Origin: Verrucomicrobiota bacterium
GTDB taxonomy: Bacteria; Verrucomicrobiota; Verrucomicrobiia; Limisphaerales; JACDHS01
Assembly (NCBI GenBank): GCA_013820875.1
Contig: JACDHS010000007.1
Coordinates: 6,246 to 70,245, forward strand
Direction of reading: 5' to 3'
DNA length: 64,000 nucleotides
Under the pieces are notes generated by a model. It ran no database searches, was not told the origin of the DNA, and was given only the letters and a program-made list of their open reading frames with translations. The position numbers were made by a program, and so were the translations under genes. Positions 1 through 64,000 of this stretch are shown here, piece after piece. Numbering within the stretch: position 1 is the first letter of the stretch; each line of letters begins with the position of its first letter.

Positions 1-3000
1 GTTATCGGGCATCAGTGAATTCTCAGAGTCCTGTCGTTGATCGATGTCCGCTTTGGGAACAGAGATCTCCCGGCCGGTTGCATCCGCGAAAATCAATAAC
101 TGCCCCTCTTCACGCCGGAATAGACCTGTGATCACCTGGTCATCTTTCAACGTCACATTGCTGTAGCGAAACGCGTGATCTACATTTCGATTCGGATCTA
201 AAATATCTTCCAACAACCGATCCAACCCGCGATTTCCCACGCCATCCAGTTGCGGACCGACGACAGTTCCCTGCCCATCAAGCTGATGACATGCCGCACA
301 GCTCTGCGCAAAAATCTGTGCTCCATTTCCTACCGACGCCACATCCGAATTGTAAGCCGCGCGTCGCTGATCAATGAGCTTTTGCTTTTCAGCGCTTAAC
401 GGACTCAAGCCCTTCGTCAACGCCTCAACGCGCTTCGCAAAGTTTTTTGGCTTTGCGGCGCCCACTCGATCCTTCACCGCTGCTTCCTGCAGGATACGAG
501 GCGAGGCTTTACCTTCTTCCACGGCACTCAACAACGCTTCCGCGCCTTCAGAACTGCTCGCTAGCGCGACGGCCAATTTGGTTTGCAATGTGCCAGAGGC
601 GCTTTCCATTGCCTGCACGAGAATGGACCGGGCGTCAGCCCGGTTTACCTGGGCCAATGCCTGCGCCGCCTTCTCCCGCAGCTTCGGTTGTGTCTCTGCA
701 TCCAACAAAACGGATCCCACAAATTGCAAATGAGCTGAGGCATTGAGGATCAACAAAGCTTTCGCTGCCGCCGCGCGAGCATCCACTCCGCCATTTTCAT
801 TTCGCAACATTTCAGCAATGCGCGCCTCCAGTCCCTGCAACCGAAAATGTTCCGCAAGCTCCGCCGCCGCGACCTGGCGTTTCTCAATCTGATTGGGACT
901 GATTCCCGGCAAAACAGCGACCACCGGCTCGAATTCTCCAACCGCAATCCACGCGTAGCCAGTGCCTGTATCCGCATCAATCACCTCAATGTAACCCTTC
1001 CTGGCGACATGCGCGCTCAAATCCCAATCCACTGGTTGCGCGACGTCATTCCGCGGCGCGAACGCTTCCATGAGCACCCGGTTCGATTCCTCTTCACGCA
1101 GGCGCACCAGGTTTTTTTTCTGGGCCGGTTTGCCTGGAACACCGTCATGTCCGGCAACCAGGAATTTCAACCGGACCGGAATATCGAAAGCTTTCGAGCG
1201 CAGAATGCCGGTCAATTGTTCGCTCCCCCGCGCAAAACTGGTGATGAAACGCACATTGCCAGCTCCATCCGGCAGGTTCCGACTTTCAAGCAACCACGGA
1301 TTCGTCGTGTTGTTCCCGGGAATCGGCACATTGCGCCATTCCAGTATATTGGGATCAATCGAAGCGAGCAGACGATCCGCCAATGCAGCGCCCCACTCAT
1401 TCACGGCCTGGGGAAGTTTTGTTCCACGTTGTGCCGTGCCATCGATCACCGACTTGAGCAAGGCGAGTTGAAAATCCAAATCGTCGGCGAACCTGGAGCG
1501 GGCTACTCGGGCCATATCGCTCAATTCTTCTTCCGGCGCGTGCCGTGCAATGTGGCGAAGATACTCGCTCATCTTCGGGCGGGTCTCGGTCACGCGCATA
1601 ACATGTTTCAAAAGGTATTGCCCTGACTGCGGACTCTTGACGCCGAGTGCCGCCTCCGCGATGGCGCGCGAATCTGCTTCCAGGAAATTCGCGGCGAGCA
1701 AATGCGCAAAATCGCGCGAGTCCAGGAGTTGATCACGCAATGCCATTCGCACGGTATGCAAGAGCTGCGAATCTTTCGGATCAATTGTTTGGCGAAACGC
1801 CAGGAGTGGTTGAATGTTTTCAAACTGCGGGTGACGCCCGAGCGCATCCGCAGCCGCCCGTTGCGCGTAAGCATCGGAATCGTTTAATCCCTGCAGAACC
1901 GCTTCACGAATCTTCGCCGTCCATTCTTTTGTTTCGGACGCAATACGCATGGCATGCACGCGTACCTCTCGCGTTTCGTTTTTTGCGAGTGTGAGGAGTG
2001 TTTTTTCGTCGAGCGCATTCAAGCGATGCAACACCCATGCGGCATGAATTTTATCGGATTCTTTTCCTTTTTTGGCGCTCAGAACTTTCTTCAGCGGTGT
2101 GATGGCACGAGAACCAAAGCTATCGCTCAATTCATTCATCGCCAGTAATCGGCGAGTAATGTTCGGGTGGCCAAGTTCAGCAACGAGACCTTTCAAATCC
2201 CTGGGCAACGCCAGGGCGTTATCCATCTTGCCGCCGGTATAAACGATTCGCCAAATGCGCCCCCGTTCACGGTCGCGGCCTGGATGATCCAGGGGTACTT
2301 CGTAATGGCCGATAATCCGATTGTAGAAATCCGCGACATACAATGCGCCATCCGGTCCGAGTTGAATGTCCACCGGACGAAACCAGGGATCATCGCACTC
2401 CACGAAATCGCCTTCCTCCTTAGCGATCCGCGTTGAGCCATGCTCCACGTAGGAATCGCGATTGATCCGGCTGGTCATCACGTTCCCAATGAATGTGTTG
2501 TGCTGGTACTCCGTCGGAAAATTGGTCGCGTGATAGTAAGCAATCCCAGCGATCGCCGTGGAACCATGTGAATGCGCGCAAATGTCCGGCGCATAGCCGA
2601 GTCCATCGTGCGGTTTGCCGAAGCTCGGATAATACCCGCCGCGCAAAAGCATATAAACCGGCGAACTATGGCAATCCGAAGACCAAAGATCTCCCAGGTG
2701 ATCAAAGTTCAAGCCAAACGGATTCACCTGGCCGTGTGAAAACTGTTCGATGCTTGAGCCATCCATTTTCACGCGATACACATTGCCAGAGTTCAGCTTG
2801 ATCTGGCTGCCGTCTTTTGCTGTAAGAGTGGAGTCATTGTTGAAGCCGTGATCCGCATAGAGCCAGCCATCGTAGCCGCGACGGAACGCGCCGGTCAGCC
2901 CATGCGCATCTTTTTCCCAGCCAAATTTTCCGAGGAACGTTTCCTTTTTATCCGCGCGCCCGTCGTTGTTTGTGTCTTCAAAAAAATAGATTTCGGGAAT

Positions 3001-3417
3001 GCTGAAGGCGAGAACGCCATTTTTGTACGGGTACAAACCGATAGGGATATTCAAGCCATCGGCAAAGGTCGTGATCTTTTGAGCGCGGCCATCCGTCGCA
3101 AAGTTTTCCAGCAGCATCACCTTGTCGCGACCTGGCTGGTCAAGCGGCGCAGGAAAGGGGTATTCGCGCGATTGCGTCAGCCACAGCCTGCCTTTTGCAT
3201 CGAAAGCGATGTTCATCGGCTTGCTGATTTCCGGTTCGCTGGCCACCAGTTGAATCTCAAATCCTGGGGGCAGCTTGAATTTCTTTAACTGTTCCGCCGC
3301 CGAAAGCGGTTCGGTTGTCCGGACCATTTCTGCAAACGGATCCTTCTGCGCCGAAACGGAAAAGCCGCTGACAAGTGCCGCGCAAACCACGCTGAACCAA
3401 ACGGAGTGAGGTTTCAT
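1..3417 (-). CDS. PVC-type membrane-bound dehydrogenase-domain / HEAT-repeat / cytochrome c (CxxCH) protein; the C-terminal end runs off the left window edge
   Basis: The minus frame with codon tops at 3417, 3414... stays open for all 1139 codons. It is absent from the ORF track because no stop lies in the window. ATG at 3417-3415 gives MKPHSVWFSVVCAALVSGFSVSAQ (signal peptide), then FKLPPGFEIQLVASEPEISKPMNIAFDAKGRLWL, the hallmark N-terminal motif of this Planctomycete/Verrucomicrobial family. An in-frame AQSCAACH heme-c motif is encoded at 286-309. Confidence 0.8.
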   Translation of the reverse strand, partial: MKPHSVWFSVVCAALVSGFSVSAQKDPFAEMVRTTEPLSAAEQLKKFKLPPGFEIQLVASEPEISKPMNIAFDAKGRLWLTQSREYPFPAPLDQPGRDKVMLLENFATDGRAQKITTFADGLNIPIGLYPYKNGVLAFSIPEIYFFEDTNNDGRADKKETFLGKFGWEKDAHGLTGAFRRGYDGWLYADHGFNNDSTLTAKDGSQIKLNSGNVYRVKMDGSSIEQFSHGQVNPFGLNFDHLGDLWSSDCHSSPVYMLLRGGYYPSFGKPHDGLGYAPDICAHSHGSTAIAGIAYYHATNFPTEYQHNTFIGNVMTSRINRDSYVEHGSTRIAKEEGDFVECDDPWFRPVDIQLGPDGALYVADFYNRIIGHYEVPLDHPGRDRERGRIWRIVYTGGKMDNALALPRDLKGLVAELGHPNITRRLLAMNELSDSFGSRAITPLKKVLSAKKGKESDKIHAAWVLHRLNALDEKTLLTLAKNETREVRVHAMRIASETKEWTAKIREAVLQGLNDSDAYAQRAAADALGRHPQFENIQPLLAFRQTIDPKDSQLLHTVRMALRDQLLDSRDFAHLLAANFLEADSRAIAEAALGVKSPQSGQYLLKHVMRVTETRPKMSEYLRHIARHAPEEELSDMARVARSRFADDLDFQLALLKSVIDGTAQRGTKLPQAVNEWGAALADRLLASIDPNILEWRNVPIPGNNTTNPWLLESRNLPDGAGNVRFITSFARGSEQLTGILRSKAFDIPVRLKFLVAGHDGVPGKPAQKKNLVRLREEESNRVLMEAFAPRNDVAQPVDWDLSAHVARKGYIEVIDADTGTGYAWIAVGEFEPVVAVLPGISPNQIEKRQVAAAELAEHFRLQGLEARIAEMLRNENGGVDARAAAAKALLILNASAHLQFVGSVLLDAETQPKLREKAAQALAQVNRADARSILVQAMESASGTLQTKLAVALASSSEGAEALLSAVEEGKASPRILQEAAVKDRVGAAKPKNFAKRVEALTKGLSPLSAEKQKLIDQRRAAYNSDVASVGNGAQIFAQSCAACHQLDGQGTVVGPQLDGVGNRGLDRLLEDILDPNRNVDHAFRYSNVTLKDDQVITGLFRREEGQLLIFADATGREISVPKADIDQRQDSENSLMPDN

Positions 3418-3535
3418 AATGAGTGAGATGCAATTCTGCATCGAACAAACTTTAATGCGCAACACTGGAAACAGGTTTGCGGGCGAAATTGAATCACTGG
3501 GATTCTCCTCGTTTACAGTCCCACATCCATGTCAC

Positions 3536-4291
3536 TCAGCTTCCCCTGTTCATCTGGCGCAGGAGGGAATACTTGAGATGCACTTCGCGGGCGCAGATCC
3601 GGGCGATGCGCCAGCCCTGGCCTCCATCGAGAAAGCCGCCTCGCAAGACGTAATAACGAAACCATTTAAACGCACCGCGCGCGTGCGGCGCGAGGAGAGT
3701 CGCGCGTTTGCCGGACTCGGACTGCATCTCTGCCCAGAGTTGCGCGTATTTCTGGCACCGCGCCCAATGATCAGCAACATCGCGAAAAGAATAATGGTGC
3801 AGGTCGCCACGAAGAGCCGTGATGGAACCGGCGATCTCAAGGCGTTCGTGAACTTTCCCGCCGCTGAAACGCGCCGTTGATTTTCGGAACAAGCGAACCA
3901 GACGATCCGGATACCAATCGCCATGCCGAATCCAACGGCCTTCATACAAAACACAACGCGGCATGCTGAACCCGGCAATCTCTCGCGCAGGTTCAATCTT
4001 TTTAAGAGCGGCAATTTCTTCCCGGAGCGTCGGTGAAAGTTCCTCATCAGCATCAATGCTGAAAACCCACTCGTTTGTGGCGAGGTGCAGCGCCAGATTC
4101 TTTTGGCCAACGTAGCCCAGCCAATCCTGATGAACGAACCGGGCGCAGAATTGCTGGGCGATGTTCTGGGTTCCATCCGTGCTGCCGGAATCGACAATCA
4201 GAATGTCATCGGCGAGATCAGCGCAACTGCGCAGGCAGCGCCCCAGGTTTTCCTCTTCATTGAGTGTGATAATGCAGAACGAAATTTTCAC
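3536..4291 (-). CDS. Family 2 glycosyltransferase (LPS core type, KdtX/WaaE-like)
   Basis: 251 aa. The N-terminus ISFCIITLNEEENLGRCLRS...ILIVDSGSTDGT and the SIDADE (DxD) motif are typical of GT2. Its start overlaps the upstream GT9 stop by 4 nt, which suggests one operon. Confidence 0.85.
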   Translation of the reverse strand: MKISFCIITLNEEENLGRCLRSCADLADDILIVDSGSTDGTQNIAQQFCARFVHQDWLGYVGQKNLALHLATNEWVFSIDADEELSPTLREEIAALKKIEPAREIAGFSMPRCVLYEGRWIRHGDWYPDRLVRLFRKSTARFSGGKVHERLEIAGSITALRGDLHHYSFRDVADHWARCQKYAQLWAEMQSESGKRATLLAPHARGAFKWFRYYVLRGGFLDGGQGWRIARICAREVHLKYSLLRQMNRGS

Positions 4292-5439
4292 AACGCAGGC
4301 AGCAGCATGCTGGAGTGAGGCTTGTTGAATCCCAGCACCCGCTTTTCAAACTCAACGAACACAGCGCGCGGCGACAGGGCTTCCATGCATTCGATCTTAT
4401 TGCGTTTGCTGATCGGACATGCCTGCAGTCCACACGGGACACACGGCCAATCGTGTTGCACCACGGTGATGCCTCCATGTTGTTGGATGCCACCCGTGCG
4501 ACCGTAAGGATTGTCCGTCTGCCAGCCATTGGGCCACGGACCCCAATTATGGACGAACGTGGGGCCGAACAATGCGATGAGTGGCACCTCCAGCGCGGCG
4601 GCCATGTGTGTCGCCACGGTATCCACCCCAATATAACCGTGCCCCCCGCGAATGGCAGCAGCGAGTTCCGTGAGGGTGAAAGGACGTGAAAAGGAATTCA
4701 GCCGGGTGTTACCCGCCGCCTTTTGAATGTCACTGAACTGCTGTTCGTCATGAGCGGACCTGGAACGGGTGAACACGGCTTTCATGCCGGTCTCGCATTC
4801 AACCAACGCGGCAAACTTCGCCCAGGATTCTGCCGGCCAGTACTTGTAACTCTGTCGCGTGTAAGGATGGAGCACCACGTAGTTGTTCCCCAGTTCGCCG
4901 CGCGTGAACGCTGCATCCTGCTGATCGAACTTAATCACCACACGCGGCTCCGGAGCAATTCCGAGTGGTTCCAATTGGCTTAATACAAGGGGAACAATGT
5001 GTTTGCTGTCGTCGTAGAGACGGCAGTCGGAAAGTAACCGCGTTTTCCATCGATCATGTCCGAGCAGATAAGAGAAGCCGATCGAATGGCGGGCCGCCGC
5101 GGCAGCGTAGATGGCAGTCCGGTCCGAGGGATTCACGCCAATGGCAAAATCGTAACGGCCAAACACTTTCGAAAAAGCCTTCGGACTGCCCAACCCCGGA
5201 GCAAGTGTGTGAACCCTGTGAACGTGGGGGTTCTTTTCCAAAATCCCTTCGGTCCCTTTGAACACCAGGTAATCCACGCGAGCATTTGGAAAACGTTGCT
5301 TGATGGAAAGAGCCAGGGGCGTGGAAAGCAGCACGTCGCCGATGTAGCGAAGCGATACGATCAGGAACTTGGAATCAGGCGATACGTTCAACGCAGTTGG
5401 TTTAATGATAACACAGTTTGCCGCCAATCCATTTTTCAT
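4288..5439 (-). CDS. Family 9 glycosyltransferase (LPS heptosyltransferase-like)
   Basis: 383 aa. FLIVSLRYIGDVLLSTPLALSIKQRFPNARVDYLV and C-terminal GVDTVATHMAAALEVPLIALFGPT are typical RfaF/RfaC-family motifs. The true start may be the TTG near 5391, which would remove the 38-nt overlap with the upstream ORF. Confidence 0.85.
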   Translation of the reverse strand: MKNGLAANCVIIKPTALNVSPDSKFLIVSLRYIGDVLLSTPLALSIKQRFPNARVDYLVFKGTEGILEKNPHVHRVHTLAPGLGSPKAFSKVFGRYDFAIGVNPSDRTAIYAAAAARHSIGFSYLLGHDRWKTRLLSDCRLYDDSKHIVPLVLSQLEPLGIAPEPRVVIKFDQQDAAFTRGELGNNYVVLHPYTRQSYKYWPAESWAKFAALVECETGMKAVFTRSRSAHDEQQFSDIQKAAGNTRLNSFSRPFTLTELAAAIRGGHGYIGVDTVATHMAAALEVPLIALFGPTFVHNWGPWPNGWQTDNPYGRTGGIQQHGGITVVQHDWPCVPCGLQACPISKRNKIECMEALSPRAVFVEFEKRVLGFNKPHSSMLLPAL

Positions 5440-5818
5440 TCAAAGAATGACCGTGCCGCAACTGTTCGTTCAGTCGCGCAATGTTATGGGCTGTCTTTGT
5501 CTGCATTCGCGCTATCAGTCTCTTTGGACTGTTCAGTTTCCATTTTCTTCGAAAATAAGCGCGATTTTCTGATTCGTAAGGGCGCTCCGCCTTGTCTTTG
5601 CGGATGGAGTTCTGGGTGATGGAACCGAAGTGATGAATGAAAGAGCAACCAGTTGTCGCGAGCTTGAAGCCCGCCCGCCGCGCTCGCAGAAAAAAGTCGG
5701 TGTCCTCAAATTGACCTATCCGAAAGTTTTCATCGAAGAAGCCAACGCTCTCAAAAACGGTGTTCCGCACCATGAAGCAGATTCCGTTGGCAACCCCGTG
5801 TCGCGCCACTCTTTTCAT
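5402..5818 (-). CDS. GT2 glycosyltransferase, C-terminal half only (split gene or frameshift)
   Basis: 138 aa. GICFMVRNTVFESVGFFDENFRIGQFEDTDFFLRARRAGFKL is the second half of a GT2 catalytic domain. The N-terminal Rossmann half is missing. Its ATG overlaps the stop of the 5815-6213 ORF (ATGA). Confidence 0.7.
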   Translation of the reverse strand: MKRVARHGVANGICFMVRNTVFESVGFFDENFRIGQFEDTDFFLRARRAGFKLATTGCSFIHHFGSITQNSIRKDKAERPYESENRAYFRRKWKLNSPKRLIARMQTKTAHNIARLNEQLRHGHSLNEKWIGGKLCYH

Positions 5819-6213
5819 TTCTTCACGAATTCACAGGCGTAACTCTGGAGTTCATAGTTCAGCTCACCCTCACGGATTGCAGGACTAATGATGTCCCACT
5901 TGTTTTGTTCCGCACAAACGACCAAACTATCCAGCCAGCCGGAGGACAACAGAACATCGTTGTTTAAAACAATCGTCCAACTCGCCGGAACCGCGCGCAC
6001 CCCCTGGTTCCAGGCGGCGGCACATCCGCAGTTCGTTTCATTTTGTACCAGGTGAATGTTCGGGATCCCACGAAGAAAGTCACCGCTCCCATCGGTTGAA
6101 CCATTGTCCACGATGACGATGCTCGCCTCATTCGTAACGGTCTGGCGCAAACTATCGAGGCACTGTTTTGTATAGTGCAGTTGATTAAAAACCGGAATGA
6201 CGATGCTGATCAT
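5815..6213 (-). CDS. GT2 glycosyltransferase, N-terminal half only (split gene or frameshift)
   Basis: 132 aa. ISIVIPVFNQLHYTKQCLDSL...IVIVDNGSTDGS...NCGCAAAWNQG...LNNDVLL is the nucleotide-sugar-binding half of GT2. It ends ...EFVKK-TGA, overlapping the ATG of the next ORF. Confidence 0.75.
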   Translation of the reverse strand: MISIVIPVFNQLHYTKQCLDSLRQTVTNEASIVIVDNGSTDGSGDFLRGIPNIHLVQNETNCGCAAAWNQGVRAVPASWTIVLNNDVLLSSGWLDSLVVCAEQNKWDIISPAIREGELNYELQSYACEFVKK

Positions 6214-6237
6214 CTCTGGATCAAATTCTTAAAGAGG

Positions 6238-6480
6238 GAAACCACAGATGGTGTGTAGGCGCAAAACGGAGCGCGGCGTAACCGCAAAGCGGTTCGTCGT
6301 TTCTATAGTTCTGATTTGTGCGAAGCATCAGCCGCAGCACGTGAGATTGTTCGAGCGGTTTGAAAATCTGAACGCCGCAATCAATGCAGTCCCCGCTGCG
6401 GCTGATCCTTCGGACACAGCCGCGCTCCGTCTCGGACCTGCTTTTTTTATCTGTGTCCATCTGTATTCATCTGTGGTTTC
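6238..6480. repeat. 243-bp nested-inverted-repeat (MITE/REP-like) element filling the GT2-msbA gap
   Basis: There are three perfect inverted-repeat pairs. GAAACCACAGATG at 6238-6250 pairs with 6468-6480. ACGGAGCGCGGC at 6266-6277 pairs with 6419-6430. ATCAGCCGCAGC at 6327-6338 pairs with 6395-6406. The right end carries three tandem ~10-nt motifs (CACAGATG type). Confidence 0.8.
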
Positions 6481-6490
6481 AATGAATTTA

Positions 6491-8506
6491 CTACGGTGTA
6501 TAAATTCCCTGGTTGCGGGCCATGCCGGCGAAAACACCATTCGCCTTGATCAATTTGCCGAAGGTGTCCTGCTCGACAATTTCGCCATCTTTCATGACGA
6601 GAATATGATCCATGTTCGCCAGAGTGGAGAGGCGATGGGCAATGCAGATCACCGTGCGATTCTCCGCAAGCCGATCAATCGCCGCCTGCACCTCTGCTTC
6701 GGCCGTGGGATCGAGTGAGGCTGTGGCTTCATCGAGCACGAGAATTGGCGCGTTCCGGACGAAAGCCCGTGCAATGCAAAGTCGTTGCCGCTGACCTCCG
6801 GAAAGCGTGATGCCGCGTTCACCGACGCGCGTTTCGTAGCCTTCGGGCAATTGCATGATAAAGTCATGCGCAGATGCCGCCTTCGCTGCCGCTTCCACTT
6901 CCTCGCGCGTAGCGCCTTCGCGTCCGCAGGTGATATTGTCCGCAACCGTTTGATCGAAAATGACAATGTCCTGGCTGACCAACGCCATCTGTTGCCGCAC
7001 ATCAAACAAGCTCAAATCGCGCAGGTCGTTGCCGTCGATCGTTATCCGGCCCTCTGTCGGATCGTAAAAGCGGAAAATAAGATTCACCAAGGTGCTCTTG
7101 CCCGAACCGCTTTCGCCAGCGATCCCCAGTCTCATCCCGCTGCGAACGGAGAAATTGAAATTCCGCACCACCGGCGTGTCGCGATAGGCAAAACTAACCT
7201 TATCAAAGGTGATGTCCCTTGCGAATTGGGGCAGCGGTTTGGCGTCAGCTTTTTCCAAAACAGATGGTTGTTGTTTGAAAATTTCAACTAACCGCCCGGC
7301 ACCAACACTGGCCTGCTGAAAGTAAACGTGCAGATGACCCAGTTTCTTGATCGGCGCGAAGATCATCGTGACGCCTGTTAGGAAGCCGATCAATTGCGGG
7401 ACGGTGACGCCGAAGGCAAAAATGTAAATGATCACGACACCCAACCCGAGCATCGAAATGGTTTCAACCGTGGGATTCACCAGTTCGCGGGCCTGGGTGC
7501 TTTTCATGCCGATGCGCAGCAGTCTTTGATAGATGCTACTGAAGCGCTGCATTTGCATTTTTTCCAGGCAGAACGCCTTCACCACGCGGATGCTGGTATA
7601 AACTTCCACCAACAAACTGTCCTGCATCATTCCCTGGCTGATCCCGGAAGTAATGGCAGCGCGGACTTTCTTACCCAGGATACGAATCGGTATGACGGTG
7701 AGTGGAGTAAAAAACACGGCCAACAACGTCAGCTTCCAGTTCACCGCGAAAAGCGCGATGGAAATACAGATAATCGAAACCGGTTCTTTGATCAGATCTG
7801 AAAAACCGAGGCTAAGGCAGCGATAAAGCGCGCCGGTATCGCCATTCACCCGCATCAACAATTCCCCAATCGTTGAGCGATTGAAAAAATCCATTGAAAG
7901 CGTGTTTAGTTTGGCAAGCAGGTTGAGCCGAAGATCGCGAATAACCCGTTCGCTGACCCAGGCCATGCAGTAACTGCTCAAATAGCCAATGTAACCTCGA
8001 AAAGCCACGAGGATCGGCAGGAACAAAAGGCCGCCAATCAACTGCTTCACGTCAATGGAACGTCCCGCCAACGGCAACCACGGATCGACGGTTGCATCAA
8101 AGCGGTTGATAGCCCGTCGTAAAACCCCCGGCCTCTCAGCCTCCTTTTTGCTGTCCAGATACTCACCTGTTGCAGCCAGCATTCCGCTGTCCATGAGATT
8201 TGGATCCACGATAACTTGTAGAACGACATTGTTCGAAACCAGCAACATGGGCTGCCTGCCATCGGCTACACTGAGATGCGGTTCCGCGTTTGTCGAAACG
8301 ACGATATTGAGATTCGCATTGGTTCCTACGATGAGGCGAGTGTCGTTGCGGGGTGCAAGGCGTTCGAACAGGGTTTTGGTGGCCCAGACAAAGCTTGCAT
8401 TGGATATTCCAAAAAGAACCCCCAGCACGATTCCCGCAATAAGGCGAAACCAGTACCGGCGCAAGTAGGGCCAGCCAAAATGGAAGATCTTCAGGGCGTC
8501 ACGCAT
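6491..8506 (-). CDS. msbA: ABC transporter permease/ATPase, MsbA-like lipid A/LPS-core exporter with an enlarged first periplasmic loop
   Basis: 671 aa with a six-TM exporter domain. It has Walker A GESGSGKST, the signature LSGGQRQR and Walker B ILVLDEATASLD, and it sits in an LPS glycosyltransferase operon. Confidence 0.85.
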   Translation of the reverse strand: MRDALKIFHFGWPYLRRYWFRLIAGIVLGVLFGISNASFVWATKTLFERLAPRNDTRLIVGTNANLNIVVSTNAEPHLSVADGRQPMLLVSNNVVLQVIVDPNLMDSGMLAATGEYLDSKKEAERPGVLRRAINRFDATVDPWLPLAGRSIDVKQLIGGLLFLPILVAFRGYIGYLSSYCMAWVSERVIRDLRLNLLAKLNTLSMDFFNRSTIGELLMRVNGDTGALYRCLSLGFSDLIKEPVSIICISIALFAVNWKLTLLAVFFTPLTVIPIRILGKKVRAAITSGISQGMMQDSLLVEVYTSIRVVKAFCLEKMQMQRFSSIYQRLLRIGMKSTQARELVNPTVETISMLGLGVVIIYIFAFGVTVPQLIGFLTGVTMIFAPIKKLGHLHVYFQQASVGAGRLVEIFKQQPSVLEKADAKPLPQFARDITFDKVSFAYRDTPVVRNFNFSVRSGMRLGIAGESGSGKSTLVNLIFRFYDPTEGRITIDGNDLRDLSLFDVRQQMALVSQDIVIFDQTVADNITCGREGATREEVEAAAKAASAHDFIMQLPEGYETRVGERGITLSGGQRQRLCIARAFVRNAPILVLDEATASLDPTAEAEVQAAIDRLAENRTVICIAHRLSTLANMDHILVMKDGEIVEQDTFGKLIKANGVFAGMARNQGIYTP

Positions 8507-8629
8507 TGATTTTCAAACGTTTATAGTTGGGGGTTTGCATATGAGATAGCAATTCGGATTTTAACCGCTAAATACACGAAACATGCGGAAGAACAAAAAA
8601 GATTGTTCCACTGAGGTGCTCCATCTCGC

Positions 8630-8972
8630 CTGATTTGCGGTCAATCCGGTCTGTCGTGAGGCGTTTTACAGCGAATATTGGTCTTCGACAGGCTGTCGTG
8701 AAGCGATTTACGGCAAATATCGGTCTACTACAGGCTGTCGTGAGGCGATTTACGGCGAATATCGGTCTACTACAGGCTGTCGAAGGACGATTTACGGCGA
8801 ATATCGGTCTACTACAGGCTGTCGTGAGACGATTTACGGCGAATATCGATCTACTACAGGCTGTCGAAGGACGATTTATGGCGAATATCGATCTACTACA
8901 GGCTGTCGAAGGACGATTTACGGCGAATATTGGTCTGCTACAGGCTGTCGTGAGGCGATTTACGGCGAATAA
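8630..8972. repeat. Tandem array A1: 42-bp unit, about 8 copies
   Basis: The anchor CTGTCG recurs at 8651, 8693, 8735, 8777, 8819, 8861, 8903 and 8945, exactly 42 bp apart. The unit is roughly CTGTCGTGAGGCGATTTACGGCGAATATCGGTCTACTACAGG, with two alternating variants (GTGAGG / GAAGGA). Confidence 0.95.
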
Positions 8973-9005
8973 TGGCTTGAACTGGCCAAATTCCTGTGTC
9001 GGGCG

Positions 9006-9740
9006 CTATTCCACCAACCCATGCTTCCGATTTTGCAGGACCGCCCATGAATAGATGGCAAAATCGGCCCAGTTATCGATGACCAGTTTCTGCAGGGTTT
9101 CCGCATCAAGCGCTGTAAAATTGTCAGCGTCAGTTTTGGGCGCGACGCGTTCCGCTTTTTGCAGCGTGATTTTCCGCGGGAGAAGTTGGTTAAGCCGTTC
9201 CACTTCCGCAGTGAACGATTCCTGCAATCCAACGAAAGCGTAATGTTCCAGGTTTTCCAGCGACTGCTTCAACGTTTGGATCGTTACATTTTGGCAGTCA
9301 TCGAAGTTGTGGCTATTAACGATGGAACGAGAGAAGTAAACGGCGAGATGATTCGGAAATGAGTGGCTCGGATCCTGCGCAATCTCCTTGAGTGAACGTT
9401 CCAGGAAAAGTGTGTGCAGGTTCTGCCGGGGCGTTCTTCGGACATGAAAATAGAACGAGACGAAGCGTGCAATCGGGTTCCGCACAAACGTCACGTAGAT
9501 TGTCGGCTGGGGAAAAAAGGTGTGGATGCCGTACCAGACTTGATGGCCATAAACCAAACGAATCTTTGCTTTGCGCTCTTCGGGCATCTGGCTCAATTCA
9601 TTACTCATTGTTTCCGAAGTATTATTGGGGCCATGAGCAAAATAAATTTCCTCGTCGCTGTAAACTTCGCGAAACGCCTTCAACAATGTAGATCCCGCCG
9701 TTTTAGGAATGTGATGAAAAATGACAACTGGCTCGCTCAT
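9006..9740 (-). CDS. Sulfotransferase family protein
   Basis: 244 aa. The N-terminal IFHHIPKTAGSTL is the PAPS 5'-phosphosulfate-binding loop of carbohydrate-type sulfotransferases. Confidence 0.75.
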   Translation of the reverse strand: MSEPVVIFHHIPKTAGSTLLKAFREVYSDEEIYFAHGPNNTSETMSNELSQMPEERKAKIRLVYGHQVWYGIHTFFPQPTIYVTFVRNPIARFVSFYFHVRRTPRQNLHTLFLERSLKEIAQDPSHSFPNHLAVYFSRSIVNSHNFDDCQNVTIQTLKQSLENLEHYAFVGLQESFTAEVERLNQLLPRKITLQKAERVAPKTDADNFTALDAETLQKLVIDNWADFAIYSWAVLQNRKHGLVE

Positions 9741-9843
9741 CTCGAAAAAAACATAACGGTCACCGCTGGGTTTCCAACCAAATTTCGCAGCTTGATTTTC
9801 CTTGCATGGAGTCGGCGACGTATGGTTTTGGTGTAGTCAACGA

Positions 9844-10656
9844 ATGAGTTCTCCAAAATATTTTTTGCTGTGCGGGGTAGGCCGCTCTGGAACCACCGTC
9901 CTTCGGAAAGCTCTGGGGCTTCATCCGGCTGTTTATTACAATGGAATGGAGAACAACATGGTTCAGGATGTGATCGGTTGTGCGCTCCGAAATTGCACCA
10001 TGCCATCGCGCAAAGAATCAATGGTCGTTTCCCAGGAGCAATACGACCGCACTTTCCTTCGTTTATTGAATGACCTTTTGTGGCCGGAAGAGGACAAGCG
10101 GGAAGCAAGGACGTTGATGTGCGCTATCAATCCTTCTTGTGACATTTCGGATTATCTCGTTCAGGTGTTTCAAAACTGCAAGTTGGTTTACCTGGTGCGC
10201 AACGGCATCGAGGTGGTTGCCTCGCGGCAGCGCTTCGCCTCTTTTTCAGAACGCTCTTTTGGCGAGCAATGCGATGTCTGGACCCGCTCTGAAGGCATGC
10301 TGAATTGGGGGCGCCAACATCCGGATATCTTCAGGGAATTCCGTTATGAATGGTTGGTGGACGAATCACAGATTTACGGCCGCTTTTCTGAACTATTCGA
10401 CTGGCTTGGATTGGAGCAGACCGATATTTGCGCGAAACACGTGCTCTCCAACCGGTATCATCCAACACTCGATCCCACGGACACTAAAGTGGTCGAGGCA
10501 GATTACGCGACCCAGGATGACGCCGTCCGAAAGAAGATGAGCGACGAGCGCATGGATCGATGGAAATCGTGGCGTCCTGAAGAAATGCAAATTTTCGAGC
10601 AAAAATGCGGCCCACTCATGAATGAACTGGGATATGCCTTGCCCTGGAAAACGTAG
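9844..10656 (+). CDS. Sulfotransferase family protein
   Basis: ATG at 9844 gives MSSPKYFLLCGVGRSGTTVLRKAL (P-loop-like PAPS-binding motif), and YLVRNGIEVVASR is a 3'-phosphate-binding region. The track ORF from 9802 only adds an unlikely 14-aa extension. Confidence 0.8.
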   Translation: MSSPKYFLLCGVGRSGTTVLRKALGLHPAVYYNGMENNMVQDVIGCALRNCTMPSRKESMVVSQEQYDRTFLRLLNDLLWPEEDKREARTLMCAINPSCDISDYLVQVFQNCKLVYLVRNGIEVVASRQRFASFSERSFGEQCDVWTRSEGMLNWGRQHPDIFREFRYEWLVDESQIYGRFSELFDWLGLEQTDICAKHVLSNRYHPTLDPTDTKVVEADYATQDDAVRKKMSDERMDRWKSWRPEEMQIFEQKCGPLMNELGYALPWKT

Positions 10657-10818
10657 AGCACGTAGTGGCAGGTTTTCCAACCTGCCAGTTCGAACGACTT
10701 TCCAGTTACGCCGCGCTCCGAATTTGTGCAATCTCACCCGTTTAAATCACACCCGCGGGAGAATGCAGGCTCTCGCAAGGCTTGCGAAGCAAATCGATAA
10801 CCGCTTAAGTTTCTTATT

Positions 10819-11766
10819 ATGTCGAGCAGTTCGCCAGCGGGCGCAATGGATCGCAGTCTAACTTTGTTCCACACACCGCAGCTCTCCTTTATAATTTTTG
10901 CGAGCCCTAAATCCGGCACCACCTGGATGCAGCGCCTTTTATCCGCTCACCCAGCGGTTCTGTGCGCTGAATCACGCCCGTTCGGTAATTATTTTCATCC
11001 CAATCCCCTTTCGAACCCGCATTTGTCGCTGCAAAAGTATGTGTCCATTCTCAGCACGCATTTTGCGCCCATGGAGAACGCGCTCAAACTGCCGGAAAAC
11101 AAGTTCGAGAACCGCGTACTGTTCAATTTCATTGACGCGCTTGGGGCCACTGCCCTGGCAGTCGCAAATAAAAAGGTTTACGGAGAGAAACTGACGCCTT
11201 TCCGCGGCACTGGACTGGAAGTGGTTGAAACTCTCAGCCTATACAATCCGAATGTGAAGTTTGTAAACCTCACGCGTGACGGTCGTGATGTGATGGTGTC
11301 CGGCGCAGCTCAATGGTTGAATCTGCGGGTGAAATCGGCCACGTCCGATTCAGAACGAATGAAGTGGACGGAAGCCCTGGCGCAGCGGTCCATTTATCAC
11401 GAAGATTTTGAAAACTTTATTTCATTGTGGACCGATGCGGTCGCTGCCGGATTACACGCGCAACAACTCTTCGAGAACTATCTGCCGCTGAAATACGAAA
11501 CTTTCCTCTCCGATCCCATTCAGGAAGCGCAAAAGTTGCTCGAGTTCCTGGAGGTCGAATCGAGCCCGGAGATCGTTCTATCCTGCGTGCAAGCGGCATC
11601 GTTTGAAAAGCTTTCGGGTGGTCGCACTCCGGGGGCTGAGGATCCGAACAGTTTTTTCCGTAAGGGCATTTCCGGCGATTGGAAAAACTGGTTTACTGAA
11701 AGTGAAACGCGGACTTTTATAGAACGAGCCGGTCATTTGCTGACACAATCAGGTTACAGTCTCTAA
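10819..11766 (+). CDS. Sulfotransferase domain protein (Sulfotransfer_1-like)
   Basis: 315 aa with FIIFASPKSGTTWMQRLL (5'-PSB), LTRDGRDVMVS (3'-PB) and C-terminal FFRKGISGDWKNWF, the classical cytosolic-type sulfotransferase motif set. Confidence 0.85.
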   Translation: MSSSSPAGAMDRSLTLFHTPQLSFIIFASPKSGTTWMQRLLSAHPAVLCAESRPFGNYFHPNPLSNPHLSLQKYVSILSTHFAPMENALKLPENKFENRVLFNFIDALGATALAVANKKVYGEKLTPFRGTGLEVVETLSLYNPNVKFVNLTRDGRDVMVSGAAQWLNLRVKSATSDSERMKWTEALAQRSIYHEDFENFISLWTDAVAAGLHAQQLFENYLPLKYETFLSDPIQEAQKLLEFLEVESSPEIVLSCVQAASFEKLSGGRTPGAEDPNSFFRKGISGDWKNWFTESETRTFIERAGHLLTQSGYSL

Positions 11767-11897
11767 TCTACACGCGGCCGTGTTTAACGACCTCCGGCAA
11801 GGTCTGCCAGTGAGTCGTCGGCAGTACGCTACTTCCCTCGCCCATTTGCAATCACCTTACTTTTCCGGCGAACACTTTTGCTTTAACTTCTCGCGAC

Positions 11898-12971
11898 ATG
11901 CGACGCACCATTTTTCATCTTGATATGGATGCGTTCTATGCTGCGATCGAACAGCGCGATAATCCCTCGCTTATCGGCAAACCCGTCATCGTCGGAAGCC
12001 CTCCGACTCAACGCGGTGTGGTTTGCGCCGCCAGTTATGAAGCCCGCAAGTTCGGCGTCCGTTCCGCCCTGCCGAGTGTGACCGCTGGACGCCTTTGTCC
12101 GAGCGGCGTTTTTATCTATCCGCGCATGAGTTATTACCGGGAAGAGTCGCGCCACATCATGGAGATCCTTTCCCGGAGTGGCGCCCGCCTGGAACCGATG
12201 TCCATTGACGAAGCTTACCTGGATGTGACGGAAGTGTTGCCGCCGGCAACATCCATGCTGGAAGAAAGTGCTGCAATCGCGCTGGCGCGGGAATTGAAGG
12301 CCCGGATACGGAAGGAGCGAGGTCTCACCGCGACCGTGGGTATCGCACCGAACAAACTTCTCGCCAAGCTCGCCAGCGATTTCCAAAAACCAGATGGCCT
12401 GACACTGATTCCGGAGCGGGACAAAGTTTTGTTTCTTCGGCCATTGCCGGTCCGGGTCATTCACGGCGTTGGCAAAGTGACGGAAGAAACGCTTATCGCC
12501 GCCGGGATCAAGACGATTGGAGACTTGCAGGATTTTGCGGGCGATCTCCGGCCATTTGTCGGCTCCTTCGCCGCTGTCCTCAAGAGATATGCTTTCGGAG
12601 AAGATGATCGTCCGCTGGAAACCAACTGGGAGACCAAAAGCATCAGCAGCGAAGAAACGTTCGACCAGGACACAGATGACCGGCGCATTTTGCGAGCGAC
12701 GTTGCGGCAACAATCTGAAGAGATTGCGACAGAGTTGCGCGATAAAAAACTGGGTGCGCACACCGTCCAGGTGAAAGTTCGTTACAGCGATTTCACAACA
12801 CTGACGCGACAGGTGACGGTCGAAGAGCCGAGTGCGGAAGCCAGTGAGATTTATCGGCTTGCCTGCTTTCTTCTTGCGCGGGACAGGTTGGTGAATCGTC
12901 CACTCCGATTGTTGGGGCTGGGCGTGAGCGGACTGACCGAGCCGGTGTGGCGGCAACTGACTTTTTTCTGA
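11898..12971 (+). CDS. dinB: DNA polymerase IV (Y-family)
   Basis: 357 aa. IFHLDMDAFYAAIEQRDNPSL.GKPVIVG and SIDEAYLDVT are the canonical DinB catalytic motifs. Confidence 0.95.
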   Translation: MRRTIFHLDMDAFYAAIEQRDNPSLIGKPVIVGSPPTQRGVVCAASYEARKFGVRSALPSVTAGRLCPSGVFIYPRMSYYREESRHIMEILSRSGARLEPMSIDEAYLDVTEVLPPATSMLEESAAIALARELKARIRKERGLTATVGIAPNKLLAKLASDFQKPDGLTLIPERDKVLFLRPLPVRVIHGVGKVTEETLIAAGIKTIGDLQDFAGDLRPFVGSFAAVLKRYAFGEDDRPLETNWETKSISSEETFDQDTDDRRILRATLRQQSEEIATELRDKKLGAHTVQVKVRYSDFTTLTRQVTVEEPSAEASEIYRLACFLLARDRLVNRPLRLLGLGVSGLTEPVWRQLTFF

Positions 12972-13019
12972 GCCGGGCGGAGGTGATGCCGACGGCACAT
13001 TGGGGGATTATGTCTCTCG

Positions 13020-14702
13020 TCACCCTTTGCGTTCAGCGCGGCTTTTTTCTTTCGTGCGGTGATCGCCAAACATGATGGAGATCACCAACCAAAATCCCAA
13101 TCCGGCGGCAGCCAGAAAGCAGATCATCGCAAACCCCGGATACCCCATCATCTGGAACTCTGTTTCCACCTGCATCAGCAACGCTGCCCCGACGATCAAC
13201 GATGCCAGTATCAAACCGGTGGTAATGCGATTGGCAACCTTCTGAAATCCATCAATCAGAAAATCGATTTGCGGCACTTTCACGCGCATCTCGAAATCTG
13301 AACTGCCAACGGTATCCAGGATCTTGTTCACGCGGTGGGGCAGTCCGCTGACAAAATCTTTAATCTCCAGCACGGATGAAAAGAGGCTTCGTGGAGTAAT
13401 TTCTTTCTGCAAACGCTCGTTCAGAATAGCGCTCACATGCCGGCGCACAGCCTCTTGGGGACTAAACTTTTCGTCGAGCGCGCGGCCGATCTCATCCAGT
13501 TGCAACAAGGCTTTGCCAAGCATTGTTAGTTCAACAGGAACGTACAGCCCGCTTTCCCCCGCAGCTTTTCCGATCTCCAACAATATCCGGCCGACATCGA
13601 TTTTTTCCAACGTCGTGTCCTGCTGATCCGCAACGATGGAGGCGATGGCGCGACGGAAACCGTCTTCCCGGAAAAACTCCGTCGTCTGGCTCATTTGAAT
13701 GGCAAGCTCCGCTGCGGTATCCCCCTTGCCGTCGGCGATTGCAATCAAGAGCTTGATCAGTTTCTCCTGCATCTCGGGAGAGATCCGTCCCACCATTCCG
13801 AGATCCAGCAACGCAATCTTCTTATCTTCAGTGAGGAAGACGTTTCCGGGATGCGGATCGGCGTGAAAGATACCGTCCACGAGCGTTTGTTTCAGATAGG
13901 CCCTGAACAATTCATCAGCGAGGGGGAAGCCCTGTAACTCCGTGCGCTCGAGCGGCGTTATGTCCGGGATCTTTTTCCCGGTGATATAATCCATTGTGAG
14001 CACGCCGCGAGAGCAATAGTCCATCACCGGCTGGGGAACAACGATGTTGGGGAATTCCGCGAGGTTCTTACCAATCGTCACCATGCTCGCGGCTTCGCGG
14101 CTGTAATCAAGTTCGCGGATGAGAGTCTTCTGGAATTCTTCGAAAATTTTACTGAACTGATAACGACGCGCGACCTTGAAATGTTCGTCCATGAAGGAGG
14201 TAATCTCTTCCAGCACTTCCAGGTCTTCTGCAATCTGTTTGCGAATGTCAGGACGCTGAACTTTCACCACGACCGGTTTCCCACTGCGCAATATCGCGCG
14301 ATGCACCTGGCCGAGAGAGGCGGCGGCAAGCGGTTCAGACTCAAACTCCTTGAACATTTTCGAGATGCGTCCGCCCAACTCGCTACTGATGATCTCTTCG
14401 ACTTCCGCGTAGGAAAATGGCTTCACCTTGTCCTGCAAACGGGACAACGCGTCCAGGTAGGGTTGTGGCAACAGATCTGCCCGGCTGGAAAGAATCTGCC
14501 CCAGTTTAATGAAGGTGGGCCCCATCCTCTCCAGTTCATTCGTCAGTTCCTCGGGCGCTTGCTTCTCGACCGATGGCAAATCCACGGCCAATTCTGCTCG
14601 CTTGTTGAACTGCCTGGCTAGATCGGGATTGGCATACTTCCCGAACAGCAGCGCGATTTCTTTGTAGCGTTTGAGATGAGATGGCTTCAGGGAAAGATTC
14701 AT
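13020..14702 (-). CDS. ABC1/UbiB-family atypical protein kinase
   Basis: 560 aa. It contains FIKLGQILSSRADLLP, AAASLGQVH, GIFHADPHPGNV and LLDLGMVG, with C-terminal TM helices. Confidence 0.9.
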   Translation of the reverse strand: MNLSLKPSHLKRYKEIALLFGKYANPDLARQFNKRAELAVDLPSVEKQAPEELTNELERMGPTFIKLGQILSSRADLLPQPYLDALSRLQDKVKPFSYAEVEEIISSELGGRISKMFKEFESEPLAAASLGQVHRAILRSGKPVVVKVQRPDIRKQIAEDLEVLEEITSFMDEHFKVARRYQFSKIFEEFQKTLIRELDYSREAASMVTIGKNLAEFPNIVVPQPVMDYCSRGVLTMDYITGKKIPDITPLERTELQGFPLADELFRAYLKQTLVDGIFHADPHPGNVFLTEDKKIALLDLGMVGRISPEMQEKLIKLLIAIADGKGDTAAELAIQMSQTTEFFREDGFRRAIASIVADQQDTTLEKIDVGRILLEIGKAAGESGLYVPVELTMLGKALLQLDEIGRALDEKFSPQEAVRRHVSAILNERLQKEITPRSLFSSVLEIKDFVSGLPHRVNKILDTVGSSDFEMRVKVPQIDFLIDGFQKVANRITTGLILASLIVGAALLMQVETEFQMMGYPGFAMICFLAAAGLGFWLVISIMFGDHRTKEKSRAERKG

Positions 14703-14858
14703 TGGTTTTCTTTCATCAACTTACCACCGTGCCCGTCGCGCCGCATACGGGGCCCAGACCTAACGCATATCGTGGCCTTGCCTGATGAGAGAAACGGGCA
14801 AGTCTGACGTTGAGTAGCAAATGGCTGGGACTAGGTTGCTGCAACAAAGGAGATTCAT

Positions 14859-15641
14859 ATGGAGGAAACACGCGCAAACTTTATGTCCGGGGCCGAAGCT
14901 GCCTGGGCCAGCACACTCTCGTTTTTGCCCAAACTCGGGATGTTCCTGATTATTCTGATCGTCGGCTATTTCGTCGCCAAATGGCTGGCTAAACTAACCA
15001 ATATGCTCTTGGAGAAAGTGCATTTCGACAGGGCCGTCGAGCGGGGCGGCATCAAACGGGTTTTGGAGAAAACCAAGTTTGATGCCAGCGACATCATGGC
15101 GAAAATCGTGTTCTACGCAGTTTTCCTCCTGGTCCTGCAATTCGCCTTTGGAGTGTTTGGACCCAATCCGGTCAGCGACCTTTTACAAAGAATTATTTTA
15201 TTTTTACCAACATTGTTTGTCGCGCTGCTGATTGTGGTAATTGCATCGGCGATTGCAAAGGCTGCAAAAGACATCCTTACAATAGCGTTGGGCAACCTGA
15301 GTTACGGTCCATTCCTGGCCAAACTAGCCGGAGTCGCCATCGTGACGATCGGTGTTTTTGCCGCCCTGAGTCACTTGGGGATCGCTCCAGCCATCGTCAA
15401 CGGTTTGTTCTATGCGTTGCTGGCGATCATCGCAGGATCCGCGATCATTGCCATCGGAGGAGGCGGTATCGCGCCCATGAGAGCGCAATGGGAAAAGGCA
15501 ATGCGCCGCATGGAAACCGAGGCTCCCCGCCTGAAAGGCGAAGCTCAAAAGGTCGGTGAAGTGGCCGGGCAAAAAGCGGAAACCTGGGTGAAATCGGGTG
15601 AAGAAAATGCTCCTCGTCCGATCTATACACCAAAACCATAG
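14859..15641 (+). CDS. Integral membrane protein with repeated 'conserved TM helix' segments
   Basis: 260 aa with several hydrophobic helices in a repeated pattern and a charged C-terminal tail. A strong AAGGAG lies 7 nt upstream of the ATG. Confidence 0.65.
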   Translation: MEETRANFMSGAEAAWASTLSFLPKLGMFLIILIVGYFVAKWLAKLTNMLLEKVHFDRAVERGGIKRVLEKTKFDASDIMAKIVFYAVFLLVLQFAFGVFGPNPVSDLLQRIILFLPTLFVALLIVVIASAIAKAAKDILTIALGNLSYGPFLAKLAGVAIVTIGVFAALSHLGIAPAIVNGLFYALLAIIAGSAIIAIGGGGIAPMRAQWEKAMRRMETEAPRLKGEAQKVGEVAGQKAETWVKSGEENAPRPIYTPKP

Positions 15642-15679
15642 CCCGGGAGAGTTTCAGGTTTGAAGTTCATTCAAAGTTC

Positions 15680-15715
15680 GGGCGCATCACGGTGTTGATG
15701 CGCCCGCTTTCGTTG
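15680..15715 (+). terminator. Putative rho-independent terminator
   Basis: GGGCGCATCA (15680-15689) pairs with TGATGCGCCC (15696-15705) across a 6-nt loop, followed by GCTTTCGTT. It lies 39 nt after the stop of the 14859-15641 gene. Confidence 0.5.
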
Positions 15716-15829
15716 GACGCCGGAGATAGGCGTCACACCACTCGCCGAATCTTAAGCCGTCAGAATTTCTCTCCTCTCACTCATTCTTCCCGATTGAATT
15801 TGGCCTGTTCTGCCCGTTAAGCTCGCGAG

Positions 15830-16918
15830 ATGGAATTGTTTCACAAGATCTTGAAAGCCGCCGTTGATGGGGGCGCATCCGACATTCATATCAAAGTGGG
15901 CACGCCGGTCATTTTCCGCATCAGCCGCCAATTGCTCAGCATCGAGGCGCCAATGCCCACCGAAGAATGGATGAACAATATCGCAGAAAATATTGTGCCC
16001 AAACATGTGAAGGTGAAGTTTCAGGAAGATCGCGAAATCGATTTCTCCTACTATGAGGAAGGAGTCGGTCGCTTTCGTACCAATATTTTCCAGCAACGCG
16101 GTTCCCTCTGCCTCGCCATGCGCCATGTGAAAACGCAGGTTCCGGACTTCGAGCAACTCGGGCTTCCGCACGTGTTGAAGAAGATCGCTGAGGCGCCGCG
16201 CGGAATCGTTCTCGTGGCAGGTTCCACCGGTTCGGGCAAATCCACCACGCTCGCCGCAATGATCGAACATGTGAATGCGAATTCCCGCAAACACATCGTT
16301 ACGATGGAAGATCCGATTGAATTTGTTTTTGAAGATAACCAATCGATCATTGAACAGCGCGAAGTCGGGTTGGACACAGTCTCCTTTCAGAGCGGGTTGA
16401 AGCATGTGTTGCGTCAGGATCCCGACCTGATCATGGTCGGTGAAATGCGTGATTCCGTCAGCTTTGCCGCTGCCATGAGCGCAGCGGACACGGGGCATTT
16501 GGTCTTGTCCACGCTCCACACCACCACAGCCGCGCTGTCTGTCATTCGTATTCTGGACTTCTTCAAAGCGGATGAGCGCGAGCAGGTGCGACGTCAATTG
16601 GCAGGCACGCTGCGTTCCGTCATCTGCCAGCGAATGGTGCCCACTTTGGACGGCAGCATGACGCCAGCGATTGAAATCATGATCAACACTTCAACGGTGC
16701 GCAAATTGATCGAAGAAAATCGTCTCGATAAATTGTCGGCTGCAATTGAAACCGGGCAGGACGACGGCATGCAGAATTTTAACCAGGCCCTGCTCAAGTT
16801 GGTGCAGGAAGGTCGCATCTCGAAGGAAGAAGCCCTACTGAAAGCGACCAACGCCCAGGCACTCGAAATGAATTTCCAAGGGATTTTCCTCACCGAAGGA
16901 AAACGTATTCTGGGTTAA
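15830..16918 (+). CDS. pilT: Type IV pilus retraction ATPase PilT/PilU family
   Basis: 362 aa with ASDIHI, Walker A GSTGSGKSTT, TMEDPIEF, MVGEMRD and STLHT motifs. Confidence 0.9.
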   Translation: MELFHKILKAAVDGGASDIHIKVGTPVIFRISRQLLSIEAPMPTEEWMNNIAENIVPKHVKVKFQEDREIDFSYYEEGVGRFRTNIFQQRGSLCLAMRHVKTQVPDFEQLGLPHVLKKIAEAPRGIVLVAGSTGSGKSTTLAAMIEHVNANSRKHIVTMEDPIEFVFEDNQSIIEQREVGLDTVSFQSGLKHVLRQDPDLIMVGEMRDSVSFAAAMSAADTGHLVLSTLHTTTAALSVIRILDFFKADEREQVRRQLAGTLRSVICQRMVPTLDGSMTPAIEIMINTSTVRKLIEENRLDKLSAAIETGQDDGMQNFNQALLKLVQEGRISKEEALLKATNAQALEMNFQGIFLTEGKRILG

Positions 16919-16942
16919 CCCGTCATTTGCACTCCCCCCGTA

Positions 16943-16975
16943 AAGCCGCGAAGCAATTCGCGGCTTTTCTTGTTT
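16943..16975. terminator. Bidirectional hairpin terminator between convergent genes
   Basis: AAGCCGCGAA (16943-16952) and TTCGCGGCTT (16957-16966) flank a 4-nt loop, followed by TTCTTGTTT. Confidence 0.6.
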
Positions 16976-17016
16976 ATCCGCCGTCTGGTCAGCCTCCCAT
17001 GTAACAATGCACCCAT

Positions 17017-17517
17017 TCAACCATGTAACGAAATCTCCTTCGTCCATTTCCTCGCCAGCCAGAGCGGAAAAACGCCAACGATACCAAATGCGCAATCAAT
17101 CAGTCTCCAGGGGATTGGAATTCCGCGAACCTCGCCAAAAATAAAGGCCCATGGAATGATCATGGCACAGGCAATCATTCCAAACTCGAACAGCCAGATA
17201 TTCCGCACCGGATCGCGAAGCGCGCCAATGAATGCCACCGCGATCACAATGTGACCGAATGCCAGCCAATCGAATCCGTAAGCAATGAACGGGTAGGCAG
17301 CGTTCGTGTCTTTCAATGCATCACGCACAATCAACAGCCACCTCGCCAAACCCGATTCCGCTTGTTCCGGTGTTAAATGAGCGATGCCGAAAATTTTCGT
17401 CAACAGTTCCATTTCCCACTCAAGCGGAATGGCAGTTATCCCGCTAATCACCAGGCCGAATATAAAAAACCACGTCAGCCATTTGACGCGTCTTCGCAAG
17501 ATCAGTTCACGGTTCAT
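17017..17517 (-). CDS. Hypothetical integral membrane protein
   Basis: 166 aa with about 4 predicted TM helices and no recognisable motif. Coding is supported only by ORF length, hydrophobic periodicity and its position between flanking genes. Confidence 0.55.
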   Translation of the reverse strand: MNRELILRRRVKWLTWFFIFGLVISGITAIPLEWEMELLTKIFGIAHLTPEQAESGLARWLLIVRDALKDTNAAYPFIAYGFDWLAFGHIVIAVAFIGALRDPVRNIWLFEFGMIACAMIIPWAFIFGEVRGIPIPWRLIDCAFGIVGVFPLWLARKWTKEISLHG

Positions 17518-17651
17518 AAGTAATTAAATGGCAGTGGGGAGAAGCCCCCTACGCGGTGCGGGGGCGGGGTGAGGGAGAGTCTCAGGGCTTTTATTGAACG
17601 TGAATTTCACCGAAAACAGAGACACCGTCTCGCCCTCGTTTAACTCCAGTT

Positions 17652-19175
17652 TTATGCCCCTGCCTCTTGAACCATTTGGCGCAAGCTGGTCTTCAGTATT
17701 TTGCCAGTCGCGTTGCGGGGCAGGGCCGGGAGTGCGGTTACCCGCTTGGGGATTTTGTAGTCGGCAAGTTTTTCGCGGAGAAACTGCAGGAGCGCTTTTT
17801 CGTCGAGAGTGGTTCCTTCGTTCATGGAAACGAACGCGATAGGCAGTTCCCCACGGCGCGCATCTGGCACGCCGATCACGGCGGCTTCTTTCACTCCGGG
17901 AAATTGATAGATGCGCTCTTCGATCTCGCGTGGGTAAACATTGATGCCGTTCACCAGCAACATGTCTTTCTTACGATCGGTGATGTAAAAATAACCTTCT
18001 TCATCCTGGTGCCCGACATCGCCGGTCAGCAACCAGCCGTCACGAATAGATTTCTCTGTTTCCTCAGGTTTATTCCAGTAACCCTGCATCACGTTACCGC
18101 CGCGCACGCAAATTTCTCCAGTCTCGCCTGCCCCCAAAAGAGCTCCGGCATCATCCTGGACAGTCACTTCCACTCCGGCAATCGGTTTGCCGATCGATCC
18201 CGGCTTCTGCTTCTCAAGCGGGTTAAAGGTGACCACCGGGCTGGCTTCGCTCAAGCCATAACCTTCAACGAGCGGAAAAGGAAATTTCGCCGTGAACTCC
18301 TTCAATATCTCCCCCGGCAACGGCGCACCGCCACTGATGCACAGCCGCAATGGTATTTGCGGTGGAACACTTGGGTGCATCAACGTTCGAAAAAATTGTG
18401 GCACGGCAGGAAGAATCGTCGCCTGCCGTTTCACCACTTCTTCAATAATGTTTTTCGGCGGGTGCAACGATTTGATCAGGACAATGGAACCACCCACGCA
18501 GAACGGCAGAAGTATCCCCACCGTCAGCATGAAGCTGTGGAACATCGGCAACACAACCACAAAACGATCATCGCCCACCGCTTTCAGCACCTGGCGGCAA
18601 CTGTTCACGTTGTGCAAAAGATTGCCATGCGTGAGCATCGCACCTTTCGGACGTCCGGTTGTGCCGGAGGTATAAATGATCACCGCCAGATCGCTCTCCG
18701 TGCGGGCACTGCCCGAAGCGGCTGGAACAGCGGGCGCATTGCTCATATCCACTCCGATCGGGTTTTCGGAACTGGAAGTGATCTCTTCGATTTTGAGAAA
18801 CACTGTGTCGGGTAGGAGGGCTTTTAATTTTTCACACGCTTCTGCCATGGATTCATCGGTGATCACCAGCTTGATCCCGGCATCGGAAAGAATATAAGCG
18901 ACCTCATCGGGTTTGAGGAAATTGTTGATTGGCGCAACAACCCCGTCTGCTTCCCAGACCCCGAACAAACTCGGAATGAATTGCGGACAATTCTTTAACC
19001 AAAGTCCAATGGTGGCGCCGGGCTTCACTCCTAATACCTTGAGACGTTCCCCCACCCAGGTGGTTTGAGCCCAGAGTTGGCCATAGCTGTATTGTTCGTC
19101 ACCCCAAAAAACAGCAGGCTTGTTTAAGTCATTGGTAGCCGCCCTTGCAAATGCTTCCGCCAGATTCATTTTCAA
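17652..19175 (-). CDS. Long-chain fatty acid-CoA ligase (AMP-dependent synthetase)
   Basis: 507 aa. It carries the AMP-binding signature IIYTSGTTGRPKGAMLTH, plus GEICVRG, TGD and the C-terminal GKILK. Confidence 0.9.
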   Translation of the reverse strand: MKMNLAEAFARAATNDLNKPAVFWGDEQYSYGQLWAQTTWVGERLKVLGVKPGATIGLWLKNCPQFIPSLFGVWEADGVVAPINNFLKPDEVAYILSDAGIKLVITDESMAEACEKLKALLPDTVFLKIEEITSSSENPIGVDMSNAPAVPAASGSARTESDLAVIIYTSGTTGRPKGAMLTHGNLLHNVNSCRQVLKAVGDDRFVVVLPMFHSFMLTVGILLPFCVGGSIVLIKSLHPPKNIIEEVVKRQATILPAVPQFFRTLMHPSVPPQIPLRLCISGGAPLPGEILKEFTAKFPFPLVEGYGLSEASPVVTFNPLEKQKPGSIGKPIAGVEVTVQDDAGALLGAGETGEICVRGGNVMQGYWNKPEETEKSIRDGWLLTGDVGHQDEEGYFYITDRKKDMLLVNGINVYPREIEERIYQFPGVKEAAVIGVPDARRGELPIAFVSMNEGTTLDEKALLQFLREKLADYKIPKRVTALPALPRNATGKILKTSLRQMVQEAGA

Positions 19176-19300
19176 AACATAGAAAGCAAATTGAATTTCT
19201 CAATGCTCGATTTCCATTAAATCATGAATTTCCACAAAAAAGGATCGAGCGGAATTCGACCGCGAAGAAGGTGAAAAAGCATCCTGCACTCGCCCATCGG

Positions 19301-22027
19301 TTAAGAATTTTTTACCGGTTTTCTGTGAAGAACTGGTTTGAGATATTGGCCGGTGTAAGATTTTGCGCATCGGACAATTTCCTCCGGTGACCCTTGCGCG
19401 ATGATTTCTCCTCCTCCGCCGCCCGCTTCAGGTCCGAGATCAATCACCCAATCAGCTTCCGCGATAAGATCAAGGTTATGCTCGATGACGATGACGGAAT
19501 GTCCGGCATCCACAAGGCGTTGAATGACCTCCACCAAACGCCGCACATCGGCCATGTGCAGCCCGATTGTCGGCTCTTCCAGGATGAATAGTGCTGATTT
19601 CTCCTTCTTGATGGGCAGGCCGAGTTCCGCTTGCTGCGCCTGCGCCCTGGTTTTTAGCTTCTGGTCAGATGCTGGATTCTTCAGGCCGCTAAGCAAATGC
19701 GTGACGAGCTTGATCCGTTGCGCTTCACCGCCGCTGAGCGTCGGGCTGGTCTGGCCAAGTTTCAGATAATCAAGGCCAGTATCGCGCAACGCCTCCAGCG
19801 GACGACGAATCTTTTGAAATGCACCGAAGAACTCCAGCGCTTCCGCGATGCTGAGTTCCAGGACTTGCGCGATGTTCTTGCCCGCGAATTCGATATCGAG
19901 GGTTTCGAGGTTGAAGCGGCAACCTTCGCATACTTCACACCGCACAAAGGACGGCGGCAGGAAATTCATCTCCAGTTTGATCGTGCCGGCGCCCTGGCAT
20001 TCCGGGCAACGCCCCTGCACGCTGTTGAAAGAGAAGCGACTTGCTGAATAACCGCGCAAGCGCGCTTCCGGAAGTTGCGCGAACAGGTTGCGAATCTCGT
20101 CGAAGAAACCAACGTAAGTCGCTGGAATTGACCGAGGCGTCCGGCCAATCGGCGCCTGGTCCACTTCGTAAATGGCAGAAATCAGATCGTCCCCTTTTGT
20201 GATTTTCCCGAACTCGCGATCCCCTGATGTATCGCCTTTCAGTTTCGCTCGGAGCACCGGAAGCAGACAGTCATGAATCAACGTGCTCTTGCCCGAACCG
20301 CTCACGCCGGACACCGCCACAAACCGGTTCAACGGAATTTCTACGGTCACATTCTTAAGGTTGTGCAGTGACGCTTTATTCAAAACCAGCCGGGCAGATT
20401 TTTTTTCGACAGGACGCCGTGTGCCGCGATGCGGGAAACGCTTGTGCTCGCGCAGACACTGACCGGTGATTGAGTTTTTGTTCCGCTTCAGCTCAGACAA
20501 AGTTCCCGCTGCCATTACTTCGCCGCCATGAACGCCTGCGCCCGGCCCCAGATCGATCACGTAATCTGCGCGTCGCATCGTTTCTTCGTCATGCTCCACA
20601 ACGACGAGCGAGTTCCCCCGCTTCTTCAGGAGGTCGAGCGCGTGTAGCAGATGCTCATTGTCGCGGGCATGCAAACCGATGGTTGGCTCATCGAGGATAT
20701 AAAGGACACCGGTGAGGTTGGATCCAAGTTGTGCGGCGAGCCGAATGCGTTGCGCTTCACCACCCGACAAAGTGGTCGCACTGCGGCCGAGTTGCAAATA
20801 GCCAAGCCCGACTTCACGAAGAAATTTCAGCCGCTCATGAATCTCCGGCAAAATATCGCGCGCAATTTCCGCTTCGCGACCTTGGATTTTCAATTCAGCA
20901 AAAAATGAAATTACGTCATCCACGGCGGCGTTGCCGATGTCAACAATGGTAGGACAGGCGCTTTTAGTGGAAGGAAACAGGCGAGACGCCTGTTCTACTC
21001 TAAGGCGCACCGCACGCGCGATCGGGTTTAGGCGGGTGCCGTTGCATTCCGGGCAAAGCTCGCGTTTGCCTTCCTGCCAGCCGAACCATGATTCTTCGAT
21101 GGCATCCGCGCGCGCGCCGCGGTCCACCTCCGGCAGATAAAAAAGCTCACCAAACCCGCGACAATTTCCGCACCAGCCTTGCGAGGAATTGTAGCTAAAG
21201 TTTTTCGGGTCGAGCACTGCGAAAGAATCACCGCACCTCGGACAAGCGCGATGCGTGGAATGAACAGACGTTTTACCATCCTTGCCGAGTGCGTAAAGCG
21301 TGCCGTTACCGAGGCGCAACGTTTCATCAATCAGTTGCTGCGGAGATTTCTCCCATGCCCTGGCTCGTTTCGCGAGCACGCCAGTGACGATTTCCACATC
21401 GTGTTCCTTGAACCGATCAAGCCGAAACGGTTCGCTCGTCGAATACATTTTCCCATCGGCGCGGAGTTGTTCGTAATCGTGCTTGGCAGCCCATTGCGCC
21501 ACATCGCTGTGAAAACCTTTCCGATTTTTCACAACCGGAGCGAGCAGGGACAAGTTTCCGCGACGTTTCACTTCCTCCTGAAGTTTGCGTCCGATCTCAT
21601 CACGCGTTTGCGCTTGAACCGCCAGGTCGCATTTCGGGCAGAACTGCGTTCCGAGCCGGGCATAGAGCAGTCGCAGGAAATGATATACCTCGGTCACTGT
21701 GGCAACGGTGCTTTTGCCGCCGCCGCGGGAAACCCGTTGTTCAATGCTCACCGTCGGCGGAATGCCGGTGATGAGATCCACATCCGGGCGGGCCATTTGC
21801 TCAACGAACTGGCGGGCATAGACGTTCATGGAATCCAAAAACCGGCGTTGCCCTTCCGAGAAGAGAAGGTCAAATGCCAGCGTGCTTTTTCCCGAACCGC
21901 TCACGCCGGTAATGACGACAAACTTCCCTCGCGGAATCTGCAGGGAAAGGTTTTTCAGATTGTGTTCACGCGCGCCAATAATGGAAATGGCGTCACTGAC
22001 AGCGAACTCTGTTTTGTCGTCCAACAT
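19301..22027 (-). CDS. uvrA: UvrA-family excinuclease ABC subunit A (closer to canonical; short insertion domain)
   Basis: 908 aa with two ABC modules (GVSGSGKSTL twice, LSGGEAQR twice). Zn-finger cysteines are CPKC...CPRC, CGNC...CPEC and CPEC...CEVC. SIEQR..GGGKSTVATVTEVYHFLRLLYARLG aligns with E. coli UvrA as I recall it. Confidence 0.85.
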   Translation of the reverse strand: MLDDKTEFAVSDAISIIGAREHNLKNLSLQIPRGKFVVITGVSGSGKSTLAFDLLFSEGQRRFLDSMNVYARQFVEQMARPDVDLITGIPPTVSIEQRVSRGGGKSTVATVTEVYHFLRLLYARLGTQFCPKCDLAVQAQTRDEIGRKLQEEVKRRGNLSLLAPVVKNRKGFHSDVAQWAAKHDYEQLRADGKMYSTSEPFRLDRFKEHDVEIVTGVLAKRARAWEKSPQQLIDETLRLGNGTLYALGKDGKTSVHSTHRACPRCGDSFAVLDPKNFSYNSSQGWCGNCRGFGELFYLPEVDRGARADAIEESWFGWQEGKRELCPECNGTRLNPIARAVRLRVEQASRLFPSTKSACPTIVDIGNAAVDDVISFFAELKIQGREAEIARDILPEIHERLKFLREVGLGYLQLGRSATTLSGGEAQRIRLAAQLGSNLTGVLYILDEPTIGLHARDNEHLLHALDLLKKRGNSLVVVEHDEETMRRADYVIDLGPGAGVHGGEVMAAGTLSELKRNKNSITGQCLREHKRFPHRGTRRPVEKKSARLVLNKASLHNLKNVTVEIPLNRFVAVSGVSGSGKSTLIHDCLLPVLRAKLKGDTSGDREFGKITKGDDLISAIYEVDQAPIGRTPRSIPATYVGFFDEIRNLFAQLPEARLRGYSASRFSFNSVQGRCPECQGAGTIKLEMNFLPPSFVRCEVCEGCRFNLETLDIEFAGKNIAQVLELSIAEALEFFGAFQKIRRPLEALRDTGLDYLKLGQTSPTLSGGEAQRIKLVTHLLSGLKNPASDQKLKTRAQAQQAELGLPIKKEKSALFILEEPTIGLHMADVRRLVEVIQRLVDAGHSVIVIEHNLDLIAEADWVIDLGPEAGGGGGEIIAQGSPEEIVRCAKSYTGQYLKPVLHRKPVKNS

Positions 22028-22065
22028 CTGAAATGTTTAGCACGACTTTCGGGCGGGGGCTAATT

Positions 22066-22230
22066 GGGTTTAAAGTTTAAGGTTTGAAGTTCAAGGTTGG
22101 GAGAAAGATTTAACGTGCTGTCGATCTTGCTGGCAGCGCTTGCCTTCTCCCTCTCTCTTTCCGAAGTTCAAGGTTGGGAACGCCACCCTTAACTTTGAAC
22201 TTTGAACCTTAAACTTTGAACTAAACTGCC
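22066..22230. repeat. Short-period palindromic element (TTTAAGG/TTCAAGG type)
   Basis: GGTTTAAAGTTTAAGGTTTGAAGTTCAAGGTTGGGA on the left is mirrored by ...CCCTTAACTTTGAACTTTGAACCTTAAACTTTGAAC on the right. There is also a direct repeat of GAAGTTCAAGGTTGGGA near 22088 and 22161. Confidence 0.6.
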
Positions 22231-22235
22231 ACAAA

Positions 22236-22269
22236 CAACCGGCTTGATGCATGAAGCTCAAGCCGGTTG
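22236..22269 (-). terminator. Perfect 12-bp hairpin downstream of the DUF3309 ORF
   Basis: CAACCGGCTTGA (22236-22247) pairs with TCAAGCCGGTTG (22258-22269) across a 10-nt loop, 22 nt past the stop at 22292. The T tract is weak. Confidence 0.45.
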
Positions 22270-22291
22270 CGAGTCGTTCTTGATCGTGTCG

Positions 22292-22450
22292 TTATATTCG
22301 TCCCAGCAGAACCAGAATGAGTAAGATCAACAGGATCAATCCGACAATGCCACTCGGCCCGTATCCCCAACCGGCGCTGTAGCCCCAGGTGGGAACCACG
22401 GCCAGGAGCAGCAAAACCATTAGGATTATCAGAATTGTTCCGAGGGTCAT
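22292..22450 (-). CDS. DUF3309-family small membrane protein (52 aa, below the ORF-track length cut-off)
   Basis: Hand translation gives MTLGTILIILMVLLLLAVVPTWGYSAGWGYGPSGIVGLILLILLILVLLGRI-TAA. The two-helix architecture and the P.W.YS.GWGY.PSG core match DUF3309 as I recall it. GAGG lies 7 nt upstream of the ATG. Confidence 0.7.
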   Translation of the reverse strand: MTLGTILIILMVLLLLAVVPTWGYSAGWGYGPSGIVGLILLILLILVLLGRI

Positions 22451-22479
22451 AATAGCCTCACTTTCTTACAGTCTGTCAG

Positions 22480-22911
22480 TTATCGGTCATCGATTTTAAT
22501 TTCGGCCCCATTGGGGGTGCGTTGCGCATCGATATCCACATCTACCCCGTTTCTCCTGATTGCTTCGCCTCCCGCGGCTTCATCCATTTTGATCATGATG
22601 TCGTTCTTGACGAACTGAACACCATCGGCTGCCCGGGCGAGTTCTTCCGCGCGTTGTTTTTGATCCGGACTATCCACGAATCCGGTCAATTGAACTGTCC
22701 CCCTGAAAGTATCCACCTTCACGTCCATGCCTGACACGTCAGGGTCGGCGAGTAACTTACTCTTGACGCGCGCTGTTGTCCCAGCGTCGTCAAAGGTCTG
22801 ACCTGTGCTTCGGCTGTAACGATCACCAGCGCAACCCGTGGAGAAAGTCACCAGGGAAACTGCCGCAATCATACAGGCGAACAAACCGCATTGTTTGATG
22901 AATTTTTTCAT
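22480..22911 (-). CDS. BON-domain lipoprotein (OsmY-like)
   Basis: The internal ATG at 22911 gives MKKFIKQCGLFACMIAAVSLVTFSTGC (lipobox), then AGTTARVKSKLLADPDVSGMDVKVDTFRGTVQLTGFV.SPDQKQRAEELA, a typical BON domain. The 259-aa track ORF adds an implausible Arg/Pro-rich extension. Confidence 0.8.
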   Translation of the reverse strand: MKKFIKQCGLFACMIAAVSLVTFSTGCAGDRYSRSTGQTFDDAGTTARVKSKLLADPDVSGMDVKVDTFRGTVQLTGFVDSPDQKQRAEELARAADGVQFVKNDIMIKMDEAAGGEAIRRNGVDVDIDAQRTPNGAEIKIDDR

Positions 22912-23120
22912 AATACGTTTTACTTTCGCTACAAACGTAAGTGGTGGGAAAGGTCCGTTCAATTGGTGCAAGACCCTGTTTCCAGTTGCCCGAGTTTTGC
23001 TCAACCGTGGATAGGAAAACTTCCTGAATGGCAGGGGATAGCAGCGCCAGCAATGTGCTGTCAGCGTCGTAGCTCGGACTTTCCGGTCTGCTGCACCGAT
23101 TGCGACTCGCCGCGCTGTGG

Positions 23121-26100
23121 TCAGGAAAGCACCTGGCGTAGCGCACGCCCAGTATGGCTCCCTTCCTGGAGCAACACCTCTTCCGGGGTGCCGACCGCGA
23201 CGATTTCGCCACCGCGATCCCCAGCCTCCGGCCCGAGGTCGATCAGCCAATCCGCACATTTGATGAGTTCAAGATTGTGTTCGATGACCACGACAGAATT
23301 CCCGGCTTCGACGAGTTTATGGAACGCTGCCGTGAGCACGCGAACATCGTCGAAATGCAAACCGGTTGTGGGTTCATCAAAGAAAAACATTGTTGGTTTG
23401 CCGGAGCTTTGCTGACGACCGAACTCGGCCAGGTGACTGACCAACTTTAACCGCTGACTTTCCCCGCCTGACAACGTGTTGATCGGTTGGCCCAGCCGCA
23501 GATAGCCCAGTCCAACTTCCTGCAACAGTTGCAGCGCACGAATGGCGTGTTGCGCGTGACGGCTTTGCGTGAGGCTTTGCAGAAAATGAATCACCTGGTC
23601 GGCACTCGCCTCCAGCAGATCGGCAATGTTCCATTGCACACTTTCCATTCGGGAATTTCGGAGCGACGAACCGGGCACGCTACCGTCCACCTTGATTTCG
23701 AGAATGTGCGAGCGATAACGGCGCCCGTCGCAATCCGGGCAACGAATAAAAACATCGCTGAGAAATTGCATCTCGATTTTCTCGAAGCCAGCACCGCGAC
23801 AACGCTCGCATTGGCCCTGGCTGGAATTGAAACTGAACGCACTGGCATTCAACCCACGTTGTTTGGCGACTTCTGTCTGTGCAAATATCTCGCGAATATC
23901 ATCAAAGGCCCCGATGTACACCGCCGGATTGGAACGAGGCGTCCGGCCAATCGCTGTTTGATCCACCAACAGGACGCGCCCGATGCTTTCGAAGCCGCGC
24001 AGATCCACTTCGGAATGCGGAGCGCGAAGCGCGGACTTTTCGTCGCCGTCATTCGCGGAATCATCCTCCGTCGTTTCAATCTCTGACGGAGCTTGCGCGT
24101 TTATCCTTTCTTCCAATGCAGGCAGGAGCACATCCCGCACAAGCGTGGATTTGCCCGAGCCGCTCACACCCGTGATGCAGACAAATCGGCCAAGAGGAAT
24201 TTCGACGGTGACATTACACAGGTTATGCGCCGTTGCACCGGTGATCTTTAAGGCAGGACAGGCATCCTGCCTGTCCCTCGGAGCTGATGCATCGCGAGAA
24301 ACTAAAGAGCGGTTGTCCACGTTTCTTGCGCTTCGAGCTCTTTTGCCATTCTGGGAGAGGCAGGATGCCTGTCCTGCTTTACGGCGTTCCGGCACTTCTA
24401 TCGCCTTGCGACCGCTTAAGTATTCACCCGTAAGCGAACCTTTCGCTTTAAGAATGTCACGGTAGCGTCCCTGGAAAACAATCTGTCCCCCGGTTTCGCC
24501 ATGGCCCGGGCCGAGATCAATTATCTCATCCGCAGCCCGCATCACATTCGCTTCGTGTTCAACGACCACCACGGTATTTCCGACATCGCGCAGGCGTTGC
24601 AGAATTTCAATCAGCCGATCGGTATCACGCGGATGCAATCCGACACTTGGCTCATCCAGGACAAACAACGTATTCACCAGGCCCGAACCAAGACAGGTGG
24701 TTAGGCTGACACGTTCGGTTTCGCCCCCGGAAAGCGTGCGGGTCGGTCGATCCAGGGTTAGATAACCCAGTCCGACTTCGTTCATGAACGAAAGTCGCGC
24801 CCGCACTTCATGCAATGCCAGCGTTAAAGGATCGGACGTCCTGGTGTGCTTGCGTCCAGCCGCCAGCGATTCGATAAACTGCAACGAATCGCGCAGGGAA
24901 AGCTGGTAGAAATCGGAGAGAGATAACTTCGCTGGTCGCCTTTTCCCGGAAGACTCAGAGAGGCGGGGTGTCTCTACTACTTTGTAGAGCAACGTGTCTG
25001 GTTGGAAACGCGCCCCGTGGCAATCGTCGCAGGGGCGGTAACTTCGGTAACGCGAGAGCAACACGCGCACATGCATTTTGTAGGATTTGGATTCCAGCCA
25101 GCGGAAATAACCTTTGATCCCGTACCAGGCTTTCGGCCACTGATGATTGTCATCCATGCCGTAGTTCGGTTCGCCGTTGATGACCCAGTCCTGGAATTCG
25201 TTCGGCAGATCGCGAAACGGAACATTGGTGGGGATATGACGTTTGCGACAGAATTTCATCATGTCATCCTGACACTCGGCGCTTTGACCGGTTTGCCACG
25301 GCTTCACCACTCCGCCCGCTAATGTTTTCGAACGATCCGGTATCGCCAGGTTGTAATCAATGGTGATGACCCGTCCGAACCCGCGACAGGTCGGACAAGC
25401 GCCGAGCGGATGATTGAAACTGAACAAAGCGGGAACCGGCTCGCGATAATCAATGTCGCACTCCGCACAATGCAAGCGGTTGGAAAATGTTTGCGTGCGG
25501 GTTCCAGCTTTCGAGTGGCCGGCCTCCGAAAAATGTAAAGTGAGTTTCCCTTTTCCGAAATGATAGGCCTGTTCGCACGCTTCAATAAAACGATGCCTAT
25601 TGGTCGGCGCGATTTTAATACGATCCTGAACGACCGTCAGCACAACAGCTTTCAATGCGGAAAGTTGAGCCGTCGCCTCTTCCAGACGTTTGATTTCACC
25701 CTCCACCAGCAACCGTTGGTAACCTTGCTTTGCCACCAGGTTAAGCGTTTCGGTGAGCGGCAGCTTTTCGGACAGCGGCAGTTTGAACGTGATAAGAATT
25801 TCGGAATGCGCGGCGGAGTTTGGCGCTCCGCCCTGGCTCACCGTTTCCCAAATCTTCTGTGGCGAATCTTTTGTCACAGGCCTGCCGCATTTTCGGCAAT
25901 GCAATTGTGCCAGGTGCGCCCAGAGCACTTTTGCGTAATCGCAAATCTCCGTCATCGTTCCGACAGTGGAGCGAGTCGTTTTGACGGCGTTCCGCTGTTC
26001 GATGGCGATGGCCGGTGGAATTCCCTCAATGCTATCGACCTGTGGCTTGTCCATCCGATCGAAAAACTGGCGGGTGTAAGGCGAGAACGTTTCAATGTAG

Positions 26101-26294
26101 CGACGTTGCCCCTCCGCAAACAAGACATCGAACGCCAGCGAACTCTTCCCTGAACCGCTCAAACCAGTGATCACCACCAGTTTTCCAATCGGCAGGTCGA
26201 GATCGAAATTCTTGAGATTATTATGCCGCACACCACGGAGGCGAATAAACTTTGGCGCGGACTTCTTTTGCATGCGGGCGAAACCTAATTGCAA
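23121..26294 (-). CDS. Divergent UvrA-family ABC ATPase (UvrA paralogue) with extra insertions
   Basis: 1057 aa. It contains GLSGSGKSSLAFDVLFAEGQRRY, LSGGETERVSL, GVSGSGKSTL and LSGGESQRLKL, with Zn-finger Cys pairs. It diverges from the neighbouring UvrA in the region between Zn fingers. It also carries an in-frame palindromic element in the inter-module linker and an acidic insert (ETTEDDSANDGDEKS). Confidence 0.85.
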   Translation of the reverse strand: MQLGFARMQKKSAPKFIRLRGVRHNNLKNFDLDLPIGKLVVITGLSGSGKSSLAFDVLFAEGQRRYIETFSPYTRQFFDRMDKPQVDSIEGIPPAIAIEQRNAVKTTRSTVGTMTEICDYAKVLWAHLAQLHCRKCGRPVTKDSPQKIWETVSQGGAPNSAAHSEILITFKLPLSEKLPLTETLNLVAKQGYQRLLVEGEIKRLEEATAQLSALKAVVLTVVQDRIKIAPTNRHRFIEACEQAYHFGKGKLTLHFSEAGHSKAGTRTQTFSNRLHCAECDIDYREPVPALFSFNHPLGACPTCRGFGRVITIDYNLAIPDRSKTLAGGVVKPWQTGQSAECQDDMMKFCRKRHIPTNVPFRDLPNEFQDWVINGEPNYGMDDNHQWPKAWYGIKGYFRWLESKSYKMHVRVLLSRYRSYRPCDDCHGARFQPDTLLYKVVETPRLSESSGKRRPAKLSLSDFYQLSLRDSLQFIESLAAGRKHTRTSDPLTLALHEVRARLSFMNEVGLGYLTLDRPTRTLSGGETERVSLTTCLGSGLVNTLFVLDEPSVGLHPRDTDRLIEILQRLRDVGNTVVVVEHEANVMRAADEIIDLGPGHGETGGQIVFQGRYRDILKAKGSLTGEYLSGRKAIEVPERRKAGQASCLSQNGKRARSARNVDNRSLVSRDASAPRDRQDACPALKITGATAHNLCNVTVEIPLGRFVCITGVSGSGKSTLVRDVLLPALEERINAQAPSEIETTEDDSANDGDEKSALRAPHSEVDLRGFESIGRVLLVDQTAIGRTPRSNPAVYIGAFDDIREIFAQTEVAKQRGLNASAFSFNSSQGQCERCRGAGFEKIEMQFLSDVFIRCPDCDGRRYRSHILEIKVDGSVPGSSLRNSRMESVQWNIADLLEASADQVIHFLQSLTQSRHAQHAIRALQLLQEVGLGYLRLGQPINTLSGGESQRLKLVSHLAEFGRQQSSGKPTMFFFDEPTTGLHFDDVRVLTAAFHKLVEAGNSVVVIEHNLELIKCADWLIDLGPEAGDRGGEIVAVGTPEEVLLQEGSHTGRALRQVLS
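24253..24377. repeat. GGACAGGCATCCTGCCTGTCC-type palindromic element inside the UvrA-paralogue CDS
   Basis: GCAGGACAGGCATCCTGCC (24254-24272) is the perfect reverse complement of GGCAGGATGCCTGTCCTGC (24359-24377). The 25-nt GGACAGGCATCCTGCCTGTCCCTCG at 24257-24281 is identical to 47360-47384 in glnS. Confidence 0.85.
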
Positions 26295-26326
26295 TGCAGC
26301 AGGAGTTCAAATTGCAGAGATATTCT

Positions 26327-27043
26327 TCAACTGATCAGCAGTAACCGCGGTGCCTGGCCGGGAACGGTTTCGGGAGCGCGATGAATGCATGGCGGAACCG
26401 GACTGCCGGGATAATCCACGGCGATACGCCAGAGGTTGCCCAGACCCAATGAAAAAGGCCGCGCTCCCGGGGCGGCGGCATAGTGGAGGTCGTAGCAGTT
26501 TTCATTCAGAAATTCGAGGAAGCCGTCGTCATCATTCCCTCCGAAGAGCTTGAGGAGTTCAGCGCGGGTTTTGGGAATGTCCACGCGCCGTTGCGCCTCG
26601 TCGTTGCGCAAGCCTTCGCTCGCCGGCCCGTGGTAAGTGCAAAGATAAGTATCGGTTTCCACCGTGGCGCTGTCTGCATGGAAGGAGAAGACGTCCGTGA
26701 CCACGGGCCCTGGATTCTCGTCGCGCGGATAGCCGTTGATGCAGTTGAGGACGGGGTCAAGGTGGAGTTCCCGGAGCAACCGCTGGTCTTCGATAAGAAT
26801 TTCAATGGCGGCTCTGCCCGCTGCGCTCACCGGGAGCGTATGGAGTTGTGCGTCGTCGAGGGTGGTTATCCCTTCGCCGCCGCCAAGCTGTTCCACGACT
26901 TCGCTAAAGTTGCCAGGCAAGGTGCGCTCCCAGCAGAGGGCATTGATGCCGTCGCCAAAAGGCGTCGTGACAAGTTCATGAAAACTTTTCACCAGCTTGA
27001 TGCGGGTGTAGCCGGGAGGCAGAGTGAAAGGAGTCATGCGCAT
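26327..27043 (-). CDS. Conserved hypothetical protein (possibly DUF1826-like; unverified)
   Basis: 238 aa, with no TM segment or signal peptide, 33 nt upstream of the UvrA paralogue on the same strand. The family assignment comes from memory only. Confidence 0.55.
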   Translation of the reverse strand: MRMTPFTLPPGYTRIKLVKSFHELVTTPFGDGINALCWERTLPGNFSEVVEQLGGGEGITTLDDAQLHTLPVSAAGRAAIEILIEDQRLLRELHLDPVLNCINGYPRDENPGPVVTDVFSFHADSATVETDTYLCTYHGPASEGLRNDEAQRRVDIPKTRAELLKLFGGNDDDGFLEFLNENCYDLHYAAAPGARPFSLGLGNLWRIAVDYPGSPVPPCIHRAPETVPGQAPRLLLIS

Positions 27044-27346
27044 GTAAAAAGGACAGGTAAACTAAAGTGCCTGGTATTTACATCAAGTGAGATTCCCGCT
27101 CGGTTTGGTTTCCCGTAATTTGTGTTAATAACCACGGACTTCGGATTGATTCCCGCCAGACCGCTTCCTACATCCCCTGAGCGACGCCCAGGCAAACCGC
27201 AAATCCGATAGTGTGAGAGGGGTGGCGGGCGCAATCCCGTCACTCCGGACCGGATCGTGGGCAGGCGTTGCTCATGTCTGCAGGAAAGTAAAATGCGCGC
27301 GCCCTGAAAACCGCTCCACATTCGCTCTCGACAGTCCATTTCGTAA

Positions 27347-28318
27347 ATGGCTTACTCTTGCATAGGCATGCTGCATAATTATTCAGACGAACAGTTGCGA
27401 CTTGCAGCACGCCTTTATTATTTGGATGGACTGCCGCAGGCGGAGGTCGCCAGGTTTACCAACGTTTCTCAGGCAAAAGTTTCCCGGTTGCTCTCCCTGG
27501 CGCGGGAGCGCGGCATTGTGCGGATCACGGTGGAGGATTACCAACCACGCAACGTTTCCCTGGAGAAAGAACTCAAAAAAGGGTTTTGCCTCTCCACGGT
27601 GGCGGTCATCAAAACGGCGGAAGACTTGTCTCTCGAAGACCTGCGCCGCGCTGTCGGCCATTTCGCCGGATCATTTATTGATTCAATGATTGAGGCGCAT
27701 AGCACAGTCACTATTTCCGGCGGCAGAACGATGCGCGAACTGGTCCAATCGCTGCCTCAAGCCCCAGCCAGGCAGCTAACGGTGGTGCAAGCAATGGGCA
27801 GCGTGGATTCCAGTGTTAGTCCTGTGGATTCTCTCGAACTTGGTCGCACTCTCGCTCACCGCTTCGGCGGCACCTTTCTGACGATCAACACGCCCGCGTT
27901 TGTTCCTGACAAAAAAACCCGCGACGCCTTTCTCCAGCTCGAACAAATCCAGAATGTGCGAAGGCGTCTCAGTAAGGTGGACGTAGCGCTCGTGGGGATC
28001 GGCACCTTGCAGAATTCTGTCTTTGCAGAGCGCGGCGTGCTCGGACGCAAAGATGTCGCTGACCTGAAAGCCGCAGGGGCAGTCGGCGAGATGTGCGGAC
28101 GTTTCTTCGATGCCAACGGCAGGGAATGCGACACTCAATGGCGCGACCGCGTCATCAGCATCGAACTGGAGCAACTTAGAAAAATTCCGCAGGTGGTCGG
28201 GGTCATTGCCGGAAGCGATCGGTGCGATGCCATTCGCGCTGCGGTGAAAGGAAAGCTTTTGAAGTCGCTGGTGATTGATGAAGCGGGAGCGCGGGCTTTA
28301 CTTGGAAAAACAATTTAA
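27347..28318 (+). CDS. SorC/DeoR-family sugar-phosphate-binding transcriptional regulator
   Basis: 323 aa. LAARLYYLDGLPQAEVARFTNVSQAKVSRLLSLARERGIVRI is the SorC-type HTH, followed by a sugar-binding domain (GIGT, VGEMCGRFFD). Confidence 0.85.
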   Translation: MAYSCIGMLHNYSDEQLRLAARLYYLDGLPQAEVARFTNVSQAKVSRLLSLARERGIVRITVEDYQPRNVSLEKELKKGFCLSTVAVIKTAEDLSLEDLRRAVGHFAGSFIDSMIEAHSTVTISGGRTMRELVQSLPQAPARQLTVVQAMGSVDSSVSPVDSLELGRTLAHRFGGTFLTINTPAFVPDKKTRDAFLQLEQIQNVRRRLSKVDVALVGIGTLQNSVFAERGVLGRKDVADLKAAGAVGEMCGRFFDANGRECDTQWRDRVISIELEQLRKIPQVVGVIAGSDRCDAIRAAVKGKLLKSLVIDEAGARALLGKTI

Positions 28319-28346
28319 CCACGGATGAACACGGATAGACACCGAT
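28317..28346. repeat. Single arm of a triple-motif element (CACGGATG type)
   Basis: ACCACGGATGAACACGGATAGACACCGATG is three 10-nt repeats filling the 26-nt gap between the regulator stop and the GDPD start. Confidence 0.6.
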
Positions 28347-29304
28347 GAAAAATATGAAAATTCAATTTCTCACCTTGCTTCTTGGCCTGACTTCGCTGCT
28401 GGCTGTCGCTGAAGAAAAGGCAGTTTCGGCAAAAGCGAAAGCCAACTGGAACGTGACCAAACACATTCCCTTCGAACAATTCATCCTGCAAAGCCACCGC
28501 GGGGCTGGAGTGCTTGCGCCGGAGAACACCATCGAAGCATTTGAACTGGGCTGGAAGCTTGGGACCTATCCGGAGGCTGACATTCGCACCACCAAGGATG
28601 GGGTGATCGTCGCGTTTCACGATGCGAACTTTAGTCGTGTCGTCAAAGGAGCCAGCGAGGAATTGAAAAAGAAAGGGGTTCAGGATCTAACTTTCGCCGA
28701 ATTAGGCAAAATCGATGTCGGTTCCTGGCATGGCGACGATTTTGAAGGGCGTCGCGTCTCAAGAATTTCCGAGATATTCGAGCTCATGCGTGGCAAACCG
28801 GACCGCCATCTTTACCTCGACATCAAAAATGTGGACCTGCGCAAGCTTGCCGATGAAGCCAAAGCCGGTGGCGTGGCAAAGCAGGTTATCCTCGCCAGCC
28901 GCCACCCGGAAATCATTCGGGAATGGAAATCGTACCTCCCCGAATCTGACACACTCCTCTGGATGAGCGGCGATGAAAAGACCCGTCGCGAACGGCTCGA
29001 GAAATTGAAGCAGGAAAACTTCGACGGCATCACCCAGGTGCAAATCCACATTCACCTGAACAAAAACAAGAACAGCGCCGATCCGTTCACACCCTCGAAT
29101 GCGTTCATCATCGAAACCGGCGAAGAACTGCGCCGGCGCAACATTCTTTACCAGGCGCTGCCTTATACGGACGACCTGACTGTTTACGCCAAGCTGCTTG
29201 ATCTGGGACTTGGCTCATTTTCCACCGATTATCCCGATGCGACCATGCGCGAGATAAAGGCTTATTACGAAAAACACGGCAGGAAAATGCAGCAGGGAAA
29301 ATAG
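28345..29304 (+). CDS. Secreted glycerophosphodiester phosphodiesterase family protein
   Basis: 319 aa with a signal peptide (MKNMKIQFLTLLLGLTSLLAVA). QSHRGAG.LAPENT..AF and EADIRTTKDGVIVAFHD are GDPD catalytic motifs. Confidence 0.85.
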   Translation: MKNMKIQFLTLLLGLTSLLAVAEEKAVSAKAKANWNVTKHIPFEQFILQSHRGAGVLAPENTIEAFELGWKLGTYPEADIRTTKDGVIVAFHDANFSRVVKGASEELKKKGVQDLTFAELGKIDVGSWHGDDFEGRRVSRISEIFELMRGKPDRHLYLDIKNVDLRKLADEAKAGGVAKQVILASRHPEIIREWKSYLPESDTLLWMSGDEKTRRERLEKLKQENFDGITQVQIHIHLNKNKNSADPFTPSNAFIIETGEELRRRNILYQALPYTDDLTVYAKLLDLGLGSFSTDYPDATMREIKAYYEKHGRKMQQGK

Positions 29305-29350
29305 ATATGAGTTGCACGAATTTTCACAACGCGACAAAGCCGCAATTAGC

Positions 29351-29384
29351 GGAGCGCGGCTGTGTCCGAAGGATCAGCCGCAGC
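29351..29384. repeat. Second copy of the GGAGCGCGGCTGTGTCCGAAGGATCAGCCGCAGC core
   Basis: All 34 nt are identical to the reverse complement of 6395-6428. Flanking similarity (CGCTCGAAC.ATCTCAC) continues to about 29450. Confidence 0.85.
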
Positions 29385-29479
29385 AGCCAGGGATGGAATC
29401 GTAAGCGTACGAATTTCCAGATCGCTCGAACCATCTCACACCGTTTCCGATTTTGTGTTCTTTCGCGGCTAAATAAAAA

Positions 29480-30838
29480 ATGAATTTTCCCACCCGCAAA
29501 TTATCCCTGGCTGAAGCGCTGCAATCCGCTCGTGAAACGCGCGCTTTGGATATCGGAAAAAATATTCTCGGCAACACGCCGGAACTTTTTCGGCAATATT
29601 TTCCCGGCGAAACGGCAGTCATCGTCGCGGATGAACACACCATGCCGATTGCGGGTTCAACTGTGGCAACTGCTTTGCAAAATGCCGGACAAAAATGTGA
29701 AGCGCCGTTTGTCTTCACAGATCCCGATCTTTACGCGGAATACAGTTACGTCACTCAACTGGAAGAGTCGTTGCGCAAACACGATGCGATTCCTATCGCG
29801 ATTGGTTCAGGTGCAATCAATGACATCACCAAACTTGCCGCACACAACCTGGGACGGCCTTACATGTGTGTCGCAACTGCGGCTTCGATGGACGGTTACA
29901 CGGCGTTCGGCGCGTCCATTACATACAAAGGTTCCAAGCAAACGTTCAACTGTCCCGCGCCGGTCGCAGTGCTTGCTGACATCGAAATCATTCGTAACGC
30001 CCCACCGCAAATGACCGCCTCCGGCTATGCGGATCTCCTCGCGAAAATGACGGCCGGTGCGGATTGGATGCTGGCAGAGGCACTGGGCATTGAACCGATT
30101 GATGAACAAGCCTGGAACATCGTGCAAGGGGGATTGCGAGACGCCTTGTCTGATCCTGCTGGTGTTCGCGAACGGGATGAACGCGCCATTGAGCAGTTGA
30201 CGGAAGGATTGATGCTCGGCGGCTTTGCGATGCAATGGGCAAAGTCGAGTCGTCCCGCCAGCGGTGCGGAACATCAGTTCAGTCACCTGTGGGATATGCA
30301 GGACCACACCCACAATGGCTATCCACCTTCGCATGGTTGCAAAGTCGCCATCGGTTCGCTCGCCGTTTCCGCGCTTTACGAACATCTTCTGCAGCTACCG
30401 ATTGAAACTCTCGACGTGGAAAAATGCTGCGCCGCCTGGCCGGAACTCTGTGAACTCGAAAAACGGATTCAGGAAATCTTCGCATCCTACAGTTTCATTG
30501 AGAAAGCCATCGAAGAAACACGCGCCAAATATATTTCGAGAGAAGGACTGCGAACCCAATTGGAACAACTCCGGATCACGTGGCCAAAATTGAAGTGTGA
30601 TTTGCGGACGCAATTGCTTCCGTTCGCTGAGTTGAAACAAATGTTGGCAGCCGCAGGTGCGCCGACGGAACCAGAACAGATCGGTATTTCCCGAGAGCGT
30701 CTCCGCGACAGTTTCGAGCAAGCCTATTACATTCGTCGCCGTTTCACTGTTCTGGATTTCGCGATGAGAGCCAACCTGCTCCCGGACAATTTGGAAGCGT
30801 TGTTCGGCGACGACGGTATCTGGCCAAATGATAAATAA
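29480..30838 (+). CDS. Iron-containing alcohol dehydrogenase superfamily enzyme, sn-glycerol-1-phosphate dehydrogenase (AraM/EgsA)-like
   Basis: 452 aa. GSGAINDITK is the GGGxxxDxxK-type NAD(P) motif. It also has ASMDGY and the predicted metal ligands D...HQFSHLWD...H. It lies between GDPD and glpT. Confidence 0.7.
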   Translation: MNFPTRKLSLAEALQSARETRALDIGKNILGNTPELFRQYFPGETAVIVADEHTMPIAGSTVATALQNAGQKCEAPFVFTDPDLYAEYSYVTQLEESLRKHDAIPIAIGSGAINDITKLAAHNLGRPYMCVATAASMDGYTAFGASITYKGSKQTFNCPAPVAVLADIEIIRNAPPQMTASGYADLLAKMTAGADWMLAEALGIEPIDEQAWNIVQGGLRDALSDPAGVRERDERAIEQLTEGLMLGGFAMQWAKSSRPASGAEHQFSHLWDMQDHTHNGYPPSHGCKVAIGSLAVSALYEHLLQLPIETLDVEKCCAAWPELCELEKRIQEIFASYSFIEKAIEETRAKYISREGLRTQLEQLRITWPKLKCDLRTQLLPFAELKQMLAAAGAPTEPEQIGISRERLRDSFEQAYYIRRRFTVLDFAMRANLLPDNLEALFGDDGIWPNDK

Positions 30839-30843
30839 AAATT

Positions 30844-31242
30844 ATGGAACCTCGCATTAGCTTCATCACGCTAGGCGTTTCTGATTTGAAACGTGCCACT
30901 GCTTTTTATGCCGACGTCCTGCACCTGCCGGTTAAGCAGGAGTTGGCAGACGTCGTTTTTTTTGAAATGGGTAAAACCTGGCTCGCCCTCTACCCACGCG
31001 AGTTGCTCGCGGCGGATGCGGGCGTCCCCTCCGCTGGCTCGGGCTTCCCGGGTTTCGCGCTCGCCCATAATGTCAGCACCGAACAAGGCGTGGATGAACT
31101 ACTTCATGAAGTGGAGGCAGGCGGCGGCCGTATTGTGAAACCGGCAAAGAAAGCAGATTGGGGTGGGCGCTCCGGTTACTTCGCTGATCCGGATGGCTTC
31201 CTCTGGGAAGTCGCCTGGAATCCCAACTTCCCACACGCCTAA
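30844..31242 (+). CDS. VOC (glyoxalase/bleomycin-resistance/dioxygenase) family protein
   Basis: 132 aa. The N-terminus is ISFITLGVSDLKRATAFYADVL and the C-terminus is GYFADPDGFLWEVAWNP. Confidence 0.85.
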   Translation: MEPRISFITLGVSDLKRATAFYADVLHLPVKQELADVVFFEMGKTWLALYPRELLAADAGVPSAGSGFPGFALAHNVSTEQGVDELLHEVEAGGGRIVKPAKKADWGGRSGYFADPDGFLWEVAWNPNFPHA

Positions 31243-31246
31243 AGTA

Positions 31247-32611
31247 ATGCTGCAAACGCCACAAACGGAACAGCCGGCCAGCCATGCAAGCAAAAGCGGT
31301 TGGCTAAATATTTTTAAACCCGCACCCGCCGCACCGCCAATCGTCGCGAGCGATGCAGAATTGAAAGCGCATTTCCGCTACTGGCAGAACCGCGTTCTCG
31401 TTACTTCGCTGATTGGCTACGCACTGTTTTATTTCGTGCGCAAGAATCTCAGCATGGCGATGCCGTTGATGGAAAAGGACCTCGGGATCAGCAAATCCGA
31501 TCTCGGACTGTTTCTCACTTTGCACGGACTGCTCTACGGCGTTTCCAAGTTCGTCAACGGTTACCTGGGAGACCGCTCGAATGCCCGCACCTTCATGGTG
31601 TTTGGGCTGGTCCTCTCCGCCTTGTGCAACGTTGCTTTCGGCTTTAGCTCCGCCGTCTTTGCCTTCGGCATTTTTTGGATGTTAAACGGTTGGTTCCAGG
31701 GAATGGGATTCCCGCCGTGTGCCCGGTTAATGACCCACTGGTTTCCGCCGAAAGAACTCGCAACAAAAATGTCTATCTGGAACACATCACACTCGATCGG
31801 CGCCGGGTTGGTGCTTGTGCTCTGCGGTTACCTGGTCGCCTTCGGTTGGCGCTGGTGCTTGTTCGGGCCAGCGATCATTGCCTTTGTGGGTGCAATATTT
31901 CTCTGGTTCACCTTACGCGACACCCCGCGCTCCGTTGGCTTGCCTGAGTTGACCGAAACTGAATCAAGCCAAAGCGCCACCGAAAGTTCAGCAGAATTCA
32001 AAGCATTCGTCCGCAAACAGGTTTTCGGAAATCCCTACATCTGGCTGCTCGCCATCGCCAATTTCTTCGTTTACACGATGCGTTACGCCATTCTCGATTG
32101 GGGTCCGACGTTGCTCGGTGAATGGAAAGGTGTTTCGATTCAACACGCCGGATGGATGGTCGCGGCGTTTGAAGTTTCCGGTGTCGCCGGCATGTTGGTG
32201 GCTGGATGGCTCACCGATAAAGTATTCGGCGGACGCGGTGCCCGCATGTGTGTCATTTGTATGATCATGGCTACCCTCTCGCTGTTCCTTTTCTGGCAGT
32301 GGCCGAGCAACCATTGGCTTCTGAACACCACGCTACTCGGTGCGGCGGGATTCTTTATCTATGGACCGCAGGCGCTCGTCGGAATTGCGGTCGCCAACCT
32401 CGCTACCAAGAAGGCTGCAGCAACCGCTGTCGGTTTCACCGGACTGTTCGGTTACGCCAGCACGATCCTCTCGGGCGTCGGCCTCGGTGCACTCGTCGAG
32501 AGAAGCGGCTGGGACGCTGGCTTCCTTGGCATCATGTGCATTGCTGTGATTGGAACAGCTTTGTTTGCCCTCGCCTGGCGTGCGAAGGCACATGGTTATT
32601 CGGCGCATTAA
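31247..32611 (+). CDS. glpT: MFS organophosphate:Pi antiporter, glycerol-3-phosphate transporter
   Basis: ATG at 31247, 5 nt after the VOC stop. IFKPAP...YFVRKNLSMAMP, GDRSNAR and NGWFQGMGFPPCARLMTHWF align closely with E. coli GlpT as I recall it. The track start at 31163 would overlap the VOC gene. Confidence 0.85.
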   Translation: MLQTPQTEQPASHASKSGWLNIFKPAPAAPPIVASDAELKAHFRYWQNRVLVTSLIGYALFYFVRKNLSMAMPLMEKDLGISKSDLGLFLTLHGLLYGVSKFVNGYLGDRSNARTFMVFGLVLSALCNVAFGFSSAVFAFGIFWMLNGWFQGMGFPPCARLMTHWFPPKELATKMSIWNTSHSIGAGLVLVLCGYLVAFGWRWCLFGPAIIAFVGAIFLWFTLRDTPRSVGLPELTETESSQSATESSAEFKAFVRKQVFGNPYIWLLAIANFFVYTMRYAILDWGPTLLGEWKGVSIQHAGWMVAAFEVSGVAGMLVAGWLTDKVFGGRGARMCVICMIMATLSLFLFWQWPSNHWLLNTTLLGAAGFFIYGPQALVGIAVANLATKKAAATAVGFTGLFGYASTILSGVGLGALVERSGWDAGFLGIMCIAVIGTALFALAWRAKAHGYSAH

Positions 32612-32618
32612 AACCTGT

Positions 32619-32758
32619 CTGAAATGGGTGGACGGGCTCCTAGCCCGTTGTCGGTGGCGACCCTGCCACCGACTCTTCGGCTGTTCAACACGCACCAATC
32701 CTGTATTACTCTCTCTGACCTCGGCAGCTATAGAGTAGCCCGTTCCACCCATTTTCAG
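32619..32758. repeat. 140-bp palindromic (REP/MITE-like) element
   Basis: CTGAAATGGGTGGACGGGCT (32619-32638) faces AGCCCGTTCCACCCATTTTCAG (32737-32758). There is an internal hairpin GTCGGTGGC-gaccct-GCCACCGAC. Confidence 0.75.
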
Positions 32759-32855
32759 TCAGGCTCTTAACAATGGCCGGGAAATAGCTTGCCCAAGTAG
32801 CGTTTGCCTTTCCAACATCGCAGACTCGGAAGAGCAGTCGCTGCTTTCCGCAAAT

Positions 32856-33779
32856 ATGTTTTCCACCATTCGCAAATGGGCTGAGTTCGTAAAACTGTCA
32901 CACACAGTGTTTGCGCTGCCGTTTGCATTGGCGGCGATGGTCGTGGCAGCGCGCGATACTCGGGGCTGGCCAGGGTGGCGAACGTTTGGGCTTATCCTGA
33001 TCGCAATGGTTTGTGCGCGCACTTGCGCCATGGCGTTCAACCGGATTGTGGATCGAAAATTCGACGCGGCAAATCCGCGGACTGCGATGCGTCACTTGCC
33101 AGCAGGCCAGATTTCATTGGCGAGCGCGTGGACACTTTGTTTGCTCAGTGCAGGCGGGTTGATTGCGGCGGCGTATCTTCTGAATCCGATCTGCTTTTAC
33201 CTGTCACCGGTGGCGCTCTTCTTCGTTTGCTTCTATTCGTTGACCAAACGTTTCACCGATTTCACACATGTCTTCCTCGGCATTGCGCTGGCGCTCGCAC
33301 CGATCGGGGCCTGGCTGGCGGTGCAGGGTGAGATTAACTTTTTTCCGAGAGTGGATGGCGTGCTTTCCTTGAAACACAGTTTCTTTTTGCCACTTCTCCT
33401 GGCTTTGGCCGTTGTGTTCTGGCTGATCGGCTTCGATATCATCTACGCAATCCAGGATTACGAATTCGATAAATCGCATGGGTTGCACTCACTCGTAGTG
33501 CGCTGGGGTGTCAGCAATGCGCTCGCTTCCGCCTTCCTTTCCCACATGCTGATGGTGATGGTGCTGGTTGTCTTCGGTCTGCTCAGCCGGTTCAAATTCG
33601 CATTTCTTATTGGAATAGCCATCATCGCTCTCTTGCTACTCATCGAACATTTCCTCGCGCGTCGCCGCAGTTTGAACTGGGTGCAAAATGCATTCTTCCG
33701 ATTGAACGCTCTTGTCAGCGCACTCTTTCTCCTCGTGACCGCGATCGAAGTGGTGTTCCCGTTTTTCCGGATCAAGTAA
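32856..33779 (+). CDS. UbiA-family aromatic prenyltransferase (4-hydroxybenzoate polyprenyltransferase-related; plausibly the futalosine-pathway MqnP)
   Basis: 307 aa and polytopic. NRIVDRKFDAANPRT is the first Asp-rich motif (NxxxDxxxD), and YAIQDYEFD is the second. Confidence 0.8.
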   Translation: MFSTIRKWAEFVKLSHTVFALPFALAAMVVAARDTRGWPGWRTFGLILIAMVCARTCAMAFNRIVDRKFDAANPRTAMRHLPAGQISLASAWTLCLLSAGGLIAAAYLLNPICFYLSPVALFFVCFYSLTKRFTDFTHVFLGIALALAPIGAWLAVQGEINFFPRVDGVLSLKHSFFLPLLLALAVVFWLIGFDIIYAIQDYEFDKSHGLHSLVVRWGVSNALASAFLSHMLMVMVLVVFGLLSRFKFAFLIGIAIIALLLLIEHFLARRRSLNWVQNAFFRLNALVSALFLLVTAIEVVFPFFRIK

Positions 33780-34278
33780 TCTCGCCCGGCAGTTTCTGCC
33801 CGGCCAATCTGTCCAGCGCATCAGCGCTCATCCGTTGCGCCGTCCATTCACTCATCGGCACCGCGCCGAGTGAACGATAAAACTCCAGCGACGGCTCATT
33901 CCAATCCAGCACCGACCATTCGAACCGACCGCAATCCCGTTCCTTCGCCAGTCGCGCGATGTGGATCATAAGTGCTTTGCCATAACCACGTCCGCGAAAC
34001 TCGGGGCGAACGAAAACATCCTCCAGGTAAATCCCCGGTTTGCCGAGGAAGCTGGAAAAATTATAGAAGAACAACGCAAACCCGACGTAAACGTCCCTTT
34101 CACTGGCGAGAAGAACTTCCGCGCCCCTGCGCTCTGCGAAGAGATTGCGTCGTAGAATATCTTCAGTTGCGGTGACTTCGTGGGGCAGTTTCTCATAGTC
34201 CGCGAGGTCTTTGATGAAACTAAGAATCAGCGGAACATCATCCGGTGTGGCAGTGCGTATGGAAAATAGATTTGGCAT
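33772..34278 (-). CDS. GNAT family N-acetyltransferase
   Basis: The internal ATG at 34278 gives MPNLFSIRTATPDDVPLILSFI. VRPEFRGRGYGKALM is the acetyl-CoA-binding motif A. Confidence 0.8.
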   Translation of the reverse strand: MPNLFSIRTATPDDVPLILSFIKDLADYEKLPHEVTATEDILRRNLFAERRGAEVLLASERDVYVGFALFFYNFSSFLGKPGIYLEDVFVRPEFRGRGYGKALMIHIARLAKERDCGRFEWSVLDWNEPSLEFYRSLGAVPMSEWTAQRMSADALDRLAGQKLPGEIT

Positions 34279-34312
34279 ACTTTTAAATCGAACCAACCAA
34301 AACCTCCTCTCG

Positions 34313-35314
34313 TCACGGCAAATCAATCATGATCTCCCGCTGGGGGGCGCCGCCGGGGAAGTTGGCCCAGAAGATTTCACGGAATCCTGGTGGGTTGTAT
34401 TCCCAATGCCACGGTTCGTTCTGGTAGGGATACCAGCCGAATTCATCGGCGCGCAGAACCAGCCACTTATGCACGGGCGATTCGCGCATGTGTACCATTG
34501 CTGGCATGGAACCCGTGGAGCCTTCTTTGGTCTGGAAATCATTGCGATGACTCATCTTGAAGTCGATGGCGAGGCCGAGCGAATGTGAGGAGAAACTCGC
34601 GACGGCGTTCGGATTGCCCGCCCGTGCCGCGTTCCTGGCTGCCGTTTCCGGATAGCGGTGCGCTGAATTGATAATCAAGTCCACGCCGTCAAGCTTCGCC
34701 GCCTCGCGCATGCGGACGAATGATTCCAATGCATGAGGGTTGAGCTTCCAGCGTTCCTGGCCGGGCACAGGCGTCCATTTGTTGGTGATAAGACCCCAAA
34801 CCGCATCATTTACCTCGGCTCTGAGGACAACCGCATTGCGTGTACTGTTGGCACGTCGCTCGGGCAGAACCAGATCGAGGGTATCAACCATCACGTCAGC
34901 AAACGATTCATTGGGGCCTTTAGCGCCACCGGGGAAATCGGCCTCATGCCAGGCGAAGCTACGGAAATGGTGGCTTAGTTCCGGACCGAGAATGTCGAGT
35001 CCGGAGGTGTTCGGATCATGAATGAATTTCAGCTCGATGGCACGGAGCAATGCGAGCCTGGATTTGCGGTTGTCTTTGGCCAATGCCCGTTTGAAAGCGG
35101 CGTTAATGGTAGCGTCCTGCTCACGGTCTTTGAGCGTTGCCCAGATGTAATTCGGGTGGAGGCGAGTGGTGCGATCTTCGGCAAGTTGCGCCGTCGCTTC
35201 GATTAAGCCCATGGCAGACGGTGTCTTCGTTGCATTATGCCGCGAAGTCGCGCAACCGCTAAAAACCATCACGCAGCCTAGGAACAAAGGCAGGAGCCGG
35301 ACGAGTGTTTTCAT
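34313..35314 (-). CDS. Peptidase M15 (VanY/D-Ala-D-Ala carboxypeptidase-like) lipoprotein
   Basis: ATG at 35314 gives MKTLVRLLPLFLGCVMVFSGC (lipobox). SAHRYPE, SSHSLGLAIDF and EPWHWEY form the H..D..H zinc motif set of M15. Confidence 0.75.
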   Translation of the reverse strand: MKTLVRLLPLFLGCVMVFSGCATSRHNATKTPSAMGLIEATAQLAEDRTTRLHPNYIWATLKDREQDATINAAFKRALAKDNRKSRLALLRAIELKFIHDPNTSGLDILGPELSHHFRSFAWHEADFPGGAKGPNESFADVMVDTLDLVLPERRANSTRNAVVLRAEVNDAVWGLITNKWTPVPGQERWKLNPHALESFVRMREAAKLDGVDLIINSAHRYPETAARNAARAGNPNAVASFSSHSLGLAIDFKMSHRNDFQTKEGSTGSMPAMVHMRESPVHKWLVLRADEFGWYPYQNEPWHWEYNPPGFREIFWANFPGGAPQREIMIDLP

Positions 35315-35458
35315 CGGGTGATACTCACAAGGACAGTTCTGGGCGTCAACTGGAGAGCGTATCCACTGATCGGACGGGCGATTCCTGCGATTTTTCAGTG
35401 GAATTGACGTAGGCGGGTGCAAATTGACCGGCCCCGGTGGACGTTCGCTGAGGTCCAA

Positions 35459-35800
35459 AAACACGTATTTTTCCTGTTTTGTGAGTCACGGAGGTCGTGA
35501 AAAACGTATTTCGCGTGTTTTGTGAGTCACAGAAGTCGTAAAAAATATATTTCACGTGTTTTGTGAGTCACGGAAGTGGTGAAAAATATATTTCGCGTGA
35601 TTTGTGAGTCACGGAAGTGGCGAAAAATATATTTCACGTGATTTGTGAGTCGCGGAAGTGGTGAAAAATATATTTCACGTGATTTGTGAGTCACGGAAGT
35701 GGTGAAAAATATATTTCACGTGATTTGTGAGTCACGGAAGTGGTGAAAAATATATTTCACGTGATTTGTGAGTCACAAATGTCGTGAGAAACGTATTGGT
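35459..35800. repeat. Tandem array A2: 41-bp unit, about 8 copies
   Basis: GTGAGTC recurs at 35481, 35522, 35563, 35604, 35645, 35686, 35727 and 35768, exactly 41 bp apart. The consensus is GTGAGTCACGGAAGTGGTGAAAAATATATTTCACGTGATTT. Central copies are near identical and edge copies are degenerate. Confidence 0.95.
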
Positions 35801-36088
35801 GGGTTGGTGTAAATCGTTGGTAGGGAATGGGATGTTGATGAGGATAAGGTTCCTCGCCCTTTCCAGAAGCGCTTTTTATGAACTTCAACCCGCGCTGTTC
35901 CGACGAGAAGCCTGTTTGGTCCCACCGATTGTTCGAAGAGGCTTCGGCCAGTTTCCGAATCTTCGCACTTCGGTTTGTGGGCCAATTCGTGTCAAACTTC
36001 GAAACGGCAGAAACCCTCATCCATAAGTTCACAAAATCTTTTCTTCCCTTTTGGGTGTGGCTTTTTAGAGTTTGCCACTTGTTTATAT

Positions 36089-37948
36089 ATGAACGCCACT
36101 GCTGAAAACATTGAAGTCTCGCCTGAAACGTTGTCCCAGGTTGCAAATCAACTCCGGATCCACTCCATTGCCGCCACGACCGCTTCAGGCAGCGGACACC
36201 CCACTTCCTGCGCCTCTGCCGCCGATCTGGTGGCTGCCCTTTTCTTCGGGCACATGCGCTACGACCCGAAAACTCCGCGCTATTACAATAACGACCGTTT
36301 CATTCTTTCCAAAGGTCACGCGGCACCGTTGCTTTACGCTGCATGGGCCGAAACCGGTTTGTTTCCGACGTCCGAACTGTTGAAACTTCGGGAATGGGGC
36401 CACGATCTCGAAGGTCATCCCACACCGCGTCTGCCATTCGTTGATGTCGCCAGCGGATCGCTCGGACAAGGCCTCAGTGTCGGCGTTGGCATGGCATTGA
36501 GTGCGCGCCAGGATAAACTCGATTTTCGCACCTACGTTTTGCTCGGCGACGGCGAATGCGCCGAAGGTTCTGTCTGGGAAGCCGCCCTGCTCGGTGGACA
36601 CTACAAATTAAACAATCTCGTCGCCCTGGTTGACGTCAATCGCCTCGGTCAAAGCCAGGCAACTTCTGTCGGTCACAATGTCGAAGTTTACGCGAAACGT
36701 TTCGAAGCATTCGGCTGGCGCACGGAAATCATTGACGGCCACGACATGGAAGAAATCCTCGAAGTGCTCGCCGCCGCCGGTCTGGGGGATCAACCGCTCG
36801 CCATCATTGCCAAAACCTACAAAGGCCATGGCATCGAAACGATCAGCGACAAAGATGCATGGCACGGCAAAGCGCTTTCCAAGGATGAAGCCCAGGTCGC
36901 CATCGCCGCTCTGCAACCGAAAGCTCGCGGTGGCGAAGGGATCGAGATTCCCAAGCCACACCAATTGCCTGAGCCAAACGTTGTCGGTCCCGCCAGCTAT
37001 CCCGCGATTAATTACAACATGGGCGATAAGATCGCCACGCGTGAAGCCTACGGTGCTGCCCTCGTCCGAGTGGGCGAAGCCGATCCGCGCATCGTCGCGA
37101 TGGATGGTGATACAAAGAATTCCACGTTTGCCGAAAAGTTTGCGAAGAAATTCCCCGAGCGGTTCACGGAATGTTTCATTGCCGAACAAAACATGGTCGG
37201 TGTCGCTGTTGGATTCAGTGCGCTGCGCAAAGTGCCGTTCGCTTCAACATTCGCCGCGTTCTTCACCCGTGCGCATGACCAGATCCGCATGGCTGGCATC
37301 TCCCTCGCAAATCTCAATCTCGTCGGCTCGCACGTCGGCGTCAGCATCGGCGAAGATGGCGCTTCCCAGATGGCGCTCGAAGATCTCGGCATGATGCGCG
37401 CCATTCCGGACAGCGTCGTGCTCTATCCGTCCGATGCCGTTTCCACCGAGAAGTTGGTGGAACTCATGATCGGCCACAAAGGGATCTGCTACCTGCGCAC
37501 CTCCCGCCCGAAGACACCCGTCATCTACAAGAACGACGAACAATTCCCAATCGGCGGCGCGAAAGTTTTGAAGCAGGCCGACGGTGATAAAGTCACCATC
37601 GTCACCGCTGGCGTCACCCTGTTCGAAGCGTTGAAAGCGGCCGATGCACTCGCCAAGGATGGCATTGGAGTGACGGTGATTGACGCCTACAGCATCAAGC
37701 CGCTCGCCAAAGATCTGATCAAGGCTGCCGCCCAGAAGACGAACAACGTCATCCTGACCGTTGAAGATCATTATCCAGAAGGCGGCATCGGTGACACCGT
37801 CGCTGGCGAACTCAGCGCCGACGGCATCAAAGTGCATAAGATGGCGGTCCTCGAGTTGCCTCGTTCCGGAAAACCGGAAGAGTTGCTCGGCAAATTCGGC
37901 ATCGACTTCGAAGCCATCATCAAGAAAGTCAAAACTCTGGCGTCGTAA
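36089..37948 (+). CDS. tkt: Transketolase
   Basis: ATG at 36089 gives 619 aa. It contains SGSGHPTSCASAADL, ILSKGHAAP.LY, the TPP motif GDGECAEGSVWEA, and the pyrimidine-binding and C-terminal domains. The track start at 35975 only adds low-complexity sequence. Confidence 0.9.
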   Translation: MNATAENIEVSPETLSQVANQLRIHSIAATTASGSGHPTSCASAADLVAALFFGHMRYDPKTPRYYNNDRFILSKGHAAPLLYAAWAETGLFPTSELLKLREWGHDLEGHPTPRLPFVDVASGSLGQGLSVGVGMALSARQDKLDFRTYVLLGDGECAEGSVWEAALLGGHYKLNNLVALVDVNRLGQSQATSVGHNVEVYAKRFEAFGWRTEIIDGHDMEEILEVLAAAGLGDQPLAIIAKTYKGHGIETISDKDAWHGKALSKDEAQVAIAALQPKARGGEGIEIPKPHQLPEPNVVGPASYPAINYNMGDKIATREAYGAALVRVGEADPRIVAMDGDTKNSTFAEKFAKKFPERFTECFIAEQNMVGVAVGFSALRKVPFASTFAAFFTRAHDQIRMAGISLANLNLVGSHVGVSIGEDGASQMALEDLGMMRAIPDSVVLYPSDAVSTEKLVELMIGHKGICYLRTSRPKTPVIYKNDEQFPIGGAKVLKQADGDKVTIVTAGVTLFEALKAADALAKDGIGVTVIDAYSIKPLAKDLIKAAAQKTNNVILTVEDHYPEGGIGDTVAGELSADGIKVHKMAVLELPRSGKPEELLGKFGIDFEAIIKKVKTLAS

Positions 37949-37980
37949 GATCCTGGAGAAGAACTCACCTTTACACTCCA

Positions 37981-38017
37981 AAAGCGGCGGTTTTCGAACT
38001 GCCGCTTTTTTCTTTTT
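37981..38017. terminator. Bidirectional rho-independent terminator between tkt and the lplA-like gene
   Basis: AAAGCGGCGG-ttttcgaa-CTGCCGCTTT is followed by TTTCTTTTTC. Confidence 0.7.
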
Positions 38018-38071
38018 CATGCGCAACGCCAGTAAACTAAATGACTGTGGGCCCACGCCCAAGGTGCCGCG

Positions 38072-38848
38072 TCAGAACTTCAGGTTCCAATCGTCCCTTC
38101 TATATTTCTCATCTGCAAGGCTGCGATGGTCTGGAATCTCGGAGAGGAGTTGGTGGGCACCCCATACTTCGCGGAGAGCGGCTTTGATTCGTTCAGCCGG
38201 CAGGTTGAGGTTTGTGATAAACGCTTCGTGCGGCCGGTTATGGCGGTAATCCGGTTCTTTGGAAGGCATTTGCAGGAGTTTTGCGATCAACGGGAGATCG
38301 AAATTGAGCAGAAAGGTGCCGTGGAATACAAGGAATTGACGTTTGCGACGTTGAGCGTTGCCGGAGAATTTCAAATTGCTGAGAGCAAGATCGGTGTGGC
38401 CGCGCACAACGGGTGGGGTGATGGAGTGTTGGAGTGTTGGAGTATTGGGACTGTCGGTTTCCACGACTCCATTACTCCAATACTCCATTACTCCCTCAAT
38501 CGCCTTTCTCTGCCGTTCCATGACAAACTCGTTGGTCTTCGGAATGGTTTCCACCTGTGGATTGCCTTCGATTTGCAGGACGAGGTTGTAATTCAGGCAC
38601 CCCGGCCCTTGCAGCACTGTTCCGCCACCGCTGCAGCGGCGTAGTATGGGGACTTTCGCTGTTTCGCAGGCGAGGCGATTTACCTCCAGCTCCACCTTGT
38701 TGGCGTAACCGACGACCACGAAATATTCGGGGGATTCCCAGAAACGGAGCGTTTCTTCCCCGTGGCCGGATTCGCACCAGTCGAGCAAAGCTTCGTCCAT
38801 GGCAAGATTCTCAGCTGGAGTTGGGAGGGATAGATCAAGAAGCTTCAT
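38072..38848 (-). CDS. Lipoate-protein ligase / octanoyltransferase family (BPL/LPL catalytic domain) with an in-frame repeat insertion
   Basis: 258 aa. It contains RR.SGGGTV.QGPG.LNY and KFSGNAQRR. It is divergent from the pyruvate dehydrogenase operon, whose E2 subunit needs lipoylation. Confidence 0.8.
   Translation of the reverse strand: MKLLDLSLPTPAENLAMDEALLDWCESGHGEETLRFWESPEYFVVVGYANKVELEVNRLACETAKVPILRRCSGGGTVLQGPGCLNYNLVLQIEGNPQVETIPKTNEFVMERQRKAIEGVMEYWSNGVVETDSPNTPTLQHSITPPVVRGHTDLALSNLKFSGNAQRRKRQFLVFHGTFLLNFDLPLIAKLLQMPSKEPDYRHNRPHEAFITNLNLPAERIKAALREVWGAHQLLSEIPDHRSLADEKYRRDDWNLKF
38417..38494. repeat. GGAGTATTGGAGT-type palindromic element inside the lplA-like CDS
   Basis: GGAGTGTTGGAGTGTTGGAGTATTGGGA faces TCCATTACTCCAATACTCCATTACTCC across an approximately 18-nt loop. 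It encodes ...EYWSNGVVETDSPNTPTLQHSITP.... Confidence 0.85.
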
Positions 38849-38919
38849 TTGTGCGCATCAGATTCTAATGTATTTTATCGGGCTGTTTGGAAAGGGATTT
38901 CTTCCTGATAACGGTGGAA

Positions 38920-39035
38920 ATTCTTCACCATAGAGGGACTGAGAAGACGGTGATGGGGAGGTGCAGAGTTATATTTGACGGTCAGCAATACGCCTTTTCT
39001 TTCCCTTGTGAGCTCCGTGTCTCGATGGTGGATTC
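38920..39035. repeat. Imperfect palindromic element (CACCATAGAGG / CACGGAGCTCAC type) in the lplA-aceE divergent spacer
   Basis: TTCACCATAGAGGGACTGAGAAGACGGTGA faces GTGAGCTCCGTGTCTCGATGGTGGATTCC, at roughly 70 percent complementarity. Confidence 0.5.
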
Positions 39036-39143
39036 CTTCGGTGTAGAAATCTGCGGTTTGGAATTTGTTAAAAAATAGTTGGCGACGGCGACTCGTGCCC
39101 TTACAACTCTGCCTTTGTTTGCCGCCCGGCGGCACGATCTAAA

Positions 39144-41717
39144 GTGAAACCGAAACGAAAAGACCTCGACATCACATCGCACACGGACAGCGATCCGATC
39201 CGGACTCCGTATACCAATACCATTCCTCCGGAGGATGAACCGCGTTATCCAGGCGACCGTGAAACCGAGCGCCGCATCAAGAGCATCATCCGCTGGAATG
39301 CAATGGCGATGGTGGTCAATGCCAACAGCAAACACGATGGTCTTGGCGGGCATATTTCGAGTTTCGCCTCCAGCGCGACTCTTTACGAAGTCGGCTACAA
39401 TCATTTTTTCCGCGGCGGCGAAGGGGATCGTCCGGCTGACCTGATCTATTTCCAGGGCCATGCCACACCCGGAAACTACGCCCGTGCTTTTCTGGAAGGA
39501 CGTTTGACCGAGCAGCATTTGCGCAATTTTCGGCAGGAGCTTAGTCCCGGCGGCGGTTTGTCTTCCTATCCGCATCCTTATTTGATGCCGGAGTTTTGGC
39601 AGTTCCCGACTGTTTCGATGGGGCTTGGCCCGATCATGTCCCTATACCAGGCCCGTTTCATTCGTTACATGCAGGCCCGTGGACTGCTGAAGAAAGAGAA
39701 TGAACCCAAGATATGGTCCTTCGTCGGTGACGGCGAATCGGATGAACCAGAAACTCTTGGTGCCGCAACACTCGCCTCGCGCGAGAAGCTCGACAACCTG
39801 GTCTGGGTCGTGAATTGCAATTTGCAGCGTTTGGATGGACCGGTTCGCGGCAATGGTAAAATCATTCAAGAACTCGAAGGCTCTTTCCGCGGCGCTGGCT
39901 GGAATGTCATCAAAGTGATTTGGGGTTCCAACTGGGATCCGCTGTTTGCCAAAGATGAGACCGGTCTGCTGCTCAAGCGCATGGAAGAATGCGTGGATGG
40001 TGATTTCCAGAAGTATTCTGTCGAGCCCGGCAGTTACATTCGTCGGCATTTCTTTGGAAAATATCCGGAATTGCTCAGCCTGGTGGCGCATTTAAGCGAT
40101 GATGAATTGCGAAAGCTCACTCGTGGCGGGCACGATCCGCAGAAAGTTTACGCTGCTTTCAAAGCGGCTGTGGAACATAAAGGTGCGCCTACCGTTATTC
40201 TCGCCAAGACCATTAAAGGATATGGCCTGGGTGAAGCAGGCGAAGGCCGCAACATTTCGCACGGTCAGAAAAAGATGAACGAAAAAGAGCTGCGGGAATT
40301 CCGCGCTCGTTTCGACATTCCCATTTCCGACGAAGAAATCGCGGAGTATCCGTTCTATCGGCCATCACCGGACTCGCACGTCATCAAGTATTTGCAGGAT
40401 CGCCGGAAGAAACTCGGCGGCTACGTTCCCAAGCGGGAAGTAAAGGCTGCTCCGCTGCAGATTCCACCGATCTCGACGTTTGCTTACGCACTCAAAGGGA
40501 CGGGGAAGACGCGCGTGGGTTCGACGACGAAAGGTTTTGCCGAAACCATCAAGTCGCTAATGCGGGACAAAACGGTAGGGCGCCATGTCGTGCCGATCAT
40601 TCCTGACGAAGCGCGCACCTTCGGCATGGATACGATGTTTTCCGAGTTCGGAATCTATTCCTCCAAGGGTCAGCTTTATGAACCTGTGGATCGGGAAGCG
40701 ATTGCCTATTACAAAGAAGCGAAGGATGGACAGATCCTTGAAGAAGGCATCACGGAAGCAGGCGCCATTTCTTCCTTCGTCGCGGCTGGCACCGCCTACG
40801 CCAATCATGGCGTCAACATGATTCCGTTCTACATCTTCTATTCGATGTTCGGTTTCCAACGTGTTGGCGATCAGATTTGGCTCGCGGGTGATAGTCGTTG
40901 CAAAGGTTTTCTGCTCGGGGCGACTTACGGTCGGACCACCCTGAATGGCGAAGGTTTGCAGCACGAAGATGGTCATACGTTGCTCATGGCGAGCACTGTT
41001 CCAAACATTTTTGCCTATGATCCGGCGTTTGATTTCGAAACTGCCGTCATCATCCATGATGGACTCAAGCGGATGTACGAGAAGGGCGAAGAAATCTTCT
41101 ATTACATCACCCTTTACAACGAAGATTATCAAATGCCTGCGATGCCGGAAGTTGAAGGTATCGAAGAAGGCATTCTGAAGGGGCTTTATAAATTCAAGGC
41201 TGGCGAAAAAGGAAAATACAAAGCGCAGATCTTCGGCAGTGGTTCCATCATCCGCCAGGCGTTGAGAGCGCAGGAAATTCTCGCGGAAAAATACAATGTT
41301 TCCGCCGACGTCTGGAGCGCCACCAATTACAAATCACTTCGCAACGACGCTTTGAAATGTGATCGTTGGAACATGCTGCATCCGACCGAAACACCGAAGC
41401 AATCCTACGTTGAATCGCTCTTGCAGAAGGAAAAGGGACCGTTCATTGCCGTATCCGATTCGTTGAAACTGGTTCCCGAACAAATTCGGCCATGGGTTCC
41501 AGGTCACTTTACGGTGCTCGGGACGGACGGCTTTGGTCGCAGCGAAACGCGTCCGAATCTGCGACGGTTCTTTGAGATTGATGCCGAATGCACGGTCATC
41601 GCGACACTTTGGGCACTGGCCAAAGAAGGGGCGATTGAAAAGAAAGTCGTCGCGCAAGCGATCAAGGATCTTGGGGTGAACCCGGACAAAGTGTTCCCGG
41701 AAATACTCTCCGCGTAA
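39144..41717 (+). CDS. aceE: Pyruvate dehydrogenase E1 component (homodimeric AceE type)
   Basis: 857 aa with a GTG start as listed. RIKSIIRWNAMAMV, GGHISSFASSATLYEVGYNHFFRG and FVGDGESDEPE align with E. coli AceE as I recall it. Confidence 0.9.
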   Translation: MKPKRKDLDITSHTDSDPIRTPYTNTIPPEDEPRYPGDRETERRIKSIIRWNAMAMVVNANSKHDGLGGHISSFASSATLYEVGYNHFFRGGEGDRPADLIYFQGHATPGNYARAFLEGRLTEQHLRNFRQELSPGGGLSSYPHPYLMPEFWQFPTVSMGLGPIMSLYQARFIRYMQARGLLKKENEPKIWSFVGDGESDEPETLGAATLASREKLDNLVWVVNCNLQRLDGPVRGNGKIIQELEGSFRGAGWNVIKVIWGSNWDPLFAKDETGLLLKRMEECVDGDFQKYSVEPGSYIRRHFFGKYPELLSLVAHLSDDELRKLTRGGHDPQKVYAAFKAAVEHKGAPTVILAKTIKGYGLGEAGEGRNISHGQKKMNEKELREFRARFDIPISDEEIAEYPFYRPSPDSHVIKYLQDRRKKLGGYVPKREVKAAPLQIPPISTFAYALKGTGKTRVGSTTKGFAETIKSLMRDKTVGRHVVPIIPDEARTFGMDTMFSEFGIYSSKGQLYEPVDREAIAYYKEAKDGQILEEGITEAGAISSFVAAGTAYANHGVNMIPFYIFYSMFGFQRVGDQIWLAGDSRCKGFLLGATYGRTTLNGEGLQHEDGHTLLMASTVPNIFAYDPAFDFETAVIIHDGLKRMYEKGEEIFYYITLYNEDYQMPAMPEVEGIEEGILKGLYKFKAGEKGKYKAQIFGSGSIIRQALRAQEILAEKYNVSADVWSATNYKSLRNDALKCDRWNMLHPTETPKQSYVESLLQKEKGPFIAVSDSLKLVPEQIRPWVPGHFTVLGTDGFGRSETRPNLRRFFEIDAECTVIATLWALAKEGAIEKKVVAQAIKDLGVNPDKVFPEILSA

Positions 41718-41744
41718 TGAAACCCCGGTTTGAGACCAAACGGA

Positions 41745-41815
41745 GCATTGGAGCAATGGAGTGCTGGATTATTGCGCTTATTCCATTTTTCCATTACTCC
41801 ATTACCCCACGTTTT
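41745..41815. repeat. GGAGCAATGGAGT-type palindromic element in the aceE-aceF spacer
   Basis: TTGGAGCAATGGAGTGCTGGATTATTG faces TTATTCCATTTTTCCATTACTCCATTACC. This is the same family as 38417-38494 and the single arm CACTCCAATACTCCAATGCC at about 43128-43150. Confidence 0.75.
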
Positions 41816-41819
41816 TAAT

Positions 41820-43127
41820 ATGGACTTCAGATTACCAACTCTTGGCGAAGGCGCTGATTCCGGCACCGTCGTCAATATCCTCGTCAACGAAGGCGATACC
41901 ATTACCAAAGGCCAGACGGTCATCGAACTGGAAACCGGCAAAGCAGTGACGCCGATTCCTTCAGCCGTCGCCGGGCAGATCACCAAGCTGCTCGTCAAAG
42001 AAGGTCAAAAACTTTCCGTTGGCGCGCCCATCCTTTCCGTATCCGGTGATGCTGCGGGATCGGATGAAGCCCCTGCTGCCGCTGCTCCGAAGAGAGCGGG
42101 GGGCAAACCTGCGGCGAAGAAAGTTTCCAAACCAGAACCAGAGGAAGAAGAAACGGAAGAAGCAGAATCCGAAGAGGATTTTGAATATTCAGGCGATCAA
42201 CCTCCGCCAGCCTCTCCCTCTTTGCGCCGCCTGGCTCAAGACCTTGGCATTAATCTCCGCAAAGTCCGCGGGAGCGAAGGTGGCGGGCGCATTGTTCTCA
42301 CCGATCTCAAAGCCTATATCGCCAATCTCCAGGCGCTCGCGAAAAAAGCACAGGCTCCTGCCGCTGCAGCGCCGGGTGCGCAAGCCAAGCCTGTTGCAGC
42401 GCCGGTTGATTTCTCACGTTTCGGTTCCATTTACAAACGTCCAATGACCCCGTTGCGGAAAGTTATTTCGCAACGCATGGCCGAAAACTGGAATGCAATT
42501 CCGCACGTCACCCAGTTCGATAACATCGACCTGACGAACCTCATGGCGATGCGCAAAAAATACGTGGAAGCCTACGAGAAGAAGGGTGCCAAACTGACCG
42601 TCACTGCACTTTCCTTAAAGGCAGTGGTTAACGCGCTGAAGAAACATCCGATCTTCAACTCGAGCCTCGACGAGGTGGCTGAAGAAATCGTTTTCAAGGA
42701 ATATTTCCACATCGGCATCGCCGTGGATACTGACCAGGGACTTATCGTTCCGGTGATTCGCAATGCGGATAAGAAATCGATTTTCGAACTGGCTAAAGAA
42801 TTGGCTGAGCTCGCGGAGAAAACACGGGACCGCAAAGTCTCGATGGAAGATCTGCAGGGCGGCACCTTTACGATTTCGAACCAGGGCTCATTCGGCGGCG
42901 CTCATTTCACTCCGATTGTTAACCGACCGGAAGTCGCCATTCTCGGAATGGGCAAAGGCGCGATGCAACCGGTGGTGACAAAGGACGGCAAGATTGAAGC
43001 GCACAGTGTGTTGCCGGTCGGACTGTCCTACGATCATCGGGTGATCGATGGTGGCAGTGCCGCCCGATTCATGGTGGATCTCGTCAATGAGTTCCAAAAC
43101 TTCAACGAAGCAGATGTGAAGATTTAA
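41820..43127 (+). CDS. aceF: Dihydrolipoamide acetyltransferase (PDH E2), single lipoyl domain
   Basis: ATG at 41820 gives MDFRLPTLGEGADSGTVVNILV...ELETGKAV (lipoyl-Lys motif). It has an Ala/Pro/Glu linker, the subunit-binding domain (SPSLRRLAQDLGINL) and the catalytic site DHRVIDG. Confidence 0.9.
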   Translation: MDFRLPTLGEGADSGTVVNILVNEGDTITKGQTVIELETGKAVTPIPSAVAGQITKLLVKEGQKLSVGAPILSVSGDAAGSDEAPAAAAPKRAGGKPAAKKVSKPEPEEEETEEAESEEDFEYSGDQPPPASPSLRRLAQDLGINLRKVRGSEGGGRIVLTDLKAYIANLQALAKKAQAPAAAAPGAQAKPVAAPVDFSRFGSIYKRPMTPLRKVISQRMAENWNAIPHVTQFDNIDLTNLMAMRKKYVEAYEKKGAKLTVTALSLKAVVNALKKHPIFNSSLDEVAEEIVFKEYFHIGIAVDTDQGLIVPVIRNADKKSIFELAKELAELAEKTRDRKVSMEDLQGGTFTISNQGSFGGAHFTPIVNRPEVAILGMGKGAMQPVVTKDGKIEAHSVLPVGLSYDHRVIDGGSAARFMVDLVNEFQNFNEADVKI

Positions 43128-43166
43128 TGCCAGCACTCCAATACTCCAATGCCCCCCTCTCCTAAC

Positions 43167-44582
43167 ATGGAAACAATTAAAACTGAAATCGTCGTTGTGG
43201 GTGCCGGGCCTGGCGGGTACGCCGCGGCGTTCTACGCTGCTGACCTTGGCAAAAAAGTCATTCTCATCGAGCAGGACACCAAGCTCGGCGGCGTTTGCCT
43301 GAACCGCGGTTGCATCCCCTCCAAGGCATTGCTGCATGCAACCAAGATGATCAACGAAGCCAAACAATCGGCAAATCGCGGAATTACTTTCGATGCGCCG
43401 AAGGTGGACGTCAGCAAATTGCGCGATTGGAAAAACTCGGTTGTGCAAAAGCTTTCGGGCGGTATCGCGCAACTCGCCAAAGCTCGTGGCGTCGAAGTGA
43501 TGTATGGTCGTGGACACTTTGATGGCTCGCAGAAACTGCGCGTTGAAACCGAGGATGGCCAGAAGTGGGTCGAGTATGACAAAGCGATCATTGCCGTCGG
43601 TTCCAAACCGGCGATGCCGAAGATTTTTGATCTGGGCAATCCGCGGGTGATGACAAGCACCGAAGCACTCGAAGTCGAAGAAGTGCCCGAAGACATGCTC
43701 GTCATTGGTGGCGGATACATTGGGATGGAGTTGGGCACTGTTTACGCCTCTCTTGGCACAAAAGTCACCGTGATCGAAGCGATGGATTCGATCCTCGCCG
43801 GCGCTGATCCAGACCTGATTCGTCCCGTCGTTAAATACGCGGAGAAGAATTTCAAAGAAGTTCGTTACAAAGCGAAAGTCGTGAAGATGGCCACCAAAGG
43901 AAAAAAGATCCAGGTCATCAGTGAAAAGGATGGTCAACAAACCGAAGAACTTTACGACCGTGTTTTGGTTTCCGTCGGCCGCGTGCCGAACAACAAAGAT
44001 CTCGGGCTGGAAACAACCAAGATCGAGATGGATGAAAAAGGTTTCATCAAGGTCAACGAAACCATGCAAACCAGTGATGCGAATATCTATGCCATCGGCG
44101 ACATCGCTGGCGGTGTGATGCTGGCGCATAAAGCTTCTCGCGAAGCGCGTATTGCGATTGAAAACATTGCTGGCGAAGGTGCGATCAACAAAGACATCGT
44201 CATCCCGGCTGTTGTGTTTACCGAACCTGAAGTTGCCTGGGCCGGCATCACCGAAGCCGAAGCGAAAGCCAAAGGCATCGCAGTGAACATTGCCAAGTTC
44301 CCATGGGCCGCCTCTGGACGTGCGCTCACCTTTGACCATGCTGAAGGTGTCACCAAGCTTATCCTGGAACCCGACACCGACCGCATTCTTGGCGTGGGTA
44401 TTGTTGGCCATGGTGCAGGTGAACTGATTGGCGAAGCTGTCGTGGCCATTGAGATGGGAGCGAATGCCAAGGATCTTGCGCTTTGTGTGCATCCGCACCC
44501 GACTGTCTCCGAGACCATGATGGAAGCTGCGGAAGCTTTCTACGGGCACGCGACCCATATCTACGCTCGGAAGAAGCAGTAA
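43167..44582 (+). CDS. lpdA: Dihydrolipoyl dehydrogenase (E3)
   Basis: ATG at 43167. It has the FAD motif VVVGAGPGGY, the redox-active GGVCLNRGCIPSK, the NAD motif VIGGGYIGMELG and the C-terminal HPHPTVSE. Confidence 0.92.
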   Translation: METIKTEIVVVGAGPGGYAAAFYAADLGKKVILIEQDTKLGGVCLNRGCIPSKALLHATKMINEAKQSANRGITFDAPKVDVSKLRDWKNSVVQKLSGGIAQLAKARGVEVMYGRGHFDGSQKLRVETEDGQKWVEYDKAIIAVGSKPAMPKIFDLGNPRVMTSTEALEVEEVPEDMLVIGGGYIGMELGTVYASLGTKVTVIEAMDSILAGADPDLIRPVVKYAEKNFKEVRYKAKVVKMATKGKKIQVISEKDGQQTEELYDRVLVSVGRVPNNKDLGLETTKIEMDEKGFIKVNETMQTSDANIYAIGDIAGGVMLAHKASREARIAIENIAGEGAINKDIVIPAVVFTEPEVAWAGITEAEAKAKGIAVNIAKFPWAASGRALTFDHAEGVTKLILEPDTDRILGVGIVGHGAGELIGEAVVAIEMGANAKDLALCVHPHPTVSETMMEAAEAFYGHATHIYARKKQ

Positions 44583-44625
44583 GTGCCAATTGTCTTTGTC
44601 GGCAGTTGAGGATTATAGTGCAGCC

Positions 44626-44874
44626 ATGAACATTGGCGTTCTATTTGAAAAGGTTGAAGATCCGGGATTTCCTCCCGGCTTTTACTACGCTCATGTTCCA
44701 AGTCTCGGGTTGACCACTCAAGGCGAAGGAATCGACAACGCGAGAAAGGCAGCGATCGATCTGGTGCAACTCTGGATCGCGGAAAAAAAGGCGAGTGGGG
44801 AACCTATTCCATCCGGCAGCGAGATTCTGTTTTCCACATTAGAAATCCCCGACGATGCCTTACAAAGCGCGTGA
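44626..44874 (+). CDS. hicB: HicB-family antitoxin (UPF0150-type)
   Basis: ATG at 44626 with GAGGA 13 nt upstream. The sequence is [51 protein letters not shown], a HicB N-terminal fold pattern. It overlaps hicA by 20 nt. Confidence 0.7.
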
Positions 44875-45061
44875 GGTTCTGTCGAAGCTCCAGCACGCCG
44901 GATTTGTCATCAAACGGCAATCGGGTTCACACGTAATTCTCAGGCATTCAGATGGACGCCAAACCTACGTTGCGATGCATCCTGGTGACTTGCCGACTGG
45001 CACCTTCCGGGCAATTCTGAAGCAAGCTAATCTGAGCGAAGAAGAGTTTCGCAATTTGTGA
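44855..45061 (+). CDS. hicA: HicA-family mRNA interferase toxin
   Basis: 68 aa. [56 protein letters not shown] is the classic YcfA/HicA pattern (G.H....). Confidence 0.85.
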
Positions 45062-45945
45062 ATCCACCCGATGACATCCCCAAACTCCGAATGGCGCCGC
45101 GTGAATCGGCGGAGGACCTGGCGCACCGGTTCGAACGCGAGGCCCGACTGGTTCGCGAGCATCGAGAAAGTGAACTGTCGAATTCTCTTGCTCCCTTCCG
45201 GGTCGGTTCCGTCCCGTATTTGAATGCCGTTCCACTCACGCGCGGATTGGAAGAAGAGATTACTTTTCTTCCCCCTTCCCAACTCGCGATCAAGCTTCAG
45301 CAAAACGAACTCGATGCTGCCCTCGTCAGCGTGACGGAAGTGCTTTTCAACGATCGCTACGACATACTCGATGGAGTGGCGGTGGCATCGCTTGGGGAAG
45401 TGAAGAGTGTTTTCCTCGCCCACAAACAACCGCTTGCAGAGATCCGCGAGATTTATTGCGACACCGCTTCTCTCACCAGTGTTAACCTGTTGAAAGTGCT
45501 TCTCGCTGAAAAAAATTTAAAGCCCGAATTCAAACCCTTGCCGAGTTATGACGCTGCCCCGCAATGCGACAATGTCCTTCTCATCGGGGATCGCGGGATC
45601 GATTTCCTCCTGGCGCAGCATCCGCATGAGATTTGGGATCTGGGCGCGGCCTGGCTTGAAATGACTCAACTCCCTTTCGTTTACGCCGTCTGGGCGTTGC
45701 GACGTGGGATGGAAAATGATCTGCTCCGACGCCAACTCCGGGGAGCGAAAGACTTCGGCCTGGATACGCTCGAACATATCATTCGCACCCGCACCGAATA
45801 CGATTTGCAGTTCCGCCAGGATTATCTCGGTTGGCATATCCATTACCATCTCGGGGCTGATGAGAAACGCGGGTTAGCCCGGTTCATCGAGCTTCTGCGC
45901 AAACACGGGTTTGGTCCTGTCTTCGACCCGCGTTTTGTGAGTTAA
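45058..45945 (+). CDS. mqnA: Chorismate dehydratase MqnA (futalosine pathway); start uncertain
   Basis: [18 protein letters not shown] is the typical MqnA N-terminus, and YAVWALRR lies in the periplasmic-binding-like fold. The listed GTG at 45058 overlaps the hicA stop. ATG at 45091 is an alternative start. Either start leaves an unusual N-terminal extension of about 35-45 aa. Confidence 0.75.
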
Positions 45946-46139
45946 TGCTTTCCGTTTCGTACCGTCAGGTGTGCGGTGAATGGTAGGACTGATCGCATCG
46001 AATCGCGTTCTTTTCAGTCACAAAGCATATTATGGGATTTATCGATTCAATAGGAATTCGCGTGGTTTGCGGACAGGTGCGAAAGCTTCATCCGGGTGAA
46101 TTGTTGAAAAATAAGGGTTTTTTCACTTAGGTCGCCAGA

Positions 46140-46400
46140 AACGTGGGCGACACGGTCTCATGGTTAACTTTCTTTTCCGGAAACGCCACCGAGACGGTCT
46201 CATGGCCACCTTTTTTTCCGGAAACGCCGCCGAGACGGTCTCACGACCACCTTTCTTTTCCGGAAACGCCGTCGAGACGGTCTCATGGCTACCTATTTTT
46301 TCCGGGAACGTCGCCGAGACGGTCTCATGGTTAACTTTTTTTTCCGGAAACGTCGTCGAAACGGTCTCACGACGACTTTTTTTTCATATCAAAACGGTTC
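46140..46400. repeat. Tandem array A3: 41-42-bp unit, about 6 copies
   Basis: ACGGTCTC recurs at 46152, 46194, 46235, 46277, 46319 and 46361. The unit is roughly GAGACGGTCTCATGGCCACCTTTTTTTCCGGAAACGCCGCC. It contains the palindromes GAGAC-G-GTCTC and TTTCCGGAAA plus a T tract. Confidence 0.9.
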
Positions 46401-46507
46401 AGATGGTCTCCTGACTTGCCTTCCGGAGACTCAGAAATGAAGGCATTCGTTGCGCGGGTTCCTCGCCGGATTTTAGGGTCTGATTGGGTATGGCGCCTTT
46501 AAGAGAA

Positions 46508-46837
46508 GGAACCACGAATGTACACCAATGAACACTAATCCTAAAAACCGCAGTTTAACCGCTAATCTGCGCTAATAGTCGCTAATGGAAAAGCGGTTAC
46601 GTGAAAACAAAGGCTTCACCCCAACAGGTAGTTGGCTTTTTCAAGCGGCATTCTTCGCAATCCCCTCTGATTAGCGGTCATTAGCGTAGATTAGCGGTAT
46701 TGAACTGCCTCGGATTTAGGCTAATTAGGATGGCCAGAATTCCGCATCATAGTCGGCCCACCACATGGTGAATTGAATCATACAACAACAGGGTGTAATC
46801 AAACTCGGTTCCTTATTGGTGTTTATTCGTGGTCACG
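46508..46837. repeat. Composite 330-bp element with nested inverted repeats made of triple short motifs
   Basis: The outer arm GGAACCACGAATGTACACCAATGAACACTAAT (46508-46539) faces GGTTCCTTATTGGTGTTTATTCGTGGTCAC (46808-46837). The inner arm AACCGCTAATCTGCGCTAATAGTCGCTAATGG (46558-46588) faces CTGATTAGCGGTCATTAGCGTAGATTAGCGGTAT (46667-46700). Confidence 0.8.
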
Positions 46838-46846
46838 GAGCAACCT

Positions 46847-46951
46847 GATTTCACCTGGTGAAATCGTACCCGAATCATCCCCCGTTCCCGTCAGCCTTGA
46901 GCTTAATGGAACCCTCCATTGCACTGCTTGCAAACTTCTGTAAGTTTGCAA
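46847..46951 (+). promoter_or_regulatory. Two perfect palindromes in the glnS leader
   Basis: GATTTCACC-tg-GGTGAAATC lies at 46847-46865. TTGCAAACTT-ctgt-AAGTTTGCAA lies at 46928-46951 and ends 8 nt before the glnS ATG. The function (operator or 5'-UTR hairpin) is not established. Confidence 0.35.
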
Positions 46952-46959
46952 CCCGAACT

Positions 46960-48810
46960 ATGACGATGCCGACAGGTGACAATCCGGAAACCGAAACCAG
47001 CAAAGTTCCTTCTGATTTTATTCGCGACATTGTCGCGCAACATCTCGCCGAGGGGAAATATCCGCAGATCCATACCCGTTTTCCGCCGGAACCAAATGGT
47101 TACCTGCACATCGGCCATGCCAAATCCATTTGCCTGAACTTCGGCATCGCCCGTGATTTCGGAGGCATTTGCAACCTGCGCATGGACGATACCAATCCGA
47201 CCAAGGAAGAGGTCGAATACGTCGAATCCATTCAGAAAGATGTTCAATGGCTGATCAGTGATTGGGCAGACGACAAGATTGGGCTCAAGCCCAAAGGCGA
47301 AACGCCGGAGCAAAAGGATGTAAATGGAAAAACAGATTTCCATCTGCCCGCTAAAGTAGGACAGGCATCCTGCCTGTCCCTCGAATCCGCAGACGGGGAC
47401 AGGCAAGATGCCTCTCCTACGCTTGAACCCTTTTACGCCTCCGATTATTTCGACCCGATTTTCGAATACGCCCTTCAACTCATCAGAAAAGGGAAAGCCT
47501 ACGTCTGCGATCTTTCTCCAAAAGACACAGACGAATATCGTGGCGCACCCGATCGGCCTGGAAAAGAAAGTCCCTGGCGCAATCGCAGCATTGAAGAGAA
47601 CCTCGACCTTTTCCAACGAATGCGCGCTGGTGAATTCCCGGATGGCACCCGTTCACTCCGCGCCAAAATTGACATGGCTGCGCCGAATGTTTGGTTACGC
47701 GACCCGTTGCTTTATCGCATCCGTCACGCCGAACATCATCATACCGGCAGCAAGTGGTGCATCTATCCTCTTTACGATTTTGCCCACTGTCTCAGTGATT
47801 ACATCGAGGGGATTACTCACTCCATTTGCACCTTGGAATTTGAGGTGCACCGCCCCCTTTACGATTGGATTCTGGAATCGCTCGAACTCCCGCGTCCGCG
47901 TCCGCATCAATATGAATTTGCCAAGCTGATTCCCAGTTACATGATCGTCTCCAAGCGCAAGCTCATTCAACTCGTGAACGAGAAGCTCGTGACCGGCTGG
48001 GATGATCCTCGCCTGCCGACCATCTCCGGCATTCGTCGCCGCGGAATCACAGCGCAGGCCTTGCGTAATTTTGCCATCGGGGTGGGTGTGACCAAATACA
48101 TCTCTGTCACCGACATTGCCGTTTTCGAACACGCCATTCGCGAGGATCTCAACAAACGCGCGCTCCGTCGTCTCGCCGTGCTCAGGCCGCTCAAAGTGGT
48201 CATCATCAATTATCCTGAAGATAAAATTGAAGAACTGGACGCCACCAACAATCCGGAAGACCCGAACGGCGGCACGCGTAAGATACCTTTCAGTCGCGAG
48301 CTTTACATTGATGCCGACGACTTCATGGAAGTGCCTGCCCCGAAATATTTCCGGCTGAAACCGGACGGAGAAGTGCGTCTCAAATACGCTTACATTATCA
48401 AGTGCGAAGAGGTGGTGAAAGATGCCGATGGCAATGTAACGGAACTCCGTTGCACCGCGGATCTCGACAGCAAAAGCGGTGGCGCCACCTCAGGCCGCAA
48501 GATCAAGGGAACCATCCACTGGGTCAGTGCGGAACACGCGGTAGATGCTGAAGTTCGACTTTACGACCGCCTTTTCACTGTTCCAGAGCCCGATGCCGAC
48601 GGTGATTTCAAAAAGCATATCAATCCCAACTCACTGCAAGTGATTACGGCCAAGTGCGAACCCTCTCTTGCTGGAGCCAAACCCGGAGAACGTTACCAGT
48701 TCGAACGCCTCGCCTACTTCTGCCTCGATCAGGATAGTGCCCCAGGAAAGCTGGTTCTTAACCGGACGATCACCTTGAAAGATGCGTGGTCGAAGGAAGT
48801 GCGGAAGTAG
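46960..48810 (+). CDS. glnS: Glutaminyl-tRNA synthetase with an in-frame insertion
   Basis: ATG at 46960 gives 616 aa. It has the HIGH motif ([14 protein letters not shown]) and the KMSKS variant (IVSKRKL). It is collinear with E. coli GlnRS as I recall it, except for about 50 extra residues after QKDVQWL. Confidence 0.92.
47357..47420. repeat. 64-bp palindromic element inside the glnS CDS
   Basis: GTAGGACAGGCATCCTGCCTGTCCC (47357-47381) faces GGGGACAGGCAAGATGCCTCTCCTAC (47395-47420) with 2 mismatches and a 13-nt loop. It encodes ...[22 protein letters not shown].... Confidence 0.9.
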
Positions 48811-48815
48811 AGTTC

Positions 48816-48923
48816 GTTACATTGTTGAATTGTTGAATCGTTGCATGGTGGGGAACTTGCGCGGCAATAGGCTGCTCGGATGCCTCTTCCCCATGTAACA
48901 ATGCAACTATTCCACCATGCAAC
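48816..48923. repeat. Palindromic element (CATGTAACAATGCAAC type) between convergent glnS and the UDG gene
   Basis: GTTACATTGTTGAATTGTTGAATCGTTGCATGGTGGGG faces CCCCATGTAACAATGCAACTATTCCACCATGCAAC. A single related arm, CATGTAACAATGCACCCATTCAACCATGTAACG, lies at 16998-17030. Confidence 0.7.
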
Positions 48924-48930
48924 TTTTCCC

Positions 48931-49662
48931 TCACTGCCACACTCCAAGCTCCCGTAGTTGTCGGGCGACGGTTCCGGGCCAATCGCGATTGGCCAGGGGA
49001 CTGGCTGGGCTGGGGTGCAGTATCTGACCAATTTTCACAGGCATTGCTCCGCAAACAGTTTCCGCGCGTTCACGAGCAAAGGCTCCCACTCCGATCAACC
49101 ATTCTGGTTTTAGGATTTCGACGACCTGCTGCAGGTGTTCATCACAGGCGCGGAAGAGTTTTGCAGATTCAGTGGCAGGCAATTTGTCCGGAGTGCGATT
49201 ACATCCGCTCGTCTCACAGAATGCGAGAGGACAATAGTTGACGACGAAATGGTCGGCGAAGAATGCTTCAGGCGAACCGAATCGGTCTGCGAACAGTTTC
49301 CAGAGACGTTTGCCGCTCACCTCAGAACGTTTGCAATCGAACCCGGTGATGGGGCGTTTGGGATGTTCGATCGCAGGCTTTCCCACTTGCGCAGGCAGTT
49401 GCATCCAATCGCGGACCGCCGCCACTTCACCAAATGGAATCCCGGTTTGCACCATGCCGAACGGTCCGGGATTCATCCCGAGAAAAACGACACGCTTACG
49501 ACTGTTCCCAAACCTGCGGAGATACTCTTGGTGAACAGCCCAGGCGTATTGCAGGGGATTATAAACATGTGTCACCGGCGCCTGGAACTTCATGCCCCCA
49601 ACCGCACAGGAAAGTTGGCGCGCGGCGGCGATGAGTGGCTCGGAAGTAATTGAATCTGCCAT
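48931..49662 (-). CDS. SMUG1-family (family 3) uracil-DNA glycosylase
   Basis: ATG at 49662 gives MADSITSEP.... VVFLGMNPGPFGMVQTGIPFGE is the SMUG1 motif-1 signature, and the C-terminal HPSPASPLANRDW is motif 2 (HPSP). Confidence 0.8.
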   Translation of the reverse strand: MADSITSEPLIAAARQLSCAVGGMKFQAPVTHVYNPLQYAWAVHQEYLRRFGNSRKRVVFLGMNPGPFGMVQTGIPFGEVAAVRDWMQLPAQVGKPAIEHPKRPITGFDCKRSEVSGKRLWKLFADRFGSPEAFFADHFVVNYCPLAFCETSGCNRTPDKLPATESAKLFRACDEHLQQVVEILKPEWLIGVGAFARERAETVCGAMPVKIGQILHPSPASPLANRDWPGTVARQLRELGVWQ

Positions 49663-49981
49663 GGTGCGAAAGTCGCACAGAAGAAAGCACACCCGGCGCT
49701 CTGCTCAAATCATTTTCGTGGCTGATGCAATAATCTTTCCGCTTTATGCACTGTGGCAAGGTATATGGCGTCAGTGGGAACGGGTGATTGCGTGGAGTGC
49801 TTAGCGACGGCAGAAGAGCGTTCTGCAAGCGGGAAAAGTGACCGCATCGGACCGGGAACCTGCTATTGAATCACGTCGCCTGCTTGTCTGCTGGAAATGG
49901 GGCAGCACGCTATCAGTTCCTCAAACACGTTCACTGCACCCGTAGCAAAGCAGAGCGAGTGGAGTAGGTTTAGAGCGGCGT

Positions 49982-51058
49982 ATGAAATTTGTGAAGCTCA
50001 TAGCCGAACTGCTGGGGGCATTTGTCCTCGTCGCCACGTTTTTGACTTATATTCGCACGGACGAATGGTGGATTCGCGTTTTTGATTTCCCACGCGTGCA
50101 ACTCCTCTTCATTGGGTTATTGGTCGTAGTGGTATTCTGGTTCCTGCCTCAGAAAATTGGGTTGTTCGACAAAGTATTGATCGCGCTGCTGGGAGTCGCG
50201 TTGCTGGTGCAATGCTGGCACATCATTCCTTACACACCGCTGGCGAGGAAACAAGTGAAAGGAGCTGAGGACCAGACGGCGACAATACGCGTGTTCGTTG
50301 CCAATGTGTTGCAAGAAAACCGGAGGTCGCCGGAACTGATAGATGGAATTGCGAAGGTAAATCCAGACATCATTCTCCTGAACGAAATGGATGACTGGTG
50401 GACGGAACAGTTGCGTCCATTGGAGAAATCTCATCCGGAAACTGTTTTGCATCCACGCACGAACACCTATGGAATGAATCTTTATTCGCGGTTCGATTTG
50501 ATCGACCCCGAAGTGCGATTCCTGCTCGACCCGGAGATCCCGTCCATTCGGACAAAAATCCAAATGCCTGGCGGACGGATGATCCATTTCTACGGAGTGC
50601 ATCCACAGCCACCCGCATTGAAAAAGCCCGAGCAGGAGAATAGGCAGGATAGCGAACAGCGTGATGCCGAGCTTGTAATGATAGCGAAGGAAGTCGCTAA
50701 ATTGAAAGGGCCGGTGATTGTGGCCGGTGATTTCAATGATGTGGCGTGGTCGCACACCACCCGATTATTCCAGCGCACCAGTCGCTTGCTCGATCCTCGT
50801 GTCGGGCGCGGGTTGTACAACAGTTACAGCGCCAAAATCCCAATGTTACGGTATCCGCTGGATCATCTGTTTCATTCAGATGAATTCACCTTCGTGACAA
50901 TGGAACGGATGAGTTACTTCGGCTCAGATCATTTCCCCATTTTTGTTGCATTGAACATCGAGCCCGAGGCTGCTCAGGAACAGGAAGCCCCACCTCGAAA
51001 GGCGGGCGATAAGAAAGAAGCTGAAAAGATTCTGACGCGTCCGGCCGAGAAGGAATGA
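49982..51058 (+). CDS. Membrane-anchored endonuclease/exonuclease/phosphatase (EEP) family protein
   Basis: 358 aa with 3-4 N-terminal TM helices, then ILLNEMD, GDFND and the C-terminal SDHFP typical of the EEP fold. Confidence 0.8.
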   Translation: MKFVKLIAELLGAFVLVATFLTYIRTDEWWIRVFDFPRVQLLFIGLLVVVVFWFLPQKIGLFDKVLIALLGVALLVQCWHIIPYTPLARKQVKGAEDQTATIRVFVANVLQENRRSPELIDGIAKVNPDIILLNEMDDWWTEQLRPLEKSHPETVLHPRTNTYGMNLYSRFDLIDPEVRFLLDPEIPSIRTKIQMPGGRMIHFYGVHPQPPALKKPEQENRQDSEQRDAELVMIAKEVAKLKGPVIVAGDFNDVAWSHTTRLFQRTSRLLDPRVGRGLYNSYSAKIPMLRYPLDHLFHSDEFTFVTMERMSYFGSDHFPIFVALNIEPEAAQEQEAPPRKAGDKKEAEKILTRPAEKE

Positions 51059-51152
51059 GTCGGGCACAACTCTACTTTTTGTTCAACTGTTTAAGCTTCT
51101 TGATGGCAGCAATGGGTGTGATTCAGTTCTTCGGTGCTGATAGTTTGACGCA

Positions 51153-51599
51153 CTATTGTTGATTCAGTTCTGCCAGTTTTTGGATCGCGAGGGTGTTCCC
51201 CTGTGTCGCGGCGGCCTCCAGCCACCTCCGTGCCTCGGTCTCATTCTGTTCAACTCCGTTGCCCTTGAGGAAACGAATTCCGAGATCGTATTGTGCGGAT
51301 GCCGATCCATCGCTCGCACGTGTCGTTTGAAACGCGATTGTTTTCGCCTCGATCTCGCGTAGTTCCTCGGCTGTCTTCGGGCGCACCGGTGGAGCCACTC
51401 GCACCGGTTGCGGTTGCGCCGGTTGCTCCGATACCGCAGGTGCTGGCGCAGCCTCTGGCGGTGGAGCGGGTGATTCCGGTGGCGTGCGCTGATCTTTCGG
51501 AACCGTCTTTTCCACTATCTCCTCCGGGCTGGTCACCTGGCCGAAAAGCGAGACGCTGAAGAACGAAAACGAGAGTAGAATAATGCTGAACGCTTTCAT
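51153..51599 (-). CDS. Secreted Sel1-repeat protein with a Pro/Ala-rich linker
   Basis: ATG at 51599 gives MKAFSIILLSFSFFSVSLFG (signal peptide). The C-terminal GSASAQYDLGIRFLKGNGVEQNETEARRWLEAAATQG is a Sel1/TPR-like repeat. Confidence 0.7.
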   Translation of the reverse strand: MKAFSIILLSFSFFSVSLFGQVTSPEEIVEKTVPKDQRTPPESPAPPPEAAPAPAVSEQPAQPQPVRVAPPVRPKTAEELREIEAKTIAFQTTRASDGSASAQYDLGIRFLKGNGVEQNETEARRWLEAAATQGNTLAIQKLAELNQQ

Positions 51600-51679
51600 A
51601 ATGACGCAACGTTCCCGCGCTGCGCAGGCGCGGCAAGAGAAAGCCTGGTGTAAAAAAGGATAAGGTTTCGGACGATGGA

Positions 51680-52651
51680 TTACTTCTTCGGCAGCCACTT
51701 CTCCCATTGTATGGCGAATTCGTCCACGTTCCCTTTACCCACCCGCATTAAAGCCGTGTTATCAATCGCGCTGGCCGGGTTCTTTTTGAAATGAATTTTG
51801 TTAATGACATGTTCGATGGATCGATAGCCGTAATTGTAAACATCCTGGCCAAGCAACACTTCCACATGACCGCTCCTGACATATTTTAGTTGTTGGGGCA
51901 GGGCATCCACCGAAACGGATTTAATCGTACCCGGTTTCCATTTCAATGCGTCATCTGTGAACAACGGCCAACCGCCAAGAAATCCCCACCCGGTAATCTG
52001 CGGATTGGCCTGCATGACCTGCTCAATCCTGGCGACTGCATCCTGCGGCGTCTCTTTGTGATAATAAATATCGAGCAACTCGATCTGCGGGAATTTCTTT
52101 GCCGCCGCCCGAAACCCCGCTGCCCGCTGCTGGAGATTGGCAGCGTTCGGGTTGCCATCGATCGCGGCGACCACTCCCTTGCCGCCGAGCAGCTTGGCCA
52201 ATTCTTCCATCGTCTCCTCGCCGCATTTGAAATCATCAATGCCGATTGAAACGAACCGTTTGCTTTGCGGGGCATCGCCGGAGAAGGTGGCGGTCGGCAC
52301 TCCCATGCTCGCAGCTTTGTTAATGGCATCCGTCAATTTATTCGCATCCGAACAACTGATCACGATGCCATCCGCGCCATTCAACACGAGTTGTTCGATG
52401 AACTCAGCTTGCTTCTGGGCGTCTTCCTCATTCGGCGTGCGCCAATCGATCTTTATCTTGATGCCATGCTTCGCGCTGAGTTCGCGCGCGGCATCGTTGG
52501 CGCCGACCCGAGCTGCTTCGAAGAACGGATTACCCTGTGATTTGGCGATCATCCCGATCGTGTAACTCTTCTGGGCATGAGCCGAAACCAATGAAATGAA
52601 AAGAAGTGTGAACAGAAGAAGCCGCAGCGGCAGATTGGAAACGGATTTCAT
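51680..52651 (-). CDS. Periplasmic sugar-binding protein (RbsB/LsrB-like ABC substrate-binding fold); no cognate permease or ATPase nearby
   Basis: ATG at 52651 gives MKSVSNLPLRLLLFTLLFISLVSAHA (signal peptide), then YTIGMIAKSQGNPFFEAARVGANDAA, typical of Peripla_BP_4 proteins. Confidence 0.8.
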   Translation of the reverse strand: MKSVSNLPLRLLLFTLLFISLVSAHAQKSYTIGMIAKSQGNPFFEAARVGANDAARELSAKHGIKIKIDWRTPNEEDAQKQAEFIEQLVLNGADGIVISCSDANKLTDAINKAASMGVPTATFSGDAPQSKRFVSIGIDDFKCGEETMEELAKLLGGKGVVAAIDGNPNAANLQQRAAGFRAAAKKFPQIELLDIYYHKETPQDAVARIEQVMQANPQITGWGFLGGWPLFTDDALKWKPGTIKSVSVDALPQQLKYVRSGHVEVLLGQDVYNYGYRSIEHVINKIHFKKNPASAIDNTALMRVGKGNVDEFAIQWEKWLPKK

Positions 52652-52830
52652 GCTTTGAAAGTAGGGGAATGATACTCTGTCGCGAGACAAAAAATTCAGC
52701 GCGGATTTACGGAGTGACGTGAAATCGGCTGGAATGCTGGTTCGGGGCGCGGCTAAGCTCGAAATATAAAAATTCGTGCTGCCGTTCTGGTCTTTCAGAT
52801 TTATATATTCTCAGATTCTTTTAAATCATT

Positions 52831-54003
52831 ATGGCACATCTGCTCAACAGTTTTTACGCAGCTCTCCTGCTGGTTTTCCTGGGAAGTCCCCTATGCGGCC
52901 ATGCCGCCGTGCGGGATCCCAGGCCTGCGCAGTCGCACCATTCAAAACAAAAATTGGAGTGGATAAAAGTTTCTCACGATGGGAAAGGTTTTGTTCGTGT
53001 CGCATCGGGCAAACCGTTCACCCCCTGGGGATTCAACTACGATCGCGACTATAAAATGCGACTGCTCGAGGAGTATTGGAATGATGAGTGGCAAACCATC
53101 GTGGAAGATTTTCGGAAAATGAAGAATCTCGGCGCCAATGTCGTGCGCGTGCATCTGCAATTTCCGAAGTTCATGGATGCGCCCGATCAACCGAACCAGG
53201 CCGCTTTTAAGAAACTGGAAAACATCCTGTCCCTGGCGGAGGAGACGGGAGTGTATCTTGATGTGACTGGACTGGGTGGATATCGCAAAGCCGATGTCCC
53301 GGTGTGGTTCGACGCATTGACCGAAAACGAACGATGGACGGCGCAGGCAAACTTCTGGAGGCACGTCGCGAAACATTGCCGCAGGAGCCCGGCCGTTTTC
53401 TGCTACAACCTGATGAATGAACCAGTCGTTCCCAATCCCAAATTCAAGGATTGGCTGGTCGGCGAGTTTGCTGGATTTTATTATGTGCAGGCTATCGCGC
53501 TTGATCTCCAGGGAAGAAACCGGACAGAGGTTGGCCGGCAATGGATATCCCAAATGACGGCAGCCATTCGTCAGCACGACAAGCGGCATTTGATAACTAT
53601 CGGTTTGTTGCCCAACAGCGCCGACAAACCGAGCGGTTCCGGATTCCAGCCACGCGAAATCGTTTCAGAAGTGGACTTTATCTCAGTCCACTATTACCCG
53701 CGCGCGGGGGAACTTGAGAAAGATCTTAACACCGTGAAGAAGTTCAGCGTTGGGAAGCCGGTCGTCATTGAAGAAATTTTCCCCATGCATTGCAGCAGCA
53801 AAGAACTGCGCACCTTCATTGAACGATCGCGCCAACATGTAAATGGATGGATCGGTTTCTATTGGGGGCAAACACCAGAGGATCTGCGCAATGGCACCAC
53901 CCTGAGTGACCTGCTCACGCGCGAATGGCTTGAACTCTTTCAGCAGATGCAGGTGGATAGCCCAACTCAAAACTCCCAGAGATATAATCTGAATCCGAAA
54001 TAG
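52831..54003 (+). CDS. Glycoside hydrolase family 5 protein
   Basis: 390 aa with a signal peptide. NVVRVHL and YNLMNEPV (the NEP acid/base Glu motif) are present, and VIEE is the candidate nucleophile region. Confidence 0.75.
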   Translation: MAHLLNSFYAALLLVFLGSPLCGHAAVRDPRPAQSHHSKQKLEWIKVSHDGKGFVRVASGKPFTPWGFNYDRDYKMRLLEEYWNDEWQTIVEDFRKMKNLGANVVRVHLQFPKFMDAPDQPNQAAFKKLENILSLAEETGVYLDVTGLGGYRKADVPVWFDALTENERWTAQANFWRHVAKHCRRSPAVFCYNLMNEPVVPNPKFKDWLVGEFAGFYYVQAIALDLQGRNRTEVGRQWISQMTAAIRQHDKRHLITIGLLPNSADKPSGSGFQPREIVSEVDFISVHYYPRAGELEKDLNTVKKFSVGKPVVIEEIFPMHCSSKELRTFIERSRQHVNGWIGFYWGQTPEDLRNGTTLSDLLTREWLELFQQMQVDSPTQNSQRYNLNPK

Positions 54004-55172
54004 AAATTGATTGAAGAAAAATCCCCCGACCGTTCCGGGACATTCGCTGCCTCTATCTTTTGATCCCAGGTATAGAGATAGCGCACATCTGTATTGACTG
54101 AAAAGTTCCGGGCGATGAAATACTCGAACCCGGCTCCTGCGCTGACCGCTGGAGAAAAACCACTGGCTGCAACGGGAACCCCCAGCCCGACTGGTTTACG
54201 ATCATTAAACTCCGCGTAGGTCACGCCCATCCCGGCCATCACATAGGGAACCCACCGGCCATTCTTGATCGGCCAGCGCAGGCGCAGATGCGGGACTATT
54301 GTGTAAACAGAGTACTCACCAATTGCGCCATAAGGATCGACGTTTAACGTGTATTCCGTGAAGTCACCGGAGAGTTCAATGCCCCAATCGCGACCGACAT
54401 CCACACCCAGGGTCATGCTTCCGAAATCATTGATGCGTGAAAAATTGGCAGAAACTTCCGGTGAAAGGCTTACTCCCTCCGCCCACTGATCGTCCAGCAG
54501 GACGGAACCGCCGTAGCGAACTCCAAAATAAAATCGGTTGCGAATCGCGGACTCTTCGAGCAGGAGCGGGCGTTTATGGTTCTCAATGAAATAGGCTCTC
54601 ACTCCCATCGTCAGCAGGGGCGCCGACATATCTATGTCATAACGCCGCCCGTCCACGGATCCCTCCAGATCCTGGATCCACATGTATTTTCCCTCCAGGT
54701 TGAAGGTTACGTTGTCCGCAACAAAGTATTCGAGTCCCACCCCCACAGCAGTGACCAACCGAACTCCATCGGCCTCGATCTCAGCCCCGAACGCATTCCC
54801 CTTCCGATCGTTGAATTGGAGAAAACCGGGCCCGAGACCGAACAATCCATAAACCGTCCAGCGATCGTTCGCGAATGGGTAACGAAGCCGCATCTGGGGA
54901 ACGAGGCTGAAGACCGCTTCTTCACCGATGCCGTCGAGGACATCTTCGTAGAGACTGTGCTCGTAGGTGTCGATGGCCAGTTCGATGCCGAAATGGCGGT
55001 TCAAATTCGCACCCAACGCAAAACCCCAACCATCGTTCACTCCCCAAACTGTGTTAAACTCGGCACTGCGAAAATGAAGGTAGGGACGGAAAATCTCTGA
55101 GTCATATGCCCTCGCCTGAAAAGCAACGAGTCCGACGACACAAAAGACAAAAAGGCGTTTTGCGATTAACAT
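53967..55172 (-). CDS. Outer-membrane beta-barrel protein (two tandem OmpW/Opa-like barrel modules)
   Basis: ATG at 55172 gives MLIAKRLFVFCVVGLVAFQARA (signal peptide). The sequence has an alternating amphipathic beta-strand pattern and ends in the aromatic-terminated ...FGFRLYLWEF, typical of OMPs. Confidence 0.7.
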   Translation of the reverse strand: MLIAKRLFVFCVVGLVAFQARAYDSEIFRPYLHFRSAEFNTVWGVNDGWGFALGANLNRHFGIELAIDTYEHSLYEDVLDGIGEEAVFSLVPQMRLRYPFANDRWTVYGLFGLGPGFLQFNDRKGNAFGAEIEADGVRLVTAVGVGLEYFVADNVTFNLEGKYMWIQDLEGSVDGRRYDIDMSAPLLTMGVRAYFIENHKRPLLLEESAIRNRFYFGVRYGGSVLLDDQWAEGVSLSPEVSANFSRINDFGSMTLGVDVGRDWGIELSGDFTEYTLNVDPYGAIGEYSVYTIVPHLRLRWPIKNGRWVPYVMAGMGVTYAEFNDRKPVGLGVPVAASGFSPAVSAGAGFEYFIARNFSVNTDVRYLYTWDQKIEAANVPERSGDFSSINFYFGFRLYLWEF

Positions 55173-55807
55173 CTGCTTTCTTGTGAAAACGCCGGTCATC
55201 CTGCGTTCGAGAACCATGGAAGCAGTTTTCTGATTTCGGGAGAATAGGGAGTCAAACCGAATCCGACATCATCGCGCACACTTACTGGATTGGTGACGAG
55301 AATCCTTGCTTCGGGAAAAGCGGCGGAATGAACCTTTGGGAGCGATATCCGAAGTCTAAAAGGGGCCACCGTGGCAACGGGCCGCACGTTAAGCGCCTCA
55401 CCCGTTTAAAAACACACGGCCGCAATGAGTCGCTACAAAAAATCGTTGCAAGCAATGGACTGAACGATAATTTTCCTAAGACATGCAGCAGACAAAAGAA
55501 AATACCCGCCCAATCACCGTCGCACAGGTATTTTGCTGCCTGATCACACCACCGTAATGTCTAATGACCGCGCTCGCGGTCGTTGTCAGTGCAGTTGCCT
55601 TTCGTGCAATTGCTATCCGATGCAGGATGGCTCCCCGGCAAATCATCTCGCGAAATCGAGATTGTTTAATTCTGGTTGGCTCGAGTTCATTGGACGGAGA
55701 ACCAGATGCCGTGCTCTGCATGGTCCGTGCTGGCGCTGCAAAACGCTAAAACAAATTTGTTCGGCAGATGCGATGTGTCATCGCGTGTTGCTGAAATCCG
55801 AAGAAAA

Positions 55808-57295
55808 ATGAAAATGAATTGGAATGTTGTTAAACAGGAATGGTTTTCGAATGTGCCGAAAGATCTCCTGGCCGGCGCTGTCGTCGCCCTTGCCCTTATA
55901 CCGGAGGCAATTGCCTTCTCGATCATCGCGGGAGTCGATCCCAAGGTGGGACTTTACGCTTCTTTTTGCATCGCGGTGATCACCGCTTTTCTTGGCGGAC
56001 GTCCTGGAATGATCTCAGCGGCCACCGGGGCGATGGCTCTGTTGATGGTGACATTGGTAAAGGAACATGGGCTGCAATATCTCCTGGCGGCAACGTTGCT
56101 GACGGGTGTTTTACAGATAGCAGCGGGGGCCTTTCGACTGGGCGATATGTTGAAGTTCGTCTCTCGCTCCGTGATGACCGGGTTTGTAAATGCGCTGGCC
56201 ATCCTGATCTTCATGGCGCAGTTGACCGAATTTCGAAATGTGGGTTGGGAGATGTATGCGATGGTCGCAGGCGGGCTTGCGATTATTTATATCCTGCCGC
56301 GCTTTACCAAAGTTGTGCCTTCTCCGCTGGTTTGCATTATCGCGCTGACGATCTTCTCAATGTTTACTGGAATGAATCTGCGAACCGTGGGCGACATGGG
56401 TGAACTCCCCTCCACCCTGCCGATTTTCCTTTTTCCTGATGTGCCTCTCAACCTGCAAACGCTCTGGATCATTCTCCCTTACGCCGTGCCGCTGGCGATT
56501 GTGGGTCTGCTCGAATCTTTGATGACTGCGACCATCGTGGATGATTTAACCGATACCGAGAGCGCAAAGAACCGCGAATGCACCGGGCAAGGCATCGCCA
56601 ACATTGTCTCCGGATTCTTCGGCGGCATGGCGGGTTGCGCCATGATTGGACAATCGGTGATCAATGTTAAGTCAGGCGGGCGTGGACGTCTTTCGGCGTT
56701 TGCGGCGGGCACCTTTTTACTCCTGCTGATTGTTGTGCTGGGCGATTGGGTAAAGCGCATTCCCATGGCAGCGCTGGTGGCGGTGATGTTCATGGTGGCC
56801 ATCGGAACCTTCAGTTGGGCATCACTGAAAAACCTGCGCACCCATCCGAAGATGTCGAGCCTCGTGATGATTGCGACCGTGGCGGTGGTGGTGGTTACCC
56901 ACAATCTTGCGCTTGGAGTGATGGTCGGTGTGTTGATGAGCGCATTGTCATTTGCCCGCAAGGTGGCCCAAGTCTTCCGGATCACCTCCACGCTGGATGA
57001 GAAGAACGAAGAGCGCACGTATATCGTCGAGGGACAGGTCTTCTTCGTGTCAGCAAGCCGGTTTTGCCAAAGCTTCGATTTTCGTGAAGCATTGACGAAA
57101 GTTCGTATTGACGTTTCCCGTGCTCATTTCTGGGATCTTTCCGCCGTGGGCGCGCTGGACAAAGTGATCTTAAAATTTCGTCGGGACGGCACAGCCGTTG
57201 AAGTGGTCGGTCTCAACGAAGCAAGCGCGACCATTGTGGATCGTCTTGCCATTCACGACAAACCCGGGGCGCTTGACCGGCTTCTGGAACATTAA
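55808..57295 (+). CDS. SulP-family anion (sulfate/bicarbonate) transporter with a C-terminal STAS domain
   Basis: ATG at 55808. [25 protein letters not shown] is the SulP signature region. The protein has about 10-12 TM helices and a STAS domain ([15 protein letters not shown]...). Confidence 0.88.
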
Positions 57296-57307
57296 CTAAA
57301 CTTACCT

Positions 57308-58162
57308 ATGCCCACTATTATCACCTGCACGGACGGCTCATTATATGCGCCAAGCGTTTATGACCTCAGCGCCTGGGCCGCCCGGCGGATGCATGCCGGC
57401 ATCCATGTTCTTCACATGCTCGACTTTCATCGGGAACGCGCGCAAATCGCCGACTTCAGCGGCAGCATTGGAGTGGATGCGCGCGAGGCATTGATGCAAG
57501 AACTCGTTGCCTTGGAAGAGGCCAAGGGACGCGTGGCGCTCAACAAAGGGAGGGCAATCCTCTCCGAGGCAGAACGCCAGATCAAAGCAGCAGGGATTGA
57601 ACGCGTGAAAACCGAGCAACGCCACGGCGCGCTCGTGGAAACTCTGGAAGAGATGGAACAAGCCGCGGACATGGTGGTGATCGGGCGGCGCGGTGAATCA
57701 GCCGATTTTGCCAAACTTCACCTCGGCGGAAACGTGGAACGGGTCATCCGCAGCAGTATCCGCCCTGTGCTGATTGCTTCGCGCAAATTTGTTCCAATTG
57801 AGAAATTTTTGATTGCCTTTGACGGCAGTCCAAGCGCGAAGAAAGCTGTCGCTTATGCGGTTGAGCAGCCGTTGCTCAAAGGGTTGGAGTGTCATCTCTT
57901 GATGGTGGGCCATTCTGACGCGGGACATAACCAGGAACTGGAATCCGCCCGCTCACAACTGGCTGAAGCCGGGTATGCGGTCGTGAGCCGTCATCTTTCC
58001 GGCGATGTCGAAAAGGTCATTGCCGAAGTCATTCAGGCAGAGAAAATTCAGTTGCTCGTGATGGGAGCCTATGGGCATTCGAGGATCCGCCAATTGATTG
58101 TCGGCAGCACCACGACAACGATGGTGCGCACCTCGCTTGTTCCCGTGTTGATGTTTCGTTAA
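57308..58162 (+). CDS. Universal stress protein, tandem UspA domains
   Basis: 284 aa, two Usp domains. The second ends in LLVMGAYGHSRIRQLIVGSTT..MVR...PVLM. Confidence 0.85.
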   Translation: MPTIITCTDGSLYAPSVYDLSAWAARRMHAGIHVLHMLDFHRERAQIADFSGSIGVDAREALMQELVALEEAKGRVALNKGRAILSEAERQIKAAGIERVKTEQRHGALVETLEEMEQAADMVVIGRRGESADFAKLHLGGNVERVIRSSIRPVLIASRKFVPIEKFLIAFDGSPSAKKAVAYAVEQPLLKGLECHLLMVGHSDAGHNQELESARSQLAEAGYAVVSRHLSGDVEKVIAEVIQAEKIQLLVMGAYGHSRIRQLIVGSTTTTMVRTSLVPVLMFR

Positions 58163-58165
58163 GAC

Positions 58166-58200
58166 GTTCCTCACCCACTGAATGGCAGTGGGTGAGGAAC
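58166..58200. terminator. Perfect 15-bp hairpin between convergent usp and the Cys-rich gene
   Basis: GTTCCTCACCCACTG (58166-58180) pairs with CAGTGGGTGAGGAAC (58186-58200) across the loop aatgg. There is no clear U tract. Confidence 0.45.
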
Positions 58201-58336
58201 CGGGAAATGATCGGCCAAAGAGTTTTCAAGGCGAGCCTGGAACGTCCTGGTTTCCAGTCCACCCCAAAATTTCAGATTGCTTTGCGTGCAGAATCGCCAA
58301 TGGCATCGGCGATGGCGCGGTTTCACTGAAGCGGAG

Positions 58337-58636
58337 TTAAGCTGCTTCTTTCTTCTTGTTACACTTCTGGCACACCTTCTTTTCTTTGGTGGCTTCCTTG
58401 CAGCATGCGTGAGTGCAATCTTTCTTCTTGGCGATCGCTTTGTCACAGCAGGAGGCATCTTTCTGGCACTTTTCGCAGGTCTTTTCTGCGTCACGCGCTT
58501 CCACGCAACATTTGTGACTGCAATCTTTGCCGGTAGCTTTGGCTTTGACGCAGCAACTTTCTGCGAATGCGCTGTTTGCGCCGAAAGAAAGGGCGAATGC
58601 TACGGTAAGTAGTGAGAATGCTTTGATGAGTTTCAT
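58337..58636 (-). CDS. Small secreted Cys/Lys-rich protein with an internal 35-aa duplication (putative periplasmic metal-binding protein)
   Basis: 99 aa with signal peptide MKLIKAFSLLTVAFALSFGANSAFA. The mature 74 aa contain 14 Cys in two repeats with identical spacing, CC-x9-C-x3-CC-x9-C-x2-C. Confidence 0.65.
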   Translation of the reverse strand: MKLIKAFSLLTVAFALSFGANSAFAESCCVKAKATGKDCSHKCCVEARDAEKTCEKCQKDASCCDKAIAKKKDCTHACCKEATKEKKVCQKCNKKKEAA

Positions 58637-59052
58637 ATTTTACTTTGTTCCTGGAACTAATGTTTGCCTGTATCCTGGTGGCATACCTTTGCTTGACAGA
58701 CACAGGTGAACTGAGGCTGAAACTGACAGAATACCCTGCGTTTGTCGATAGGCATCTCCCCTGATACCGAGTAGTCGGCGCATCCCAGTTTCTTTCAGTG
58801 CGTCTCAATCCTGAACACCGGGAGGACGCCCGGTGAACTCGCAGCCGAGGACGACTACGCTACGTAGGGCAGGCCTCCGCCTGCCCGTTCAATCCGCGTA
58901 TCCTACGTTCCCGGGCACTTTCGGATCATCCGAAAACCTTCCTAAACGCCTGAAAATCAGGCGATCCTCGCTATCGGTTGAATCATCCTAAAAACGGCAG
59001 TTTAAGGCAGAGACACAGAGAGGCAAAGGCGCAGAGAGAGGGGAGAGTGCAC

Positions 59053-59160
59053 CGGAACGCCGGATTTATCCGGCAGCAATCTCCAAACTAAACGGTGATC
59101 CGATAAATAATGGCAGGTCGCTCCAGTATCTCGCTGCTGCCGGATAAATCCGGCGTTCCG
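59053..59160. repeat. Palindromic element with 25-bp perfect arms
   Basis: CGGAACGCCGGATTTATCCGGCAGC (59053-59077) is the exact reverse complement of GCTGCCGGATAAATCCGGCGTTCCG (59136-59160). Each arm contains its own CCGGAT(T/A)(T/A)ATCCGG palindrome. Confidence 0.9.
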
Positions 59161-59408
59161 AGGATTTCCAACTGCTTCTGCCATCCATGCAACCACACGA
59201 CACCTCCTTAAACTTACTTCGGAAATATCCGTGCTCTTTCCGCAAAAACCTTTAAAAACCCCCGCATGGAAATGGACCTCGAAACAGACCTCACCAACGA
59301 CGAAGTATATCAAAAAGCCCTCAAAGAGCTCACCAGCTTCGGCTTTCACCAAAGGGAAAAGATTGGCCCTCTCTTCCCCAAGGACTGCAGAGAGCCCGAC
59401 GAGAAAGG

Positions 59409-61982
59409 CTACTTGGGCCCGACTAATCGCCATCTCGGTGCCACCGGCTGCCCATCGCGAATCAACATTGCGCTGACAAAATCTATCCCATTCATCGACC
59501 ACATTGCCAGCTTCCCGGAATCGTGTTGAAAAACGATATCAATATTTCCGTCGTTGTTCAAATCTGCCAAAGCCGCAGCGCGCCAACCTGATCCGATGGG
59601 GTGCCCATTCCGCAGCAACTCCGCGCTTTGAAAATCGGAGCCGTTCATTAACCAAACTGCCAGCCTACCATTGACATGTTGCATTAAAATGTCGCCTTGC
59701 TTGTCGCCATTAAAATCCGCCACGCCAATTATACGCCAGATGGGTGCAAGCGGTTGACCATTGCGGATCGATATCGAGTTGATGAACGCAGCCCCGTTAA
59801 GATGCCAAACAGCAAGTTTGCCGTTGTCGTGCTGAAACAGTATGTCTGTTTGTCCGTCGTTGTTAAAATCATTAAGCCCAACGATTTTCCAGCTCGGACC
59901 AACTTTTCGAATGGATACTGAGTCAATGAATTCGGTCTGATTCATCAGCCATGCCGTAATGCGTCCATCTTCATGCTGCCAAAGAATATCCCAATTAGCA
60001 TCGCCGTTGAAATCAGCCTGTCCAACAATCTTCCAGCCAGGACCTACGCGAGTGCCGTTTCTCAGCAAGGCGCCGCGGACGAAAGTCGTTCCTTCCATCA
60101 CCCACGCAGCAGTCACACCATTTGTATCCTGCCAAAGCAGATCGGGCCGCACGTCTCCGGAAAAGCTTGCCGAGGAAGAAACCATTTCGAATTGGCCTGT
60201 CTGCATGTCTCCGGAAAAATTTGTGGAGATGTAGCTGCCGGTTCCCGGCGTAACGAAGGTCAGAGTGGTATTGATGGAATGAAACCCAAGGGTCGCGCTG
60301 GTGGCATCGGATTTGACGTAGGTGTAAATGCCATTCGTTGCAGCAGTAACACCAGTCACAGGGACGATATTGAAAAAATTATTAGTTCCAGTAGAGGATA
60401 CAAAAAGAAAGATGCCATCACCCGGGAACACCCCATTCCCATCGCTGATTGTCATCCGCAAGGTTTGGCCCACGAGCGTTGTTCCCGCTTCCTCGCCGCT
60501 CTGGGTAATCACAAAATTGTGCGTCCCAATCTGGATCGAACCCCTGCGAGGGATCTGGCCATTGTTTGGGGCAACCGATAAAATTACCGCATCGGGACCA
60601 CGCCCAATCTCCGTTCCGTCGATAGAAATCCACGCATTTGTGTTTATGACAATAGAATCAAGACACATGCCCCATCCCATAATGTGTAGATTGTTCGTTC
60701 CAGCTGAGGGCACGGATGCTTGATTCCAAAATAATGTTGGATTACATTGAACGTTCAAAGTAGCTGCGGAACTGGTGATCGACCCTGCTTTATTTGAGAC
60801 CACTACATGATACGTACCCGCACTTTCCTGTTGGATATTCCAAATAACCAAATTGGACGAAACTGCACCTTCAAGGAGGTTCCCATTCTTGAACCATTGG
60901 AACGAGAATGGCATTGGGCCTGTAACACCCACTGAAAGTTGAAACGTAGAATCCACCAGCTGTGTGGAACTCTGCGGGTGTTGATGAATGTGAGATGCCG
61001 TCAGTTTAGCCAATGCACTTGGATTCTGTCCAACGGCGGTTTTCATGACAACTCGATAGGCACCCTCGTCAGCGGCCGAGACATTCCTGATGGTCAGGCT
61101 GTCGTTAGTCTCACCTGGAATTAGAACCCCATTGAATTGCCATTGATAACTCACGGGATAGGAACTGACAGCACGAACACGGAAGGCGGCCGTTTCAGTG
61201 AGTTTTTTATCGACGTTCTCTGGCTGTTCAACGATGAAAACACCAGTTGGCCTTAAGCCTACCGAATGCCCGCCAGCCAGAGCCAAAGCCAAAAAATTTG
61301 TTGCTCGAGCAGGTACGTGACTATTGAGCCCCCACATGGATACTGTTCCGTCAGACTTCAATACGGCACAGCGGCCATAGTGAGTTGCCATTTGAACTAC
61401 ATTCGAAAGATTTGGAGGGACAATCGACTCACCCCAGTAATTCGGAGCAGTCACCAGCACATTTCCGCTCTTCTTCAGAATCATGCTGGAAATCCAACCG
61501 GCAGCAATTGCCTTTGCATCTGAAACAGAGGAAGAAATTCCAAACTCCCCCCAACCAACTACGGTTCCATCTGATTTTAGAGCGAGATTATGATAAGCCC
61601 CCGCTGCCACAGCTACTACATCTGTCAGTCCTTGCGGCACAGACGTGGCGCCTCCATAACCGTTACCCCATGCCGCGACGGTGCCGTTACTTCTCAAAGC
61701 CACGCTAAAATCGGCACCTGCTGAGATTCCTATGGCATCAATGAGCGGTGGAGGAGCCGCTTGTCCATTGTAATTACGTCCCCATCCAACAATCGTCCCG
61801 TCCTTTTTCAATGCAAGACTGTGAGTGTCTCCTCCAGCGACAGCGACGACATTTCTTAATCCCGCCGGAACGTCACATTGACCGTCTGAATTAATTCCCC
61901 ACGCGACTACTGTCCCATCAGCCCGCACAGCAAGAGTATGGCCTCCGCCACAAGCAATGGAGATGATGCCAGATATCCCCAA
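59409..61982 (-). CDS. RCC1-repeat / Ig-like / FG-GAP(VCBS)-repeat surface protein, distal part (no ATG, no signal peptide; in frame with the upstream ORF)
   Basis: 857 aa from a TTG. It has about 6-7 blades of the GGGHTLAVRADGTVVAWG / VVAVAAGAYHNLALKSDGTVVGWG type and two Ig-like modules (YQWQFNGVLIPGETNDSLTIRNVSAADEGAYRVV). About five C-terminal repeats are of the DFNGDxxxDILWQHxxGxLAxWLMNG type. Confidence 0.75.
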   Translation of the reverse strand: MGISGIISIACGGGHTLAVRADGTVVAWGINSDGQCDVPAGLRNVVAVAGGDTHSLALKKDGTIVGWGRNYNGQAAPPPLIDAIGISAGADFSVALRSNGTVAAWGNGYGGATSVPQGLTDVVAVAAGAYHNLALKSDGTVVGWGEFGISSSVSDAKAIAAGWISSMILKKSGNVLVTAPNYWGESIVPPNLSNVVQMATHYGRCAVLKSDGTVSMWGLNSHVPARATNFLALALAGGHSVGLRPTGVFIVEQPENVDKKLTETAAFRVRAVSSYPVSYQWQFNGVLIPGETNDSLTIRNVSAADEGAYRVVMKTAVGQNPSALAKLTASHIHQHPQSSTQLVDSTFQLSVGVTGPMPFSFQWFKNGNLLEGAVSSNLVIWNIQQESAGTYHVVVSNKAGSITSSAATLNVQCNPTLFWNQASVPSAGTNNLHIMGWGMCLDSIVINTNAWISIDGTEIGRGPDAVILSVAPNNGQIPRRGSIQIGTHNFVITQSGEEAGTTLVGQTLRMTISDGNGVFPGDGIFLFVSSTGTNNFFNIVPVTGVTAATNGIYTYVKSDATSATLGFHSINTTLTFVTPGTGSYISTNFSGDMQTGQFEMVSSSASFSGDVRPDLLWQDTNGVTAAWVMEGTTFVRGALLRNGTRVGPGWKIVGQADFNGDANWDILWQHEDGRITAWLMNQTEFIDSVSIRKVGPSWKIVGLNDFNNDGQTDILFQHDNGKLAVWHLNGAAFINSISIRNGQPLAPIWRIIGVADFNGDKQGDILMQHVNGRLAVWLMNGSDFQSAELLRNGHPIGSGWRAAALADLNNDGNIDIVFQHDSGKLAMWSMNGIDFVSAMLIRDGQPVAPRWRLVGPK

Positions 61983-62003
61983 TGGGGCATTCGTCTGGTC
62001 GCC

Positions 62004-63431
62004 TCAGAGGATTGGTAAACCCATCGGTTTTGATGATAAGACCGCTACGTTTACTGTTACGTTCGTTTCTCTTTCCCAATCCGTGACGAGTTTGACTGTA
62101 TAAATGCCGGAGTCTGCATCCTGGGCGTTATCTAAATTCAACGTGGCGTTTGTAGCCTCAGGAAGATCAATCCCTTCAAATTGCCACTGGTATCGAATCG
62201 GAACGGCGTTCGTCGCGGAAATCGTCAGGGCTAAATCTGTTCCCGCAAAGATGTAATCATCCCGAGGGGATTCAAGAATTGAGGGAAGATCCCCAAATGC
62301 CAGTTTCGCCGAAGCTCTCACGGAAGCCCCATCTCCTGTTATCACGACAGTATAAATTCCTGCATCCGTGGACTGCACATTGCTGAGCAGCAACTCGGCA
62401 CTCGTTGCAAAAGGGATATCAGTTCCGTTTAACTGCCATTGATATTGGATCGATCCGGCAGTGTTTGCCTCAACACGAAAGAGGACTGATGACCCGAATT
62501 CGGAAACGACATTTGTTGGTTCGGAAGTGATAAACGGTCCGATAAAAATTGCGTAATTCTGAGCATACCCGCAATCAATGGCCACGACATTCGTAAGACC
62601 ATGCGGCGGAGCGGGCATCTCATAAACGGTCGTGACACTGCTTGAATAGACAACTTTCCCCCAACTTACCACCGTGCCATTGTCCTTTAACGCAAGGCTA
62701 TGATAAGCACCCGCCGCGACGGCAACGACGTTGGAAAGCGTGTGAGGCGGAGAAACCTGCCCATACGTATTGTTCCCAAATCCGACGACAGAACCGTCAT
62801 TCTTCAGAGCCAACGCGTGACTTCCTCCCGCGGCGATCGCAACCACATCATTCAGTCCAGTGGGAACGATTAGAGGAAAATTTGCAGCCCAACTCACTAC
62901 ATGTCCGTTATCAAGCAGAGCGAGGGCAGAGGTGCCGGAGGCAATCGCAACCGCATTCGTTATAGTCGGGTAATTAACCCCGCTATAGCTGGGAGGACTG
63001 GTTAGATGAACCACTGTTCCATTGGTTCTTAGAGCCATTTTGTATGGCAAGCCAGCGACCGCGATAACATCGTCCAACTCCAAATTGAGAGTCGCGTTGG
63101 TATAATGACCGGTCCATTGCAGTAATTTTCCATCGCTCTGAAGGGCAATGCCCTCGGCAAAATCAATAATATTACTGAGGATCGGATAGCCTGCATTGTC
63201 GCAGACGATTCCTGAGGAATTGAGGAAATAGTTTTTACCATTAAAGCTGAGAGGAATAACTTTTACAATGTCCGCCAAATCCAGAGGAATAGTCGTTTCA
63301 ATTTGGGAATGCATATCGCCCCATCCTACAACTCTTCCTTTGGGCATGTTGGTCAACGACAACCAATTGGCCTGGTGAGCGTATGCACTAAAAGTGGAAA
63401 CCAAACAAAGAAGGAGGATGCGCCCGAACAT
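62004..63431 (-). CDS. RCC1-repeat / Ig-like surface protein, proximal part with signal peptide
   Basis: ATG at 63431 gives MFGRILLLCLVSTFSAYA (signal peptide). RCC1-like blades follow (VVAIAAGGSHALALKNDGSVVGFG, VVAVAAGAYHSLALKDNGTVVSWG), then two Ig-like modules (IQYQWQLNGTDIP..., IRYQWQFEGIDLP...). It ends at TGA 62006-62004. Confidence 0.75.
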   Translation of the reverse strand: MFGRILLLCLVSTFSAYAHQANWLSLTNMPKGRVVGWGDMHSQIETTIPLDLADIVKVIPLSFNGKNYFLNSSGIVCDNAGYPILSNIIDFAEGIALQSDGKLLQWTGHYTNATLNLELDDVIAVAGLPYKMALRTNGTVVHLTSPPSYSGVNYPTITNAVAIASGTSALALLDNGHVVSWAANFPLIVPTGLNDVVAIAAGGSHALALKNDGSVVGFGNNTYGQVSPPHTLSNVVAVAAGAYHSLALKDNGTVVSWGKVVYSSSVTTVYEMPAPPHGLTNVVAIDCGYAQNYAIFIGPFITSEPTNVVSEFGSSVLFRVEANTAGSIQYQWQLNGTDIPFATSAELLLSNVQSTDAGIYTVVITGDGASVRASAKLAFGDLPSILESPRDDYIFAGTDLALTISATNAVPIRYQWQFEGIDLPEATNATLNLDNAQDADSGIYTVKLVTDWERETNVTVNVAVLSSKPMGLPIL

Positions 63432-64000
63432 AGTATAATAAAAACACTTTATTATCAGATTAATCCACCCTTGGGAAGAAGCATCGGCAATACGAAACCA
63501 GCTCACCTCTCGCGTCCATCGGATCTTTATTATGGGAACCTGGAATGCTTTACGTTGAGCGTACCGACGACAAAGCCATCGCATCCGTCCGCCGTGAATT
63601 TCCAGATAGCGAAATGGAAATCTAAGGAGAATACCCGAGAGTGAAGCTACCCGAGGACGCCTACGAAGCTCCCGAATAGACGCTGCTGACCCTCTCGGAA
63701 CAGCTCAAAACGGATGTCATTTGGATGAGTTTTCTGAGTGCGGTGGATGCATTTCAGTTTCATCATTGTCGATCTGGGAAGTGCATGCGATGGCTTGTCA
63801 TTGGTTGCTTTGTAGAAGAGCGCAAGTGGGAGCGAGTGGAACGCAATCCGGAGCCGTGGGAACGCGAGAACTTTTTCAATGATAAAAGCCTTGAGTTTGA
63901 ACTGAAGTGGAAAGACACGCAAAACGGGAAGGACGAGTTGCGACGGATCTGGCGGGAAGCTGAAGTTCAACCCGGAAAGACGGAGCCCAATTAAGACTCT

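What the first reader, a model, noticed from the sequence alone, without database searches (positions are those of the whole stretch)
61959..62030. A single in-frame TGA is all that separates two large RCC1/Ig ORFs (a combined 1391-codon frame)
The proximal ORF ends ...SSKPMGLPIL-TGA (62006-62004). I translated the next codons by hand in the same frame. They read G-D-Q-T-N-A-P-L(TTG, 61982)-GISGIISIACGGGHTLAVRADGTVVAWG, which runs straight into a well-formed RCC1 blade.

The distal 857-aa ORF has no ATG and no signal peptide. It has no Shine-Dalgarno within 5-12 nt of the TTG the ORF caller used, yet it is clearly an extracytoplasmic-type protein (Ig and FG-GAP repeats).

Three explanations fit:
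- One giant secreted protein carries a very recent nonsense mutation or a sequencing error.
- The UGA is read through or recoded.
- The distal part is made by reinitiation and exported in some unusual way.
Basis: seen in the sequence. Interest (0 to 1): 0.6.

Follow-up and report, generated by a model that had tools for sequence, protein, structure and literature searches.

The report
One gene broken by a stop codon
The two large ORFs are halves of one secreted multi-domain protein gene in an uncultured Verrucomicrobia bacterium, in which a conserved tryptophan codon (TGG) has become a TGA stop, so this is an ordinary nonsense mutation and not recoding.

Summary
On the minus strand one TGA (62006-62004) is the only stop in a 1391-codon frame.

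**What it is:** The four closest homologues are single polypeptides of 1773-1831 aa. They align without gaps across the junction at 47-52% identity. All four have Trp-Gly where the window has stop-Gly. That Trp belongs to the first 'VVxWG' strand of the second RCC1 propeller. The ancestral codon was therefore TGG, one G-to-A transition from TGA.

**Against recoding:**
- UGA ends 10 of 31 long ORFs in the window, so the code is standard.
- The downstream hairpin folds no better than shuffled sequence (z = +0.63).
- No Rfam family matches the region.
- The aligned residue in homologues is Trp, not Cys.
- No other stop-for-Trp case occurs among 753 intact motifs in 1.2 Mb of related loci.

**Against two independent genes:**
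- The distal ORF has no signal peptide, while relatives of its C-terminal module do.
- It also lacks the first propeller strand.

**Assembly and age:**
- Three assemblies, including an independent Logan assembly, are identical, so this is not an assembler artefact. Read-level support could not be checked.
- No second disruption has accumulated, so the mutation is young.

**Verdict:** an ordinary nonsense allele or nascent pseudogene. Low interest.

The parts
62004..62006 (-). Premature TGA stop replacing an ancestral TGG (Trp) codon. The next base (+4) is G.
   Evidence: Sequence read directly. It aligns to W of 'WG' in P0022, P0025, P0021 and P0041. It is identical in three assemblies.
63378..63431 (-). 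Start codon (ATG at 63431) and Sec-type signal peptide MFGRILLLCLVSTFSAYA of the whole ancestral gene.
   Evidence: Translation. NCBI's annotation starts here (475-aa MBA4147014.1). Homologues have signal peptides at the same place. The signal peptide was judged by eye, not with a predictor.
62007..63377 (-). Proximal part still translated: RCC1 propeller 1 (about 62535-63338), two Ig domains (about 62037-62534), and the orphan first strand of propeller 2 (KPMGLPIL).
   Evidence: Pfam RCC1_2 74.8 bits and Ig_3 58.2 bits. Coordinates.
61998..62024 (-). First beta-strand motif of propeller 2 (MGLPIL*GD, ancestral MGxVVxWGx), cut by the stop.
   Evidence: Ungapped alignment to homologues. The same 'G[RK]VVxWG' element opens propeller 1 (GRVVGWGD) and opens stand-alone RCC1 proteins straight after their signal peptides.
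59409..62003 (-). Distal 864 codons plus TAG: the rest of propeller 2 (to about 61236, six further WG motifs), two Ig domains (about 60747-61235), a middle region with no Pfam match (about 60180-60746), and a C-terminal FG-GAP/VCBS repeat region ending VGPK.
   Evidence: Pfam RCC1_2 128.4 bits, Ig_3 55.5 bits, FG-GAP_3 56.7 bits. The C-terminal module is shared with P0127 and P0130. Coordinates.
61980..61982 (-). TTG used by ORF callers and NCBI as the start of the distal ORF. It most likely just encodes a Leu of the ancestral protein.
   Evidence: The sequence upstream is GC-rich coding sequence, unlike the AT-rich leaders of real starts here.
61926..61928 (-). GTG chosen as the start by the gene calls stored with the Logan and bulk-metagenome assemblies (839-aa product). 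A GGAGG lies 13 nt upstream but belongs to the Gly codons of the conserved RCC1 'GGG' motif.
61965..61998 (-). The hairpin proposed as SECIS-like (CCAGA...CCCC AUU GGGG...UCUGG). It is not significant.
   Evidence: MFE -17.4 kcal/mol against a shuffle mean of -19.2, z = +0.63. No Rfam match at E <= 10.

Best explanation
The two ORFs are one gene. It encodes a secreted protein of about 1,340 aa in a Verrucomicrobia MAG. The domain order is signal peptide, RCC1 propeller, Ig, Ig, RCC1 propeller, Ig, Ig, a middle region with no Pfam match, then FG-GAP/VCBS repeats.

A single G-to-A transition changed the TGG codon for the conserved Trp of the first 'VVxWG' strand of the second propeller into TGA.

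**Shown**
- Homology continues through the stop.
- The four closest homologues have Trp at that position.
- The organism uses the standard genetic code.
- The distal part has no signal peptide.
- The sequence is identical in independent assemblies.

**Inferred**
- Translation now ends at codon 476 of the mature-start frame. That yields a secreted fragment of about 457 aa: propeller 1, two Ig domains and a 9-residue orphan tail.
- The distal 864 codons are made only at trace level. Ordinary near-cognate misreading of UGA by Trp-tRNA(Trp) would restore the wild-type residue. Termination-reinitiation at the TTG or GTG would instead give a cytoplasmic product with no signal peptide and an incomplete propeller.
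- Because 864 codons downstream are still undisrupted, the mutation is evolutionarily very young, or it is a segregating allele. That makes this a nascent pseudogene or truncation allele.
For: **Frame and code**
1. One stop in 1391 codons.
2. UGA is a normal stop here, ending 10 of 31 long ORFs.

**Homology across the stop**
3. P0022, P0025, P0021 and P0041 are single polypeptides of 1773-1831 aa. P0022, P0021 and P0041 start with a signal peptide, while the P0025 record lacks a start Met and begins within a hydrophobic stretch. All four have the same module order and align ungapped at 47-52% identity over a 150-aa segment spanning the junction. They read WG where the window reads *G, for example PARPMGEVVSWGSQTNVPAGSSGVIAISAG against SSKPMGLPIL*GDQTNAPLGISGIISIACG.
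4. The same strand opens propeller 1 (GRVVGWGD) and opens stand-alone RCC1 proteins right after their signal peptides.
5. Propeller 2 has six WG motifs downstream plus the interrupted one, which makes seven.

**Export and start signals**
6. The distal ORF has no signal peptide. Relatives of its C-terminal module (P0127, P0130) do have one.
7. The sequence upstream of the TTG looks like coding sequence, not like the AT-rich leaders of real starts here.

**Assemblies**
8. The MAG, the bulk assembly and the Logan assembly show 0 mismatches over 5 kb, including the TGA.

**Base rate and age**
9. No other stop-for-Trp site flanked by long open frames occurs among 753 intact DGxVxxWG motifs in 1.2 Mb of related loci.
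10. 3.3% of single substitutions in the distal part would create a stop. With indels added, the chance of no further hit falls to 5% at about 0.5-1.4% neutral divergence.
Against: - No close orthologue (above 52% local identity) was found in any collection. The ancestral codon is therefore inferred from paralogue-level relatives that are not syntenic.
- Raw reads could not be examined, and the three assemblies probably derive from the same run. A consensus-level error or a mixed population therefore remains possible.
- The residues just before the stop (LPIL against the usual VVxW context) are somewhat divergent.
- Pfam profiles do not bridge the junction even with Trp restored.
- An intact distal reading frame is also what continued selection on the distal part would produce.
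Confidence: 0.78

Rival explanations
1. The gene is intact in the organism. The TGA is a sequencing or consensus error, or a minority allele that became the assembly consensus.
For: - The change is a single base.
- The MAG comes from a metagenome, and no read-level data could be inspected.
- The rest of the 1391-codon frame is flawless.
Against: - The MAG contig, the bulk metagenome contig and the independent Logan assembly of SRR11719875 are identical over 5 kb, including the TGA.
- Single-base substitution errors rarely survive consensus at normal coverage (general knowledge).
- The Logan contig runs through the site without a break.
- The exact intact (Trp) protein is not in the 15-billion-protein collection.
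Confidence: 0.08
2. Programmed or selected UGA read-through. The gene makes a short secreted form and, by regulated read-through that inserts Trp, a full-length form.
For: - UGA is the leakiest bacterial stop and is misread by Trp-tRNA(Trp) in competition with RF2 (PMC10570021, PMC5289835). Read-through would therefore restore exactly the ancestral residue.
- The distal 864 codons are undisrupted.
- The +4 base is G, not the strongly terminating U (PMC5289835).
Against: - Homologues have TGG rather than a conserved stop.
- The site does not recur in 753 equivalent motifs.
- The downstream hairpin is no better than shuffles.
- No Rfam element matches.
- E. coli work singles out +4A as the context most prone to tRNA(Trp) misreading, and the base here is G (PMC5289835).
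- A young nonsense mutation explains the intact distal frame equally well.
Confidence: 0.05
3. A functional gene fission. The distal ORF is made separately by termination-reinitiation at TTG 61982 or GTG 61928 and works on its own or together with the proximal product.
For: - In-frame TTG and GTG lie 8 and 26 codons after the stop.
- Genes in this organism mostly initiate without an SD site.
- Gene callers and NCBI annotate two proteins.
Against: - The distal product would have no signal peptide. Its Ig and FG-GAP modules occur behind signal peptides in relatives.
- The cut is not at a domain boundary. It removes the first strand of a seven-bladed propeller.
- No relative starts or ends at this position.
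- The sequence upstream of the TTG is GC-rich coding sequence, unlike real leaders here.
Confidence: 0.06
4. The UGA encodes selenocysteine, directed by a downstream SECIS hairpin.
For: A hairpin (CCAGA...UCUGG) lies just downstream of the UGA.
Against: - In known selenoproteins Sec aligns with Cys in homologues (general knowledge). Here the aligned residue is a structural Trp of a beta-propeller strand.
- The hairpin has z = +0.63 against shuffles.
- No Rfam SECIS or other family matches at E <= 10.
- The window contains no tRNA, and so no tRNA-Sec.
- The protein is a non-enzymatic repeat protein.
Confidence: 0.01

Closest known systems
Giant RCC1-repeat / Ig-domain secreted proteins of Verrucomicrobia (for example P0022, P0025, P0021 and P0041, annotated 'alpha-tubulin suppressor-like RCC1 family protein' or 'immunoglobulin domain-containing protein')
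   Same: - They have the same N-terminal architecture: propeller, Ig, Ig, propeller, Ig, Ig. P0022, P0021 and P0041 begin with a signal peptide, while the P0025 record lacks a start Met.
- They are 42-44% identical overall and 47-52% identical across the junction.
- They carry the same 'PMGxVVxWG' start of propeller 2.
   Different: - They are uninterrupted, with TGG at the site.
- They continue into a third propeller and more Ig domains, not into the FG-GAP module.
- They sit in a different genomic neighbourhood, followed by a Metallophos gene. They are therefore paralogue-level relatives, not positional orthologues.
Ordinary nonsense-mutated genes (nascent pseudogenes or truncation alleles) in bacterial genomes
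   Same: - A single premature stop one transition away from the sense codon found in relatives.
- Homology continues in frame beyond the stop.
- The distal part has no signals of its own.
   Different: Nothing distinctive. The only unusual points are the size of the gene and that the distal 864 codons are still undisrupted.
Near-cognate UGA read-through by tRNA(Trp), for example the E. coli nudL extension (PMC10570021) and the phage Q-beta A1 protein (own knowledge; Weiner and Weber 1973, as cited in PMC5289835)
   Same: The stop codon is the same, and the inserted residue would be the same. Here it would regenerate the ancestral protein.
   Different: - Those cases involve natural gene-end stops that are conserved, with extensions that are functional.
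- This is an internal stop at a conserved Trp position, with no conservation of the stop and no stimulatory element detected.
Bacterial selenoprotein genes (UGA plus an adjacent SECIS hairpin, for example fdhF; own knowledge)
   Same: An in-frame UGA followed by a hairpin.
   Different: - Homologues carry Trp, not Cys.
- The hairpin is not significant.
- There is no Rfam match.
- The protein is not a redox enzyme.

Membership tests
Nonsense-interrupted single gene (premature stop / nascent pseudogene) | Homology to uninterrupted relatives continues in the same frame on both sides of the stop | tested here: met
   Ungapped alignments at 47-52% identity over 150 aa spanning the stop to P0022, P0025, P0021 and P0041.
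Nonsense-interrupted single gene (premature stop / nascent pseudogene) | Relatives carry a sense codon one substitution away from the stop | tested here: met
   All four closest relatives have Trp (TGG is the only Trp codon), and TGG to TGA is one G-to-A transition.
Nonsense-interrupted single gene (premature stop / nascent pseudogene) | The distal part lacks its own export and start signals and begins inside a domain | tested here: met
   - No signal peptide in the distal ORF, while P0127 and P0130 have one.
- The stop removes the first propeller strand.
- The start context is unlike real starts, though that last point is weak.
Nonsense-interrupted single gene (premature stop / nascent pseudogene) | The stop is real in the DNA of the organism (read support) | not testable with these tools
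   Three assemblies agree with 0 mismatches, but raw reads cannot be inspected.
Selenoprotein gene (UGA = Sec) | Homologues have Cys or Sec at the UGA position | tested here: not met
   Homologues have Trp.
Selenoprotein gene (UGA = Sec) | A SECIS stem-loop immediately downstream | tested here: not met
   The hairpin is no more stable than shuffles (z = +0.63). No Rfam hit at E <= 10.
Selenoprotein gene (UGA = Sec) | selA, selB, selC and selD present in the genome | not testable with these tools
   Only the 64-kb window is available, and it contains no tRNA.
Reassigned genetic code (UGA = Trp or Gly, tables 4 / 25) | UGA is not used as a terminator, and in-frame UGAs are frequent in conserved genes | tested here: not met
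   - 10 of 31 long ORFs end in TGA.
- This is the only long-ORF pair split by a stop with homology across it.
Programmed stop-codon read-through | The stop codon and its context are conserved in relatives | tested here: not met
   Relatives have TGG. There are 0 other cases among 753 equivalent motifs. No close orthologues exist for testing finer conservation.
Programmed stop-codon read-through | A stimulatory downstream structure or a leaky tetranucleotide context | tested here: inconclusive
   The structure is not significant. The context is UGA-G, which is neither the lowest read-through context (+4U) nor the +4A context singled out for tRNA(Trp) misreading in E. coli (PMC5289835).
RCC1-like repeat propeller / Ig / FG-GAP extracytoplasmic repeat proteins | Pfam domain matches above the gathering thresholds | tested here: met
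   RCC1_2 scores 74.8 and 128.4 bits (cut-off 22). Ig_3 scores 58.2 and 55.5 bits (cut-off 30). FG-GAP_3 scores 56.7 bits (cut-off 26.9).

The most novel reading that the evidence does not exclude
The TGA is maintained, not merely tolerated. A TGG-to-TGA change at this Trp is uniquely 'soft', because natural misreading of UGA by Trp-tRNA(Trp) restores the wild-type residue. One gene could then yield an abundant short secreted form (propeller plus two Ig domains) and a rare full-length form carrying the FG-GAP module. The ratio would be set by growth state, as UGA read-through is in E. coli (PMC10570021).
Probability: 0.05. Interest if true: 0.5.

Novelty: already known. Interest (0 to 1): 0.1.

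Why it matters
This matters mostly for annotation.
- MBA4147014.1 ('hypothetical protein', 475 aa) and MBA4147013.1 ('VCBS repeat-containing protein', 857 aa) should be read as two fragments of one interrupted gene of about 1,340 aa. The distal 'protein' with its TTG start is probably not a real independent product.
- The case also warns against over-reading in-frame UGAs in repeat-rich MAG genes as recoding. Checking the aligned residue in homologues (here a structural Trp) settles it quickly.
- If the stop were shown to be maintained and read through, it would be a rare bacterial chromosomal example of functional UGA read-through. Nothing found here points that way.

Tried and rejected
1. 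**Code reassignment.** Rejected, because TGA terminates about a third of the window's long ORFs.
2. **SECIS / selenocysteine.** Rejected for three reasons.
   - The hairpin has z = +0.63 against shuffles.
   - Rfam gives no hit at E <= 10 over 61700-62300.
   - Homologues carry Trp at the site.
3. **Suppressor tRNA or tRNA-Sec nearby.** The window contains no tRNA.
4. **Search for close orthologues to read the codon directly.**
   - The GTDB species representatives gave at best 38-41% identity, and the source genome is not among them.
   - The JGI metagenomes gave at best 45% on a short segment, and 39% for the top-ranked locus.
   - Three protein searches found nothing closer than 52% across the junction. 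One RCC1-only protein reaches 65% over part of the propeller.
5. **Exact look-up of the intact allele** (Trp restored, two alternative starts). Not in the collection.
6. **Synteny of the closest homologues.** Their neighbours differ, so they are not positional orthologues.
7. **Structure prediction of the fused junction segment.** The role of the interrupted strand in closing the propeller therefore rests on sequence alignment only.
8. **Pfam on the Trp-restored junction.** The profiles do not bridge the junction. The RLD-domain match starts at profile position 29 just after the stop, which is consistent but inconclusive.
9. **'No SD' as evidence against an independent start.** Rejected as uninformative, because genes here rarely have an SD site.
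10. **Lipoprotein-like reading of MGISGIISIAC.** Rejected. There is no charged n-region, and the segment is the conserved RCC1 strand 'GVIAISAG' in homologues, which have Ala at the Cys position.
11. **Literature look-up of the sample accessions.** Nothing found.

Full report
**1. The observation.**
- On the minus strand the sequence reads ...CCA ATC CTC TGA GGC GAC CAG ACG AAT GCC CCA TTG GGG ATA TCT... The TGA is at 62006-62004 and the TTG at 61982-61980.
- The ORF list gives 63584..62004 (526 aa) and 61982..59409 (857 aa, TTG start).
- Translating 63584..59409 in one frame gives 1391 codons plus the terminal TAG. The single internal stop is at codon 527.

**2. Source.**
- Exact-sequence look-ups show the window is from a Verrucomicrobia MAG with a contig of about 77 kb.
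- NCBI annotates the proximal ORF as MBA4147014.1 (locus tag H0X66_02785). It is 475 aa and starts at the internal Met MFGRILLL...
- NCBI annotates the distal ORF as MBA4147013.1, 'VCBS repeat-containing protein', 857 aa.
- The same locus is present in a bulk metagenome assembly (GCA_020064125.1) and in the independent Logan assembly of run SRR11719875.
- All three are identical to the window over 59000-64000, TGA included.
- The stop is therefore not an assembler artefact. The assemblies probably share reads, and reads could not be examined.

**3. Genetic code.**
- Among 31 long ORFs in the window, 10 end in TGA, 13 in TAA and 8 in TAG. UGA is a normal terminator in this organism.
- A scan for same-frame open segments separated by one stop found only one other convincing gene pair, at 41730-43127 | TAA | 43149-44582.
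- That pair is the complete E2 and E3 genes of pyruvate dehydrogenase, with full and unrelated domain sets. It is a negative control showing that sharing a frame means little by itself.

**4. What the two halves are.**
- Pfam finds RCC1 repeats followed by two Ig domains in the proximal ORF.
- In the distal ORF it finds RCC1 repeats, two Ig domains and C-terminal FG-GAP/VCBS repeats.
- The proximal ORF has a typical Sec signal peptide, MFGRILLLCLVSTFSAYA (judged by eye).
- The distal ORF starts MGISGIISIACGGGHTLAV, which is an RCC1 beta-strand and not a signal peptide.

**5. The decisive comparison.**
- A search with the fused sequence found thousands of Verrucomicrobial single polypeptides of 1,600-2,300 aa with repeated RCC1 and Ig modules. 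None was a close orthologue (best identity 35-44%).
- The four most similar proteins (P0022, P0025, P0021, P0041; 1773-1831 aa) share the window protein's module order. Three of them begin with a signal peptide, and the P0025 record lacks a start Met.
- Over a 150-aa segment spanning the junction they align without gaps at 47-52% identity:

| Sequence | Residues across the junction |
|---|---|
| window | VAVLSSKPMGLPIL*GDQTNAPLGISGIISIACGGG |
| P0022 | LVVLPARPMGEVVSWGSQTNVPAGSSGVIAISAGNY |
| P0025 | LVVLPLQPMGIVVSWGSQTTVPAGLSGVIAISAGNL |
| P0021 | LFVLSTRPMGKVVGWGENTNVPAWLSGVVAIAAGDN |

- P0041 reads the same way, with a one-residue gap downstream of the WG.
- All four have Trp-Gly where the window has stop-Gly. 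Trp has a single codon, TGG, so the stop is one G-to-A transition from the ancestral state.
- In more distant relatives the local alignment slips by a few residues, but a WG always lies at the module start.
- The same strand opens the window protein's own first propeller (KGRVVGWGD).
- It also opens stand-alone RCC1 proteins directly after their signal peptides, for example P0274 ...SFHSFAVVPGKVVAWGNN and P0294 ...SHAVANQVVAWGNPTNVP.
- Propeller 2 has six WG motifs downstream of the stop, and the interrupted one makes seven.
- The stop therefore lies a few residues inside the second propeller, not in an inter-domain linker.

**6. The distal part cannot stand alone.**
- Its C-terminal half (Ig, then a region with no Pfam match, then FG-GAP repeats ending ...VGPK) recurs at 35-38% identity and full coverage in P0127 (758 aa) and P0130 (691 aa).
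- Both begin with signal peptides and end ...VGPK or ...VSPK. The module is therefore extracytoplasmic.
- The distal ORF has no export signal.
Only about 1 of 20 confident genes in the window has a good SD site, and real starts follow AT-rich leaders. The TTG follows GC-rich coding sequence.
- The GTG at 61928, which the stored gene calls on the Logan and bulk-metagenome contigs use as the start, has a GGAGG 13 nt upstream. That GGAGG is simply the Gly codons of the conserved 'GGG' motif.

**7. Recoding tests.**
- The proposed hairpin does appear in the minimum-energy fold of 62010-61945. Its energy is -17.4 kcal/mol against a shuffle mean of -19.2, giving z = +0.63, and 146 of 200 shuffles fold at least as well.
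- No Rfam family matches 61700-62300 at E <= 10.
- The window contains no tRNA gene.
- Selenocysteine normally replaces Cys in homologues (general knowledge). Here the aligned residue is a structural Trp.
There was no other stop-for-Trp site flanked by long open frames. The window site has 566 and 864 open codons on its two sides, while every other regex hit lies in a noise frame with 43 codons or fewer.
- The site is therefore a one-off and not a family habit.

**8. Age.**
- In the distal 864 codons, 3.3% of possible single substitutions create a stop.
- With an indel-to-substitution ratio of 0.05-0.2, the chance of no further disabling hit falls to 50% at 0.1-0.3% neutral divergence and to 5% at 0.5-1.4% (the ratios are assumptions).
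- Either the mutation is very recent or segregating, or the distal part is still under selection.
- The exact intact allele is not in the 15-billion-protein collection.

**9. Mechanism.**
- *Most likely (inferred):* ribosomes terminate at UGA. The cell then secretes a fragment of about 457 aa made of propeller 1 and two Ig domains.
- Background misreading of UGA by Trp-tRNA(Trp) in competition with RF2 is well documented in E. coli and B. subtilis. UGA is the leakiest stop (PMC10570021; PMC5289835). Such misreading would give trace amounts of exactly the wild-type protein.
- The +4 base here is G. It is neither +4U, which gives the lowest read-through, nor +4A, the context singled out for tRNA(Trp) misreading in E. 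coli (PMC5289835).
- Reinitiation at the TTG or GTG would give a cytoplasmic product with no signal peptide and an incomplete propeller.

**10. Searches that found no closer relative.**
- The GTDB species representatives, the JGI metagenomes and a junction-only protein search found nothing closer than about 52% across the junction.
- The closest homologues are not syntenic.
- The ancestral Trp is thus inferred from paralogue-level relatives. This is the main limitation, together with the lack of read-level data.
- Pfam on the restored junction was inconclusive.

**11. Verdict.**
- This is one gene with a TGG-to-TGA nonsense change. It is an ordinary kind of event and should be annotated as an interrupted gene.
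- Recoding, selenocysteine and functional fission are each unlikely.
- Interest is low.

Noticed in passing
window 58337-58636 (-): A 99-aa ORF with a clear signal peptide (MKLIKAFSLLTVAFALSFGANSAFA), followed by a Lys- and Cys-rich repetitive region (many Cys, with CC and CxxC-like motifs). It has no Pfam match, and it is called as a gene in the other assemblies. It may be a small periplasmic metal-binding protein.
   Followed up: partly
window about 58852-58947: The independent Logan assembly of SRR11719875 breaks here, just downstream of the RCC1 gene. One contig ends at 58852 and the other at about 58947, while the MAG contig is continuous. The cause is unknown and could be a coverage drop, a repeat or strain variation.
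   Followed up: no
window 39144-44582 (+): A pyruvate dehydrogenase E1, E2, E3 operon. E2 and E3 share a reading frame and are separated only by TAA plus 7 codons, yet they are complete and unrelated genes. This is a useful negative control for 'same-frame neighbours'.
   Followed up: yes
whole window (about 20 gene starts): Genes in this Verrucomicrobia MAG almost never have a Shine-Dalgarno motif (1 good SD in about 20). Their starts sit behind AT-rich leaders, which suggests mainly SD-independent initiation.
   Followed up: partly
window 60180-60746 (-), and P0127 / P0130: The middle region between the last Ig domain and the FG-GAP repeats (CNPTLFWNQ...QTGQFEMV) has no Pfam match. It is conserved, together with the ...VGPK C-terminus, in otherwise different secreted proteins. 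It looks like an uncharacterised module that travels with the FG-GAP propeller.
   Followed up: partly
tool behaviour: The window's own proteins are in the protein collection, but the search for homologous proteins never listed them. The absence of a self-hit there does not mean the genome is missing from the collection.
   Followed up: partly
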